Assembly: GCA_048940925.1 (NCBI GenBank) | Contig: JBHLOC010000001.1 | Coordinates: 64,001 to 128,000 of the forward strand | Length of the DNA: 64,000 nucleotides | Direction of reading: 5' to 3' | Origin: Promethearchaeota archaeon | Lineage (GTDB): Archaea > Asgardarchaeota > Lokiarchaeia > Sigyniarchaeales > SOKP01 | In this document: positions 1 to 64,000 of the stretch, in pieces | How positions within the stretch are numbered: position 1 is the stretch's first letter | Layout of the letters: each line of letters starts with the position of its first letter | Notes under the pieces: model-generated | Databases searched by the model: none | What the model saw: the letters and a program-made list of their open reading frames with translations, nothing else | Told to the model about the DNA's origin: nothing | Made by a program: the position numbers and the translations under genes

Positions 1-521
1 CCAGCAAACCATTTTTTATCATTTTCTAAATAAACATATGAATAAAATAAGAAGAACACAATTAAAAAGTTGACATTATTATAATAGGCATCAATACTAT
101 ATCCTACTGTGCCAAATATGTAAAAAATAAGTAAATCCTTTTTATTTTTAAACATTTTTGGAGATTCCTTAAGAACCCAGATTGCTAGTATCAATCTTAA
201 CGTATCCCATACATAAACACCTATTAATTCATTTAGAGGAATAATATATATTGGAAAAAATAAAAAATACCAAAAATAGAGATAATATGGAGGCCATTTA
301 ACACCTTTAGGATGCTCATAGAAATTAACTAGCCCATTTTTCATGCCTTCTAAAAGGATTTTAAAATCGATATCCTTTGTTTGTTTTATCCAAGGTAGGA
401 TTTCAAAAAAATATAACAATATCCTTAAAGTAATAAGGAAAATAGTAATTGTTATGAATATATAGATGAAATATGTGTGAATTGGATATTCTTTCTGATT
501 CTCTTGTTTTTGTTCTAGCAT
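1..521 (-). CDS. Polytopic membrane protein, possibly a GT-C/GT87-like glycosyltransferase (runs off the window start)
   Basis: Not in the ORF track. Read manually from ATG at 521: MLEQKQENQKEYPITHIFHLYIF...DIDF...WPPYYLYFWYFLFFP...NNVNFL, open to position 1, with several hydrophobic segments. Confidence 0.55.
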   Translation of the reverse strand, partial: MLEQKQENQKEYPIHTYFIYIFITITIFLITLRILLYFFEILPWIKQTKDIDFKILLEGMKNGLVNFYEHPKGVKWPPYYLYFWYFLFFPIYIIPLNELIGVYVWDTLRLILAIWVLKESPKMFKNKKDLLIFYIFGTVGYSIDAYYNNVNFLIVFFLFYSYVYLENDKKWFA

Positions 522-686
522 AAATAGTTAATATATATTAAATGAGATTTAAAAGCCTTACTTATATATGTTAATTTATTTAAATCATAATAGAGTAGTA
601 TTTTAAATTTGAAAATAATGTGAAATATATTAACTAAAGATAATTATCATTTCATTGAAAAAGATTAAAAATTATTTGATAATACT

Positions 687-2549
687 TTGAAATCAAGAAA
701 AATTGTAAAAATCTTAGATGCAGAAAAAATAGCTGCTGGAGAAGTTGTTGAACGCCCAGCTAATGTTGTAAAAGAACTTATAGAAAATAGTGTAGATGCA
801 GAAGCTACAGAAATAAGAATAATTGTTAAGAAAGCGGGAAAATCATTAATTCAAGTGATTGACAATGGATTAGGAATCTCACCTGAAGATATAGAAATTG
901 CCTTTGAAAGGCATACAAGCAGTAAAATAAGGAGTATTGAAGATTTAGCAGATTTATCTACTTTAGGTTTTAGAGGAGAAGCACTTGCTAGTATATGTGC
1001 AGTGAGCCAAGTTAAAATTACTTCACGAATCAAAGGAAATGAAACAGGTGTACATTTAGTTATTGAAGGAGGTAATATAATCTCTAAAAATGAAGTTTCT
1101 TGCCCTATTGGGACTAATATTATAGTAAAAAATCTTTTTTATAATATTCCTGCGAGACAGAAATTTCTTAAAAAAGATTCGACAGAATTGGGACATATAA
1201 CCGATATAGTTCAACGATATTCTTTAGCATTTCCAGAACTTCACTTTATTTATCGACACAATGATTTAGATATTTTGAATTGTCCAGCTAATAATGATCT
1301 TAAGACAACAATATTTCATATATATGGAAAGCAGACTGCTAACTTAATGGAGCATATAAATTACTATAGCGAAGATTCCCCATTTAGATTATATGGGTTA
1401 TTAGGACATCCTCAAATAGCAAAAAAGAGTAGAATATATTCAAGTTTGTTTTTAAATCGTCGTTATATTGTCAGTGACATATTGTATAGATCAGTAAAAG
1501 AAGCATATGAAGGAACAATGATGGTAAGTAGATATCCGTTTTATGTAATATTTATTGACCTTGATCCCTCCACAGTAGATTTTAATATTCATCCTAAAAA
1601 ACTTCATGTCAGATTTGAAAAAGAGGAAGAATTGTTTAATAAAGTCTACAGAATAATTCGAGATTTTATTGAAGATAAATTTATAACAAAAGAAGCTAAA
1701 TATATATCTACTGAATTGGGAGAATTTCTACCCCTCAAAGATAAAAAAGAACAATCATCTAGAAAAGATTTAGAGTTAAAAGAAGATTTGTTAGAAACAA
1801 ATGAAATTTTAACACAAAAAAATCAAAAAATTGAAGAGAGTGTTCAGTTGAGCTTAATTGACCAAGTCCTTAAAGAGAAAAAGGGAAGTAAAATTTTATC
1901 AGAATCATATTTAAGGGAAAAATATATAATTTCTAAAGACTTTCCTAAAGTACGTCTAATTTCTTACACAGGTCAACTAAGCAACAAAACTTATGTTGTT
2001 TTGGAGGGCATTAATGAAAATGATGAAGAGGGTTTATTTATTTTAGATCAACATGCTGCCGCAGAAAGAATTAAAAAAGAACAACTTCTAGAATTATATG
2101 AAGGTACTAAAAAAAATATACAAAAATTAATTTCACCTTTAAAATTCGAGGTTGCCCCAAGTGAAAAAATCTTTTTAACAGATAATCTAGGTGAAATAAA
2201 GAAACTGGGATTTTTATTTGAGTATTTTGGTGGAAATACCTTTCTTTTAAGAGGGATTCCTGTTATTATGCATAAAGTTCCAGAAGTTAATATTATAAAA
2301 GAAATTATTAGCGATATTACCTTGATTGGTAAAGATAAAACTTTTTCAGGGGTGAAGGAGGAAATTATTAATTATTTAGCGTGTCACAAAAGCATTAGAG
2401 GTGGAGATGATCTAACATTAAAAGATATAAGAAACTTATTATTGGATTTAGCTGATTGTAAAGATTCGTATCATTGTGCCCATGGCAGACCTACTTTAAG
2501 ATTTTTTTCTTTTAAAGAGTTAGACAAATTATTTAAAAGAACTGGTTAG
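687..2549 (+). CDS. mutL: DNA mismatch repair endonuclease MutL
   Basis: KIAAGEVVERPA, GFRGEAL (GHKL ATPase), DQHAAAERI endonuclease motif, C-terminal CAHGRP. Confidence 0.97.
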   Translation: MKSRKIVKILDAEKIAAGEVVERPANVVKELIENSVDAEATEIRIIVKKAGKSLIQVIDNGLGISPEDIEIAFERHTSSKIRSIEDLADLSTLGFRGEALASICAVSQVKITSRIKGNETGVHLVIEGGNIISKNEVSCPIGTNIIVKNLFYNIPARQKFLKKDSTELGHITDIVQRYSLAFPELHFIYRHNDLDILNCPANNDLKTTIFHIYGKQTANLMEHINYYSEDSPFRLYGLLGHPQIAKKSRIYSSLFLNRRYIVSDILYRSVKEAYEGTMMVSRYPFYVIFIDLDPSTVDFNIHPKKLHVRFEKEEELFNKVYRIIRDFIEDKFITKEAKYISTELGEFLPLKDKKEQSSRKDLELKEDLLETNEILTQKNQKIEESVQLSLIDQVLKEKKGSKILSESYLREKYIISKDFPKVRLISYTGQLSNKTYVVLEGINENDEEGLFILDQHAAAERIKKEQLLELYEGTKKNIQKLISPLKFEVAPSEKIFLTDNLGEIKKLGFLFEYFGGNTFLLRGIPVIMHKVPEVNIIKEIISDITLIGKDKTFSGVKEEIINYLACHKSIRGGDDLTLKDIRNLLLDLADCKDSYHCAHGRPTLRFFSFKELDKLFKRTG

Positions 2550-2586
2550 AAATAATAATAATCATAGCAAAACTTTTTATTCCATC

Positions 2587-2853
2587 TTACGCTTTTGAAA
2601 AAGCGATAGCTTCAATGGCTTGTATCCCGCCGACTTGTCCGAATAGTTCTTCAAGTCTATCAGTACCACCCCATTCTTCAGGATATCTAACTCTAACTCT
2701 TGCTTTTTTTAATCCAAAAGCAACAGGTATAATTTCATAACGTTCAATAATACATTTATCAGCTATCGCTTTTTTTAACTTTTCAACAAGATTTTCAAAA
2801 TCTATGTCAGTTTCATCTGGAATTACATCAATTAAAGCAATATATTCTCCCAT
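2587..2853 (-). CDS. ef1b: Archaeal elongation factor 1-beta
   Basis: 88 aa, PVAFGLKK motif, GGTD.LEE. Confidence 0.93.
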   Translation of the reverse strand: MGEYIALIDVIPDETDIDFENLVEKLKKAIADKCIIERYEIIPVAFGLKKARVRVRYPEEWGGTDRLEELFGQVGGIQAIEAIAFSKA

Positions 2854-2967
2854 TTTAATTTCCTTTTCAATTTTTTAATAAAACTTGACTTAAAATTATA
2901 ATATTCTTTTTTTAGTATTATAAAATAAAGTCCAATTCATTCTAGTTAGATTTTTCTATTTCTTATT

Positions 2968-3141
2968 TTAAGGCCCTATAAATTCGCATTTTAAGCATTT
3001 ATACGAATTTCCTGATTGTCTACAACGTTCACATCTCCAAATAGTAACATCTCCGCATTGAGGACAAGGAAAATGAACTGCTGCTTCATAAGGAGCAATA
3101 GGTCTTCCACAACCGAAACAAATGTTTTTCTTGTAACTCAT
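2968..3141 (-). CDS. Small double zinc-ribbon protein (HVO_2753/DUF1610-like), the usual upstream neighbour of aEF-1beta
   Basis: Not in the ORF track (57 aa). Manual translation MSYKKNICFGCGRPIAPYEAAVHFPCPQCGDVTIWRCERCRQSGNSYKCLKCEFIGP has four CxxC pairs and the GP terminus. Confidence 0.9.
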   Translation of the reverse strand: MSYKKNICFGCGRPIAPYEAAVHFPCPQCGDVTIWRCERCRQSGNSYKCLKCEFIGP

Positions 3142-3385
3142 AGATAAATCAATTATTACTTTAATAAGACTTGGATTTTAAAATAAATTATAATTTTAAT
3201 TATTTTTGGTTTTGATAATTAGAACTGATTGAAAAACTTTTATATGATTAACTGTATAAATTTAATTTAATTATTATAGGAAAAAGAGTAAATTAAATTT
3301 TAAATTAATTAACAATATTATTAGTATATACATCATTTGAATATTTTTAAAGAATTTCTCTAAATATAAGGAAGGTAAGAATTCA

Positions 3386-3916
3386 ATGCCAGAGAATAAA
3401 GTAAAAAAATATTTTTCTTTGATTGAAGCATGGGCTTGGTGTGATATCTGCGAAGATATGGTGGCTTTGAGAATTGACAAGAAAGAAATCATTGATGGAT
3501 TGAAGATGGGTATATATACAAAGGAATATAGACATTCAAACCCTTATCCTAATCCTGATGACACAGAAGACCTTTCTGGTCAAGAACATACTGTGTATGT
3601 CTATATTAATGATAATTTTGATGTTACGGGTGTAAAAACATTCTTTGGAGAATCTCTTAGCACTGAAGAAATTGTTGCAGAAACTGTTCAAGCAGGAGGT
3701 GAAGTAAGGATTCCAATAGTTGTCAAAGAGATTTCACCAATGGCGGTTCAATTAGGAATGCTTACAAAAGAAGAATTTATGGTCTTAAAGATTTGCGATG
3801 GTATGAATTCCCTTGAGCAAGTAGCTGAGATTGCTCAGAAAAGTATAGAGGAAATTGAAACAATGATGGATAAGCTAAGAAAAAAAGGTTTAGTTAAAGT
3901 TATTAGAAGAACTTAA
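3386..3916 (+). CDS. Hypothetical protein with an N-terminal CxxC/His region and a C-terminal winged-HTH
   Basis: WCDIC...HS...HTV; C-terminal ICDGMNSLEQVAEIAQKSIEEIETMMDKLRKKGLVKV fits a wHTH pattern. Confidence 0.65.
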   Translation: MPENKVKKYFSLIEAWAWCDICEDMVALRIDKKEIIDGLKMGIYTKEYRHSNPYPNPDDTEDLSGQEHTVYVYINDNFDVTGVKTFFGESLSTEEIVAETVQAGGEVRIPIVVKEISPMAVQLGMLTKEEFMVLKICDGMNSLEQVAEIAQKSIEEIETMMDKLRKKGLVKVIRRT

Positions 3917-4078
3917 TCTTTTACTACCCAATTTTAGTTCTAATTTTTTTGGGTTTTGAACTCCTTTTTAATATTTAATATTTAGAATAAAATTTACCAA
4001 TCAAATTATAAAAAGAGATATAATTGTATTTTCTTTTGTTAGAATTCAATAGAATGTTATTGTATTAACCCTATTTGA

Positions 4079-4738
4079 TTAAGAATTTTTTTGCGATTTT
4101 ATTTTTTTTCCACCCTCTTTTAATCCTAAGTGAAGAGCTTTTATATTTTTATCAGGATCTCTAAGCCATTCTTTTATTACTTCTTCGTAATGTTCAATTT
4201 CAATAAAAGGCAATTTACCAGTTGGGATGGCGAAACCAAGCATGATGAGATTCATATATAGATTCGAATTAAATTCTCTCAAAGCCAATTCTGTAGCATT
4301 TATAAAATATACATTATTAGAATACTTACTAAGTATCTCTTTTATATTATCTAAGGAGGGATATGCTTCTAAATTTGCAGTAATCATAATTCCTGGAATA
4401 GTTCTTGAGTTTAAAACAAATGAGGTCTTAGTCGAAGCAAATATTCCTCTACGTAACGCTTCTACTGGTTCAAAACAAATATAGAGATCTGCATCTCCAT
4501 TACATACAAGAGGACATTGTAGATTTTTTCTTTCATCTTTAAGGATTTTTTTTTGATAACGTGTATGGCTCATGATAGCTCCCTCTCGCTGTGCAAGGCC
4601 ATGATCTTCAGATCCAAAACTTCTTTCAACACCAGCCTTCTGTGAAGCAAATTCAATTAATCTCTTTAAGGTTATTACACCCTGTCCTGCAGTACCAGCA
4701 ATTACAATATTTACTATATCTGTTTCTTTAAACTTCAC
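4079..4738 (-). CDS. iorB: Indolepyruvate:ferredoxin oxidoreductase beta subunit
   Basis: IAGTAGQGV, EDHGLAQREGAI, EPVEALR; overlaps iorA by 11 nt. Confidence 0.9.
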   Translation of the reverse strand: MKFKETDIVNIVIAGTAGQGVITLKRLIEFASQKAGVERSFGSEDHGLAQREGAIMSHTRYQKKILKDERKNLQCPLVCNGDADLYICFEPVEALRRGIFASTKTSFVLNSRTIPGIMITANLEAYPSLDNIKEILSKYSNNVYFINATELALREFNSNLYMNLIMLGFAIPTGKLPFIEIEHYEEVIKEWLRDPDKNIKALHLGLKEGGKKIKSQKNS

Positions 4739-6671
4739 GGAAAGGCACCTCTGTGTCTAATGAGTTATAGATAGTTTTGTGAATTGCTCCGTTTGGGCAA
4801 ATCTCATAACATACTCCACATTTTATACAACGATCTTGATCAATTTGCATAGACTCAATTCCATCAACTTCAGTTCTTCTTATTGCTGGGCAACTTAAAA
4901 TTCGTGCACAATCATAACACATTTGACATCCATGAATTAGGTATTCTATTTCTTGCACTTTCTTGTCTTGTTCCTTAATTCTGCGTATTTGATCCATTCT
5001 CCATCTATGTGCTTGTAGCCCACATTCACGTTTTATGATTATTACTTTTAAACCATCATTATGTAAAGCTTCCTCAATACTTTTTATCAATTTTTTTGGT
5101 TTATATGAATCTTCTACTCGTATCCATGGAACGCCTATTGCTTTACATAAACTTTCAATTGAAAATCCTTGATTAATTAAGTATCTAAGGACGTCATTTT
5201 GATGACCAGTCATTGCTGTCCAAGAGTTTTCAAAAATAATAAGTAAGATGTTTGAGTTATATCCAACTGCTTCTGTTAATGGAGACATACCGGTATGAAA
5301 GAATGTAGAATCCCCAATCATAGCAACTACTTTTTGATTTGTTTTTGTTGACATCCCAATTGCTGCACTTAATCCTCCCGACATGCAAATTACTAAATCT
5401 GAACATTGTTGAGGTGGGAAAAAGGACATTACGTAGCATCCAATATCTCCACAAATTATAGTGTTTTCTAAATGATTAGTTGCCTTTAATATTGAATAAA
5501 GAGTGGCGCGTTCAGGACACCCAGCACAAAATGTTGGAAACCTACTAGGGATAATATCTTTATATGAATTGAAATATTCAATACTTTTTATCAATTGTAT
5601 ATTAGGTTGTTTATTAAATATCTTAGCTAAACGTTCTGCTACTAATCCCGTAGAATATTCGTTATATTTAGGGAAGTACTTTTGTCCAAGGATATCAACA
5701 TTTATTTTATAATTATGTGCGATTTCGGATATTTTGGTTTCTAAAAATGGTTCTAATTCTTCGATAACAATTACTTTTTCAAGATTTTGAATATAATTGA
5801 TAATTTGCTCGTAATTTAATGGATACACCATTCCAAGCTTTAAAACTGAGATATTATTTAACTCTAATTGATTCAATGCTTCTAACGTATATCCAAAAGG
5901 CATTCCGCTTGTTATTATACCTACATTGTTTTCTCCAGGAATTATTTTGTTTAGTCCTAAGCGTGGAATTGTCTCTCGCAATTTTTCAATGCGTTCATAT
6001 AATCTAATATGGTTATTAATCGCATGTGGTGGTAATGAATTGAATTTAGGAATATTTCTAATAAATTCCCCCTTGTTTTTGCCTTTTACCAATGGATTTA
6101 ATTCAACGTACCCTCTAGAATGAGCACTTCTAGTTGTGGTTCTGATATTCATAACTAAATCATATTTTTCTGAAAGATCAAATGCTAATTTAATCCAATC
6201 CTTACATTCTTGAGGTGAATGGGGCTCAATAGTGGAAAGGTGGAGCATCCATGCATAAAACCGTTCATTTTGTTCCTGATGAGAACCAAGTGATCCAGGA
6301 TCAGCACCAACAGAGACAACCATCCCGCCTGGATTCGGACCATTTAACGCAATTACGCTTAAAGCATCACTAGCTACATTTAATCCAACATGTTTCATAG
6401 GGTTAAAACTTCTACATCCTGTCCATGCGGCTCCCGCACAGGAAGAAGTTGCAACTGCTTCATTTACAGCCCATTGATGAGTTAAATATTCTTTTATTTC
6501 TGGATTGGTTCTTAATATTTGATGAAAATATTCTCCAATATCGCTAGTAGGGGTACCAGGATACTGAGATACATAAGATACACCTGCTTCTAAGCAACCT
6601 CTTACAAGAGCCTCATTTCCAAGCATCAAAACTTTACCTTCATCAACTCTAAAGCGGTTATCTTTTTCCAT
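4728..6671 (-). CDS. iorA: Indolepyruvate:ferredoxin oxidoreductase alpha subunit
   Basis: LGNEAL..G, YPGTP, KHVGLNVASD, FCAGCPER, GDIGCY, TPP motif GDSTFFH, C-terminal [4Fe-4S] motifs. Confidence 0.95.
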   Translation of the reverse strand: MEKDNRFRVDEGKVLMLGNEALVRGCLEAGVSYVSQYPGTPTSDIGEYFHQILRTNPEIKEYLTHQWAVNEAVATSSCAGAAWTGCRSFNPMKHVGLNVASDALSVIALNGPNPGGMVVSVGADPGSLGSHQEQNERFYAWMLHLSTIEPHSPQECKDWIKLAFDLSEKYDLVMNIRTTTRSAHSRGYVELNPLVKGKNKGEFIRNIPKFNSLPPHAINNHIRLYERIEKLRETIPRLGLNKIIPGENNVGIITSGMPFGYTLEALNQLELNNISVLKLGMVYPLNYEQIINYIQNLEKVIVIEELEPFLETKISEIAHNYKINVDILGQKYFPKYNEYSTGLVAERLAKIFNKQPNIQLIKSIEYFNSYKDIIPSRFPTFCAGCPERATLYSILKATNHLENTIICGDIGCYVMSFFPPQQCSDLVICMSGGLSAAIGMSTKTNQKVVAMIGDSTFFHTGMSPLTEAVGYNSNILLIIFENSWTAMTGHQNDVLRYLINQGFSIESLCKAIGVPWIRVEDSYKPKKLIKSIEEALHNDGLKVIIIKRECGLQAHRWRMDQIRRIKEQDKKVQEIEYLIHGCQMCYDCARILSCPAIRRTEVDGIESMQIDQDRCIKCGVCYEICPNGAIHKTIYNSLDTEVPFREV

Positions 6672-6786
6672 GAAAAAACCCTCTTATACTGTTTTAAATT
6701 AATTTATCTTTTAATAAACAATATAAAAAATATAATTTACTATTATCAGAAGTTAAGTTAAAAACTAATAAATAGATAATCTAAAA

Positions 6787-7320
6787 TTAGACAGTATCTT
6801 CTAGCATTTTTCTCGTTATGTTTTCAAAAAGTATTTCTACATTTTCACCAGTTTTAGAAGAACATTCATAAAATCCCTGTAAATTGTAATTGTTTGACAG
6901 TTCTTGGGCTTCTTCTGCTTCAACAGATCTTTTATCCTGTAAGTCCGCTTTTCCTCCTATCATAATTATTGGTATTTTTATTTGTTCATCGGAAACAAAG
7001 TATTCAAAAATAGAGAGCCAATCTTTCATGTTATTAAGACTAGAATATCTTGTTATATCATACATAAAGATTCCTCCGTCTGCTCCCTTTGCAAAGCTTG
7101 GTAACAGCACTCTAAAGCGTTTTTCTCCTGCAAAATCCCATATCCGAAGAGTAACTCTTTGACCATCTATTTCTAAATTTTTTACACTAAAATCGGCACC
7201 AATCGTCATTTTTATATCTTTTTCAAATACTCTAGTGACAAACCGTCTAATTAATGTAGTTTTCCCTACTCCACCATCTCCAAATATACACAATTTAAAA
7301 GCTCTCTTTTGTTCTGTCAA
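6787..7320 (-). CDS. Ras/Rab-like small GTPase
   Basis: GDGGVGKT, TIGADF, WDFAGE, GKAD, SSKTGENV. Confidence 0.93.
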   Translation of the reverse strand: MTEQKRAFKLCIFGDGGVGKTTLIRRFVTRVFEKDIKMTIGADFSVKNLEIDGQRVTLRIWDFAGEKRFRVLLPSFAKGADGGIFMYDITRYSSLNNMKDWLSIFEYFVSDEQIKIPIIMIGGKADLQDKRSVEAEEAQELSNNYNLQGFYECSSKTGENVEILFENITRKMLEDTV

Positions 7321-7380
7321 TTTTAACGCCTAATTTCTAATTAAATTATAAATTTGTGTAAAGATAAAAATTCTTGAAAT

Positions 7381-7812
7381 TCATTTTATTATATCAGTTA
7401 TAAAGCAAGTTTCAATAATCTTTATTCCTTGGATTTGAGAAATTTTCTTTTCGATCAATGGGTTAAAATTTTCAATTGATGGAATATCAACTTTTAAAAT
7501 TAATCCACAATCTCCAGATAAACGCCAAATATTAGATATCTCATCAATTTCTTTTAATTCTTTCAAAATCCGTTTAATATTTTTAAAATCAGGCTCGATT
7601 TTTATGGTAGCACTAATATTTGGTGTTATATTATTTTCATATTCAATTGTAAAATGTTTGATAATTCCCTCTTCAATAAGTTTTTTGACACGTCTTCTTA
7701 CTGTAGCTTCAGTTTTATTAATTTTTTTACTAATATCATTAAATGAGATTCGGCTATTATTTTTTAATTCCTCTAATATCTTTTCGTCAATTACATCTAC
7801 TTTTTTAGGCAA
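7381..7812 (-). CDS. Lrp/AsnC family transcriptional regulator
   Basis: N-terminal HTH (NSRISFNDISKKINKTEATVRRRVKKLIEEGII) plus RAM-like domain (LSGDCGL). Confidence 0.9.
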   Translation of the reverse strand: MPKKVDVIDEKILEELKNNSRISFNDISKKINKTEATVRRRVKKLIEEGIIKHFTIEYENNITPNISATIKIEPDFKNIKRILKELKEIDEISNIWRLSGDCGLILKVDIPSIENFNPLIEKKISQIQGIKIIETCFITDIIK

Positions 7813-8205
7813 TTTTAACCTACTATTATAATAACTATGTAATTTTATCTAAACTAGGTATAAATTGTGAAAATTTGTTTATTAAATTAATTTTTTCCAT
7901 AAAAATATGACTATTCTATCAAACTTTCCCTTTATTTAATTTTTATAATGAATAGTTAGAACCATTTATAAGAAGACTAAAGATAAGGCTTATTTTAATT
8001 TATCTAAAGAATTTATTATAATAATATAATTATAATATGATCATATGATGTAAGATTTCAAAAATATAGATGACTAATTTTGAAAACAATTTAATATTTT
8101 GATTAATTTTTCTAACTTAGATTTATTTATTATTAAAATTATTGTGCAATGATTTAATTCTAAACTTAACTGTAAAAAAAATATCAAATTATTTTAGATG
8201 ATTAT

Positions 8206-9687
8206 ATGACCGAAAATCAATATGATTTAGCCATAATAGGAGCAGGTCCTGGAGGATACCATGCAGCTATAAGAGCTGCACAATACGGAGCAAAAGTTGC
8301 TTTAATAGAAAAAGATAAATTAGGAGGGACCTGTCTTAACTGGGGTTGTATTCCGACAAAAGCATTGTATGCATCAGCTCATTTGATTGAAAAACTAAAA
8401 GATGCTAATAAATTTGGATTAGAAATCTCTAATTATAATTTAGATTTTAGAAAAGCGGTTGAAAGAAAAAACGAAGTTGTAGAGGAACTCGTTGGTGGAA
8501 TTGAACAGTTAGAGAGAGCTTGGAAGAATGATTTATATAAGGGTCATGGTAAAATTATTGAAGGCGATATTAATAAAGGGTTTGAGATTTCAATTGAAGG
8601 AGATGATATTTCCCTAATTAAAGCAAAAAGAGTAATTATCGCGACAGGCTCCTCACCTGCTCTAATTCCTTCATTTAATATTGATCATGAACGTATTCTA
8701 ACAAGTGATGATATTTTACATCCCGATTTTAAAACTGTACCAGAGAGACTTTTAATTATTGGTGCTGGAGTTATTGGCTGTGAATTTGCTAATATTTTCA
8801 CAAGATTTGGTAGCAAGATAACTATGCTTGAATACCTTCCTTCTGCAATTGCTACAGAAGAACCTATGATTGTAAAGGTTTTAATGAAAAAATTTGAAGA
8901 ATTAGGAATTGAACTACACACTTCCAAAAATGTATTATCCGTAGAAAATACCGGTTCTGGAGTAATAGCTACAACATGTGATGCGTCTGTTCCGCGAGAT
9001 CAAACTGATTCTGTCGAAAAATCTATCTACGAAGCTGATTTATGTCTGGTCTCTATTGGACGCGCAAAAATATCTAAAAACCTTGGATTAGAAAATATTG
9101 GAATAGAAACTGATCGTGGCGCTATAAAAGTTAATAGAGATACATTAGAGACTTCGGTGAAAGGAATTTATGCAATTGGAGACGTGACAGGAGGACTTAT
9201 GCTTGCTCATGTTGCCAGTTATGAAGGGGATATCGCAGTTGTAAATGCTTTAGCTAGTATTGGAGGTTTCCCTGTTATTGAAATGAAACCTGATTACACT
9301 GTAGTCCCGGCAACAATTTTTACATCACCCAATATAGGTTCTGTAGGCTATAGAAGGAAAGTTGCTAAAGATATGGGTATGGACGTCTTAATGGGTCAAT
9401 TTCCTTATCAATCCCTAGGTAAAGCTAAATGTATGGGTGAAGAATTAGGATTTTTGATGGTATTATGCGAAAAGGAAACCCATAAAATTATTGGCGCCTC
9501 TTGTATTGGCGCTGAAGCACCCGAATTAATATCTGAGATCGCATTAGCAATGCAAAATGGCTTAACAATTCATGATGTCGCAGACACCATCCATAGCCAT
9601 CCCACAATATCAGAAATGGTATTAGAGGCATGTGAAGCAACAGTAGGTAAAGCTATTCATAAGAAAGGACGTCCGATTCATAATTAG
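8206..9687 (+). CDS. lpdA: Dihydrolipoyl dehydrogenase (E3 / L-protein)
   Basis: GAGPGG, GGTCLNWGCIPTK redox disulfide, GAGVIG, HSHPTISE. Confidence 0.95.
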   Translation: MTENQYDLAIIGAGPGGYHAAIRAAQYGAKVALIEKDKLGGTCLNWGCIPTKALYASAHLIEKLKDANKFGLEISNYNLDFRKAVERKNEVVEELVGGIEQLERAWKNDLYKGHGKIIEGDINKGFEISIEGDDISLIKAKRVIIATGSSPALIPSFNIDHERILTSDDILHPDFKTVPERLLIIGAGVIGCEFANIFTRFGSKITMLEYLPSAIATEEPMIVKVLMKKFEELGIELHTSKNVLSVENTGSGVIATTCDASVPRDQTDSVEKSIYEADLCLVSIGRAKISKNLGLENIGIETDRGAIKVNRDTLETSVKGIYAIGDVTGGLMLAHVASYEGDIAVVNALASIGGFPVIEMKPDYTVVPATIFTSPNIGSVGYRRKVAKDMGMDVLMGQFPYQSLGKAKCMGEELGFLMVLCEKETHKIIGASCIGAEAPELISEIALAMQNGLTIHDVADTIHSHPTISEMVLEACEATVGKAIHKKGRPIHN

Positions 9688-9718
9688 TTCTTCTTTTTCA
9701 AGAAAAATCTTGAAATGA

Positions 9719-10639
9719 TTATATATTTTTTCTTTTTTTTTGATATTTTATTATAAAAACTATTCCTACGATGAACACGGCTATTATAATAAAAATTACC
9801 CATGTGTAGCTATTATCTAAGGCCATGATATCAATGAATTTTTCTAATGTTGTTAATTCTCTATAAAATCTCATTCCAACACTCATCCTGAAAATATTTA
9901 TATTATCCCATTCATATGCAAAGGTTTTTCCTCCATTAAATTCTATAACATAAGGGCCTGAAACATTAGGAATTTGATCGACTTTATAGTAAGCTGTAGA
10001 AAATATTGGTTGTTTTCCGTACACTTGAAGTTCTACTCTTCCTGTGGTATTACCTATCCATTTTTGCGAAGTTCCTAAATAATACATTAAAAAGAAAAAA
10101 TCTCTAGAATCTAAAGGATTCTCCAATAAACTTTTGAATTGATATCTTATAATTAGAGTGCTATTTCTTAGAAATGTAATATTGCTTTTAATAAATGTAA
10201 GTGGATAAATATTAACTGATCGTGGTAAGAAATATATGTCTACTTTAGCAAAATTTGTTTTCCAAGTTGGTATATCAAATAAATCGTAAGGAATTTGAGT
10301 TTGATTAGTAAGTATTTGTACTGTAAATTCAGTGATATTGAGGGCTAGTGAGAAAGGGAGTATTACAGTTACAGTATTAGTATTTCCGTGATTAGATATT
10401 GTATAGTTTGCATTAAAAGAAATACTCGCTTTTCTCAAGGACTTAGTTGTGTTAATTGTAATAAGAGTACTAGTGTGAGAAAGCTGAAGGGGTAATGTAC
10501 AATTTGGAAAAATTTCTCCAATAATTTGGTCTGGGAGAGGTGCAGGATTAGGAGCTGACACATAAGGAGTAGAAATTGATGCATGTAGAAATAATATAAA
10601 AGAAAATAAAATAGCATAAATTTTTTTTTGGGTCTTCAT
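9719..10639 (-). CDS. Secreted/surface protein with signal peptide and C-terminal membrane anchor
   Basis: N-terminal hydrophobic signal, several N-x-S/T sequons, C-terminal TM followed by KYQKKRK. Confidence 0.7.
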   Translation of the reverse strand: MKTQKKIYAILFSFILFLHASISTPYVSAPNPAPLPDQIIGEIFPNCTLPLQLSHTSTLITINTTKSLRKASISFNANYTISNHGNTNTVTVILPFSLALNITEFTVQILTNQTQIPYDLFDIPTWKTNFAKVDIYFLPRSVNIYPLTFIKSNITFLRNSTLIIRYQFKSLLENPLDSRDFFFLMYYLGTSQKWIGNTTGRVELQVYGKQPIFSTAYYKVDQIPNVSGPYVIEFNGGKTFAYEWDNINIFRMSVGMRFYRELTTLEKFIDIMALDNSYTWVIFIIIAVFIVGIVFIIKYQKKRKNI

Positions 10640-10881
10640 AATTCACACGCTTCAAAGGATCAGATTCTATATTTAAATCTATCGGTAGAGTTTATTAGAA
10701 TTATCTAATATTATGAAAAGAAGAGCAAAAAGAAGATAACAATCTTGAGATTATTTAATAATCTTGATATTTTTTTTCATCCTTATTTGTAAAGATTTAT
10801 ATAATATAGTGTAAGTTATATCAATTGCATAAATTTCAATTTTAAAATTATTCCTAAAAATAATAGAGGGTAATACAAAAA

Positions 10882-11187
10882 ATGATATTTATAGTTACCC
10901 AATGGACCCCATATAATAAAACAAATGAATGGTTCGACGTATTTAAAGAGGTTCAAGGCAAACTGCCATCCTTCATAAAGAAATGGCAAACCTTTGCGGT
11001 TCCTGACGAAGATCGAGGCATTAAAGGATACAATGTTATTATGGTCGAAAAAGGTAACGCTGACGAGGCTATGATTGAGATTTCTAAATTAATTGCTCCA
11101 TTTTGGAAAATCGAAGGTTTTGCCATGAAAACCGAGACAGCTTTCGCAATGAGAGACGCACTAAAAGTAATCGGGAAAAGTCTTTAA
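10882..11187 (+). CDS. Small hypothetical protein
   Basis: 101-aa ORF, GAGGG SD upstream, T-tract downstream. Confidence 0.7.
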   Translation: MIFIVTQWTPYNKTNEWFDVFKEVQGKLPSFIKKWQTFAVPDEDRGIKGYNVIMVEKGNADEAMIEISKLIAPFWKIEGFAMKTETAFAMRDALKVIGKSL

Positions 11188-11201
11188 GTTTAATTTTTAA
11201 A

Positions 11202-11212
11202 TTTTTTTTTTT
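11202..11212 (+). terminator. Oligo-T archaeal terminator candidate
   Basis: 11 consecutive T starting 15 nt after the 11187 stop. Confidence 0.45.
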
Positions 11213-11562
11213 AGATTTCTCTATTTTTCCTTCAACAATCTACTTTTAAATTATTTTTTATTATAATATATGAATAAAAACTTGAGAAGAGAGATCCTAC
11301 TCTTCTTTCATGACATTTCCTTTTCTTGAAAATTAATCTAAAATTTGAATCAGTATTGATCGAAACTCTAGTTAAATGATCAATTTTCGCGAATAATGGC
11401 GAAATCCGTTATCATAATTATTGTATTTTAATATATATCCTATGTGTTTTTCATCTGATGACTATTTCAGTAAATAACAAATAAGTGAAATGGCAGTATG
11501 GCGACTGATCCCATTATATGGTTGTCCATTATGCATAGTAATAATTATTGAGATTGATCAAG

Positions 11563-11602
11563 TTTATATACGAAAATTCATATATAGTACTTGAGGTGAG
11601 TA
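11563..11602 (+). promoter_or_regulatory. TATA box (TTTATATA) and strong SD (TGAGGTGA) of the 11609 gene
   Basis: tttatata at 11563-11570; tgaggtgagta at 11592-11602, just before ATG 11609. Confidence 0.6.
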
Positions 11603-11608
11603 AGAAAA

Positions 11609-11887
11609 ATGACTAACTCAAATTATGTAAACAGATCAACCGAAAAGGCAGTGAGCAATTTTGAGAACATAAAGACTGCCTTAAAGGGATTGTATGAGAT
11701 TATGGATTTAGGCATGAACGAGGATGAATTTTATCGTGAGGCGGGGAAGGAGAATATCGAAGCGTTGTATAAGAATCTCATCGAGTTATTATTGAATGAA
11801 TATGGGTTAAGGCAGTTGGTCAAGAAGATCAACAGTTCCGAAGTGGATTTAAACATCGTGCTGAATGAGTATTTAGCGAATGCATAA
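11609..11887 (+). CDS. Small acidic helical hypothetical protein
   Basis: 92-aa ORF with a clear TATA and SD. Confidence 0.75.
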   Translation: MTNSNYVNRSTEKAVSNFENIKTALKGLYEIMDLGMNEDEFYREAGKENIEALYKNLIELLLNEYGLRQLVKKINSSEVDLNIVLNEYLANA

Positions 11888-11932
11888 ATAAATTTTTCTT
11901 TATTGATTAGTTTTTCTTAATAATTCTTTCAA

Positions 11933-12057
11933 ATCAGTCAATTTGTCATCTCGTTTATTTTGATAACGGTTCCCTGATGTTATCCGTTGAATACTCACCT
12001 CACACATTGGTTTTCCTTATTTTCAAGGATATTTCAGGGGGCTGACCTTTATATAGT
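11933..12057. repeat. Copy 1 of a duplicated ~125-nt non-coding element (candidate sRNA or regulatory module)
   Basis: Aligns with 13625-13752: atcag.caatt / tttg.taac.gt.ccctgat....tccgt.g...actcacctcacaca / ttcaagga.at.tca / tttatatagt. Confidence 0.75.
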
Positions 12058-12071
12058 TCTGAACAACAATA

Positions 12072-13352
12072 TTAGTTTGAAAAATTCTCTTTAAAAGATT
12101 CTTTCTTATTTTTTTTCTGAGATTGGTCAGAGGGTGAAATTTCTTCAATTTCTTCTTCCTGTTTCAATGATCGGACTGGTTTGGACTCATCGAACGGATG
12201 ATTACACACCCAACAGATATTTTCTAAATTTGATAATGTGTCAGCGCATTTATTACAATAAAAAGTATCACACTCAGGGCAAATATATATCTTTCGTTCT
12301 AATTTTCCTTTGCATACTAGGCAAATTTTCTTTTCCTTGGAAACAGTAACCTCCTCTTCAGTGATTTTTTGACGTCTGGTAAATATCCCTAAAACGTCAG
12401 TATCTACTTTTTTTTCTTTTTCTTCTTTCTTTGAGGCTAATTCTGACCGTGTATTTCGTATTATAAGATAAAATAGAGTATAAACATATATGACTAAAAC
12501 CAAAATTTCTATGATATAAAGGAAACTAAAAGCTTCAGGGCGCCTTTCAATAAAAATAGTTATGTCAACAATTAATATAAATACAATTAAAGGAATAGCT
12601 AAAAATGCAAAAAATACCCAGTAAAATAAGGCTCGTGTAATCAATTCGGGTTTAATAATCATTGGTATAACAATGATGATACAACCTAGTATTAATAGAA
12701 TTGGACTCAAAAAGAGAGAATACCAATTCAGTGATTTATGAGCTCTTAGTGCTAGGATTAATGAAAAAATGAAAGATAAAAAACCGAATAAAAAGAATGA
12801 AGAAACTGCTTTAAACTCAGGGCGAGACCATTTTGTATAAAGATATAACACGTATGGGACTATAATTACTAATCCGGGTATTATAAGAAAATTAAAGATG
12901 CTTCTCGCTGTCGACAGGGGTTCCATAGTAATTAAGGGTAAAAAAAATAACAGTGCTATAAAAATAGAAAACATAATTGTCAGAATATATTTCGTACGTC
13001 TTACAATCAACTCAAAAGATAAAACAAAAAACAAACCCCCTATTCCTAATATGGCATTACGTATTATCTCAAGAACAACATAGACTGATGAATAATTGTT
13101 ATAATCGCCGTAAAATGTAAAGTTAGCATAGTTAAAGATTCCTCGAACTTGAATAACTTGAATGCTGGTAATAATCAAACTAGAAGCGAAACCAAGAGGT
13201 AAACTAGCTAATCCAAACATTATCATCTTTTCATTGAAAACTTCTTTCTTTCTTCCCTTAAGTATAAAGTAGATCCCGCACATTAGGGTTAATGTTATCC
13301 CAATTCCCCATATAAACCTTTCATAAGGATCCCAGATCATCACATCTGCCAT
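12072..13352 (-). CDS. Multi-pass membrane protein with a C-terminal C4C4 zinc finger
   Basis: About 9 hydrophobic segments, then CLVC-x9-CPEC-x4-CNKC-x10-CWVC. Confidence 0.85.
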   Translation of the reverse strand: MADVMIWDPYERFIWGIGITLTLMCGIYFILKGRKKEVFNEKMIMFGLASLPLGFASSLIITSIQVIQVRGIFNYANFTFYGDYNNYSSVYVVLEIIRNAILGIGGLFFVLSFELIVRRTKYILTIMFSIFIALLFFLPLITMEPLSTARSIFNFLIIPGLVIIVPYVLYLYTKWSRPEFKAVSSFFLFGFLSFIFSLILALRAHKSLNWYSLFLSPILLILGCIIIVIPMIIKPELITRALFYWVFFAFLAIPLIVFILIVDITIFIERRPEAFSFLYIIEILVLVIYVYTLFYLIIRNTRSELASKKEEKEKKVDTDVLGIFTRRQKITEEEVTVSKEKKICLVCKGKLERKIYICPECDTFYCNKCADTLSNLENICWVCNHPFDESKPVRSLKQEEEIEEISPSDQSQKKNKKESFKENFSN

Positions 13353-13624
13353 AATAGACTCCTTTAGCTTAAAGTTTTTTAAAGAAATATTGAATTTACT
13401 TCAGTTTGATCAAATCTAGATAATCTTAGTTTTAACTCATATTTATATATTAACCTAAAAGATTTAGAGCGTCAATTAAAGGAATTAGTTTGATTCAACT
13501 TCCATAAGCTACTCATCCAGCCATTTTCAAACTTTTTTTCATCCAAAATTTATTACATATTACTATAATTTAGCGAATGTATAAATGTTAGGATTTGCTT
13601 AAGTAACTTTTTTATATTAAGATT

Positions 13625-13752
13625 ATCAGCAATTGATATTAAGTTGACATTTGTAACAGTGCCCTGATCAATTCCGTAGGGCACTCACCTCACACACTTA
13701 CTCAACTTTTATTCAAGGAAATATCAAGAATCTGTAACATTTTTTATATAGT
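13625..13752. repeat. Copy 2 of the duplicated non-coding element, with an 8-bp hairpin
   Basis: Direct-repeat similarity to 11933-12057; perfect stem agtgccct/agggcact at 13658-13685. Confidence 0.75.
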
Positions 13753-13781
13753 AATTTTGAAAAATGATTAAAAGACAAATT

Positions 13782-14039
13782 TTATTCAGAGCTAAATTGC
13801 CTATCAAGGTCAATAACTAGAGGAATCTCCTTGTTATCTTTCTTCACAACTACTTTTAAAACCCCATCCTCAATTTTAGTACTGATAGGTTCTATTTTAG
13901 AGACTTTTCCTTTCAAAGATGCATGTAAACATGTTTGTTCCTCATCATAAAGAACACATTTGGTGCAACAGAATCCTACAGGCATAAATCCTACTATTGA
14001 ACATCGATCATATGCTTCACAATTACAATTATTACACAT
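13782..14039 (-). CDS. Small Cys-rich hypothetical protein
   Basis: 8 Cys in the first 37 aa of an 85-aa ORF. Confidence 0.7.
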   Translation of the reverse strand: MCNNCNCEAYDRCSIVGFMPVGFCCTKCVLYDEEQTCLHASLKGKVSKIEPISTKIEDGVLKVVVKKDNKEIPLVIDLDRQFSSE

Positions 14040-14147
14040 TTTTCTATCACTTATCTTATTTTTTATGTATTTTTTTGTAATTTTTTTTTTTTTTAATAAG
14101 TATTTATTTCCACAATATTATAATATAACGCATTCATATTTAAATTT

Positions 14148-14384
14148 GATCATTCTCAGACATTTATTGTTTTGAAAAGATAAATTTAGCAAAAATTAGA
14201 TCATGTGATTTAATTTTTGGCATGATCATTACGATTTTGATCATATCGATCCGAGATCTATTGATATTTTTGGAAAATGTAAATTGATTTTAAGAATAAC
14301 GATCAAATATCTTATTCTTATTGATCATCAAAATCGCGACGTAAAGGAACAAACATTTTTAACATATTTTGATCGCTTTTGATC
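14148..14384. promoter_or_regulatory. GATC/TGATCA cluster in the divergent intergenic region upstream of hdrC
   Basis: GATC at 14148, 14199, 14224, 14239, 14248, 14255, 14301, 14323, 14371, 14381. Confidence 0.55.
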
Positions 14385-14609
14385 ATGAAATCTAATAAAT
14401 TTGTCATATTCTAAAAAGTAAGAGAGAAGATTTATCAACATTAAAAGAAATATCCGAGAAGATAAGTTTTATTGTTCTAATTGAACTTATCTAGTGTGAT
14501 TTTGATAACATAAAACACATTTAAACAATTTAGTTATGGAAATTTTCTAAAAAATTTATAATATTTATATTATTATCCCAATCAACAGAAAATAAAAAAG
14601 CATGATGAC

Positions 14610-15107
14610 ATGAGTGTCATAAATTTTGAATTTCGGAATGAGGTATTAAAACATAATGCCTCTTTAAGTTATTGTTATCAATGTTCAACGTGCTCAGGTG
14701 GTTGTCCTGTTGCTCTAATCACTCAAGGGCGTTATAATCCGAGAAAAATCATAGAAGAGGCTATCTTGGGCTTAGAAGATAAATTAGTAGCAAAACAAGA
14801 TCCGAATAGTTGGCTTTGTTCAACTTGTCAAACATGCGTTGAGTTATGTCCTCAAAAGGTTGAACTAACGGAAATTTTTACACTAATTAAAAATCGATGT
14901 TTTGAGACAGGCAATGTTCCTGAAGCATTTATTGCACAGGGTAAAGCTGTTTTAGAGAATGGAGTTGCTATTCCATATTCTAAGGCGATCTTAAGTCGGA
15001 GAGAAAAATTAGGACTTCCTATAATCAAAACAGCTTCTATTGATGAAATCGGGAAGATTATGAAAGAAACAAATTTTGCAAATCATATTCCCACGGAGGG
15101 TACTTAA
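14610..15107 (+). CDS. hdrC: Heterodisulfide reductase subunit C
   Basis: CYQCSTCSGGCP and WLCSTCQTCVELCP. Confidence 0.93.
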   Translation: MSVINFEFRNEVLKHNASLSYCYQCSTCSGGCPVALITQGRYNPRKIIEEAILGLEDKLVAKQDPNSWLCSTCQTCVELCPQKVELTEIFTLIKNRCFETGNVPEAFIAQGKAVLENGVAIPYSKAILSRREKLGLPIIKTASIDEIGKIMKETNFANHIPTEGT

Positions 15108-15110
15108 AAT

Positions 15111-15974
15111 ATGTCTTATGATTTATTCTTAGGTTGCGTTATTCCAGCTAGATTACCGTTTTTAGAAGCCTCATCAAGGAAAGTATTTGAAACACTTGGT
15201 ATTAATTTAAGAGATGTTGATGGATTTAGTTGCTGTCCTGATCCAACGGGAATAGAGCTTATAGATCATAATACATGGTTAGCATTAGGAGCGAGAAATT
15301 TAAGTTTATCAAATAATAATGGAGGAATTATATCTTTTTGTTCAGGTTGCGTTGAAACGTTAAAGGGTGTAAATTATGCTATTAATAAAGATCCTGAAGT
15401 AAAAAAGGAAGTCAATGAAACTTTGAAAAAAATAGGGAAGAAGTATGATGGAAGGACAAAAGTAGTTCACTTCGCTCAGGTACTTTATGAAAATCTTGAT
15501 AAAGTTAGAGAGAATGTAGTACATCCTTTAAGTGGATTTAAAGTAGCTGTACATTATGGCTGTCATTATTTAAGACCTTCTGAAGTAATTAATTGGGATG
15601 ATCCTTTTAATCCAGTCACTATTGATGAAATTATTCGAACAATAGGAGCAGATTCAATAGATTATGAAATGAAGATGGAATGTTGTGGAAATCCACTTGA
15701 TAAATCAGATAAAGAGCTGTCTCTTCAAATGATTGATAATAAATTCAAAGCAATTCAAAAATCTGGCGCAAATTGCGTTACTTTAGTATGTCCCGCATGT
15801 TTTCAACAATTCGATTTTAATCAACGAGAATTAAGTAAAGGAAAGGAAATTGGTTATGATTTTCCGATCTTCTATCTCTCAGAATTAGTAGCTTTGGCTT
15901 TTGGGTTTAAACCTGAAGAGTTAGGGTTTAATTTTCATCGAGTACGACCTACAAAACTTTTAGATGGATTTTAA
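15111..15974 (+). CDS. hdrB: Heterodisulfide reductase subunit B
   Basis: FLGCVIP, SCCPDP, CSGC, HYGCHYLRP, CCG, CPACFQQFD (CCG domains). Confidence 0.95.
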   Translation: MSYDLFLGCVIPARLPFLEASSRKVFETLGINLRDVDGFSCCPDPTGIELIDHNTWLALGARNLSLSNNNGGIISFCSGCVETLKGVNYAINKDPEVKKEVNETLKKIGKKYDGRTKVVHFAQVLYENLDKVRENVVHPLSGFKVAVHYGCHYLRPSEVINWDDPFNPVTIDEIIRTIGADSIDYEMKMECCGNPLDKSDKELSLQMIDNKFKAIQKSGANCVTLVCPACFQQFDFNQRELSKGKEIGYDFPIFYLSELVALAFGFKPEELGFNFHRVRPTKLLDGF

Positions 15975-16022
15975 TTTTAAATAATAGTTAAATTGAAATT
16001 TTTAATTTAATTAAGAAATATA

Positions 16023-17126
16023 GTGGAAAAGATGGGATTGGCAGAAGTAAAAACATTCAAAGATCTTGAAGATGATGTAATTGCAGTAAATAGATGCTGT
16101 GCTTGCGGTGCTTGCATAGCTTATTGTGAGAATCAGGCCTTTAATGTTATTGAGATGGATGGGTATACTCCTAAATTTAAATCTGAAAAAACTGTAGAGA
16201 ATTGTAAAGAATGTGGATATTGTTATTATATTTGTCCCCAAACAGAACCGCTACTAGATAGGTTAAAAGAAACTCATCTCGTCAAAGATGAACTAGGGAA
16301 TATTATTGATATTTTTGCTGCTAGGACGACAAATGCAAAAATTAAAGAAGTTGGACAAGATGGTGGTATAGTATCGACAATTTTGAGCTATTTGTTTGAT
16401 ACTAATAATATAGACGCCGCAATTGTATCTGAATATGATGAGAATTTTAAACCAGTACCGACCATTATATATACGAAGGATGATTTGGTAAAGTCAGCAG
16501 GTACGAGATATTCAATATCCTCTAATATTTTGCCATTAAAAGATTTGACGCAAATTGCAGAAGAAATAATTTCTCAGAAGATGAGAATTTATGATCCTGA
16601 TCAATTACGTATTGCTTTTATTGGAACACCTTGCCAATGTAGAGCAATAAGCAAGATGAAACTTTTAAATATTAAACCCGCACACGTTATAAGTATAGTT
16701 ATAGGTCTTTTTTGTTTTGAAAATTTTGAGTATGATAAACTAATAGAAATTTTGAAGTCAAAAACAGAAATAGATCCTTCCGATATTAAAAAAACCAATA
16801 TTAAAAAGAATTTTTTCGTTACTTCGAAGGCAGACCAAGTTGCTGAAGTAAATATAAAAGATCTAGATGAAGCTGTGAGAAACCACTGCCATGAATGTGA
16901 TGAATTTGTAGGCAGATTTACAGATCTTAGTATTGGAGCGTCTGGTGCTCCCACAGGTTACTCAATGATTCTTACTCGTACTGAAAAGGGGCGTAGTTTA
17001 ATTGATTCTTTATTAGCAACTGGATATATTGAAAGGTATATTATTCCAGCTGATCAGATTTCAGAATGGAGACCTAAAAAAATTAATTGGTTAAAAAGAA
17101 TGACTTCACGAAAGGTGAAGAAATAA
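16023..17126 (+). CDS. FrhB/FdhB-family F420-binding beta subunit with N-terminal ferredoxin
   Basis: CCACGAC...CKECGYCYYICP; GQDGGIVS, AGTRY, GTPCQ, IGLFCFENF, CHEC. Confidence 0.9.
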   Translation: MEKMGLAEVKTFKDLEDDVIAVNRCCACGACIAYCENQAFNVIEMDGYTPKFKSEKTVENCKECGYCYYICPQTEPLLDRLKETHLVKDELGNIIDIFAARTTNAKIKEVGQDGGIVSTILSYLFDTNNIDAAIVSEYDENFKPVPTIIYTKDDLVKSAGTRYSISSNILPLKDLTQIAEEIISQKMRIYDPDQLRIAFIGTPCQCRAISKMKLLNIKPAHVISIVIGLFCFENFEYDKLIEILKSKTEIDPSDIKKTNIKKNFFVTSKADQVAEVNIKDLDEAVRNHCHECDEFVGRFTDLSIGASGAPTGYSMILTRTEKGRSLIDSLLATGYIERYIIPADQISEWRPKKINWLKRMTSRKVKK

Positions 17127-17142
17127 GTAATAGGTGAGATGA

Positions 17143-18447
17143 ATGGAAAAAAACTCTAAAAGTGCTTTAATTATAGGGGCAGGTATTGCTGGTATTCAGG
17201 CTGCTTTAGATTTAGGAGATATGGGTATAAAAGTTCATTTAGTCGAAAAACAACCAGTAATTGGGGGAAAAATGGCACAATTGGATAAGACTTTTCCTAC
17301 ATTAGACTGCTCAATTTGTATTTTAGCACCTAAGCTTTCTGAGTGTTATCGGCATCCAAATATTACATTGTATACTCTCTCTGAAGTACAAAATGTAGAG
17401 GGTACAAGTGGAAATTTTTCAGTAGAAATTCTTAAACGAGCACGATATGTAAAGGAAGATGTATGTACAAATTGTGGAGATTGTGCTACAATTTGTCCAG
17501 TGCGTGGTGTTCCTAATTATTTTGATGCAAATTTAAAAAGTATGGCTGCTGCATATATTCCCTTTCCTTCTGCAGTTCCTCCTGTGCATATTATTGATAA
17601 AGATTCATGTGTATACTTAAATTATGGCATTTGTGGATTATGTGCTAAGACTTGTGGTGCTGAGGCAATAGATTTTTCACAAAAAGATGAAATCTTAAAG
17701 ATTGATAACGTAGGGTGCATAGTTGTAGCTCCAGGATATGGATTATTAGAAGATGTCACTCCACTTACAAATTATGGCTATGGAAAATTTAAAAATGTAG
17801 TCTCAGCATTAGAATTCGAACGATTAATTTGTGCTTCTGGACCTTTAGAAGGACACTTAAAAAGGTTATCTGATGGGAAAGATCCTATGAAACTTGCGTT
17901 TCTACAATGTATAGGATCACGTTCAGATCGAGATAAAAAGTATTGTTCTTCTATTTGTTGCATGTATACCACGAAAGCGGCCATGATTGCTTATGAACAT
18001 AATAATGAATTAGAATCATACGTTTTTTATATTGATATGAGAGCAGGAGGTAAAGGTTTTCAATCCTTCCTACGTAGAGGAGCAAATGAATATAATATTG
18101 AATATATCAAAAGTAAGATATCTCATATTGATATTGATGATGAGGAAAACCCTATTATTACTTATGAAGATTATGATACATCTGAAATAAAACAATTAAA
18201 GGTGGATTTAGCCGTATTAGCAACATGTATAATCCCATCAAAAGGAATTGAGAAGTTAGCAGAGGTATTAGGGATTGAATTAAATGAATATAATTTTGTA
18301 AAGACAAACCCATTTTTACCAGTAGAGACGAGTGCAGAAGGTATTTTTACATGTGGGTGTGCTCGTGAACCAATGGATATACCACGTTCTGTTGCTGAAG
18401 CTAGTGGAGCAGCAGCAAGAGCTGCAGAAGTTATTAGAGGAGGATGA
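17143..18447 (+). CDS. hdrA: HdrA-like flavoprotein, first half of a split HdrA module
   Basis: GAGIAG, LDKTFPTLDCSICI, inserted ferredoxin, CIGSR, YCSSICCMY. Confidence 0.9.
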   Translation: MEKNSKSALIIGAGIAGIQAALDLGDMGIKVHLVEKQPVIGGKMAQLDKTFPTLDCSICILAPKLSECYRHPNITLYTLSEVQNVEGTSGNFSVEILKRARYVKEDVCTNCGDCATICPVRGVPNYFDANLKSMAAAYIPFPSAVPPVHIIDKDSCVYLNYGICGLCAKTCGAEAIDFSQKDEILKIDNVGCIVVAPGYGLLEDVTPLTNYGYGKFKNVVSALEFERLICASGPLEGHLKRLSDGKDPMKLAFLQCIGSRSDRDKKYCSSICCMYTTKAAMIAYEHNNELESYVFYIDMRAGGKGFQSFLRRGANEYNIEYIKSKISHIDIDDEENPIITYEDYDTSEIKQLKVDLAVLATCIIPSKGIEKLAEVLGIELNEYNFVKTNPFLPVETSAEGIFTCGCAREPMDIPRSVAEASGAAARAAEVIRGG

Positions 18448-18454
18448 AGAGAAA

Positions 18455-20128
18455 GTGTCTGAAAAAGAAATTAGAATTGGGGTGTTTGTATGCTCTTGTG
18501 GGAGCAATATAGGAGGTTTAATAGATGTTAAAAAATTGGCTGAATATGCTAGTACCTTACCTAATGTAGTTTTTACAGAGGATAATCTCTATACATGCTC
18601 AGAAACAGGTTTAGCACAGATTAAAAATGGTATTAAAGAACATAATTTAAATCGTGTAGTTGTTGCATCCTGTACACCAAGAACTCACGAACCATTATTC
18701 CGAGATTGTATATCTGAAGAAGGGGTTAACAGATATCTCTTTCAATTCGTAAATATAAGAGATCAGGATACATGGGTACATCAAAAACAGCCAAAAGAAG
18801 CATTTGAAAAAGCTAAAGACTTAGTAAGGATGGGCGTAGCAAAAGCTGCTAAACTTGAAGCACTTGAAAATATTGTCGTGGATGCTACTCCAACTGCTCT
18901 TGTGATTGGTGGGGGTGTAGCTGGAATGAATGCTGCCTTGAGTTTAGCAAATCAAGGATTCGAAACACATTTAGTTGAAAAAGAAAATCAGTTAGGCGGC
19001 AAATTAAATATTTTAAATAAATTATTCCCAACAGGTCAAGATGCCTCTGAACTTTTAGAAAGTCTAAAGAAAAGAGTTAGAAGTAACCCAAATTTAACTG
19101 TTTATACTTCAGCAAAAGTGAAAAATATAGAAGGCTTTGTTGGCAATTATGAGATAGAAATAGAACAAAAAAGTAAAAATATTGATTTAACTATAGGAGT
19201 AATTATTGTAGCTGTTGGTGCTTCTCTCTTTACACCAACTGGAAAATTTGGTTATGATGGGAAAATAAGAATTACTCAACATGAATTAGAAAATAAGTTA
19301 AAAAATAATGAAGTAAAAGCAAAAGATGTTGTAATGATCCAATGTGTAGGTGCTCGCAATGATGAACGAGTATACTGTTCAAATGTATGTTGTATGAGTG
19401 CCTTGAAAAACGCATTACTTATTAAGGAAGAAAATCCTGAAACTAATGTAACAATATTATTTAGAGATTTGTATACCCCTGGGACATATTATGAAGAATA
19501 TTATAGAAGAGCGAGAGAGGCAGGAGTTATTTTTATTGATTATAAACTTGAAAAAGAACCTTTAGTAGAGGATAAGAATATAAAAGTATTTAATGAATAT
19601 ATTGGAGAGGAGATGATTATACCTTATGATCTCCTTGTATTATCAACTCCTTTAGTTGCGAATGATGATAATAAAGATCTTGCTCAATTGCTAAAAGTTC
19701 CTTTAGAAGAAAATAAATTCTTTTTAGAAGCTCATGTAAAATTACGTCCTATGGACTTTGCTACGGATGGAGTGTTTGTATGTGGTGCAGCAAAATGGCC
19801 TGTAGATATTACAGAATCCATAGCTCAAGGTTATGCTGCTGCCGCAAGGGCAAGTACTATTATATCTCATGATACTATAGAAGTAGAGGGCGCCACATCA
19901 TATTTACCTGAATATAACAAGAGTTTATGTACTGGTTGTGAAGTATGTGTAACTATTTGTCCATATAAAGCTATAAGTAAGAATGAAGACGATGAAATTG
20001 AAATAACTCAGGTACTTTGTAAAGGGTGTGGAGTATGCGGTGCGACTTGCACGAATCATGCGATTATTATTAGACATTTTACAGATGAGCAGATTTTATC
20101 TGAAATATATGCATTTGGAGGCAGATAA
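18455..20128 (+). CDS. hdrA: HdrA-like flavoprotein, second half (start likely GTG 18455 rather than 18332)
   Basis: RIGVFVCSCG, SCTPRTHEPLF, GGGVAG, YCSNVCC, C-terminal ferredoxin; GAGGAGG SD before GTG 18455. Confidence 0.88.
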   Translation: MSEKEIRIGVFVCSCGSNIGGLIDVKKLAEYASTLPNVVFTEDNLYTCSETGLAQIKNGIKEHNLNRVVVASCTPRTHEPLFRDCISEEGVNRYLFQFVNIRDQDTWVHQKQPKEAFEKAKDLVRMGVAKAAKLEALENIVVDATPTALVIGGGVAGMNAALSLANQGFETHLVEKENQLGGKLNILNKLFPTGQDASELLESLKKRVRSNPNLTVYTSAKVKNIEGFVGNYEIEIEQKSKNIDLTIGVIIVAVGASLFTPTGKFGYDGKIRITQHELENKLKNNEVKAKDVVMIQCVGARNDERVYCSNVCCMSALKNALLIKEENPETNVTILFRDLYTPGTYYEEYYRRAREAGVIFIDYKLEKEPLVEDKNIKVFNEYIGEEMIIPYDLLVLSTPLVANDDNKDLAQLLKVPLEENKFFLEAHVKLRPMDFATDGVFVCGAAKWPVDITESIAQGYAAAARASTIISHDTIEVEGATSYLPEYNKSLCTGCEVCVTICPYKAISKNEDDEIEITQVLCKGCGVCGATCTNHAIIIRHFTDEQILSEIYAFGGR

Positions 20129-20133
20129 GAATT

Positions 20134-20895
20134 ATGAGTTTTGAACCGAAAATTTTGGGTTTTTTATGTAATTGGTGCTCATATGCGGGGGCTGATTTGG
20201 CTGGAGTAAGCAGAATGCAGTATCCTCCTAATATCAGAGTAATACGAGTAATGTGTAGTGGCAGAGTTGACCCAAAATTTATCTTTGAAGCTCTCAGAGT
20301 TGGAGCTGATGGAGTCATTGTGCTAGGATGCCATCTGGGAGATTGTCACTATCTTGAAGGGAATTATGAAGCTGAGAAGAAATTTGACATGGTTAAACGA
20401 TTTCTTAAGCTAATCGATTTCGATAGTAGGGTTCGGTTAGATTGGGTATCAGCATCTGAAGGTGCTCGATATGCTGCTGTTATAAAGGAATTTACAAGTC
20501 ATATTAAGACATTAGGACCATCTCCTGTAGGTGGTGATAATCCAGATAAAGAAATCCTCGAGAAATTGAGGGCTATAGAGGAAGCTGCGGCAGGTGATCG
20601 AATGAGAGCACTTGTAGGAAGAGAAAGAAAAATTACAGAACAAGAAAATGTTTATGGTGAGAAAGTTCCAATTGAAAAATTTAATGAAGTTTTCGATTCG
20701 GCAATTGAAGAAGAGTATAATAGACATAGAATATTAATTTCTTTAGAAAATGATTCTAAGTCCGTAAAAGATTTAGCAATTGAATTAAATATAGATCCAA
20801 GCGCTGTTTTAGAACATATGGTAATTTTAAAAAGTCGAGGTCAAGTAGATTTCGGACAACTTGTTGGATTAACACCAATGTTTCATAAAATATAA
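20134..20895 (+). CDS. mvhD: MvhD [2Fe-2S] subunit with a C-terminal extension ending in a wHTH-like domain
   Basis: FLCNWCSYAGADLAG, MCSGRV, GCHLGDCHY, plus ~120 extra aa (SVKDLAIELNIDPSAVLEHMVILKSRGQV). Confidence 0.9.
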   Translation: MSFEPKILGFLCNWCSYAGADLAGVSRMQYPPNIRVIRVMCSGRVDPKFIFEALRVGADGVIVLGCHLGDCHYLEGNYEAEKKFDMVKRFLKLIDFDSRVRLDWVSASEGARYAAVIKEFTSHIKTLGPSPVGGDNPDKEILEKLRAIEEAAAGDRMRALVGRERKITEQENVYGEKVPIEKFNEVFDSAIEEEYNRHRILISLENDSKSVKDLAIELNIDPSAVLEHMVILKSRGQVDFGQLVGLTPMFHKI

Positions 20896-20907
20896 AGAGG
20901 ATAAAAT

Positions 20908-23900
20908 ATGGATAAAATAGGAGCAGTCATGGTTGTAGGCGCAGGAATAGGAGGCTCACAAGCAGCACTCGATCTGGGTGATTCAGGGTTTAGAGTTTAC
21001 TTAATTGAATCTTCAACAAGTATTGGTGGCGTGATGGCCCAATTGGATAAAACTTTTCCCACAAATGATTGCGCTATGTGTATAGTAAGCCCTAAGCTCG
21101 TAGAGACAGGTCGACATCAAAATATTGATTTGAGTATTAATTGTGAGATTTTAGATGTCGAAGGAGAAGCAGGAAATTTCACAGTTAAAGTAAAAAAAAA
21201 TTCTTTATATATTAATCCAGATAAATGTACTGGTTGCGGTGTGTGTGGTCAAAACTGCCCAGTAGAGGCAATTGATGTATTCAATGAGGGATTATCTAGA
21301 TATCATGCTACTTCTGTAAAGTATCCACAAGCTGTTCCACTCGTATATGCTATCAATAAAGAATATTGTATAGGATGCGGAGTATGTGCTGGTGTATGTA
21401 AAGCAAAAGCGGTAGAGTATGACCGAGAAGATGAAGAAGTAGATATTAATGTAGGAGCAGTTATTCTTGCTCCAGGTTTTGATGAATTTGTTCCTCAAGC
21501 AGCAAACAAATATGGTTATGGGGAGTTTAAAAACGTAGTGACCAGTATTGAGTTTGAACGTATCTTGTCAGCTTCAGGACCATTTGCTGGAAGAGTTCTT
21601 AGACCTTCTGATGGAGATATTCCAGAAAAAGTAGCTTTCCTTCAATGTATAGGATCCCGAGATTATTCGGGAAAAGGTCAACCATATTGTTCTTCAGTAT
21701 GTTGTATGTATACAGCGAAAGAGGCAGTAATTGCTCACGAGCATCAGCATGAAGTAAAACCTACAATTTTTAGCATGGATATAAGAGCATACGGAAAAGA
21801 TTTTGATAAATATATCATTAGGGCTCAAGAAGAGTATGGTATCCGATATATTAGAAGTAGAGTATCTTCAATAACAGAGATTCCTGAGACAAAAGATTTA
21901 AAACTTTGTTATGAAACTGAAGATGGGAAGGTAATTGAAGAAATTTATAATATGGTGGTGTTAAGTGTCGGATTAAATCCTCCTGATGATGCGAAATACC
22001 TGGCTGAAAAATTTAATATTGAATTAAATGAATTTGGTTTCGCAAAAACAGAAATTTTCAACCCTGTACAAACCTCAAGACCTGGAATTTTTGCTTGTGG
22101 TGCATTTTCTCAACCTAAAGATATTCCTGAAACTGTTACTCAAGCGAGTGCGGCTGCCGGTTGTGTTGATCAACTTCTATTTGAAAAGAGAGGTACATTA
22201 ATAACAGAAAAAACATTACCTCCAGAGATTTTTGTGGCAGGACAACCTCCGCGTATTGGAGTATTTATTTGTCACTGTGGTATAAATATTGGTGGATATG
22301 TAGATGTTCCTGAGGTTACTAAATATGCGAGTACTCTCCCAAATGTTGTCATGTCAGATCGTAATCTTTACACTTGTTCTGCCGATACTCAAGGGATAAT
22401 AAAAGAAAAAATTGAAGAATACCATCTTAATAGAGTTATTGTTGCCTCATGTACTCCTCGAACTCATGAACCATTATTCCAAGAAACCATTAGAGAAGCG
22501 GGCTTAAATCGGTACTTATTTCAAATGGCAAATATCCGTGATCAATGTTCATGGGTGCACATGAACCAACCTGAGGAAGCTACTCAAAAAGCAAAAGATC
22601 TTGTAAGAATGGCGGTTAATAAAGCTCGACGAATAGCCCCTATAGATAGAATAAAACTGGGAGTGACAAAGAAAGCAATGGTAATAGGGGGAGGAATAAG
22701 TGGTATGGTAGCTGCTCTTAATTTTGCCAGCCAACAAATTGAGACTCACCTAGTTGAAAAAGCAGGAGAATTAGGAGGTTTAGCGCGAAAAATTTTTCAT
22801 ACTCTTGAAGGAGGAGATGTTCAAGCTTATTTAAAAGATTTAATTGAAAAAGTCGAGTCTAATAAATTTATTCATGTATATACAAATGCTGAAATTGAAA
22901 CTTTAGATGGATATATTGGAAACTTCAAAACTACAGTTATTCATGGACCAAAAAAAGAAATTGCAGAATTTGACCATGGAGTTGTTATTTTAGCTACAGG
23001 AGCACATGAATATAAACCAAAAGAATTTCTTTATGGCCATAATAAAAATGTTATTTTGCAATCAGAGTTCGAAGACCTATTAAATACTGATAGTGTTATT
23101 AAAAATAAAAAATCAGTTGTCATGATTCAATGCGTTGGTTCAAGAAACGATGAACATCCATATTGTAGCAAAATGTGTTGTGCAGAAGCTATAAAAAACG
23201 CATTATTAGTTAAAAAACTAAATCCATCAACAGAAGTTACGGTTTTATTTAGAGATATCCGAACATATGGATTTAAAGAAAAGTATTATAGAAAAGCAAG
23301 AGAACAAGGAGTAATTTTCCTTCGATATGATGAACTGAATCCGCCTGAAATTATTACGAAGGATTCATCATTAAATGTAAAAGTTAAAACTCCAAAAGCA
23401 GGAGTTTTATCAATCCCCACGGATTTATTAGTATTAAGTGCAGGAATAGTTGCATCTCACGAGGAAAATGAAGAGCTTGCTAAAATGTTAAAAGTTCCTT
23501 TAAATGATGATAATTTTTATCTAGAAGCCCACGTTAAACTTCGTCCGGTTGATTTTGCAACTGAAGGAGTATTTGTTGCTGGCTTAGCACACTGTCCAAA
23601 AACAATTGAAGATTCAATTTCACAAGCTAATGCAGCAGTTTCAAGAGCATGTACAATTCTCTCAAAAGATGAAATTGAAGCTGAGGGAAAAACGGCAGTT
23701 ATTGATATGTCTCGCTGTATCGGATGTGGGATGTGTATAGAAAATTGTGCATATAATGCTATAGAATTAATTGAAGATCGAAGGTTCGGTTTAGTAGCGT
23801 CAATTAATCAAGCACTTTGTAAAGGTTGTGGAGCTTGTAGTGGGAATTGTCGATGTAGTGCCATCGATATTTTAGGTTTTACAGCAGAACAGATTTATTC

Positions 23901-23922
23901 GATGATCACTGCAAGATTATAA
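20908..23922 (+). CDS. hdrA: Large tandem HdrA with two FAD domains (1004 aa)
   Basis: Two Rossmann motifs, LDKTFPTNDCAMCI, YCSSVCCMY and YCSKMCC, SCTPRTHEPLF, ferredoxin motifs. Confidence 0.93.
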   Translation: MDKIGAVMVVGAGIGGSQAALDLGDSGFRVYLIESSTSIGGVMAQLDKTFPTNDCAMCIVSPKLVETGRHQNIDLSINCEILDVEGEAGNFTVKVKKNSLYINPDKCTGCGVCGQNCPVEAIDVFNEGLSRYHATSVKYPQAVPLVYAINKEYCIGCGVCAGVCKAKAVEYDREDEEVDINVGAVILAPGFDEFVPQAANKYGYGEFKNVVTSIEFERILSASGPFAGRVLRPSDGDIPEKVAFLQCIGSRDYSGKGQPYCSSVCCMYTAKEAVIAHEHQHEVKPTIFSMDIRAYGKDFDKYIIRAQEEYGIRYIRSRVSSITEIPETKDLKLCYETEDGKVIEEIYNMVVLSVGLNPPDDAKYLAEKFNIELNEFGFAKTEIFNPVQTSRPGIFACGAFSQPKDIPETVTQASAAAGCVDQLLFEKRGTLITEKTLPPEIFVAGQPPRIGVFICHCGINIGGYVDVPEVTKYASTLPNVVMSDRNLYTCSADTQGIIKEKIEEYHLNRVIVASCTPRTHEPLFQETIREAGLNRYLFQMANIRDQCSWVHMNQPEEATQKAKDLVRMAVNKARRIAPIDRIKLGVTKKAMVIGGGISGMVAALNFASQQIETHLVEKAGELGGLARKIFHTLEGGDVQAYLKDLIEKVESNKFIHVYTNAEIETLDGYIGNFKTTVIHGPKKEIAEFDHGVVILATGAHEYKPKEFLYGHNKNVILQSEFEDLLNTDSVIKNKKSVVMIQCVGSRNDEHPYCSKMCCAEAIKNALLVKKLNPSTEVTVLFRDIRTYGFKEKYYRKAREQGVIFLRYDELNPPEIITKDSSLNVKVKTPKAGVLSIPTDLLVLSAGIVASHEENEELAKMLKVPLNDDNFYLEAHVKLRPVDFATEGVFVAGLAHCPKTIEDSISQANAAVSRACTILSKDEIEAEGKTAVIDMSRCIGCGMCIENCAYNAIELIEDRRFGLVASINQALCKGCGACSGNCRCSAIDILGFTAEQIYSMITARL

Positions 23923-23943
23923 CGATAATGAGGTTTAGAAAAA

Positions 23944-24396
23944 ATGACGGAAACAGTTTCAAAAGAAAAAGAGATAAGTGAGAAATGGGAACCAAAAATC
24001 ATCGCTTTTTTATGTAATTGGTGTTCTTATGCTGGAGCAGATTTAGCTGGAGTAAGTAGAATCCAATATCCACCGAATATAAGAATTGTCAGAGTTCCCT
24101 GTTCTGGAAGAGTTAATCCCTATTTTATTATAAAAAGTCTGACAGATGGATGGGATGGTGTTCTTGTATCGGGATGTCATCCTGGTGATTGCCATTATAT
24201 TAGTGGAAATTTAGTGGCTCGAAGACGTTTTGCAATATTGAAAGAGCTTCTGAAATTCTTTGGAATTGAACCCGGGAGAGTTAATTTTATGTGGGCTTCT
24301 GCTGCCGAAGGAGAGCGATTTGCTACCTTGGTGAAGAAGGCTACAAATATAGTAAAAGAATTAGGACCAAATAAAAAATTTCAAAGAGAGTGGTAA
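23944..24396 (+). CDS. flxD: MvhD/FlxD [2Fe-2S] subunit
   Basis: CNWCSYAGADLAG, PCSGRV, GCHPGDCHY; directly precedes flxCBA-like genes. Confidence 0.88.
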   Translation: MTETVSKEKEISEKWEPKIIAFLCNWCSYAGADLAGVSRIQYPPNIRIVRVPCSGRVNPYFIIKSLTDGWDGVLVSGCHPGDCHYISGNLVARRRFAILKELLKFFGIEPGRVNFMWASAAEGERFATLVKKATNIVKELGPNKKFQREW

Positions 24397-25412
24397 TGAA
24401 TATGAGTATTGAAACAGAAAACAGAGAAATTGAAAATTCAATAAGAGAATTGGCTAAAAAGTTATTCAATGAGAAACAAGTAGATGTGATCATTGGATAT
24501 TCAAAGGGTACACTTCCTTTAAGCTCTACACCAATAATCATTAGGAAAGCAGAAGATATAGACAAGTTAGTCTGGAATAATTTATGCTATATTAATTTAG
24601 CTAGATATTTAGCCCCTCTAATGCCCCAACTTTGTGATACAGAAGGAAATTCTTTGAGAATTGGAATTGTTGCTAAAGGTTGTGTTGCCAGAGCAATAAA
24701 TCTTTTAGCGGTTGAGAAGCAAGTAAATCTAGATAACATTAAGATGATTGGGTTTAATTGTAATGGTAATATTAACAGAAGTAAAATAGATATGGAAATT
24801 GGGGAAAAAGAGATTCTTGATGTTTCAATATTAGGGAGTGATATCATTGTAAAAGGAAAAGATTGGGAGAAAAAATTCCCCTATGATCAATATATTAATG
24901 AGCTATGTAAAGTTTGTAAAATAAAATCACCTTCTGCGCCAGAAGATCTATGTGTAGGTGAATGTCACGAATTAGAATCTGTATATGATGAATTTACAGA
25001 TATTGATGAGTTTGAATCGAAAACATCTGAGGAGAAATGGGCATATATTAAAGATACTTTAGGAGTGTGCACTTTATGCTATAGTTGTCGCCAAGCCTGT
25101 CCTGCGTGTTATTGCAATCTATGTTTTGTTGATCAAAATGCACCTATATGGTTCAACAAAACTACAGAATTTAATGACATACTTGTATTCCATTTAATAC
25201 GCTCGATGCATTTAGCAGGAAGATGTATAGGATGTGGAGCATGTTCATCGGTATGTCCAGTCGGTATAGACCTGTATTTTATCAATAGAAAATTGGAAAA
25301 GATCGTTAAAGAAAGATTTAATTATACATCAGGTCTTAATGCTGAAACTTTACCTCCAATGATGGATTTCAAAATGGAGGATGCACAAGAATTTATGTTA
25401 GAGGAAGATTAA
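24390..25412 (+). CDS. flxC: FlxC-like iron-sulfur protein
   Basis: CTLCYSCRQACPACYC..CF and HLAGRCIGCGACSSVCP; exact start uncertain (24390/24396/24402). Confidence 0.8.
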   Translation: MVMNMSIETENREIENSIRELAKKLFNEKQVDVIIGYSKGTLPLSSTPIIIRKAEDIDKLVWNNLCYINLARYLAPLMPQLCDTEGNSLRIGIVAKGCVARAINLLAVEKQVNLDNIKMIGFNCNGNINRSKIDMEIGEKEILDVSILGSDIIVKGKDWEKKFPYDQYINELCKVCKIKSPSAPEDLCVGECHELESVYDEFTDIDEFESKTSEEKWAYIKDTLGVCTLCYSCRQACPACYCNLCFVDQNAPIWFNKTTEFNDILVFHLIRSMHLAGRCIGCGACSSVCPVGIDLYFINRKLEKIVKERFNYTSGLNAETLPPMMDFKMEDAQEFMLEED

Positions 25413-25428
25413 AAGGGTGAATTAAAAT

Positions 25429-26490
25429 ATGGAACAAAAAATATTAAAAAAAGACCAAGTTGGAAAATTATACAACGAATTAGCAAATGAATATAACTTT
25501 TATGCTCCGATTAATAAAAAGGGTAATCTAGTCTTCGAGAAGATCGAAAATCCTGAAGATATTGTTTTAGATTACCTGAATTCAAAAATTCCACCGAAAT
25601 CAATATTATTTCCTCAAGAAGAGGTGCTTTTTGAATATTCTTTAGATGAGAAAAATGTTGAAATCACTGATAGACAAGATCTAGATCAAAAATACTTGAT
25701 ATTTGGAATTCGACCATGCGACGCTTACAGTTTTGAATTGTTCGCTAATTTCTTTTCATTTCATGGAGACTGGAAGGATGAGATATATTTAAAGAAGAAA
25801 GAGAATACAACACTCATAGGTATCGGGTGTAATACTCCAAGAACTACATGCTTTTGTACATCTGTAGGTGGAAATCCTTTCAAAAAGGAGAATATGGATG
25901 TTTTTTTGACAGATTTAGGTGAATCTTACTTAGTTGAGGGTATTAGCGATAAAGGGAAAGATCTTTTAAAGCAATTATCGTGGCTTACGGGTGCTACAGA
26001 AAAAGATGTGAAGAAAGCGAAAGAATTAGCTAAAAAAGCGGAGGAATCAATAGTTACAAAAATTGATGCTGATACAGTTGTAAAGAATTTAGAAACTTGT
26101 TTCGATCATCCTGTTTGGGAAGAAATCAGTGAAGCCTGTATAGGATGCGGATCGTGCGCCTATATGTGCCCAACATGTACATGTTTCGATGTGATCGACG
26201 AGACAGACCAGTATAATAATCGAGGCAGAAGAATTCGAATTTGGGATACTTGCCAATCGTGTCTTTATACTCTCGAAACGAGTGGTCACAACCCACGAAA
26301 TACTAAAATTCAACGTTGTCGTAATAGAATAATGCATAAGTTTAGTTATTATCCAACAAATTACGATTTACTAGGCTGTGTTGGATGTGGGAGATGCGTT
26401 TTTGTATGCCCTGCTAATAATGATATTCGTGAAATATTGCATAAAATAGAAAAGATTGAAAAAGAGGAGGATGAGAAAGTAGTTGCCTAA
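25429..26490 (+). CDS. flxB: FlxB (AsrA/HydB-like) iron-sulfur protein
   Basis: FGIRPCD, CFCTS, CIGCGSCAYMCPTCTCF, WDTC, HKF, CVGCGRCVFVCP. Confidence 0.85.
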   Translation: MEQKILKKDQVGKLYNELANEYNFYAPINKKGNLVFEKIENPEDIVLDYLNSKIPPKSILFPQEEVLFEYSLDEKNVEITDRQDLDQKYLIFGIRPCDAYSFELFANFFSFHGDWKDEIYLKKKENTTLIGIGCNTPRTTCFCTSVGGNPFKKENMDVFLTDLGESYLVEGISDKGKDLLKQLSWLTGATEKDVKKAKELAKKAEESIVTKIDADTVVKNLETCFDHPVWEEISEACIGCGSCAYMCPTCTCFDVIDETDQYNNRGRRIRIWDTCQSCLYTLETSGHNPRNTKIQRCRNRIMHKFSYYPTNYDLLGCVGCGRCVFVCPANNDIREILHKIEKIEKEEDEKVVA

Positions 26491-27322
26491 TCCTTATATA
26501 CCATATCTTACTACAATTAAATCGATAGTATCAGAAAACAAAGTTAATGATATTAAAACTATCGAGTTAGAGTTTAAAAAAGAAGAAGAATATAAGCAAT
26601 TTAAATATGTACCAGGACAATTTGCCGAAATTAGTCTAATAGGAAAAGGAGAATGTCCTATAGGAATTGCTTCATCTCCTACAGAGGAAGGTACTATAAA
26701 GTTTACCATAAAAAAGATGGGAACGGTTACCACCGCGTTTCACAATGGTGAAATTGGTGATATTGTTGGAATTAGAGGTCCCTGTGGGAATGGTTGGCCT
26801 GTTGAAGAGATGAAGGGTAAGAATATTGTTGTAATTGGTGGGGGTTTTGCATTTTCTACCTTACGTTCCTTGGTATTATATTTACTTGATGAGAAACATA
26901 GAAAGGATTATGGTGATATAACTGTAATCTACGGAAACCGTGATCCAGGCGAGGTATTGTATAAAGATGTGTTGGAAGAATGGAAAAAACGAGATGATAT
27001 TAAAGTGGTATTAACTATAGATCGTGAAGCGGAGGGATGGACAGAAAAAGTAGGATTTGTTGCACCAATTGTCAAAGAAGTAGCACCAAGTGCCGATAAT
27101 GGCATCGCAGTTGTCTGTGGACCACCAATAATGATTAAAACTACTATTGATGTTTTAGAAGAACTAAACTGGAAAGATGACCAAATTTTAAACTCTTTAG
27201 AGATGCGAATGAAGTGTGGAATTGGTAAATGTGGAAGATGTAATATCGGAAATAAATTTGTTTGCGTTGATGGTCCCGTTTTTTCTCTTGCCGAACTTAA
27301 GGAATTACCAGATGAATATTAA
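26483..27322 (+). CDS. flxA: FlxA (AsrB/HydG/PyrK-like) FAD/NAD(P)-binding [2Fe-2S] subunit
   Basis: PGQF, RGPCGNGW, GGGFAFSTLRS, CGPPIM, MKCGIGKCGRC...CVDGPVF. Confidence 0.88.
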   Translation: MPNPYIPYLTTIKSIVSENKVNDIKTIELEFKKEEEYKQFKYVPGQFAEISLIGKGECPIGIASSPTEEGTIKFTIKKMGTVTTAFHNGEIGDIVGIRGPCGNGWPVEEMKGKNIVVIGGGFAFSTLRSLVLYLLDEKHRKDYGDITVIYGNRDPGEVLYKDVLEEWKKRDDIKVVLTIDREAEGWTEKVGFVAPIVKEVAPSADNGIAVVCGPPIMIKTTIDVLEELNWKDDQILNSLEMRMKCGIGKCGRCNIGNKFVCVDGPVFSLAELKELPDEY

Positions 27323-27368
27323 ATTAAAAATGTTTTTGTTAATAAAATAAAAAAATAGGTGAAAAGTA

Positions 27369-28490
27369 TTGGCTAAAAGTGAAATCTCAAAAAGTTTTGA
27401 GGATTTAATTAAAGAAGTTCATGAGCCTGGACTATGTGGAGAATGTGGGGGATGTGTCAGTTTTTGTTCAGCAGGAGACATAAAAGCTATTGAAATGTCA
27501 GAATCGGGACCTCCTAAGTATGTTAACGAGGAAAGATGTCTTAAATGCGGTATATGTTATTTTGTATGTCCTCAAACCCACATTTTAAATGATCAATTAA
27601 ATAAAAAATTCAAATATGAACCTCCTATTGGGAATCAAATTAAAATTACTTCTTGCAAGGCTACTTCTGAAGAAATTAGAACCAAAGCGACAGATGGTGG
27701 TGTTGTTACTGCTATCTTAAGTTATCTATTAGACAATAAATTAATAGACGGAGCAATTGTGTGTAAGAGAAAGGGTCCTTTTAATCGAATTCCTTTTTTT
27801 GCGACAACCAATGAAGAATTAATAGAAGCCGCGGGTTCTCATTATGATTTTTCGAGCCAAGTAGTTGGATTAGAAAAGTATAGTACTTTTATTCCTACAA
27901 ATATTACTTTAAAAAAAATTATGGGCCCAGACTTATTAAACATAGCTGTGGTTGGAACCCCTTGTCAAATAAACTCAATAAGAAAGATGCAAGAGTTAAG
28001 AATTCTACCGGCTCATATTGTAAAATATACATTAGGACTATTCTGTTATCTTAACTTTTCATTTAATGATGAAGACAGGAAAAAATTGGAGAATAAGTTC
28101 AACTTTACCTTTGAAAATGTAGAAAGTATGAACATTCGAGAAGATCTTATCTTATATTTCAAAAATGGAGATACATTACATATTGATTTTAGAGATTTAA
28201 AAGAAATAGGTCGTCCTGCTTGTTTCGCATGCCCCGATTTTTCAAATATATATGCGGATATTTCTTTTGGGGGGCTTGGATCCGAAGAAAAACTCACAAC
28301 AACAATAATTCGTACCAAAATAGGAGAAAAAATCTATAAAAACGCCTTAAATAAAAGTTATATTCAAGAACCAACTGAATCTAACACATCAGCCAAAAAA
28401 TCAGAAATGTTAGAAAAAGTAAAGGTTTTTAGCAAAAGGAAAATTGAAAGGGCAGAAAAAACGCTCCAAAATAAAAACTTGCAAATATAA
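27369..28490 (+). CDS. Second FrhB/FdhB-family F420-binding beta subunit
   Basis: CGECGGC...CLKCGICYFVCP; ATDGGVVT, AGSHY, GTPCQ, LGLFC, CFACPDF, ADISFGG; AGGTGA SD before TTG. Confidence 0.9.
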   Translation: MAKSEISKSFEDLIKEVHEPGLCGECGGCVSFCSAGDIKAIEMSESGPPKYVNEERCLKCGICYFVCPQTHILNDQLNKKFKYEPPIGNQIKITSCKATSEEIRTKATDGGVVTAILSYLLDNKLIDGAIVCKRKGPFNRIPFFATTNEELIEAAGSHYDFSSQVVGLEKYSTFIPTNITLKKIMGPDLLNIAVVGTPCQINSIRKMQELRILPAHIVKYTLGLFCYLNFSFNDEDRKKLENKFNFTFENVESMNIREDLILYFKNGDTLHIDFRDLKEIGRPACFACPDFSNIYADISFGGLGSEEKLTTTIIRTKIGEKIYKNALNKSYIQEPTESNTSAKKSEMLEKVKVFSKRKIERAEKTLQNKNLQI

Positions 28491-28844
28491 AAATCGATAG
28501 TTTGTTTAATTATTATCCTTATTTTCTTTTTCTATATTGTAAGTCTCAGCTAAATGCAACATTAAAAAGTTTACTGTTACTAAATATAATGGAATTAACG
28601 ACAGTTCTACGAAGATTGATATTATAAATGGAAATTGAGGACTGATAAAATGCCAGATCATTCCTCTCATCATCGGACAAATTGCCCTCCCTAGAAAAGC
28701 AAAAGAATCACCTACCCCAAAAATCTTCTCCTATGTTCGGTAGAAATTCTACTATGTAAATTTTGGAATACTAAATCTGCTGACATCCCAAGTGCATAGT
28801 CGGCTAAGAATAAAAGTGAAAAAATTAGAAATAACGACTAAATC

Positions 28845-29819
28845 TTAAATATCAAAGATGTTTCCCGTGTTATATATTGTTTCGTCCAATTCGAGATGAA
28901 TTTGACCTCCTGAAGCAATTTCTATCGCGTAATTAATCCCTTCTAATACTCTATTCATCATAAATTCATATGCTCTAAAACAATCTTCAAGTTGAGTCAT
29001 ATTTTCCTCGGCATAGCAGTTTGATATTGCTGGTATTAATTCAGGAATGAAATCTTGGTTAATCATCATTTCTTCCGCATCAATCATCATTTCTTTTCCT
29101 ATAGTAAACGGATTATACACATCCATTTTTGCGAACATTATTCTACACACAAATAAAGAAGCTTTAATTTCCTTCATAATAAACTTAATTCTATTTTTAT
29201 CATCTAAAAATTTCTTAAATGTTAAAGCATTGACGATATCTTCATTAGTAATAGTGTTTGAAGTATCCATCAATTTACTAACTCTTTCTGACATTCTTTT
29301 TGAAGATAACATTAATTTGAGATTCATTTTATTTTTGCTATGATAATCCTTATAAAAAGCAGAAAGAAAAGTATGAATCCCTAGATCTTTTTGGTTTTTT
29401 GTGAGATCCAATTTATAATTTTTTTTCTTGAAATTATCCATAAAATTCTTTATGATTAAAAACTTTAGCTTTAATCGATGAAGTGCAAAAAATAAACATA
29501 ATCTTGTCTTGGTATATGCTTCAACATTACCCCTTCTAAATCTATCATGATGATCTCTTTCATACATAACGACAGGTTTTAACTTATTTACCAAAACATC
29601 CATAAAATATTCAATAATACGTTCGAGGGGTTCACATTCGATAACCCGAAACTTTTCTATAAGTTTTTGACTTGTTGGCTGACTTGGGGGTAACTCTTTA
29701 ATTTCATCATAGTTATAATACTCTAAAAATAAAGAGGTTAGTGCCTCCATTTCCAAAACAGTTCTACACGGAATAAATACCTTATTTAAATCATATAAAA
29801 TAGTCCCACTTTCGGGCAT
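28845..29819 (-). CDS. Hypothetical protein
   Basis: 324-aa ORF with GGAGGT SD; no motif recognised. Confidence 0.75.
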   Translation of the reverse strand: MPESGTILYDLNKVFIPCRTVLEMEALTSLFLEYYNYDEIKELPPSQPTSQKLIEKFRVIECEPLERIIEYFMDVLVNKLKPVVMYERDHHDRFRRGNVEAYTKTRLCLFFALHRLKLKFLIIKNFMDNFKKKNYKLDLTKNQKDLGIHTFLSAFYKDYHSKNKMNLKLMLSSKRMSERVSKLMDTSNTITNEDIVNALTFKKFLDDKNRIKFIMKEIKASLFVCRIMFAKMDVYNPFTIGKEMMIDAEEMMINQDFIPELIPAISNCYAEENMTQLEDCFRAYEFMMNRVLEGINYAIEIASGGQIHLELDETIYNTGNIFDI

Positions 29820-30398
29820 TCATTTTTACCTCCTTTTTTCTGTCTACAATGATTTGGAAATTAAAATCACGCTGAATTCAAAAATTTTTAACTTTTTCTA
29901 TGAAAACAAATATCCAATCATGTATAACAGTATTTACTATATAAAATGAAAAAATTCTATAATATAAATGAGTGATATATAATTTTTATTTTATCGATTT
30001 AGATGCTTTTTTGCTTAATTATTAACTTCAAATTGATGATTTTGTCTTTTAATTTCAATAGTACCTTTTATTCTTTCTTTTTCTAGATATTTTTCCTGAA
30101 AATGTGCATTTCTGTAACTGCGAAGATAGTCCCATACCTCTCGTTTCATTTCTATTTTTTCATCTTTCATTTTATATAATTACATTTTACTCTATACTTA
30201 TATGAATAAAAAATGAATATGCAATTATTAATTACTTTTATAGGCCAATTTTTAAAAATATGGACTCCAGATATCTTTACTCTAGAATCTTAAAATTTTA
30301 TTTTGTGTATATCTCTACTATTGAAATTATTCTCAATTATTGGACTCTTAAAAGAATTAATTTAACATTTTTTTAATTCTATTTAGGAAAGAATAATT

Positions 30399-30692
30399 TT
30401 GAAGGCTATACAAATGAGTGAAACAATAGTTCTGCATTATAATGAGTTTATTCAATCGAGGAAATTAAAATTAGTTGATATACTAATGAGTGAAATTATA
30501 TTTTTAAAATCAAATTTTAAGAAAGCTAAAACCAAGGATGATTTAGATCATCTTGAATATGCATTAGAAAAATTAGAAGAAATTTTGAATAAATTAAAGC
30601 ATTATGGCTCTAATATGAAAGAAAAAGAGTTTGATGAGATCTTAATGGTCATATATCGTCTCTTTAAAGATATTAGCATGAATTTAGATTAA
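30399..30692 (+). CDS. Hypothetical helical protein
   Basis: 97-aa ORF (start may be ATG 30414). Confidence 0.55.
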   Translation: MKAIQMSETIVLHYNEFIQSRKLKLVDILMSEIIFLKSNFKKAKTKDDLDHLEYALEKLEEILNKLKHYGSNMKEKEFDEILMVIYRLFKDISMNLD

Positions 30693-30715
30693 ATAATTTT
30701 AAGTAGGAGAATAAT

Positions 30716-31141
30716 ATGATGTGTTCTATTTTCTCATTGGGAAAAACGGTTCAGGATATCACAAGAGAGATATTAAATATATTGGATCAATATGACTTTC
30801 CAGATTTTCCTTTTGTTATTAAAGGATATGAAAATCTACTGCTTTCTGAAGTGAATCACTTAAAATCAGACATTCTTTCTTTGAAAAATCTGATTGAATT
30901 ATGGTATGGAAACAGAATAATGGAAAAATGGGAGATGAAAGATACTAAACAATCTCTACAAATTTTACATAATTTAAACTCCGTTAAATTGGAAGATATA
31001 AGTCTTTGTAGCATATTAGAAGAAAAAATAATAGATTCAAAAGATTATGAAAGAATGATGATTTCTTATATCCTTAAATTAAACAAAATAAAAACCAGTT
31101 TGTCAAATTGGATGTGGTACTTGTTTATCCATGATTCTTAG
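30716..31141 (+). CDS. Hypothetical protein
   Basis: 141-aa ORF with AGGAG SD, co-oriented with the preceding ORF. Confidence 0.6.
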   Translation: MMCSIFSLGKTVQDITREILNILDQYDFPDFPFVIKGYENLLLSEVNHLKSDILSLKNLIELWYGNRIMEKWEMKDTKQSLQILHNLNSVKLEDISLCSILEEKIIDSKDYERMMISYILKLNKIKTSLSNWMWYLFIHDS

Positions 31142-31699
31142 TGTTGTTAAAATATTTATTACCGATAGAGAAACAGTTTTATTTCTACTTTATATTAGAA
31201 AATTTAGAATTCAATCATTAACCCATACTCTTAAATAATTGAGTCATTAACTGACATACTAATGCTAATTGAGTAATATATTCTTCCCGTAATAATCTTA
31301 TACTATTGTTTTTAATCTTATAGAGAATATTCTCTAAAATCTGCATGGTTTTTAATAAATTTTGAAGTTATTGCTGTGATCTTGGTCGATCGTGTTCTTA
31401 GATAGGATGTTGATCCATATCAACAACATTTTTACAGTCTTGAATTAATGTCATCGATACTACTAAGTTCCATTTTATGTTCCGATAAAAATCCTATTAC
31501 TAGTTAACAAAAATGTAGGGTGTAGATATTTAAATAAAAAATGAGTGCTGATTTTTCTTTTTAATATTAATAGATGATTGTGATAACCTCTCAAAACAGA
31601 AACCACAATTTTCTTACATTTACTACTTAATAAACGCAATAAAAAAATAATCAATAAAAAAAAGGGGTAAATAAAAAAACTTTAATATTATTTGCTGAA

Positions 31700-32845
31700 C
31701 TAAAAGCAGCGGTGAATTACTTGAGGGCCCATCTCTTTATACTCTCTTCTCGTGACCCACATCCTATGAAAGGTTTTAAGTGAACTTAAAATAGAACCAC
31801 CAATCCAGACAGAATACATACGTTCAGGAGGGGCAATAATTTTCACGTCAACACTCTCAGGAATTTGCTCTTTTATCTCTTTAGTAAGTCGTTCTTTTAT
31901 ACCAGGAAACATAGTGCTTCCGCCTGATAGAACGATGTTGCTATAAAGATCTCTGCGGAGATCTACATCACACTCGGAAATAGAACCAACAATTACATCG
32001 TCTAGTGGTTCAAGCTCTTTACCGATTACTGATGGATTGAAAAAGCATTCAGGCGCTAAAAATCTTTCTACACCGACATTTATGGTCTCTCCATCAGGTA
32101 GCATGTAACTTTTTTCCATTCCAGCAACTTTCTTACTCAACATCATCTCTTTCTCTGGATCAATAGCAACATAGCAAAGTTTTTCCTTTATATCTCTCAC
32201 AATTTGCTTTTCAGCTGATGTTGTAAAAGAATATCCTTTTTGTCTGAGTAATCGTTGTAAATAAGTTGTTATGTCTCTACCCGCAAGATCAATTCTCTGG
32301 ATAGCATGACTTAAGGCGAATCCTTCGAAGATTGGCACAACGTGGGATACTCCATCACCAATATCTATAACACATCCGGTAGTACGACCAGAAGCATAGA
32401 GAGATAAAACTGCCTGCATTGCAACATAAAGTGCAGGAGTGTTAAAAGTTTCAAACATAATTTCGGCCATTTTTTCACGGTTGGGACGCGGATTTAATGG
32501 TGCTTCTGTTAAAAGTACAGGATGTTCACTTGGATCGATTCTTAGATCCGTGTAGAATGTATAGTGCCAGATTTTCTCCATGGCAGTCCAATCTTCTATA
32601 ATACCGTGCTCAACTGGGAACATGAGTTTTAGAACACCTTTAAGCTGCATAGCTTCTTCCCCAATATAATATTCCCGCGTATAATGTTCAACATCTGTCA
32701 TAATAGATTCATATTTAGGATAACCAATAAGAGTAGGAAAGACTGAACGAGGTTGATCTTCTCCGGCAAAACCATTTTTTGAAATACCAGTACCATTGTC
32801 TACGACTAATGCTTTTGCATTCAGAAAGCTTTCTTCTTCTGCCAT
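31700..32845 (-). CDS. Eukaryote-like actin (Lokiactin type)
   Basis: [56 protein letters not shown]-terminal IHRCF. Confidence 0.97.
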
Positions 32846-33374
32846 ATTTTATTATCAGCCTATATTTTTAATTTTGATTTATTTGGATTTTATTTTTAGA
32901 TGTATATTTTATATTACATGTGGTAATTTTAATTTTTATGTTTTATCAAAAAATTGTATTTTTAAAGAACAATTAATGTGTAAAATACAAAATTTAATAA
33001 TCTAATAAATTATGTATTTATAAATTTTTTTAAACCTTAAAGAAAATATATTGTTTAAAGAAGCGATGTATAAACGAAATTAAAATTTATAGTTATTTCA
33101 GATTTGCAAATAAGTCTATAATAGATATAATTTAATTCCATTTAATAAAGGTTTTATAACAAATTGTTATCAAAAATTTAGAATTTGCAAAAGATTGTTA
33201 TAAAAAAAGGTAAATCTAAGAACTAAAACTGAAGGAATAAAGTTGTTGGAGATATTTAATTAAATTGAATTATTTTTTATTATTAGGCTGTTATATTAGT
33301 ATACAGTTTAATTTTAATGGATTTAATATTAAATATTTCTCAATTTAGTTTGATTTAACTTTCATTCTTCTCAA

Positions 33375-34817
33375 ATGCTTTCTAATCCCGATTATATAAA
33401 AGAAAATTTAGAACAAATTGGATTAAAAGAGAGTTTAGCTCTTTTAAAAGAGCTTATTAATAGCTCAAATGATCCTAAGATAAGAAAAAAGTCAATAAAA
33501 CTTTTTGGTATAATTGATAATTGTAAAAATTTTAAATTTTTAGAACAGCTATTCCTCTCCGATGAAGATCTCCATATTAAAATGATTGCAGGAAATATTT
33601 TAAGGGATAAGTATTCAGATAAGAAAAAGCTTATAACTCTCTTAGAATATACATTAAAAAAAATAATTAATGTTGAACAGAAAATTTATGCAATATATTC
33701 TTTAAAGTCAATTGATAATTATAAAACTCGAAATATTTTAATCGAATACCTGAAGGATTTTATAAAAAATAAGTTTAAGGATAAGATTAACCAGTTTCCT
33801 GAAGAGATCTTTAGATTTAATTGTAATAATACTATTCCTGACAATTTTATTGAGGTGTGTATTAATTTAGTATTAAGTGATTATTATAAAAACAAATGTG
33901 GATTTCTTGTTACCATAAGGAAAGGAAAGATAATATCATTAAATTGTGAGAGTTCGAATATTAAGAATTTACTAGAAATTAAGGGATTAGTATATCTATG
34001 GCATTTAGAACATCTTATATTGCAAAGAAATAATATAAGAAGTTGTCACAATTTACATCTTTTAAACAACTTAAAAACTTTAGATTTGTCTTATAATAAA
34101 ATAGAAAAGATAGAAAATCTAAATAATCTAAACGATTTAGAAGTTTTAGATTTATCAAATAACAAAATTAAGATAATAGTAAACTTAGAATCTTTAAAAG
34201 AGTTAAAAAAACTATCTTTAAATAATAATTTAATTAAAGAAATTGATAATTTGAATTCTTTAGTCTCTCTTGAAGATTTAAACCTAAGTCATAATATGAT
34301 AAAAGATATAAGAAATTTAGAGCATTTAGCGAAGTTAAAAAGGCTAAATCTTTCATTTAACCATATAGAAAAGATTATGGGGCTTAGTAAATTAAATAAT
34401 TTATTATGGTTATATCTTAATGATAATAGAATTTCTCAAATTGAAGTATTAATGAGCGCTGATAAATTAAAGGGATTATATCTTTCAAATAATAGCATAA
34501 AAAAAATTGAATTTCTTGACAATTTAATAAATTTAAAGAAATTAGACCTCTCTAATAATGAGATTAAAAAAATAGAAGGATTAGATCATTTGGCTGAATT
34601 ACAAGAACTCTATTTAGATGGTAATAATATAAAAGAACTGGAAGGTTTTGATGGTTTAAAAAATTTAATCATTTTTCATATTGGGAGAAATAATTTATCA
34701 AAATTTAGAAATGAAAGTATAAAAAATTTAACCAATTTGAATTTTCTATTTCTGAATGAAAATCCTTTAGATATGGAGAGTTGGGATCAATATAAAAAGA
34801 GGTTTAGATTCCCTTAA
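33375..34817 (+). CDS. Leucine-rich repeat protein (SDS22-like ~22-aa repeats) with a HEAT-like N-terminus
   Basis: About 12 LxxLxLxxNxIxxI repeats in the C-terminal half. Confidence 0.92.
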   Translation: MLSNPDYIKENLEQIGLKESLALLKELINSSNDPKIRKKSIKLFGIIDNCKNFKFLEQLFLSDEDLHIKMIAGNILRDKYSDKKKLITLLEYTLKKIINVEQKIYAIYSLKSIDNYKTRNILIEYLKDFIKNKFKDKINQFPEEIFRFNCNNTIPDNFIEVCINLVLSDYYKNKCGFLVTIRKGKIISLNCESSNIKNLLEIKGLVYLWHLEHLILQRNNIRSCHNLHLLNNLKTLDLSYNKIEKIENLNNLNDLEVLDLSNNKIKIIVNLESLKELKKLSLNNNLIKEIDNLNSLVSLEDLNLSHNMIKDIRNLEHLAKLKRLNLSFNHIEKIMGLSKLNNLLWLYLNDNRISQIEVLMSADKLKGLYLSNNSIKKIEFLDNLINLKKLDLSNNEIKKIEGLDHLAELQELYLDGNNIKELEGFDGLKNLIIFHIGRNNLSKFRNESIKNLTNLNFLFLNENPLDMESWDQYKKRFRFP

Positions 34818-34829
34818 GTATCTGGAATA

Positions 34830-35402
34830 TCATAACTCTATTTTTTGATTCAAAAAGTCATCAATCCAGAGTTCCATTAGAATTTCATCAAAAAAGGTAG
34901 AGTTCATATAAAATTGGTTTACTCGTGTCCCAACGATTTTAAAGCCTAACTTTTTATATAGATATATTGCTCTCTCATTAGTTGAAAGACAACTTAATAT
35001 GATTTTTTCCTTGTTATTTAATTTTTTAGATTCTTTAATTGCTAAGGAAATTAATTCTCGACCAATGCCAAAATCTCGATATTTTTTTTTTACAATAATA
35101 CCTAAGACACCTACATGATTAGCAGCATCCCACTCGGAATTTGAAATTTCACATTGTCCAACTATATTAAACGGAGGTTTTAAGTTAGAATTTTCCGCTA
35201 TAATGCAAATTTCATTATTTTTTTTAATATTATGAAACCATGAATCCTTTTCAATTTGAGTTCTAACAGGAAATAGAACTGGTAGATATAAACCCTCATC
35301 TATTACTTCATTAAAATTGTTCCAAATCCCCTCTACATCTGATTTTTTTAAATGTCTTATGATTATTTCTTCCCCTGTTCTAAGGGTTAAAACCTTCCTC
35401 AT
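34830..35402 (-). CDS. GNAT family N-acetyltransferase
   Basis: YRDFGIG, NERAIYLYKKLGF. Confidence 0.9.
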   Translation of the reverse strand: MRKVLTLRTGEEIIIRHLKKSDVEGIWNNFNEVIDEGLYLPVLFPVRTQIEKDSWFHNIKKNNEICIIAENSNLKPPFNIVGQCEISNSEWDAANHVGVLGIIVKKKYRDFGIGRELISLAIKESKKLNNKEKIILSCLSTNERAIYLYKKLGFKIVGTRVNQFYMNSTFFDEILMELWIDDFLNQKIEL

Positions 35403-35429
35403 TATTTAAATATAAATTTTTATAATTAT

Positions 35430-35876
35430 ATGCCTTATGGTAATATTATGAAAAATAAAAATGATCAGTTGGTAGACAAAGAAGATGAGGAAAAAGAAGA
35501 AGTACGAAAACAACCAGTTGCAAAAGATCTAGTGCAACTTAAACATGTAGAAGTGAAAAAACAAGAATTAAGTCCAGAGACAAGAGATCTTGCACAGACT
35601 TTAAAGGAACGATTTATAGAACATGATCAATTTGAAAGACTCTCTAATGATGAGCTTACGATCCTTGAATCTTTCATGGACAAAAGATTATTTTTAGAAA
35701 GAATTGCAATTATAGCCAACCAGTCAAGAATACCCTTAGGAATCCCTGGTTTTAAAAAAGCAGAATTAGAAGATATTATTGAAGGTTTAATCTCAAAAGG
35801 ATATCTAGAATCACAAATGGTGGGTGAAAAACCAGTTTATTTTTTAACTGAACGAGGAAAGTATCGCATTCAGTAA
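35430..35876 (+). CDS. Hypothetical protein with a C-terminal winged-helix
   Basis: LISKGYL...YFLTERGK wing motif. Confidence 0.65.
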   Translation: MPYGNIMKNKNDQLVDKEDEEKEEVRKQPVAKDLVQLKHVEVKKQELSPETRDLAQTLKERFIEHDQFERLSNDELTILESFMDKRLFLERIAIIANQSRIPLGIPGFKKAELEDIIEGLISKGYLESQMVGEKPVYFLTERGKYRIQ

Positions 35877-35935
35877 TATTATGAATATATTTTTCTTTTT
35901 CACTTTAAATAGTTATGAGATATAATTTCTTTTGA

Positions 35936-36238
35936 TTAATCTTTTTTTAATATTAACTTATTTATAGGAATATCCTGGTATTCTCCACTAGGATTTTCCC
36001 TTCTAATAGTTAAAGGTAAGATTTTTGATTTTAATTCTAATTGAGCAATTTTAATTGGATCTATCATATCCACTGGTTTCTCCACTAGAATAGGTGCCCC
36101 AAATGATATTTGTAAAGCCCTAGCTCCTACAATCCTCGCTTTTTCATATCTAGTTAAAAATATGGGTCCAATCTTAACGAATTCTCTTACTTTTTTATAG
36201 AGTTTACGCAATTCTCGAGATTCTAAAAAACTAGACAT
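35936..36238 (-). CDS. rpo6: DNA-directed RNA polymerase subunit Rpo6 (K)
   Basis: LTRYEKARIVGARALQISFGAP signature; start taken at ATG 36238 (track extends to 36253). Confidence 0.95.
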   Translation of the reverse strand: MSSFLESRELRKLYKKVREFVKIGPIFLTRYEKARIVGARALQISFGAPILVEKPVDMIDPIKIAQLELKSKILPLTIRRENPSGEYQDIPINKLILKKD

Positions 36239-36433
36239 GGTTGACTTAACCATAAAATAAGTAATTAGTGGATAAAATGTAAAATATCATATAACTTTTT
36301 CGATTTTTAAAGGCTATGAGGTACATACGTGAGGAGGGAACATACCAAACTAAAATAAATTTTTGGAATTCTAAATTCTCAAGCTTAGGTATTTTGAAAT
36401 TTTCTATTCTTACATTTTTAACAGAATTGAAAA

Positions 36434-36537
36434 TGCGCAAGGGGGGATTCGAACCCCCGACCCTCGTTATCTGTGAATCATTTTACACAGAAATACACGG
36501 TGTGAGCGTGTCGTTATAGCCACTAAACCACTCGCGC
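36434..36537 (-). tRNA. tRNA-Val(CAC) with a 31-nt intron in the variable region (about position 44/45)
   Basis: Acceptor GCGCGAG/CTTGCGC plus A73; anticodon arm ACACG-CTCACAC-CGTGT; T arm GGGGG-TTCGAAT-CCCCC; removing 36463-36493 gives a 73-nt tRNA. Confidence 0.88.
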
Positions 36538-36737
36538 TTACTGATATTAACATTAATGACTAATATGAAATAAATTTTACTTTGGAAAATTAATAAAAAT
36601 TCTTTATTAAATTATTAGTAAATTAATTTAAGAATCTAAGAATTTTTTAAAGATCCAATAAAGTCTGTTGCTTTAAATAGATTTCTCAAATTATTTTATA
36701 ATGAACCGAAATAGAATGAGAGATGTTGGTGATTTAA

Positions 36738-39038
36738 GTCTCATTAGAAAATGATTTTATTACACATCCATTAGTAAAGAATAATATAATCTCGCGACGA
36801 AAATATCAAGAAAATATTTTTATAAATTGCCTTGATAAAAATTGTTTAGTTGTTATCCCTACAGGTTTAGGGAAAACTATTATTGCTTTAATGGTAACAG
36901 TTCAAAGAATAACTGATATACCGGATTCTAAAATCATTTTTTTAGCCCCAACAAAACCTTTAGTAGAGCAACATTATAACTCTTTCTTAAGTTTAACTAA
37001 GATTAATCCGGATGAATTAGTATCAGTAACAGGCACTATATCTCCAGTGAAACGAAAATTATTATGGAAAAAGCTCCGAGTGGCTTTTATGACACCCCAA
37101 GTATTACAAAATGATATTATATCTGAAAATTATTCCATAAAAGACACCTCTTTAATCATTTTTGATGAGTGCCATAGAGCTGTTGGTGATTATGCTTATT
37201 GTTTTATTGCCAAAAAATATATTGAAAGTGCAAAAGCACCTCAAATATTAGGTTTAACAGCAAGTCCAGGTTCTACTCAGGAAAAAATTAATGAAATAAA
37301 AGAAAATCTATTTATTAACCATGTAGAAATAAGAACTGAAAATGATGTTGATGTTAAACCTTATATCCAAAATGTAGACAATCACTGGATAAAGGTTAAG
37401 CTACCTATAGAATTTATTGAAATTAAAAAAATTTTAGAAGAAAAACTAAAAACTATTTATAAATGGTTAAAAGAGAAGGAATTACTTAATTCTTATGATA
37501 TTAACAAAGTAACAAGGAAAGATCTTTTACAGCTTAATACAGTCATTAATAGAAAGATTTCATACCTAAGGGATGACAATGAGAAGTTTGAGATGTTTTA
37601 CGCTAAGAAACTACAAGCTAATGCTATCCGAATCTCACATATGCTTGAACTTCTTGAAACTCAGGGAATTAATGCCCTAAAGGATTATATTGTGAAAAAT
37701 GAAGAAAAAGTAAAAAAAAATTTGGCTAATAAATCTTTAAAAGAATTATTTATAGATAAAGATATCAAACGTGTCATAGAACTCACATATCAATTCCAAT
37801 TAAATGGAATAATTCATCCAAAACTTGAGAAATTAAAAAAAATTCTAAAAACTCAACTTAAAGAAAACCTTAACTCAAAAATTTTAGTTTTCTGTCATTT
37901 TAGAGATTCAGTGAAGAATATTGTAAGATTTTTTGAGGATGATGAGGTAATAAAAGCTCATAAATTTGTAGGGCAAGCAAAAAAAGGTTCTGATAAAGGT
38001 TTAACTCAGAAGGAGCAAATTAAGCTCCTAGAAGAATTTAAAAAAGGGAGATATAATACCCTTATAGGAACAAGTGTTGCTGAGGAAGGATTGGATATCG
38101 CAGAATGTGATTTAGTTGTTTTTTATGATGTAGTTCCAAGTGCAATACGAGCAATTCAACGCCGAGGTCGTACTGGTCGTAAAAGAGAGGGAAAAGTGTA
38201 TGTCTTAATGGCAGAAGATACAAGGGATGAGGGATATTACTGGGCAGAAAAGGTTAAAGAAAGAAATATGAGAGATAGTTTAGGAAAATTAAAGCAATTG
38301 GAACCATCAGATAAATCAGGACAATCAAACATTTTGGATTTTGTTGAAAAAGAACGTGACATAATGTTAAATCTAAAAATTGATGATGCTCATAAGTACA
38401 AAATAATATGTGATAATCGAGAGACAGCATCGTCGGTAGTTAGAACTCTTTCATTAATGGGCGTTAATTTAACATTAGAGCAATTAACTGTTGGAGATTA
38501 TGTGATTTCAAAAAGAGTAGCTATAGAGAGAAAGACAGCTCAAGATTTTAACGATTCAATAAAAGATGGGAGATTATTCAATGAGTTATTGGCCCTTAAT
38601 GATCATTTTGAAAGATCTATTTTAATTTTAGAAGGTGATCCCTTTAATGAATCTACAATTAACGAAAATGCATTATATGGAGCAATTACTACAATTATTC
38701 TAAATTTGGGCATAAATGTATATAAAACAAAGAATTCTGAAGAAACTGCTCTTTTTTTATATCAACTTGCTAAAAAAGAACAGTCAGAATCTAAAAAAAA
38801 GATTTCCATTCGGTTTGATAAAGCACCTATTGAAACTTCCCGCCTTTTGGAATATATTGTCGCTGGAATTCCGAGTGTGAATAATCTTCGAGCTAAAAAT
38901 TTATTGAATGAATTTAAAACTTTACAAAAATTATTTTTAGCTGATATTCCAGATTTAATTAAAATTGAGAAAATTGGCAAAAAAATAGCTCAAGAGATTT
39001 ATAAAATTAGTAGATATGAATATAAACCCAATCAATAA
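36738..39038 (+). CDS. hef: Hef (FANCM-like SF2 helicase plus XPF/ERCC4 nuclease); reading frame extends upstream of the track start 36891
   Basis: Upstream in-frame RKYQ and PTGLGKT; DECH, TAS, EEGLDI, QRRGRTGR; GDY..ERK nuclease motif; HhH. Confidence 0.92.
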   Translation, partial: VSLENDFITHPLVKNNIISRRKYQENIFINCLDKNCLVVIPTGLGKTIIALMVTVQRITDIPDSKIIFLAPTKPLVEQHYNSFLSLTKINPDELVSVTGTISPVKRKLLWKKLRVAFMTPQVLQNDIISENYSIKDTSLIIFDECHRAVGDYAYCFIAKKYIESAKAPQILGLTASPGSTQEKINEIKENLFINHVEIRTENDVDVKPYIQNVDNHWIKVKLPIEFIEIKKILEEKLKTIYKWLKEKELLNSYDINKVTRKDLLQLNTVINRKISYLRDDNEKFEMFYAKKLQANAIRISHMLELLETQGINALKDYIVKNEEKVKKNLANKSLKELFIDKDIKRVIELTYQFQLNGIIHPKLEKLKKILKTQLKENLNSKILVFCHFRDSVKNIVRFFEDDEVIKAHKFVGQAKKGSDKGLTQKEQIKLLEEFKKGRYNTLIGTSVAEEGLDIAECDLVVFYDVVPSAIRAIQRRGRTGRKREGKVYVLMAEDTRDEGYYWAEKVKERNMRDSLGKLKQLEPSDKSGQSNILDFVEKERDIMLNLKIDDAHKYKIICDNRETASSVVRTLSLMGVNLTLEQLTVGDYVISKRVAIERKTAQDFNDSIKDGRLFNELLALNDHFERSILILEGDPFNESTINENALYGAITTIILNLGINVYKTKNSEETALFLYQLAKKEQSESKKKISIRFDKAPIETSRLLEYIVAGIPSVNNLRAKNLLNEFKTLQKLFLADIPDLIKIEKIGKKIAQEIYKISRYEYKPNQ

Positions 39039-39123
39039 AAAAGATTTTTAACCATTTCAATAATTAATAATATTATTGAATTTATTGAGATATAATTTTC
39101 TTATATAATTTTAAAACAGTGTT

Positions 39124-39705
39124 ATGATAAAATTTAAAGTTGTTGTTGCTGGGGCTAAAAATGTAGGTAAAACAAGTTTAATTCGTCGCTATGCAACAGG
39201 TAAATTTGAAATTTCTACATTATCAACTATAGGCGTTGATTTTGAAACGAAAAAAGTAATGGTTGATAATACAGAAATGCTTCTAAATATTTGGGATTTT
39301 GCTGGTGAGAAAAAATTCAGACTTTTATTCCCATCGTATGTAGCTGGTGCTTCTGGTGCTTTAATGTTATACGATGTGTCTAATAGAGAATCTTTAAATG
39401 ATCTTTATGATTGGATAAACGTTATCTCATCTGTTCCAAATGCTCCTAAAACAAAGATCTTGATTGAAGCTAAGATTGATTTAAAGAGAAAAATACAAAG
39501 AAAAGAAGCTTTAGAAATATTTAAAAAATTTAAATTTCAAGGAGAGATAATTGGAACATCCGCAAAAACCGGTGAAAATGTTGAAAAAGCTTTTGAAATG
39601 TTGGGAAGAGAAATTCTTAAGAATTCATTAAAAAAATGCCCAAATTGTGGAAAATTATATCCATTGGAATTAAAATTTTGTCAGTACTGTGGATCAAAAA
39701 ACTGA
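39124..39705 (+). CDS. Rab-like small GTPase with a C-terminal zinc ribbon
   Basis: GAKNVGKT, TIGVDF, WDFAGE, AKID, SAKTGENV; CPNCG...FCQYCG. Confidence 0.92.
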   Translation: MIKFKVVVAGAKNVGKTSLIRRYATGKFEISTLSTIGVDFETKKVMVDNTEMLLNIWDFAGEKKFRLLFPSYVAGASGALMLYDVSNRESLNDLYDWINVISSVPNAPKTKILIEAKIDLKRKIQRKEALEIFKKFKFQGEIIGTSAKTGENVEKAFEMLGREILKNSLKKCPNCGKLYPLELKFCQYCGSKN

Positions 39706-39868
39706 TTAACAATTTTAATAGGCTAGTCAAAACTATATTTTTTTTCCCTATCACATAATAATTTGATTAATTCTTCTGTTTGAAATTTCTAAAAAAGAGT
39801 CAATCTTAAAGAAAACTTTATTTAAAAAAGTAAATAAGAAGATATATACTGACACACAACTATGAGTT

Positions 39869-40951
39869 TTGAAAATGTTCTACGATATACATAAAGATAT
39901 TGAAGAGATTGAATCCCGATTAAAACAGGATAATATTTCTTTTGATGGGAAAACAATTTTAGTTACGGGAGGTGCAGGTTTTCTTGGTTCTTGGATTTGT
40001 GATGTTTTAGTTAAGCAAAAAGCATACTGTATATGTTTAGATAATTTAACTTCGGGACAACCTGAAAATATCTTACATCTTATGGAAAAAGACAATTTTC
40101 ACTTTATTAATCATGATATTTCATACCCTATATACTTTGGTTTTTCTTATCATCCCCTTGGAATATGTATTGGTGATATTAAAAAAATAGATATCGTTAT
40201 GCACATGGCAAGTAGAGCTTCTCCGTTTGAGTTTACAAAAGAACCAATTTCGATTCTTAGAAGTAATACATTAGGAACATTGAATTCTTTAGGGATTGCA
40301 AAATTCCATAACGCTATCTTTTTCTATACAAGTACATCAGAAGTCTATGGAAATCCGCCAAAAGAAGCAATTCCCACTCCAGAAACTTATTTTGGACATG
40401 TTAATCCAGTTGGTCCAAGAAGTTGTTATGATGAATCTAAAAGGGCTGGAGAAGCATTCATTAAAGCCTACGAACTTCAACACCTTTTAAGAACAAAAAT
40501 AGTAAGGATTTTTAATACTTCTGGACCTAGAATACGACATGGGTCTGAATTTGGCAGGGTGATTCCTAATTTTATTTATCAAGCTATAAATGATGAGGAT
40601 ATTACTATATTTGGAGATGGATCACAAACAAGATCTTTTATTTATGTGGTTGATGAGATTGAGGGGATATTAAAAATGGTCTATAATGACAAAGCAATTG
40701 GCGAGGTAATTAATTTAGGGAATAATAAGGAATATACCATATTGCAATTAGCTGAAATTATAAAAGAATTAACAAATTCAAATTCAAAAATAGTATTTAA
40801 AGCTTTACCTGTTGATGATCCAGTGCGTCGATGCCCAGTTATAAATAAGGCAAAAGAACTATTAAATTGGGAGCCAAAAACACCACTAGAGGAAGGATTA
40901 AAAAAAACAATCGCATGGTTCAAGGATAATGGAGAAAATAACGAAAGATAA
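39869..40951 (+). CDS. UDP-glucuronate decarboxylase-like extended SDR
   Basis: TGGAGFLG, STSEVYG, GPRSCYDESKR, GDGSQTRSF, DDPVRRCP. Confidence 0.9.
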   Translation: MKMFYDIHKDIEEIESRLKQDNISFDGKTILVTGGAGFLGSWICDVLVKQKAYCICLDNLTSGQPENILHLMEKDNFHFINHDISYPIYFGFSYHPLGICIGDIKKIDIVMHMASRASPFEFTKEPISILRSNTLGTLNSLGIAKFHNAIFFYTSTSEVYGNPPKEAIPTPETYFGHVNPVGPRSCYDESKRAGEAFIKAYELQHLLRTKIVRIFNTSGPRIRHGSEFGRVIPNFIYQAINDEDITIFGDGSQTRSFIYVVDEIEGILKMVYNDKAIGEVINLGNNKEYTILQLAEIIKELTNSNSKIVFKALPVDDPVRRCPVINKAKELLNWEPKTPLEEGLKKTIAWFKDNGENNER

Positions 40952-41453
40952 AGAAAAAACCAAAAAAAGTATAAGTAATAAGCATTTTGATTTATTACTT
41001 AAGATTTCTTTAATTCTGGGAATAATAATTGTTTCAGGATTTATAGTTTACTATGCTTTTCATCCTGAACCTGGATATGTTACGTTAGGGATATTAAATG
41101 AAAACAGACGAGCAGAAGACTATCCAACTAAAGCATCTATTAATGAGACTGTTTTTTTTTATATCTCTGTTGGTAACCACTTGAATAAAGACTTTTCATT
41201 TCAAATTAGAATTAAAAAAGGTGACAATAATACTATATTATCTAGATCTATAGAGTCAAATGGTACATTAGTTTTTATAGTCGGCAATTTTACATTAAAA
41301 AATAAGGAAAACTGGATTTCTGAACAACTAAACATCTCCTTTTCAGAAATAGGTACAAATCAGTTAATAATTGCTGAATTATGGCAAATTATTAAGGCAA
41401 GTCAAATAAATTTCTATAATAACGTATATCTTAGGTTAAATATTACTTCTTAA
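40929..41453 (+). CDS. DUF1616-like single-TM archaeal protein
   Basis: One TM, ILNENRRAEDYP, VGNHL, YLRLNIT C-terminus. Confidence 0.65.
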   Translation: MEKITKDKEKTKKSISNKHFDLLLKISLILGIIIVSGFIVYYAFHPEPGYVTLGILNENRRAEDYPTKASINETVFFYISVGNHLNKDFSFQIRIKKGDNNTILSRSIESNGTLVFIVGNFTLKNKENWISEQLNISFSEIGTNQLIIAELWQIIKASQINFYNNVYLRLNITS

Positions 41454-41510
41454 TTCATTTGATATCTTATTTGCTTTCTGTGAATCTCTTTTCTTTATAT
41501 TACTACTTCT

Positions 41511-42887
41511 TCAGTTTGCTCCACCTATTATAGGCACTTCTTTTATTTTAACATAAGGAGCTTGAAATGAACCATAAATTTTTAATTCTTTAGAAACAGC
41601 ATCTATTTTTTGAAATAAATCGATTAGATTTATACCTAACATAGTTTCATTTAAAGGATTCTTGATTTCTCCATTTTTAACTATATTTCCATGAAGTATC
41701 AAACCAGAAAAATCACCAGTAGTTATATTAGGTGAGTCTCCTGTATAATCCAAAATAATTGCTTCTTTTAAATCTCCGATTATTTCCTTAATACTTGTAT
41801 CACCACTTTTCATTATGAAATTTGATATTCCAATAGAGGGAATAGAACTATAGGAATTTCGAGATGCATTACCCGTACTTTCAACAGATTCTTTTCCAGC
41901 AGTATAACTATTATGTAATAATCCTGTTTTTAGTAATTTCCCTTCAATGAAGATTTTTTTATTTTTACATGGGACTCCTTCAGCATCAAAGATGGAAGAC
42001 CCAATTGCTCCATCAATTAATCCATTATCTTCAATATTTAAATGTCGTGAACCAATTATTTCATTTCTTTTGTCAAAGAGAAAACTTCGTTTATGTTGAA
42101 AAGTTTCTGCATTTAAAGCTGAAGCTATTGGTCTTAATATCAAATTTATTGTGCCTTTAGGCGTTAAAACTAAAGGAACTTTAACACTGCTTATTTTTTT
42201 GCGATTCAGATTTTTTTTCGCATCTCTTAAAGCCTTTTTTGCTGTTTCAGCAGGATTTATGTTTTCAAGAGTTCTTTCTGATTGCCATTCATACCCAAAT
42301 GAAGTTTCTTTACTTATTTTATCTTTAACAATAATATGTGAAGAAATTGAGCAGCTTGTATCCTTTCCTGATACCTCTAAACCATTAGAATTAAAAATGT
42401 AAGTTTTTGAATAATTTGCTATAAAACTGCCTGTTTGGGATATTGCAAACTCATCCTCTTCACAAACATCTATTATATCTTTAATATAATTCATTGAATC
42501 TTCTATTTGTAAATTCTTTATGTTTTTATCAAATAAGTTCTTAATAACTGGATATTTTTTTACAGAATGAGGTAAATTCTGAAAATCAGGATCTTCTGTC
42601 CCAGCTCTCATCATCTTGATTGAAAAATCTACAATCTTCTCTACTGCTTTTTTCTCAATTTTATTAGTAAAAGCAAATCCCAATGAACCTATTTTATTGA
42701 TAACTCTAACTGAGAAGCCATAATCTTCTCCAATTTCACTATTTTTTATTGAATTCTCTTCAATTTCAATATTAACATATCTATTTTTCTCAAAATACAT
42801 CTCTGCGCATTTAATCTCTGAGATATTTTTACTAATTAATTCCAAACCATACTTTGCTAGTTGATATGGGTCTGACATCTGTTCCAT
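41511..42887 (-). CDS. pmbA: PmbA/TldE family protein
   Basis: FDAEGVP, STGNASR, TGDFSG; no HExxxH. Confidence 0.9.
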   Translation of the reverse strand: MEQMSDPYQLAKYGLELISKNISEIKCAEMYFEKNRYVNIEIEENSIKNSEIGEDYGFSVRVINKIGSLGFAFTNKIEKKAVEKIVDFSIKMMRAGTEDPDFQNLPHSVKKYPVIKNLFDKNIKNLQIEDSMNYIKDIIDVCEEDEFAISQTGSFIANYSKTYIFNSNGLEVSGKDTSCSISSHIIVKDKISKETSFGYEWQSERTLENINPAETAKKALRDAKKNLNRKKISSVKVPLVLTPKGTINLILRPIASALNAETFQHKRSFLFDKRNEIIGSRHLNIEDNGLIDGAIGSSIFDAEGVPCKNKKIFIEGKLLKTGLLHNSYTAGKESVESTGNASRNSYSSIPSIGISNFIMKSGDTSIKEIIGDLKEAIILDYTGDSPNITTGDFSGLILHGNIVKNGEIKNPLNETMLGINLIDLFQKIDAVSKELKIYGSFQAPYVKIKEVPIIGGAN

Positions 42888-44339
42888 TTAGTTTAAACCC
42901 CCAACTGTAACATCTTCTATACGTATATATGGTCCACCATCGCATACTCTTACACTTTGGCCTCCTTTTCCACACATACCATCAGAGTAATTAAAAGATC
43001 GTTTATTACCTATTGCTGAAATGTTATTAAGAGCCTCAAGAATCATTCCTGCGAGTGAGACATCTCTCATCAGTTCTTGCTTTTCACCATTTTTAATCTT
43101 ATACGAAAATTTACATTTGAATTGAAAATTTCCTGTTGATGGGTCTGTGTAACCATATTGAAAATCTTCACAAAGAATCCCATTTTTAGTATCTTCAATT
43201 ATCTCCTCAACATTCCAATCTTTTGGCTCTAAAAATGTAAAACCCATTCTAACTTGGGGTCTAGATGAATTTGAAGAAGCTCTTCCATGTCCATTCGGCA
43301 TTACGTTCATTCTGGAAGATGTTTCTAAATTATGGAGAAAATTTTGTAATTCCCCATTTTTGATAATTATAGTTTTTTGGGATGGAATTCCTTCATCGTC
43401 TATATAATAGCTTCCAAATAATTCATAAGGTAAATTGAATTTTTTCCCTTGGCCCATAGTAGGATTATCGATAAATGTAACCTCTTCAGAAGCAATTTTT
43501 TCACCAAGTTTATCTTTTAATATACTCTCATCGTTTAAGACTAGATCTGCTTCACATGCATGACCAAATGCTTCATGCATTATGGTTCCTGTTAATTTGG
43601 GATCGGTTATAATGGTAAATTTACCTCCAATTGGCGATTGTGCCTTTAGTAAATCAATAGCTTCTTGGGCAGTGTTTAGACTCAAATTTTCAGCTTTGTC
43701 TGTCTGAGTTATTTCAAAACCTCCAATTCCTCCTGCCGAATTTATGGACCTTTGAAGAATTCCCTTCTCTTGGGCATAAACAGAACAAAATATCCTAATA
43801 AAGGATAAATCTTGTGATATATTACTTCCATAAGAATTAATAAACTTATTTAGAGTATGACCATCGAAATAGATAGTATGGGTATTTTTTACTTTGGATG
43901 AATATTCAGCAGCAGTTTTTTCGTGATCTTTTACAAGTTTAATTTTATCTTTAATGTCAACATCTTCTAATTTCTTCTTACAATCGATTTTAAAATTATG
44001 AATTAAGGGATTTTGAAACTTGATTTTAAATTTATTTTTACAAAGAGATTCTGATAACCTGGCTAGTTTTATAACTTTAATAAATCCATCAGTTATAGTC
44101 TTATTATTTAGATCTTTTAAAACATAAAACCCCCAACCTCCATTATAAAAAGCTCTTAACCCACATTCAGTTATTTCATAAGAGGAAATTTCTTTACTTC
44201 TTTGATCTGTGAAATCTAAGGTGATTCCTCGAATTACACCCGCTCTAATATCCCAATAATCAATTTTATCTTTAGCTATATTATCTAAATCTTCAATTAA
44301 TTTTTCATCTATCTCTGTTAGATTATCAGTTATCTCCAT
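42888..44339 (-). CDS. tldD: TldD metalloprotease
   Basis: HEAFGHACEAD, DDEG, CGKGGQSV. Confidence 0.93.
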   Translation of the reverse strand: MEITDNLTEIDEKLIEDLDNIAKDKIDYWDIRAGVIRGITLDFTDQRSKEISSYEITECGLRAFYNGGWGFYVLKDLNNKTITDGFIKVIKLARLSESLCKNKFKIKFQNPLIHNFKIDCKKKLEDVDIKDKIKLVKDHEKTAAEYSSKVKNTHTIYFDGHTLNKFINSYGSNISQDLSFIRIFCSVYAQEKGILQRSINSAGGIGGFEITQTDKAENLSLNTAQEAIDLLKAQSPIGGKFTIITDPKLTGTIMHEAFGHACEADLVLNDESILKDKLGEKIASEEVTFIDNPTMGQGKKFNLPYELFGSYYIDDEGIPSQKTIIIKNGELQNFLHNLETSSRMNVMPNGHGRASSNSSRPQVRMGFTFLEPKDWNVEEIIEDTKNGILCEDFQYGYTDPSTGNFQFKCKFSYKIKNGEKQELMRDVSLAGMILEALNNISAIGNKRSFNYSDGMCGKGGQSVRVCDGGPYIRIEDVTVGGLN

Positions 44340-44486
44340 TTTAATTTTTTTTTCAATTTAATGTTTATTTATAAAGGAATAGTATATTGCTTAATAATTT
44401 ACCATTAAAGAATTGTGGAAGAAAAGCTAAATACTTTTGTTTTTTAAACTAATGTCTAAATTGCTCCTCAAATTCAAAATAATAAA

Positions 44487-44684
44487 TTAAATTTTATTCT
44501 TAAGTTGTTTAATAACTGTGATAGCACCATTCATAGAGCAAACCTTAGAGAATTTAGAGGCATTTTTAAATAAGAAAGAATGATTGCATTTCCAGCATTT
44601 CTTTACCTTAATTTTTCGATTTGTATAATACCATTCACCGCAATGGGAGCATCTAAAAAAGAAGTAATTTTGCCCAATACTCAT
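44487..44684 (-). CDS. Small zinc-ribbon protein (DUF1922-like)
   Basis: FRCSHCG...KKCWKC. Confidence 0.7.
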   Translation of the reverse strand: MSIGQNYFFFRCSHCGEWYYTNRKIKVKKCWKCNHSFLFKNASKFSKVCSMNGAITVIKQLKNKI

Positions 44685-44879
44685 ACAACAATTAAAAAAT
44701 TAACTTAATGATATATTTCATAGCGGTCAAAAAATTTTCTAATTTTTTTATTAAGTGATTAAATGAAATGATAAGAGATGTTTAAACTGTATTGAAATTA
44801 TTTTTTCTCTAATAAAATAAGATATATGTTTTGATGAATCATTATGGTACGTATTAATTAAAAGAAGATGTGAGATAAT

Positions 44880-46238
44880 ATGGAGCATAAATTTGTTCAC
44901 CCTATAGAAACACGTTATCGAACTGATATAGCAAATTTATTCACTGAGGAAAAGAAACTAGAAAATTGGTTAAAAGTGGAAGCTGCATTAGCTCGAGTGC
45001 ACGCAGATTTAGGAAATTTCCCTGAAAAACTTGCTAAGGAGATCTCTAGAAAAGCTAATACTGATTATGTAAAATTAGAAAGAGTAAAACAAATTGATCT
45101 TGAAATTCATCATGATTTAATGGCGATGGTTAAAGCTTTGTCAGAACAATGTGAGGGCGATGCTGGGAAATATGTTCATCTTGGGGCTACTAGCTACGAT
45201 ATTGAAGATACAGCTACAGCTTTACAGTTAAGAGAAGCCTTATTTTATATTAAAGATTCATTAAAGGACTTATTAGGTGAATTAATAAAGATTACTGAAA
45301 AAAAAAAGAGAAAAGTCTGTATTGGGAGAACACATGGACAACATGCCGTTCCTACTACATATGGTATGAGATTTGGCGTGTGGGCATATGAAATAGATAG
45401 GCATCTTGATAGAATTGCTGAAGTATTAACCCGTATATCATTTGGTAAAATGTCAGGAGCAGTTGGAACGATGGCGAGCTTTGATAATAAAGGAATTCAA
45501 ATACAAGAAAAAGTAATGGAGACTCTTAACTTAAATCCTGTACTGATTGCAAATCAAATAGTTCAAAGAGATAGACATGCTGAAGTAATTTTTTTAACCG
45601 CGTTAATTGGACAGTCTTTAGCAAAAATCGCAAGAGAAAACAGAATTTTACAAAGAAATGAAATAGCAGAAATGTTTGAACCTTTCAAAAAAGATCAAGT
45701 GGGGAGTTCAACCATGCCTCACAAAAGAAATCCACATAAATCAGAACGAATTTGTAGTTTGGCAAGAGTTTTGAAGTCTAATGTCATTCCTGCTTTAGAT
45801 AACATTGTGTTAGAAGATGAAAGGGATATAACAAATTCAGCATCGGAAAGAGTAATATTTGCTGAAAGTTTCATATTGTTGGATTATATGATTAAACAAT
45901 TAACTCAAAATCTTAAGGGAATTGAGTTCAATGAAAATAAAATCGAGGAGAATCTTAATCTTACTAAAGGTGCATGCTTAACTGAAAAAGCAATGATTGA
46001 ATTAGTAAATAAAGGAATAGGAAGGCAAGAGGGACATGAACTCTTAAGACAAGCTGCTATAAAAGCAAGAAATGAAAATAGATTTATGAAAGATATTTTA
46101 TTTGAGAATGAAAAAATTAAAAGCTCTTTTTCAAAAGAAGAATTAGACGAATTGTTCAATCCATATAACTATATTGGAAAAGCAGTTGAGCAAGCTGAAA
46201 ATTTAATTAATAATTTAAAAGTGAAATATAAATTTTAG
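44880..46238 (+). CDS. purB: Adenylosuccinate lyase
   Basis: HHD, HLGATS, GRTHGQHA, GSSTMPHKRNP. Confidence 0.96.
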   Translation: MEHKFVHPIETRYRTDIANLFTEEKKLENWLKVEAALARVHADLGNFPEKLAKEISRKANTDYVKLERVKQIDLEIHHDLMAMVKALSEQCEGDAGKYVHLGATSYDIEDTATALQLREALFYIKDSLKDLLGELIKITEKKKRKVCIGRTHGQHAVPTTYGMRFGVWAYEIDRHLDRIAEVLTRISFGKMSGAVGTMASFDNKGIQIQEKVMETLNLNPVLIANQIVQRDRHAEVIFLTALIGQSLAKIARENRILQRNEIAEMFEPFKKDQVGSSTMPHKRNPHKSERICSLARVLKSNVIPALDNIVLEDERDITNSASERVIFAESFILLDYMIKQLTQNLKGIEFNENKIEENLNLTKGACLTEKAMIELVNKGIGRQEGHELLRQAAIKARNENRFMKDILFENEKIKSSFSKEELDELFNPYNYIGKAVEQAENLINNLKVKYKF

Positions 46239-46243
46239 TTGAA

Positions 46244-47428
46244 ATGATGAACGAAAACGATAATATATATTCTCGATTAGGAGTCTCATCTAAAAAAGAG
46301 GATGTTCATAAGGCAATTGAAAAACTTGATAGAGGACTTTTTCCTGAATCATTTTGTAAGATTGTAGAAGATGTAAGTGGGAGGAGAGATTATTGTTCCA
46401 TCTTTCATTCAGATGGAGCTGGAACAAAATCAAGTTTAGCTTATATGTATTATAGAGAAACTGGGGATATAGACATTTTTAGAGGAATTGTTCGAGATGC
46501 TATGATTATGAATATTGATGACATATTATGTGTGGGGGCAACAGGGAATATGTTTTTATCTAATAATCTTGGAAGGAATAGTAAATTTATTTCTGGCGAA
46601 GTTATAGCAACAATTATAGATGAATATTATGCGTATAGTAAGAAATTGGGTGAACTAGGTTTAAACGTCATTATGTGTGGCGGTGAAACTGCAGATATTG
46701 GAGATGTGGTCAAAACTGTTATAGTAGATGCTTCTGTATTCACAAGTATGAAAAGGATAGATGTGATTGATGCAAAAAATATTAAAAGCAATGATGTGAT
46801 TATTGGATTGGCGAGTTTTGGTAAAGCATCATATGAGGAGGAATTTAATAGTGGAATTGGAAGCAATGGATTAACATTAGCAAGACATGGCATTCTCTCT
46901 CATGAATATTTTAAGAAATATCCCGAATGTTATGATCGAAATCTTGATGAAAAATATGTATTTTTTGGTAAATATAAGTTAACAGATAAGATAAAAGGTA
47001 TCAATTTATCCGTAGGAAAAGCATTATTATCACCAACGAGAACATATAGTCCGATTATAACCACAATTTTAGAAAAGCATAAAAAAGAAATCCATGGAAT
47101 AGTACATAATACAGGAGGTGGGCAAATTAAGGACTTAAATTATGGTAAAGGCATAGTATATGTCAAAAATAATTTATTTTCTCTTCCAAAAATTTTTGAA
47201 GTTATACAAAATTCTTCCGAAACTCAGTGGAAAGAAATGTATAGTGTATTTAATATGGGGCATAGAATGGAATTATTTTGTGAAGAAACAATTGCCAAAG
47301 ATATTCAAAGAATAGCTAAAAAGTTCAATATAGAGTCAAAAGTTATAGGTCATTGCGAAAAATCACCATTTAAGAATAAAAATTTTGTTGAAATAAATTC
47401 TGAATTTGGTTCTTTCAAATATACATAG
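46244..47428 (+). CDS. purM: Phosphoribosylformylglycinamidine cyclo-ligase (long form)
   Basis: RLGVSSKKEDVH, DGAGTKS, GGETAD, GSNGLT, HNTGGG, VFNMGHRME. Confidence 0.92.
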   Translation: MMNENDNIYSRLGVSSKKEDVHKAIEKLDRGLFPESFCKIVEDVSGRRDYCSIFHSDGAGTKSSLAYMYYRETGDIDIFRGIVRDAMIMNIDDILCVGATGNMFLSNNLGRNSKFISGEVIATIIDEYYAYSKKLGELGLNVIMCGGETADIGDVVKTVIVDASVFTSMKRIDVIDAKNIKSNDVIIGLASFGKASYEEEFNSGIGSNGLTLARHGILSHEYFKKYPECYDRNLDEKYVFFGKYKLTDKIKGINLSVGKALLSPTRTYSPIITTILEKHKKEIHGIVHNTGGGQIKDLNYGKGIVYVKNNLFSLPKIFEVIQNSSETQWKEMYSVFNMGHRMELFCEETIAKDIQRIAKKFNIESKVIGHCEKSPFKNKNFVEINSEFGSFKYT

Positions 47429-47439
47429 CAAAATAGAAG

Positions 47440-48402
47440 ATGACAGAACATTTTGATGTTATTTGTATAGGAGCAGCTTTAGTTGATATTGTTGCTCAAG
47501 TTGAGCGACATCCTGTAGAAGATGATGAGGTTTTTGTATCAAATCTAACTTTATTTTCAGGAGGAGCTGCTGCTAATACAGCATGTGCTTGCGCCAAATT
47601 AGGTTCGTCGACGGCTTTCTTAGGCAAAATGGGTTTGGAAGACTCATTTGGAAGTAAGATCATCCAAGATTTTAAGGAATCTCGAGTATCTACTGAGTTA
47701 ATAAAATATTCTAAAGATAGAATGACAGGTTGTGCGTATATAATTTTAAATAGAGAAGGAGATCGGAGAATTTATGCATATAGTGGAGCAGCTAATTACT
47801 TATCAAAAAAGGATATTATAGAAAAAGAATTGATACAGACTAAAGTTATTTTCTTAAGTAGTCTGAAAAATCTTGCACCATTTATAAAAGCCGCAAAAAT
47901 TGGTAGACAATATAAAATTCCAGTTATTTTAAATCCTGGCATGTTAATAATTGAGCAAGGTTTTGAAAATATCATAAAATTGTTAGAAAATGTCGATATT
48001 CTAATATTATCTCAAAGAGAATTTATAACCCTTATGAAAATTAAAAAAAATCAATTTAATTCTAAAGAAATTGAAATGCAAATTAAAAACCTTACCAATT
48101 TAGGAATTAAGGCTATTGTAATAACAAAAGGAGCGAGAGGGGCATCATTATTTACTCCATTTAATTCTAAATTAATTCCAGCACCTACAGTTGAGGATGT
48201 AATTGATACAACAGGTGCTGGAGATGCTTTTTCCGCGGGATTTATTTATGGGTTTTTAAAAAGCTTAAAGTATGATTTTAATAATCTTATTTATAGTATA
48301 AGAATTGGTAACTATGTTGCAGGAAAATGTATTCAAAAGTTGGGAGCTAGAAATGGTATTCCCAATTTTAATGAATTAAAAGAAGCTATTGCAAATTTTT
48401 AA
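47440..48402 (+). CDS. PfkB family carbohydrate/nucleoside kinase
   Basis: GGAAAN, DTTGAGDAF. Confidence 0.92.
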   Translation: MTEHFDVICIGAALVDIVAQVERHPVEDDEVFVSNLTLFSGGAAANTACACAKLGSSTAFLGKMGLEDSFGSKIIQDFKESRVSTELIKYSKDRMTGCAYIILNREGDRRIYAYSGAANYLSKKDIIEKELIQTKVIFLSSLKNLAPFIKAAKIGRQYKIPVILNPGMLIIEQGFENIIKLLENVDILILSQREFITLMKIKKNQFNSKEIEMQIKNLTNLGIKAIVITKGARGASLFTPFNSKLIPAPTVEDVIDTTGAGDAFSAGFIYGFLKSLKYDFNNLIYSIRIGNYVAGKCIQKLGARNGIPNFNELKEAIANF

Positions 48403-48462
48403 ATAACAAAGTTTATAATTTTTCAATTTTATAATTTGTTATTCAAATTTAAGTGAACATTT

Positions 48463-49530
48463 ATGGTATCTAGAGTATATTCGGGAAAGAAAAAAATTGC
48501 AGTAGATAGATTGAGGTTTTTTATACGTGAGGTTTCGCTTATGTTTATATTTATATTCTTGCTTTTATTAATCCCTCTATTTGTAATTCCGTTATTTATA
48601 AACGAAGAATCTTTTTTGTATGGTATTTTTATTTATGGTTTCAGAGCGGTCTTCATCTTCTTTGGTATTCCCCTCATTTTATATTTATCAAATTTAATAT
48701 TTGAGTCTCAACAAATAATTATTGAAGAAGACATCTCGCCTTGGATGGGGCATTTACGATTATATAAAATGACGAAAAAAAATTATAAATACCAAATTTT
48801 ATACGGGTTATTAATATTCTTTTTAGTTTTTCTTCCTCTCGATTTTTTAGGATATCTATTCATCCCTAAAATGATTGAATATCAAGCATTGGCTTTTAGT
48901 CTAAAAAAGACTGATATTTATCTATCATCTAATGATTATTTTATATTTTTAATTTCTGTGATTATTATACAGTTTTCAGTAGCTATAGCTGAAGAATCAA
49001 TTGCTAGGGGTCTTATAGCTAAAAGAGGAAGTGAATATTTTTTTACAATGTCAGCAGTGATGATTTCATCAATTTTTTGGGGGTTACAGCATTTCGCATA
49101 TTTTCTTGATCCTGTTAGTAGAGCGTACCCTTTATGGTATCCGCTCATTTGGTTTTTACAAGCGATTATAATTGGAATAGTTCTCTCGTTATTGGTGGTA
49201 AGAAAAAAGTGGATTTTTCCTGCTATAATTGCCCATACATTAAATAATATAGTTTCTGCTCATACAATCTGGAGTTTTTTACAGGGAAATGATTTTGTTC
49301 TTGTTGCACTTTATCTTTATTGTCCGTTATTTGCCATTGGTATTGGATTCTTAATATGGCAATTTCCCCAGATAAAAGATGGAGTTAATACAGGATTTCA
49401 AACTTTTAAAACATATTTTAAAAAGGATGAAGCTAGCGAGAGAACTAAAGGAGACAAATATTTCCGTTACTTTATTGATATTATAATGAGCTGTCTAATT
49501 TTTTTAATGAGTATGTTAGTTGCTATATAG
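48463..49530 (+). CDS. CPBP (Rce1/Abi) intramembrane metalloprotease
   Basis: EESIARG, FWGLQH, AHTLNN. Confidence 0.88.
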   Translation: MVSRVYSGKKKIAVDRLRFFIREVSLMFIFIFLLLLIPLFVIPLFINEESFLYGIFIYGFRAVFIFFGIPLILYLSNLIFESQQIIIEEDISPWMGHLRLYKMTKKNYKYQILYGLLIFFLVFLPLDFLGYLFIPKMIEYQALAFSLKKTDIYLSSNDYFIFLISVIIIQFSVAIAEESIARGLIAKRGSEYFFTMSAVMISSIFWGLQHFAYFLDPVSRAYPLWYPLIWFLQAIIIGIVLSLLVVRKKWIFPAIIAHTLNNIVSAHTIWSFLQGNDFVLVALYLYCPLFAIGIGFLIWQFPQIKDGVNTGFQTFKTYFKKDEASERTKGDKYFRYFIDIIMSCLIFLMSMLVAI

Positions 49531-49545
49531 CGGTGTGTAATTTAA

Positions 49546-50058
49546 ATGAAAATCGGAATTATTGCAGACACCCATTTTAATGATGATGACAATAAAATAA
49601 ATGAATTTATCACAAAGTTGAAAATTGCTTTTAAAGACGTTGATGAGATAATTCATGCTGGTGATGTTTGTTCTCAACAATTTCTCAATGAATTAAAGAA
49701 AATAGCTCCGACTCGATGTGTAAAAGGAAATTTAGATGATATTAAAGGTTTAGAAGATTTCATTGAATTCACAGTAGGGCTTTATAATATAGGAGTGATC
49801 CATAAGTTGCCTGAGAATGTTGAAGAATTTGCAAAGAAACATAATTTAAACATATTAATTCACGGACATACCCATAGACCACTTATAAAGGGAACAGAAT
49901 ATAATGTCCTTCTTTTAAATCCAGGTTCACCAACAAAACCAAAAACACCATTAAAAAAACCGGGATTTAGAACACCTATAGCAAGACCAAGCGTGATGAC
50001 TTTGAATATTGATGAGAATAATATATTATCAACATTTATTATAAATCTAAAGCTTTAG
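49546..50058 (+). CDS. YfcE/Vps29-like metallophosphoesterase
   Basis: ADTH, HAGD, KGNLD, HGHTH, LNPGS. Confidence 0.9.
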   Translation: MKIGIIADTHFNDDDNKINEFITKLKIAFKDVDEIIHAGDVCSQQFLNELKKIAPTRCVKGNLDDIKGLEDFIEFTVGLYNIGVIHKLPENVEEFAKKHNLNILIHGHTHRPLIKGTEYNVLLLNPGSPTKPKTPLKKPGFRTPIARPSVMTLNIDENNILSTFIINLKL

Positions 50059-50281
50059 AGAATTTTTGATATTTTAAATTTTTATTATGAAAAATTATTT
50101 GATATTATAGGAGTGAAAAAATGAGATATTTTGATTATTCTACTTCAAATAATTTTAAATATTATTTAACTCATATTATTAATACAAGGAAATTTTATGC
50201 TAAAGAATCTAAATTTAAGAATATTAATATAAAATTATATTGAATTTTCGTTTAAGATATTTGTAAATTAATCATATAAGA

Positions 50282-50689
50282 GTGTGCGTTAATTTGGTTA
50301 GTAGACTCGGATTAGTACTGAAAGAACTTAATGATAATGGAAATTTTCGCGCATCGCTTTTTGCAACATCAGCAGGTTTGGTATTAGCTTTCCAAAAAGA
50401 AGAAAATATTGATGAGCGTGCAATAGCAGCTATGGGTTCTTTACTAAGCGATGCAGCATACAAAGCCGCAGAAGAAATAGGTTTATCAGAAGTTAAGAGT
50501 ATGAAGATTAAGTATAAAGAAGACTATATAATAATGAGAAATATAATTATTAATCCTACTACCCAATTCCTTTTAGCAGTTTTAACAAAGTTACCTGAAT
50601 CTGAAGAAATTGAGAAATATGTGGATCAACTTCTAGATTGGGCTGAGGAAAATAGTAAAACTGATCTAGAGAAGCTTTCCTCTCTTTAA
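50282..50689 (+). CDS. Roadblock/LC7 domain protein
   Basis: ASLFATSAGLVLA...IDERAIAAMGSLL. Confidence 0.8.
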   Translation: MCVNLVSRLGLVLKELNDNGNFRASLFATSAGLVLAFQKEENIDERAIAAMGSLLSDAAYKAAEEIGLSEVKSMKIKYKEDYIIMRNIIINPTTQFLLAVLTKLPESEEIEKYVDQLLDWAEENSKTDLEKLSSL

Positions 50690-50818
50690 GAATAATAGTC
50701 TCTCATTTTTTATTTAACATTTAAATATTCTTTATTATTTTCTGTCATCAAGACTACTCGTTTTAAAATATAACCATTAAATTCATAAATTGGTCTTAAA
50801 TTTGTATTAAATAGGAAA

Positions 50819-51856
50819 ATGAAAGCTGCTTTTTTTAATAAACATGGGGATTTAGATCAAATCCAGATAGGAGAACTTGATGCGCCTAAAATAGGACCAA
50901 ATGAGGTGCTAATTAATGCAAAATATTCTGCATTGAATCATGTAGATATTTTTCTTGTTAGAGGATGGCCTGGTTTAAAGCTTAATATGCCTCATATATT
51001 AGGTGCTGATGGGAGTGGTATTGTAAAAGAAGTAGGATCAGCTGTAACAACAGTCTCTAAAGGTGATAAAGTAACTATAAATCCCGGTTTAAGTTGTGGT
51101 AAATGCAGTATGTGTTTAACAGGGCAACAAGTATTTTGTAAATATTTTTCAATTAAAAGTGAACATGAATGGGGTACTTTTGCAGAATATTTTAAAATTC
51201 CAGAAATAAATGTTTTGAAAATTCCTGAAAATTATAAGTTTGAAAAGGCAGCTGCTGCCCCACTCACCTTTTTAACAGCTTATAGGATGCTAAAAACCCA
51301 AGCAAATGTCCAACCAGGCGAGTTTGTTTTTATTCACGGAATAAGTGGAGGAGTTTCATCTGCAGCTGCCCAAATAGCAAAGTTTTTTGGAGCGATTGTT
51401 ATAGCAACAACCAGCACTGAAGTAAAAGTCGAAAAAGCAAAAAGATTAGGGGCAGATTATATTATAAATTACAATGAAATGGGAGATTATACTAAATATG
51501 TGTATGATGAGTTAACAAAAAGGCATGGAATAGATGTTGTGATAGACAATGTTGGTCAGGCAACTTTTCAGACCAGTCTCAGGTTATTAAGACCAGGTGG
51601 TCGCTTAATTACGTGTGGTGCAACAACAGGTCCATTATCTAAGATACAGATAAACAATATTTTTTGGAAGCATTTAGAAATAAAAGGATCCACTATGAGT
51701 AATCAGGGTGAATTTAGGGAGGTCATGGAATTGATTTTTCAGCAAAAAATAAGTCCAATTATAGATAAAATTTTTCCATTAGAAAAGGCAATGGAAGCTG
51801 AAAAATATTTATCCGCAGCAAAACAATTTGGAAAAATCTTACTTAAAATCTCTTAA
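50819..51856 (+). CDS. Zinc-binding medium-chain dehydrogenase/reductase
   Basis: ALNHVD, HILGADG, CGKCSMC...C, CGATTG, QFGKI. Confidence 0.9.
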   Translation: MKAAFFNKHGDLDQIQIGELDAPKIGPNEVLINAKYSALNHVDIFLVRGWPGLKLNMPHILGADGSGIVKEVGSAVTTVSKGDKVTINPGLSCGKCSMCLTGQQVFCKYFSIKSEHEWGTFAEYFKIPEINVLKIPENYKFEKAAAAPLTFLTAYRMLKTQANVQPGEFVFIHGISGGVSSAAAQIAKFFGAIVIATTSTEVKVEKAKRLGADYIINYNEMGDYTKYVYDELTKRHGIDVVIDNVGQATFQTSLRLLRPGGRLITCGATTGPLSKIQINNIFWKHLEIKGSTMSNQGEFREVMELIFQQKISPIIDKIFPLEKAMEAEKYLSAAKQFGKILLKIS

Positions 51857-52491
51857 TCAAATGAATGATAGAATTCGATAATTATATTGGCAACTTGTTC
51901 TTCATAACCCCAATAAAAATGATCTGCACCCTCGATAATCTTACTTTCTTTTGGATTTAAGTAGAAATTAAAGTTTTCATAGAAATTTTCATAATTAGCT
52001 ACAGTATCATGATTTCCTTGAATGAATAGTTTTCTTTTTGAAGTTTGAGATAATTTTTTATATTTTGCTCCCATAAAGGCCCATGGAAAAGATATGGAGA
52101 TGAAACCAATTATCTTATCTGAATAATTTACTGTTGCACACCCTACTGCAGCACCATATGAATAACCACAAATAATGATTTTCTCACATTTTTTATTATT
52201 AATCAAAAAATCTATACAACTCTTAACATCACTTAATTCTCCTTTACCATTTGAATGATTTCCTGAAGATTCGCCAACTCCTCTAAAATTAAATCTTAAA
52301 CAAGAGATATTGTTGTTGATTAATTTGTTAAATACCGCAGATACTATATTATTATACATAGTGCCACCATATTGTGGATGAGGGTGACATATTAAAACAG
52401 TTGGCTTAGTAGTATGAGATGTTGATTGAAAATATTCCGCTTCAAGCTTAATTTCATAATTATCAATGAATAGTTTATCAATGCTTACCAT
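51853..52491 (-). CDS. Alpha/beta hydrolase
   Basis: HPHPQYGG, RFNFRGVG, GYSYG nucleophile, GADH. Confidence 0.9.
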   Translation of the reverse strand: MVSIDKLFIDNYEIKLEAEYFQSTSHTTKPTVLICHPHPQYGGTMYNNIVSAVFNKLINNNISCLRFNFRGVGESSGNHSNGKGELSDVKSCIDFLINNKKCEKIIICGYSYGAAVGCATVNYSDKIIGFISISFPWAFMGAKYKKLSQTSKRKLFIQGNHDTVANYENFYENFNFYLNPKESKIIEGADHFYWGYEEQVANIIIEFYHSFD

Positions 52492-52537
52492 AATTTTATT
52501 TAATTTTTAACCTATAATAATTATACTATAGATATTT

Positions 52538-53398
52538 GTGCGAAAAATGAGTTATAATAAAATTATTATTGAGAAAAAATTACGTGAGTTTTTAGAAGAA
52601 GATTGTAATTTTGCTGATGTTAGTTCTGGATGTATTCCTCCTAATGTAGAAGTATCAGCTAAAATTTTTGCAAAAAGTAATGGTTATGTTTCTGGACTTG
52701 AAGAATTGAAACTTTTATTCGAAATATTAGGGATTTCAGTGAACTTAATAAAAAATGACGGTGAAGCATTAAAAGAAGGAGATATCATAGCAGAATTAAA
52801 TGGAAATGCAAGAGAGATTTTACTTGGTGAAAGGGTGGCGCTTAATTTAATTACACATATGAGTAAAATAACGTCAACAGCAAAAAAGTTCGTTAAAATA
52901 ATAAAAAACTCAGGAAAAAACGTAAAAGTCGCTTGTACTCGTAAAACAACACCAGGTATCCGTATTTTTGAAAAAAAAGCAGTGGAACTTGCTAAAGCTG
53001 ATACTCATAGATTTTCACTTGATGAAATATTATTGAAAGATACTCATTTGAAGTATTATAATGGAGATGTGGAATTTCTTCTAAAAAATATAGATAAAAA
53101 AGTGAGTTTTGTAAAGAAAATCGAAATTGAAGTAGAAAAAGTGAGTGATGTGTTAATTGCAGCTAAGAATGGAGCAGATATAATTATGCTAGATAATTTT
53201 AGTCCTGATAAGGTGGCAGATGCTATTAATTTGATAAAAGAGCATAATTTGAGAGATAAAGTAATTATTGAGGTATCAGGAGGAATATCAGAAGATAACA
53301 TAGTTGACTATTTAATCGCAGAACCAGACATTATTAGTTTAGGTTTATTAACCCAGAATCCTACTGAATTTGTAGATTTTTCACTTAGGTTTGATTAG
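52538..53398 (+). CDS. nadC: Nicotinate-nucleotide pyrophosphorylase (quinolinate PRTase)
   Basis: TRKTTPG, HRFSL, LKDTH, EIEVE, IMLDNF, EVSGGI. Confidence 0.95.
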   Translation: MRKMSYNKIIIEKKLREFLEEDCNFADVSSGCIPPNVEVSAKIFAKSNGYVSGLEELKLLFEILGISVNLIKNDGEALKEGDIIAELNGNAREILLGERVALNLITHMSKITSTAKKFVKIIKNSGKNVKVACTRKTTPGIRIFEKKAVELAKADTHRFSLDEILLKDTHLKYYNGDVEFLLKNIDKKVSFVKKIEIEVEKVSDVLIAAKNGADIIMLDNFSPDKVADAINLIKEHNLRDKVIIEVSGGISEDNIVDYLIAEPDIISLGLLTQNPTEFVDFSLRFD

Positions 53399-53405
53399 AA
53401 TTTAT

Positions 53406-53798
53406 TTAGTCAATGATAATTTCTCGAATTGAACATATTACATCCTTAATCTCAGCTAGTTTTTTATAAACGTCCTTAATTACTTCTATTTCACCCACTA
53501 AAAGAATAATTTCGATCTTTTTTTCTGCAATTCGCCAATCTGTTATGGTTTTAATAATCTGGTGAAATTGAGAATATATATTTGAAATTTGATCTATTAT
53601 TATGTCTTTAAATGGATAGACTAAACTAATAGTCATTATTTTATATCCCTCTAAATTCTCGAATTCTTCATGTTTTTCAATAAAACTTACAATTGAATCT
53701 CTTAAAGCTTCACTTTTAGAAGAAAAACCACTAAAATTTCGAACTTTTTCAAATCTTTCTAGTAGATCATCGGTTAATTGTAATGAGATTATTGGCAT
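53406..53798 (-). CDS. NikR-like RHH/ACT regulator
   Basis: IISLQL...GFSSKSEALRDSI RHH plus ACT-like C-terminus. Confidence 0.8.
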   Translation of the reverse strand: MPIISLQLTDDLLERFEKVRNFSGFSSKSEALRDSIVSFIEKHEEFENLEGYKIMTISLVYPFKDIIIDQISNIYSQFHQIIKTITDWRIAEKKIEIILLVGEIEVIKDVYKKLAEIKDVICSIREIIID

Positions 53799-53874
53799 AA
53801 TAACTCCTCTATTAGTTTTTTTAATTGAATATTTATTTTCACTCTAATTATAATAATGCTTTTTATTTTTATTT

Positions 53875-54714
53875 TTAAATAAAATTTTTGACAAAATCAA
53901 TACTTTGAATTAAGTGTTTAGATGAGGATAATTCGATAATCAATGCATCATTATAGCTGTATTGATGTATTAAACTAAATATTTCATTGAAATCGACTTT
54001 TCCGGTTCCTAAAGGGGGATGAGTATCTGTTTCTTTACTAAAATTATCTACTATATGAATATTTCGTATTTTTTTATACATTTTTTCCCATAATAGTTTA
54101 ACATCTCCATCTGTTGTGTAAAAATGACTAGAATCATAAGTGAAATATAATTCCGAGCGATTTATTGTATTAAAGAAACTTTCTATTTCATTTTCATCTA
54201 ATAACATATAATTCCTACGGGGCATATTCTCAATACAGAGATCTATTTCCATTGTGTTAGTATAATCTAATAAAATATTAACTGCATTTACTAAATTGGT
54301 TTTATTAAATTCCCTTAAAGGTTTAACTAAGAAGTCTCCAAATCCTGGATGAATTGTTAAAATTTTTGCACCTAATTTATTACATATTTTAGCGGTTTCG
54401 ACATAAGATTTAATGGATGCTTCTGAAATGAGTTTATTATTAGAACATAAGTTTACACTAATAAAAGGCCCATGAACTTGTATTTTTAATGAATAAGACC
54501 TTATCAAATCAATAAACTGCTGCAAATTATTACTTTTTAATATTAATGGAGGTTCGATTACTATTTCAACTATATTAATATTATTATTTTCTGCAAATTT
54601 AAGACTCTCATCTGTAGCTTTGATTAATAAGTCATTTAAGCTTGTAAAATTACCTGAAATTCCGAGATCTATAAGATGTCCAAGAGAACTAATTCCTATT
54701 TCCAAACTTTTCAC
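53875..54714 (-). CDS. Xylose isomerase-like (AP endonuclease 2) TIM-barrel sugar phosphate isomerase/epimerase
   Basis: VHGP, IHPG, IENMP, YDSSH, HIVDN, HPPLGTG, IIE. Confidence 0.85.
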   Translation of the reverse strand: MKSLEIGISSLGHLIDLGISGNFTSLNDLLIKATDESLKFAENNNINIVEIVIEPPLILKSNNLQQFIDLIRSYSLKIQVHGPFISVNLCSNNKLISEASIKSYVETAKICNKLGAKILTIHPGFGDFLVKPLREFNKTNLVNAVNILLDYTNTMEIDLCIENMPRRNYMLLDENEIESFFNTINRSELYFTYDSSHFYTTDGDVKLLWEKMYKKIRNIHIVDNFSKETDTHPPLGTGKVDFNEIFSLIHQYSYNDALIIELSSSKHLIQSIDFVKNFI

Positions 54715-54743
54715 ATGTTTTTACTTATACAGAATTTTTTATA

Positions 54744-55427
54744 TTAAATATTTTTCTTTCGCATACTTCGAGGATAATTAGCAAATAAGCTGTTATGCAG
54801 TTTTTCAAATCTTGTAAGATGTATTTCTGGAATTTGTTTTGGTTCTCCTATCTGTAAAGCACCCCAGTAAATTTTTGCTAATTTTTCCACAAGTTCTGCG
54901 AATTTTACTGCATGATCTATAGATTTTCCGCATACTATTACTCCATGGTTTTCTAATAAGGCAGCATTTTTAATTCCTAAAGCATTAAGGGCTACCTCAC
55001 CTATTTCTTCTGTGTGAGCCTTTCCAAACCTAGATACATCAACAGAGCCTCCTATAAAAATATACATTTCCTCCATTATTAGCGGAATACTTTTTTGGAC
55101 AATTGATAGCATTGTTGCATAAGTTGAATGAGTATGAATTATTGCTTGTACTTTTGGTCTTGATTTGTAAATAGCAATATGCATTTTTACTTCTGTTGAA
55201 GGTAATTTACCACTACTTAAAGGAGTACCATCAAAACCCATATGGACGATTTCATCTTCCTTTAATGTAGTATATTGGTTAAATGACGGAGTGATGAAAA
55301 GCTCCTCTTTTTTACCATTTCTTATACTGACATTACCTTCTCCAGCTTCTACTAAACCTTTTGCAAAAATAGATTTTGCTGCTTCAACTACTTCTAACCG
55401 AAGTTGTTCTTCTTTATTCGTTGACAT
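54744..55427 (-). CDS. Class II aldolase/adducin family (FucA-like)
   Basis: GNVS, ITPS, PSTE, HTHS, NHG. Confidence 0.9.
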   Translation of the reverse strand: MSTNKEEQLRLEVVEAAKSIFAKGLVEAGEGNVSIRNGKKEELFITPSFNQYTTLKEDEIVHMGFDGTPLSSGKLPSTEVKMHIAIYKSRPKVQAIIHTHSTYATMLSIVQKSIPLIMEEMYIFIGGSVDVSRFGKAHTEEIGEVALNALGIKNAALLENHGVIVCGKSIDHAVKFAELVEKLAKIYWGALQIGEPKQIPEIHLTRFEKLHNSLFANYPRSMRKKNI

Positions 55428-55599
55428 AGTATAAATAATTAAGAGTATATTTTAAATATTGTAAGTATTTTTTTTAAGAAAAGAACAATCAATTCATATC
55501 TATTTGAAAATTTTTTTCAGTCCCATTTTTTAAATTAAGATAATATATATCATAACTAGCATAAATTATATCTCTCTTTAGTAAAAATTTTTCTCAACA

Positions 55600-56697
55600 A
55601 TGACAAGATTGATAATTCATTGTGATTTGGATTGTTTTTTTGCTGCAGTCGAAGTAAGAGATAATCCAAAATATAGAGGAAAGCCTGTTATCATTGGAGC
55701 CGACCCAAAAGAAGGTAATGGGCGAGGTGTTGTATCAACTTGTTCATATGAGGCAAGAGTATTTGGTATTCATTCAGGAATGCCCATTTCTCATGCATAT
55801 CAAAGATGCTCTCAAGGGATTTATTTAAGGCCTAATGGTGAAAAATATAGAAAAGTGTCTAAACAGGTTATGCAAATATTAAATAAATATTCAGATACTT
55901 TCCAACAGGCGGGAATTGATGAAGCATATTTGGAATTTACAGAAATCTGCTCAAATTTTAAAGAAGTCAAAAATATTGCTGAAAATATACAAAATAATAT
56001 CCATAAAAACTTAGGGATTACAATTTCAATAGGATGTGCACCAACAAAATCTTTAGCAAAAATTGCATCTGATTGTAATAAACCAAAAGGAATAACCATT
56101 TTTACACCAAATAATTTTAAAGATAAATTAAAAGATTTAGAGATTACAAAAATCCCGGGTATAGGCAAAAAATCTAAAAAATATCTTTATAAGAAGAATA
56201 TTAGGAAGATAGGGGATATACTCAAATTTTCTCTTCAAAAATTTAGAGATCTATTTGGTAAAAATGGAGAATGGATTTGGAAAGTTGTGAATGGTTTTGA
56301 TAATAGGAAGGTACGGGAATTTGATGATGGAAGGAAGTCCATTAGTGCAGAACGAACATTTTTTGCAGACACAGATGATTTTCAAGAGGTATTATCAAAA
56401 TTGGAAGATATTAATAATAAGATACATAAATCGGTTGTAAAAAATAATATAACTTACAAAACTATAACATTGAAAATTAGATTCAAAGGCTATTTGACAT
56501 ATACTCGTTCAAAAACACTTTCCTATCATACCCAGGACAAAAATATTGTAATGGATGAAATTTTAAAGTTATATAAAGAATTCTCAAATAATAAAAAAAA
56601 GATAAGGTTAGTTGGGATTAAATTGTCAAATCTGGAATTGAATATAAAATCTCGTCAAACAAATCTTCTAAGTTTTGCTTCTGTTTCTATTGCCTAA
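55600..56697 (+). CDS. dinB: Y-family DNA polymerase IV
   Basis: HCDLDCFFAAVE, SYEAR, IDEAY, AKIASD..KPKG, IPGIG. Confidence 0.95.
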   Translation: MTRLIIHCDLDCFFAAVEVRDNPKYRGKPVIIGADPKEGNGRGVVSTCSYEARVFGIHSGMPISHAYQRCSQGIYLRPNGEKYRKVSKQVMQILNKYSDTFQQAGIDEAYLEFTEICSNFKEVKNIAENIQNNIHKNLGITISIGCAPTKSLAKIASDCNKPKGITIFTPNNFKDKLKDLEITKIPGIGKKSKKYLYKKNIRKIGDILKFSLQKFRDLFGKNGEWIWKVVNGFDNRKVREFDDGRKSISAERTFFADTDDFQEVLSKLEDINNKIHKSVVKNNITYKTITLKIRFKGYLTYTRSKTLSYHTQDKNIVMDEILKLYKEFSNNKKKIRLVGIKLSNLELNIKSRQTNLLSFASVSIA

Positions 56698-58771
56698 TTA
56701 TGTCTTTTATTTCAAATAAATAATTTTCCAATGAAGAAGTACTTATATTGATACCTGGTGTTTGCTTTGACTTTCTTAATAAATCTGATTCAAAATTATA
56801 TTCATTTAAAAGCCATAACAATTTATATAATTCGATTTTTTTTCTAAAATCATTATTAACTTTATGATATTTTGAATAAGCATCATAAAAAGCATTAAAA
56901 AATGAGGGAATATTCAAGTGTTTTAAAATCCAATATTCTATTTTAACAAAATCTTGAGCTCTGTGTCCTATACACCATTTATCAAAACCTACAAACCCGT
57001 TAGTTTGAATGGCACCTAATTCTTCTTTGACTATAATATTTTGACTTTGAAAATCATTATATAGTAAAACATACTCGTGATCCTCTTCAATTAATGTCCT
57101 ATTATTATTGAAGAATGCCCAAATTTGATCACTAACATCTATTCCATTTTTTTTTGCTTCTTGAATTTTATTTTCTAATTCATTAGTAAAAAAATCAGAA
57201 GAGATGGCTTTTCTCTTGCCCCCAATATCCCTTATATTACTATAATAAGAGTCAAATTTTATGTTATGTAAATGTCCTAAATGTTCTCCTAAATTGGCAA
57301 ATAAATTTAGAAATCTGCTGGTATTTAAGTTTTTTCCCTCATTTAAATACTGATTTACAAGTTGAAATAGAGGTTTTCCTCTAATATAATCTTGCACTGA
57401 GAAAATATAAGGGATTATTTGTTTCGTTTCATCGTAGAAAATTAAGTTACTTACTGGAATAATTGTAGGTTTTTCTTTCTTGAATATGTAAGATCCTGTT
57501 TTTTTACTAATTATTTGCTTTACCTTTTCTCCTAGATCATGCTCTTCAGGAGTAAGAGTCTTATCTAAAAAAGGAAATAAGAGTTTCTCTTTGATTATAT
57601 TTTCTATTTGAGGATATCCATTTGTTCTAAATCTGAAAACTAATTTACTATTTTCAAAAACAACTTTATAAAGTGTATTTATATCAGCTTTATAAGGTCC
57701 TTTTATTTTTTTTACTTTTCCTTGCTTGACTAGAATATCAATATTAGAAAATGTTTGAATAATATCATGGAATTGATATATATCTTTTTTACCTAATGAG
57801 TAAAGGTGATATATATGTTTTTGATTAACTAAATAATTCACAGTAGCTTCGATTCTTTCTTTAACTATAGAATCAAAATCTTCTTGTGCTCTATTTGTAA
57901 TAGTACTAATATATTCCTTAGAATTTGATATCAAGTCTTTATATAGATATAAAAATGCATATTTTAGACTTAAACATTCAGAGTCTTCAATTTGCTTGAA
58001 ATAAATTTTATTTCTAATATCATTAATTTGCTCTTGTAGTTGAAGAAGTTCTAAGATATTATCCTCTAGGGCATATTTTAATAATTTAGAAAACATATTA
58101 ACCAAATTACTTATTTTAGAAACAATTCCACTATATTTTCTTTGTTCTATTGGAATTAATTGGAAAAATACTTGAGAATTTTCCTCCATTCCACACCAAA
58201 CTGAAAAATTTTCATTTAATATTTGAATAAAAGATTTACAATTCTTGATATTATTAAAAGAATCGTTCAATCCTCTTAGATTGGAAAATTTTAATAATTT
58301 GGTAATTAAATTTGGTGTAATATCATTTCCAATGTATATACTTGGATTATTATGGATATATATCGGACTTTTTGGATTAATTGAACTTAAAATATTTTCA
58401 AAATAGGATTTAATTTCTTGAGTATCTAATTTTTTAGTGGTTGGAGGTGTAATCATAAAATTAAGAACAGGAAATTTTTTTGCTAATATCTCTATCTGAT
58501 TTATAATATCTTCTACATCATTACCATATATTCCAGTAATAATTGGAGTTTTTTTTTTAGTAATTTCAATTGATAACTCAATAAGTTTAATTATTTCTTC
58601 AATTTTATCAGAAAATAGCTGCCTTTCTCCTAGATTTCCAAAAAGAAGAAGTGAATTAATATCATTTGTAAGGATGTGACGGATTAATAATGAATTTAAT
58701 TCTTTATCAATTTCATAATCTTTATTATAGAAGGATAGTGTGTTACAGATAACTCCATTAACAGATGTCAT
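56687..58771 (-). CDS. Fusion of a DHDPS/NAL-like TIM barrel and an APH/choline-kinase-like domain, both with degenerate active sites
   Basis: N-terminal GNLGE, TPP, IYIHNNP, GLNDS; C-terminal LGHLH, LLYNDFQSQNII, GFVGFD..IG...DF. Confidence 0.75.
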   Translation of the reverse strand: MTSVNGVICNTLSFYNKDYEIDKELNSLLIRHILTNDINSLLLFGNLGERQLFSDKIEEIIKLIELSIEITKKKTPIITGIYGNDVEDIINQIEILAKKFPVLNFMITPPTTKKLDTQEIKSYFENILSSINPKSPIYIHNNPSIYIGNDITPNLITKLLKFSNLRGLNDSFNNIKNCKSFIQILNENFSVWCGMEENSQVFFQLIPIEQRKYSGIVSKISNLVNMFSKLLKYALEDNILELLQLQEQINDIRNKIYFKQIEDSECLSLKYAFLYLYKDLISNSKEYISTITNRAQEDFDSIVKERIEATVNYLVNQKHIYHLYSLGKKDIYQFHDIIQTFSNIDILVKQGKVKKIKGPYKADINTLYKVVFENSKLVFRFRTNGYPQIENIIKEKLLFPFLDKTLTPEEHDLGEKVKQIISKKTGSYIFKKEKPTIIPVSNLIFYDETKQIIPYIFSVQDYIRGKPLFQLVNQYLNEGKNLNTSRFLNLFANLGEHLGHLHNIKFDSYYSNIRDIGGKRKAISSDFFTNELENKIQEAKKNGIDVSDQIWAFFNNNRTLIEEDHEYVLLYNDFQSQNIIVKEELGAIQTNGFVGFDKWCIGHRAQDFVKIEYWILKHLNIPSFFNAFYDAYSKYHKVNNDFRKKIELYKLLWLLNEYNFESDLLRKSKQTPGINISTSSLENYLFEIKDIIRQ

Positions 58772-58978
58772 TCTTATGTCCTCCTTATATAAAAAACCGT
58801 GACTTCTAATTTCTTAGGTCTACTAATTGTTTAGATTCTGGATATTCTTATAGAATAATATGATTTTTAATGGACTTAAAATTTTATAATTTTCTTATTA
58901 AATAATCACGTATATAATTTAAATTAATTCGAAAGATTGATGTAATAGTGGTTTGAAATTTTTTTTTATATAGAAAAT

Positions 58979-59689
58979 GTGAAATTACCTTTAATTTCTA
59001 GTGGTACTTCGCCTTTTATAGGAGCAGGTCAATTTGGATTCAATGCATTTGATTGGCGAAGAAAATTTTTAAATAATCCAGATGCAATAATAGAGATTTT
59101 GGAAACAGGTTACCAATATGGAGCAAGAGGTGTAGAAGCAATTCCATTAGGAAAAATTATGGAAGCTTGTTGTATAATGAGTGAAATTCATAATGATTAT
59201 ATTATTACAGGATCTACATACCCTGAAAAAAACTCTGGTATTGAAGCTTTAATTAAAGCTGAGGCAAAAATAATATTCGTGCATGGGATGATAGCTGACA
59301 AGAAAGGAAGAGAATTGTCAAATCTACTGGATGATATTGTTTCTCAAGGAATAATTCCTGGTATTGCTACCCATGAACCAATTTCTACAATAAATTATGT
59401 TATTGATAAAAAGTTGAATGTAAAGGTGTTCCTGATTCCTTTTAATGCGTCTGGTGCTTTTATGGGGGATTTAAGGGGTCTAGAACAAATTGTTGATAAT
59501 ACAAGTAATTATTATTTTATTGGTATGAAAACTTTAGCTGCTGGGAATCTGGAGCCCGCTGAAGCTTTTGATTACATTGCAGAACATAATATTTGTGCTG
59601 TTACAATAGGAATGGTTACAAAGGAGGAGGCTAAGATTTCTACGCAAATTGCATTACAAGCATTAACTTCAAAAAATAATCGTTTTTAA
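58979..59689 (+). CDS. Conserved archaeal TIM-barrel protein (aldo-keto-reductase-like fold)
   Basis: GTSPFIGAGQFG, GIATH, GMKTLAAG, TIGM. Confidence 0.6.
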   Translation: MKLPLISSGTSPFIGAGQFGFNAFDWRRKFLNNPDAIIEILETGYQYGARGVEAIPLGKIMEACCIMSEIHNDYIITGSTYPEKNSGIEALIKAEAKIIFVHGMIADKKGRELSNLLDDIVSQGIIPGIATHEPISTINYVIDKKLNVKVFLIPFNASGAFMGDLRGLEQIVDNTSNYYFIGMKTLAAGNLEPAEAFDYIAEHNICAVTIGMVTKEEAKISTQIALQALTSKNNRF

Positions 59690-59698
59690 TTGTTATGA

Positions 59699-61387
59699 TT
59701 AAATTTTTTTAGATTCCTTGAAAATATCAAAAATCTCCATTTCATAATCAATCGTATCTTCAGGTAGGAGATTTGGATCTTTTACTAATTTTGCTAGATA
59801 ATAAGTTTTAGCTCCTCTTTCAAGATATTGTAAAACTGTATATGCTCCTTCAAGGTGGCTTCCACAGCACAGGTTGCCATGGTTAGCAAGCAATACGGCG
59901 TTCCGCTCCTCTAAAGCTGTGATAACACTTTCCGCTAATTCTTCACTTCCGGCTTCTCCATAAGCAGCACACAAAACTTCTCCTCCTATATAAGGTACTA
60001 ATTCTTCCATTATTGGAGGTACTGAAAGATTTAGCGCACTAAGTACTGTTGAAAACATGCTATGAGCATGAATTATGGCATTTACATCTTCTCTTTCTTT
60101 GTATAATCTTAGATGCATTTTTTTTTCTACAGAAGGATTCTTTTCACCCTCTAATACTTTACCCTCCATATTTATAATAAGGATATCATCAGGTTTCATC
60201 TCTTCATATTTTACATTGCTTGGGGTGATTAATACTATCTCTTTATTGTTATATTTCATTCTAAAGCTAACATTTCCAGCAGATCCAATTACATGTCCTT
60301 CATTTAGTAATTTTTTACAAAGTGTAACAATTTCTGCTCTCTTCTGATTAATACTCATATCAGATATGATATCTATTTTCCTTTTAGCTTTAATTACTTC
60401 GGGATTTAAAATATTTCTTGGTATTTCATCATTTAACCACAATTTTATATCTTCTAATAACATTCTAGATTGACGTTCTATGATTTCTATGGTATTTCCA
60501 CCTATATGAGGGGTCACAATAACATTATCCAATTCTAAAAATTCATTATCTTCGTCAATAGGTTCCATTGGGAAAACATCAAGAGCTGCTCCCGCAATTT
60601 TTTTTTGTTTTAAAGCTTGATATAATGCATCATAATCAATAAGGCTTCCTTTAGCTGTGTTTACTATATACGCTTTTTTTTTCATCAAATCTAAACGTTT
60701 TTTGTTAATAAGATTATCATTATCATCAGTAGCTTTTGCGTGTATTGTTATAAAATCAGAATCTTTCATTAAGTAATCTATATCTACTTTCTCACCATAA
60801 TCTTCAGTACTTTCATCTGGAATATAAGGATCATAAATAAGAAAATTAACTCCAAAAGGTTTTAATCTGTCAGCAACTCTGCGTCCAATCTGCCCGAAAC
60901 CAATTATTCCTATAGTTTTTCCTTTTAATTCTACTCCTTCAAATTGATTAAAGTATTTAACCCAATCTTCAAAATCTATAACTTGAAAATTTTTCGAATG
61001 GAGCACTCTATCAATTATCGAGAAATTTCTAGCTAAAGAAAGTATGAATCCTACCGCAGCTTCAGCAACAGCTTCAACATTTCTTAATGGCGTATTTAAT
61101 ACTGGTATATTATTTTTAGTAGCCGTTTTTAAATCAATATTGAATGGATCTCCTCTACAGGATACGACTAGCTTTAGTTTTGTTTGATTAAAAATTTCTG
61201 GTTTTTTAATATCATCTATTTCGGTAATAAAAATATCATAGTTTTTTAATTTTTCAATAAGTTCTTTTATATCAAAATATATAATTCCCGTTTCTCTCCA
61301 GGGTTCGTAGGTAATTTCCATTAATTTTTTTAATTCATTCAAACATTTTTCTGTAATATTTGCTGTTATTAGAGATTTCATTAGCAT
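59699..61387 (-). CDS. Fusion of a D-2-hydroxyacid dehydrogenase (SerA-like) and a class II aldolase
   Basis: AVAE, GFGQIG, VNTAKG, ALDVF.MEP, TPHIGG; then GNVS, ITPS, PSVE, HAHS, NHG. Confidence 0.9.
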   Translation of the reverse strand: MLMKSLITANITEKCLNELKKLMEITYEPWRETGIIYFDIKELIEKLKNYDIFITEIDDIKKPEIFNQTKLKLVVSCRGDPFNIDLKTATKNNIPVLNTPLRNVEAVAEAAVGFILSLARNFSIIDRVLHSKNFQVIDFEDWVKYFNQFEGVELKGKTIGIIGFGQIGRRVADRLKPFGVNFLIYDPYIPDESTEDYGEKVDIDYLMKDSDFITIHAKATDDNDNLINKKRLDLMKKKAYIVNTAKGSLIDYDALYQALKQKKIAGAALDVFPMEPIDEDNEFLELDNVIVTPHIGGNTIEIIERQSRMLLEDIKLWLNDEIPRNILNPEVIKAKRKIDIISDMSINQKRAEIVTLCKKLLNEGHVIGSAGNVSFRMKYNNKEIVLITPSNVKYEEMKPDDILIINMEGKVLEGEKNPSVEKKMHLRLYKEREDVNAIIHAHSMFSTVLSALNLSVPPIMEELVPYIGGEVLCAAYGEAGSEELAESVITALEERNAVLLANHGNLCCGSHLEGAYTVLQYLERGAKTYYLAKLVKDPNLLPEDTIDYEMEIFDIFKESKKI

Positions 61388-61487
61388 ATTTCCTTTTTAA
61401 TTTATTAGTTCTCTATTATTATTTACAATATTAATGATGTAGATTTAAAATTAATACTTAAATGTTATAATTTAATGAAGAATATGC

Positions 61488-61847
61488 TTAGAACATTAAA
61501 CTTCGAAGCTTCATTAAGGTTCGTATATTACCCTCAATTATTTTGACTTTACCATCAGAATAAGCTTTAACTGCACCTAACTTTTTATTAAATAAATTAA
61601 TCATTACTTCTTCACCCGTAAATTCAATTTTAACTTTTGCAGTATCATCTCCTGTCTTATCTTTTATTTCAATCCCTTGATCTTTATTGATAAGGATAAG
61701 GATTTTTCTGTTGGTATCCATAAATGATACTTGGATGGGTTCTTCATAATTAGCTAATTTTCTTCTTATTTTTTCGTTGTTGTTATAACGTTTTTTAATT
61801 TCTTCTAAGCAATTATTTATTGTTAAAATTTGTGACATAATTTTCAC
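61488..61847 (-). CDS. SCP2 sterol/lipid-binding domain protein
   Basis: C-terminal LGAVKAYSDGKVKIIEGN..LMKL pattern typical of SCP2. Confidence 0.7.
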   Translation of the reverse strand: MKIMSQILTINNCLEEIKKRYNNNEKIRRKLANYEEPIQVSFMDTNRKILILINKDQGIEIKDKTGDDTAKVKIEFTGEEVMINLFNKKLGAVKAYSDGKVKIIEGNIRTLMKLRSLMF

Positions 61848-62064
61848 ATTATCTTTATCATTCGTGAACCAATTTTAAATTATTATTTTTAAATATCATA
61901 TATGAAGAAAATCTAATAAAGCATCCCTCTATTGATTTTAAAAGCAGGTGTTTTGTACTAATAATATTTTGAATATTGAAAATAAGTTTTAATTAAGTTA
62001 AACAAATATAATATTAAAGATTTTAAGCAAAATTTTTTAATTAAAAATATAGTATTGAATACTT

Positions 62065-62844
62065 TTGAAAATAAATGAATTATTTTTTGAATTATCAAAT
62101 GAAGAGAGATTTAAGATATTTAAATCTCTATTTAATGAAAGTAAACGTCATAATCAAATAGAAAAAGAGTTGGGTATTCGAGGATCTGAAGTTTCCCGTC
62201 ATTTAAAGAGACTTATAAAGGAAGATTTAGTTGAAAAAGATATCTATAATAAATATGATATTACTAATATAGGTAGAATTTTCCTGCAGATATTAGATCT
62301 CCTTAAAATATTTTTAAAGTTTAAAAATTATTTTAATAGTCATAATGTTTATGAACTCCCATTCTATGTAACTCTGCAGCTAGGGGATTTAAAAACTCTT
62401 AAAATTAACAAAGGTACTATGCAAAATATAGAATTATGGGCACAATTGATTAAAGATTCAGAAAAGTTTATATTAGCGATTTCAGATCAATTTCAAGATT
62501 CAATTCTACCTATAGTAGAAAAGAAGATAAATAATATTTCAATTAATATCCGGGCAATAATAGATGAAACTGTTTTAAAATCAAAAGGCTATGAGAAATT
62601 AGAAGATCGCCATGCTTTTTATCGAAAGTTAAATATAGCAGAGAATATTAAAGTTTTGACTCACATTGATTTCTCTCTTTTAGTTTCTGATAAAGGAGCC
62701 ATTATATTTTTGAAAAGAGAAGGAAAAATTGACTACAGTGAATGTTTATATGATGATATTGAAACTTTTATTAATTGGGCAATCAACCTATTTGAATGGT
62801 ATTGGAAAAAAGGTAAAGATATAAAACCTTTTATAAAGAAATGA
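62065..62844 (+). CDS. ArsR-type wHTH regulator with a DUF1724-like C-terminal domain
   Basis: ELSNEERFKI...VSRHLKRL; WAINLFEWYW. Confidence 0.82.
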   Translation: MKINELFFELSNEERFKIFKSLFNESKRHNQIEKELGIRGSEVSRHLKRLIKEDLVEKDIYNKYDITNIGRIFLQILDLLKIFLKFKNYFNSHNVYELPFYVTLQLGDLKTLKINKGTMQNIELWAQLIKDSEKFILAISDQFQDSILPIVEKKINNISINIRAIIDETVLKSKGYEKLEDRHAFYRKLNIAENIKVLTHIDFSLLVSDKGAIIFLKREGKIDYSECLYDDIETFINWAINLFEWYWKKGKDIKPFIKK

Positions 62845-62853
62845 AATAACTAG

Positions 62854-64000
62854 TTATAAATAATCTAATTTCTTTTTCAAATTTTTCCACTCCGTATAAA
62901 TCTTGTTGTAATCCTCCGCAATAGAAGAATTAGCCAAATGTTTTTCAAAATTTATTAACTCATTTACAATAGTTTTATAATTAGAATATAATTTCAAACC
63001 TACTAATACATTCATAGCACATCCTATAAATGCTGATTCTTTAATGACGGGGACATATAATTCTTTATTCAAAATATTTGTTAAAATAGTACAAATCTCC
63101 TTTGATTTAGTTAAACCCCCCGATGTAAATATTTTCACAGTTGAATCGGTAAAGTTATATAAAGCTTGAACGTTTTCTAATACTCCAAAACAAATATTTT
63201 CAATACAGCTCCTAGCAAAATTTTGTATTTTTGGTAAATCTTCACCAATCATACTGGGGGGCTGAAAAACAAAAATTCCCCTCTTAATTGAAGTCATATC
63301 TTTAAAAGTCATAAATTCAGGTCCTAAGAAAGCATATGTTGAACCCGCTCCAGGTTTACTATTATGTAAGTAAGTATCCATTAAGTCATTACCATTTACT
63401 AAGTTGCTATGTAGAAATGCATCTTTAAACCAATCATAAACTCTACCTGCACTTCCCGTATTTGCCTCAATTAGCCATTTATCATCTATGATGTGGCATT
63501 CTGTCCAAAAGTTTAACTCAGTGTCAAATATAGGTTTATTTACAACTAAATGAACTGGTGCTGTTGTGCCTAAAGTTATCCCTATATTTCCATTTTCAAT
63601 TACACCCATACCTATTAAATTTGCTTGAGTATCCCCACAACCTTTAACGACGGGAATTTCAGTTTGTTTTAAACCATATTCCTTAATTAGTTCTGACTTT
63701 AAATTTCCTATAACAGTTCCAGGGTTCACAATTTCAGGAAATAAATCATTATTAAAATTAAATGCATTGATAATTTCTGAACTCCATATTTTTTTATTTA
63801 CATCAAATAGCTGAGATTCACCGACAGATGTATAATCAGAATAACATTTTCCTGTAAGTTTATATCCAATCCAATCATCAAGCATCAAAATTTTACTAAT
63901 TTGTTTAAATTTATCTTCCCTCTCTTCTTGAAACCATAATAAACGAGCTAATATAAACATAACAGAAGGATTATGCCCTGTAATTTTAAAAAGTTCCTCT
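62854..64000 (-). CDS. FGGY family carbohydrate kinase (N-terminus outside the window)
   Basis: DWIGYKLTG, GDTQA, TLGTT, SGG, ESAFIG; frame open to the window end. Confidence 0.9.
   Translation of the reverse strand, partial: EELFKITGHNPSVMFILARLLWFQEEREDKFKQISKILMLDDWIGYKLTGKCYSDYTSVGESQLFDVNKKIWSSEIINAFNFNNDLFPEIVNPGTVIGNLKSELIKEYGLKQTEIPVVKGCGDTQANLIGMGVIENGNIGITLGTTAPVHLVVNKPIFDTELNFWTECHIIDDKWLIEANTGSAGRVYDWFKDAFLHSNLVNGNDLMDTYLHNSKPGAGSTYAFLGPEFMTFKDMTSIKRGIFVFQPPSMIGEDLPKIQNFARSCIENICFGVLENVQALYNFTDSTVKIFTSGGLTKSKEICTILTNILNKELYVPVIKESAFIGCAMNVLVGLKLYSNYKTIVNELINFEKHLANSSIAEDYNKIYTEWKNLKKKLDYL

Follow-up and report, generated by a model that had tools for sequence, protein, structure and literature searches.

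In type I toxin-antitoxin systems such as hok/sok and tisB/istR-1, an adjacent RNA pairs with the initiation region of a small gene, and some of the mRNAs have 3' ends that fold back on their 5' ends. Among archaea, sRNA162 of Methanosarcina mazei pairs through a single-stranded region with the ribosome-binding site (RBS) of its target mRNA and is thought to repress translation (PMC3510493). Small RNA genes may also serve as integration targets, as reported for the ryeA/ryeB sRNA locus of Salmonella (Balbontin et al. 2008, J Bacteriol 190:4075, as cited in PMC3333887). No described regulatory RNA of Asgard archaea was found in the searchable literature.

The window, a 64,000-nt stretch of a Lokiarchaeia genome, contains two copies of a non-coding element (Table 1), located where the first-pass annotation had placed them (11933-12057 and 13625-13752). 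BLAST of the 4.8-Mb genome returned these two copies only, with 72% identity over 78 nt (E ~1e-3), and a covariance model found no other copy in the same genome. Both share the identical 14-mer ACTCACCTCACACA (11993-12006 and 13684-13697), and copy 2 has the hairpin of its own that had been described for it (8-9 bp, GUGCCCU/AGGGCAC). The duplication is real, but the ~125 nt given for the duplicated unit understated its length, as it starts at 11871/13568 and spans ~190 nt. Likewise, the two copies had been called paralogous and both exist, but they are not equivalent: copy 1 retains both stems, while the 11-bp closing stem of copy 2 is broken. The shared tttatatagt is found in the two copies but is not conserved among relatives. 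A coding origin was rejected, with indels between the copies and no common ORF on either strand. Comparison with related genomes makes it likely that copy 1 specifies a hairpin RNA with an anti-Shine-Dalgarno (anti-SD) loop that would mask the RBS of the adjacent 92-aa gene, p92, and that copy 2 is a degenerate duplicate from the insertion of a membrane/Zn-finger gene.

Table 1. Features of the p92 locus, in positions of the window.
Feature	Position	Strand	Remark
TATA box TTTATATA of p92	11563-11570	+	Box and RBS spacing conserved in 12/12 orthologous upstream regions inspected
Target site, extended Shine-Dalgarno TGAGGTGAGTA	11592-11602	+	7 nt before ATG (11609)
p92, 92-aa gene	11609-11887	+	ORF; presumed regulated gene
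Two T5 runs just past p92 stop	11893-11915	+	Candidate archaeal terminator of p92 mRNA
Copy 1, intact hairpin RNA	11961-12055	+	Covariance model 90.4 bits
Copy 1 stem 1	11967-11977 with 12034-12044	+	
Copy 1 stem 2	11983-11991 with 12022-12029	+	G11986 bulged
Copy 1 loop	11992-12021	+	
Anti-SD core UACUCACCUCA	11992-12002	+	5' side of loop, complementary to 11592-11602
Inserted segment between copies	12058-13567	.	Differing cargo at this place in relatives
426-aa membrane/Zn-finger gene	12072-13352	-	In inserted segment, which also holds its upstream region
p92 3'-end remnant, 19-mer	13568-13586	+	95% identical to 11871-11889 (repeat search)
Copy 2, decayed duplicate	13651-13745	+	Covariance model 49.9 bits
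Copy 2 lineage-specific hairpin	13658-13685	+	
Copy 2 loop core, kept	13683-13692	+	14-mer at 13684-13697
85-aa Cys-rich gene (MCNNCNC...)	13782-14039	-	Conserved right-hand locus border, convergent with RNA

Copy 1 is a member of a previously undescribed family of predicted ~90-nt hairpin RNAs of Lokiarchaeia. In the intact element a closing stem of 11 bp is separated by a small internal loop from an upper stem of 8 bp, and the terminal loop of ~30 nt leaves the anti-SD accessible in a conserved predicted hairpin. Further homologues do exist in relatives: of 135 genomes from the same archaeal family, 28 carry the element, with 55 copies in total. Rfam 15 holds no family match (cmscan of 11000-14500, E up to 10); the chance matches were SNORD107 and tsr25 only, both far below gathering scores. 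Against shuffled sequences the fold of copy 1 (MFE -26.1 kcal/mol) has z = -2.55 on the + strand versus -0.5 on the minus strand, and in relatives the stem positions are paired in 93-97% of cells. Stem variation runs from U-A to U-G, with 22 U-G cells and 0 A-C at three internal variable positions. As this variation pairs on the + strand only, the RNA would be read from the + strand. Stem 2 also carries one G-C to A-U compensation, seen in two assemblies.

The position of the RNA is fixed relative to p92. An intact copy lies 45-75 nt past the stop of a close p92 orthologue at all 29 loci, made up of 24 genomes with an orthologue of at least 69% identity and five further public loci. At eight loci the p92 homologue is more distant; these have no RNA and a different RBS, e.g. 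canonical AGAGGTGAT. Where the p92 orthologue is missing, the remaining RNA copies are all decayed (26-46 bits). The p92 protein itself is small, acidic, and helical in its AF2 model (pLDDT 74), for which Foldseek gave no PDB match, and no Pfam family scored above threshold. Members of the family occur in 118 of the 135 genomes. The 86 homologues, from Promethearchaeota/Lokiarchaeota throughout, are annotated as hypothetical proteins, and a metagenome scan with the protein found one locus only.

The RBS of p92 is an extended Shine-Dalgarno. Within it, TTGAGGTGAGTAAG is invariant at 26 of 29 loci, and the three variants, from two lineages, are each compensated in the loop. The 16S 3' end GGAUCACCUCCA, taken from a relative, can pair with the GAGGTGA part only. 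In this genome the 11-mer TGAGGTGAGTA occurs only four times, both strands counted. GAGGTGA is found near an ATG at just 83 sites; SD-led initiation is thus rare here, and the motif might serve another role at the 5' end of the mRNA. From the usual archaeal TATA-to-start distance, transcription of p92 is predicted to start at the UGAGGUGAGUA motif or 1-3 nt before it. A T-rich run of ATTTTTCTTTT type follows the p92 stop at most of the 24 genome loci and is absent in G018/G099.

Pairing between the loop UACUCACCUCA and the RBS UGAGGUGAGUA extends over 11-13 nt at 29 of 29 loci. In the window, TACTCACCTCA (11992-12002) is indeed the exact 11-nt reverse complement of TGAGGTGAGTA (11592-11602), and the loop-RBS duplex of copy 1 has an energy of -19.6 kcal/mol. 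Of the 319 cells that the 11 core positions give across the 29 loci, 315 are paired. Only two substitutions occur in the RBS core, both compensated in the loop: G-C to A-U (G127/G140) and U-A to C-G (G092). Two further loop changes give G-U pairs with the RBS. Cells changed on both sides number six against a shuffled mean of 2.1, a value reached by 2 of 500 shuffles, with power limited by the high conservation. The independent compensated events are two only, and most paired positions are invariant and thus uninformative either way. Compensated position 10 lies beyond the reach of the 16S 3' end, which argues for RNA-to-mRNA pairing and not mere SD likeness. These comparative data back the earlier suggestion that an anti-SD RNA family, or else a cis element folding back, acts on the neighbour's RBS. 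Decayed copies, too, retain the loop core (12-15 of 15 positions), which could reflect a recombination core instead of selection for pairing.

Elsewhere in the genome a few 9-12-nt matches precede short ORFs, all of them poorer than the match at p92 and none of them next to the RNA. The first-pass annotation also pointed to hdrA; its RBS does contain AGGTGAG, but this is merely an ordinary 7-nt SD, and hdrA was set aside as a target. A resemblance to U1 snRNA, in which GAGGUGAGUA looks like a 5' splice site of eukaryotes and the loop like the U1 5' end, was set aside as a likely by-product of SD similarity, as there is no intron evidence here.

In the proposed mechanism, the 5' part of the hairpin loop would act as an extended anti-SD. 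The p92 RBS is probably at the very 5' end of its mRNA, and the RNA would mask both the SD and this end. At 11-13 bp, the loop duplex exceeds the 7 bp available to the 16S 3' end, and it should thus block 30S binding and repress p92 translation. In a cis version the RNA would form the 3' tail of the p92 transcript and reach the RBS by a long-range kissing pseudoknot; in a trans version it would be a separate or processed small RNA. Neither version is clean. The T-runs after the p92 stop argue against simple co-transcription with the RNA, and a separate sRNA promoter is plausible in some clades and inconsistent across clades. The MFE fold of the whole transcript lacks the 5'-3' pairing, though the program used cannot represent such a pseudoknot.

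Downstream of the RNA, the locus is variable up to its conserved border. This border, the Cys-rich gene, has no Pfam family above threshold. It was found by tblastn at 23 loci, and at all of these except G076 an RNA copy is situated 30-60 nt from the stop codon. Four genomes carry p92, a single RNA, and the Cys-rich gene without any insert, while the others hold 0.3-17 kb of differing cargo. Here extra RNA copies, full or decayed in their 5' part, flank cargo genes that lie on both strands and encode TIR, SIR2-TPR, Piwi-like, and LRR proteins. Judged across these genomes, the stretch from the RNA to the Cys-rich gene is a gene-insertion hotspot.

Copy 2 fits this pattern. It folds without a closing stem (z = -0.9) and matches copy 1 at 20 of 31 positions in the 5' part, 14 of 15 in the loop core, and 23 of 38 in the 3' part. 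The 19-mer at the start of the duplication (11871/13568) corresponds to the last codons of p92, and similar p92 3'-end remnants precede secondary copies in G008 and G073. Orthologues of the decayed copy 2 are present in G018 and G099. Copy 2 is best explained as a degenerating duplicate, presumably made when the membrane/Zn-finger gene was inserted beside the RNA gene.

These duplications raise the question of whether the element is a DNA attachment site. Here, mobile DNA would enter through site-specific recombination that crosses over in the loop core, much as at tRNA genes, the repeats and the 14-mer would be att remnants, and the RBS match would be non-regulatory. In favour of this, variable cargo between p92 and the Cys-rich gene is always flanked by copies of the element, the TIR, SIR2-TPR, Piwi-like, and LRR proteins give that cargo an island-like character, and no copy has lost the loop core. 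In seven genomes the 3' part of the far copy agrees with that of the near copy (~90-100%) while the 5' part does not (30-55%), and this junction at the loop core is the pattern of integration into tRNA genes. The insert is thus bracketed by direct repeats of which the far one is a partial copy, as at an attB site, with the qualification that in the window both halves of copy 2 have diverged. However, neither integrase nor transposase is encoded among 20 cargo proteins, and no tyrosine recombinase was found on the locus contigs of five genomes, where PF00589 matches are on other contigs. An attachment site also leaves unexplained the invariant extended RBS 400 nt away with its compensated changes, the stem G-U pattern, and the conservation of the full hairpin in the four single-copy, insert-free genomes. 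As the sole function of the element it is therefore unlikely, and att behaviour would more probably be an additional feature of the RNA gene. A dual use, in which the anti-SD seed in the loop core would double as the crossover core of an insertion system, like that of integrases on tRNA genes, is a speculative extension given slightly more credence. Through such a system Lokiarchaeia would accumulate defence-type and other cargo, an anti-SD copy would be added with every insertion, and island growth would shift the dose of the p92 repressor.

A purely structural role at 3' ends is less probable again. The hairpin would be a terminator or stabiliser common to the convergent p92 and Cys-rich genes, with the RBS complementarity a by-product. 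It does sit between these two genes, its stem is stable, and a T-run CCCTTTTACTTTTT follows it in most relatives. Yet archaeal termination needs U-tracts, not hairpins (PMC8716108), a terminator needs neither an invariant 11-nt loop nor RBS-matched changes, and other p92 homologues do without the hairpin. The minus-strand alternative of the first-pass annotation, in which each copy would be a TATA promoter and GAGGTGA Shine-Dalgarno leader, an antisense RNA, or a K-turn (C/D-like) RNA, is hardly credible. The minus strand of copy 1 does read CTATATAAA ... GAGGTGAGTA, and CUGA and UGAUGU motifs are present in this copy. This reading nevertheless fails on stem variation, folding, and motif conservation: on this strand the U-G wobbles would become A-C mismatches, copy 1 folds like shuffled sequence (z = -0.5), and neither the TATA nor the C-box-like UGAUGU is conserved in relatives. 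Furthermore, no start codon or conserved ORF lies past the minus-strand SD in either copy, and no C/D or other Rfam family matches.

Three known classes of element were also rejected. A C/D-box sRNA, with a conserved C box RUGAUGA towards its 5' end and a D box CUGA towards its 3' end, does not fit, as UGAUGU occurs in copy 1 only, relatives have CCCUGAC/UUU..., and the CUGA sequences fall inside a perfect helix. Integron attC sites have R''/R' GTTRRRY ends and their cassettes lie in one orientation with an IntI; here the ends read CAGTTCCC...GGGAACTG, cargo is on both strands, and no integrase is nearby. A type I toxin would be a small hydrophobic membrane protein, and p92 has no hydrophobic stretch and is predicted to form soluble helices.

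The anti-SD hairpin is a compact candidate with comparative backing: both the RNA and its target, at a distance of 400 nt, are defined, and compensatory mutants occur in nature. It offers a handle on the control of translation initiation in the prokaryotes most closely related to eukaryotes, which make only sparse use of Shine-Dalgarno sites. A cis-acting RNA would mean an mRNA with its two ends paired. The locus also marks a recurrent insertion hotspot with TIR, SIR2, and Piwi-like genes and is useful for locating defence islands.

Compared with archaeal sRNAs of the sRNA162 type, the hairpin RNA is alike in RBS pairing by a single-stranded region, however there is no relation in sequence or structure. 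The hairpin RNA carries its seed in a hairpin loop, its target, on the same strand, is the neighbouring upstream gene, of which it could be the 3' UTR, and on comparative evidence it would pair as an extended version of the 16S anti-SD. Type I toxin-antitoxin loci share an RNA beside a small gene that pairs with the initiation region. In contrast to these, p92 is a 92-aa hydrophilic helical protein, not a short hydrophobic peptide, it is not known to be toxic, and most members of its family have no RNA partner. As at tRNA and tmRNA genes, neither of which occurs within the window, and at ryeA/ryeB, foreign DNA lies next to the gene for a small RNA, with complete or partial copies of that gene on either side, the far ones lacking the 5' part. 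The p92 locus differs from these integration targets in having no integrase among the 20 cargo proteins or on the locus contigs of five genomes. Its target is instead a lineage-specific, putatively regulatory hairpin in an Asgard archaeon, and some of its duplications take in the 3' end of the upstream protein gene.

Downstream of p92, a 92-aa ORF, lies a hairpin RNA (copy 1) whose core has clear homologues in relatives of the same genus, often several per contig. The aligned homologues form a hairpin on the + strand of the window, consisting of an 11 bp closing stem (CAGUUCCCUGA ... UCAGGGAACUG, stem 1), a small internal loop, an 8 bp upper stem (UCC(n)UUGAA ... UUCAAGGA, stem 2), and a loop of ~30 nt which starts with nearly invariant UACUCACCUCA and is variable beyond. 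A covariance model built from 19 copies matched 55 copies in 28 of the 135 genomes of the archaeal family. RNA-bearing genomes include 23 of 53 in the same genus and 3 of 42 in a second, with one weak match in a third. No Rfam family resembles the hairpin RNA, and the window contains no tRNA.

Positions of the features discussed, in window coordinates
Feature	Position	Strand	Remark
p92 promoter	11548-11580		
Extended Shine-Dalgarno (RBS core) of p92	11592-11602		TGAGGTGAGTA
p92, 92 aa	11609-11887	+	
19-mer in the last codons of p92	11871-11889		found again at 13568-13586
Copy 1, intact hairpin RNA	11961-12055	+	
Core of copy 1 with homologues	11969-12054		
Loop stretch similar to U1 snRNA	11990-12002		AAUACUCACCU
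Anti-SD core of the loop	11992-12002		TACTCACCTCA
Hypervariable hotspot	12058-13567		
Membrane/Zn-finger gene, 426 aa	12072-13352	minus	between copy 1 and copy 2
Copy 2, decayed duplicate	13651-13745	+	
Cys-rich gene, 85 aa	13782-14039	minus, convergent	conserved; hdrCB beyond

Comparative support for a predicted RNA family is good. Stem cells are paired in 93–97% of cases across relatives, and stem 2 carries a single compensated change, G-C to A-U, seen in two public assemblies. Variation in stem 1 runs from U-A to U-G at internal positions, and 34 distinct intact copies contain 31 G-U cells versus 12 A-C cells, the latter mostly at helix ends. This stem 1 pattern fits a putative + strand RNA but not a minus-strand one. 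The + strand of copy 1 folds to the family hairpin (-26.1 kcal/mol, z = -2.55), whereas its minus strand has no such fold (z = -0.5).

The first-pass annotation had described the loop core TACTCACCTCA as the exact reverse complement of the p92 RBS TGAGGTGAGTA, which proved correct; the latter lies 7 nt upstream of the p92 ATG and this 11-mer occurs four times in the whole genome. GAGGTGA itself has only 300 occurrences in the 4.8-Mb genome, of which 83 lie no more than 16 nt from an ATG, so strong Shine-Dalgarno sites are uncommon in the source organism. Among p92 orthologues the upstream region is highly conserved (TTTATATA, 21–22 nt, TTGAGGTGAGTAAG, 4–6 nt, ATG), and with the usual archaeal TATA-to-start distance p92 mRNA would begin at the motif or just upstream of it. 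The RBS, read as UGAGGUGAGUA, looks like the consensus for eukaryotic 5′ splice sites, and the loop looks like the U1 snRNA 5′ end; likeness to SD sequences probably accounts for this resemblance, and there is no hint of splicing here. TGATCA palindromes flank the p92 promoter in most relatives (ATGATCA-n3-TTTATATA-TGATCA), only the upstream one being kept in the window, and the pair could be an operator or mark a methylation-sensitive promoter.

The loop–RBS duplex spans 11–13 nt, with an energy near -20 kcal/mol. When 29 loci were aligned from the RBS through the whole of the RNA, pairing at the 11 core positions was intact in 315 of 319 cells. The RBS core varies by just two substitutions, each compensated in the loop: UUAAGG with CCUUA in G127 and G140 (G-C to A-U), and GAGCA with CGCUC in G092 (U-A to C-G). 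Two more loop changes yield G-U. In a relative the 16S rRNA 3′ end reads GGAUCACCUCCA, which limits ribosome pairing to GAGGUGA. As the U-A to C-G event sits in the part of the motif unable to pair with 16S rRNA, the loop appears to be selected to match p92 mRNA rather than being just an anti-SD look-alike. Cells with a change on both sides number 6 versus 2.1 in shuffles, a value reached by 2 of 500 shuffles; with few variable positions, these covariation statistics are modest. The genome offers few other candidate targets, and these are weaker than p92.

The RNA is closely linked to this gene. All 24 genomes with a close p92 orthologue (at least 69% identity) have an intact RNA copy on the same strand, 45–75 nt past the p92 stop, and the arrangement recurs at five more loci, taken from public assemblies and a metagenome. 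The p92 protein family is present in 118 of the 135 genomes, often as 2–6 paralogues, all annotated as hypothetical, helical, and without a fold match, and the RNA partner is limited to one orthologue group. At eight loci with distant members (52–69% identity) the RNA was not found even with filters off, and the RBS differs there (e.g. GGTGATG, GAGGTTTG, canonical AGAGGTGAT). Three genomes with an RNA match and no p92 orthologue carry a decayed copy (31–46 bits), and a fourth has only a marginal 26-bit match. For p92 itself, searches returned neither a Pfam family nor a PDB fold match, and its homologues are all hypothetical proteins; its AF2 model is helical (pLDDT 74).

The most economical reading of these comparisons is that the hairpin loop would occlude the SD and the 5′ end of p92 mRNA, repressing p92 translation. 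The loop could act in cis or from a separate sRNA. Contact in cis would form a long-range kissing pseudoknot, which is beyond what MFE folding can represent. A separate sRNA is favoured by the T-runs found past the p92 stop at most loci, where many p92 transcripts would terminate before reaching the hairpin, and by a TATA-like box 27–37 nt ahead of stem 1 in some clades; none is convincing in others.

Two colinear direct repeats flanking the membrane/Zn-finger gene were seen as claimed on re-reading the region, and BLAST found no others in the 4.8-Mb assembly; the two share 72% identity along 78 nt (E about 1e-3). The duplication thus stands, with a unit longer than the ~125 nt first proposed: a 19-mer from the last codons of p92 recurs near copy 2, and the unit therefore spans the p92 3′ end to about 12057/13752. 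Copy 2 has diverged in both halves, has lost stem 1, and has a private hairpin. The two genomes closest to this one carry orthologous decayed copies, and copy 2 is best regarded as an old duplicate in decay.

The locus order in all genomes is p92, intact RNA, then 0–17 kb of variable DNA; at every locus except one, this is followed by a second RNA copy 30–60 nt from the stop of the Cys-rich gene. The Cys-rich protein (MCNNCNCEAYD.CS..G..P.GFCC..C; 66–88% identity) has no Pfam family above threshold and adjoins hdrCB in every genome examined. In four genomes the locus is in its simple form, with a single RNA and nothing inserted. A hypervariable hotspot bracketed by RNA copies is seen in the window and at relatives' loci L101, L105, L106, L147, L148, and L154. 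Its cargo, the membrane/Zn-finger gene in the window, varies among genomes (TIR, SIR2-TPR, Piwi-like, LRR, GNAT, and DUF401 proteins). Second copies are intact in G073, G076, G003, G008, and others; the remainder keep ~90–100% identity in the 3′ part and fall to 30–55% in the 5′ part. By analogy, such 3′-kept, 5′-lost copies are the signature of integration into tRNA genes. The loop core is retained in all second copies and a p92 3′-end remnant accompanies several. Integrases were looked for in 20 cargo proteins and on the contigs bearing the locus in five genomes, and none turned up. As cited in PMC3333887 (Balbontin et al. 2008), ryeA/ryeB offers a bacterial precedent for an RNA locus as an insertion hotspot. 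One of the intact RNA copies in G003 (L101, G003:C7, 16752-17178) is on the opposite strand, adjoining a 76-aa dihydrolipoyl dehydrogenase fragment next to the full-length gene, which indicates inversion or duplication at the locus.

A literature search turned up no publication about regulatory RNAs in Asgard archaea, and the hairpin RNA has no sequence or fold in common with any described family. Fold-back occlusion occurs in type I toxin mRNAs, and the proposed masking of p92 would be alike in this respect. The p92 protein does not resemble a type I toxin peptide. RBS masking, proposed here from sequence comparison, would also be shared with M. mazei sRNA162, a known RBS-masking sRNA (PMC3510493). 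Judged by its conservation among relatives, the hairpin RNA is a real, conserved, and previously undescribed family, with a putative mechanism of a type already known.
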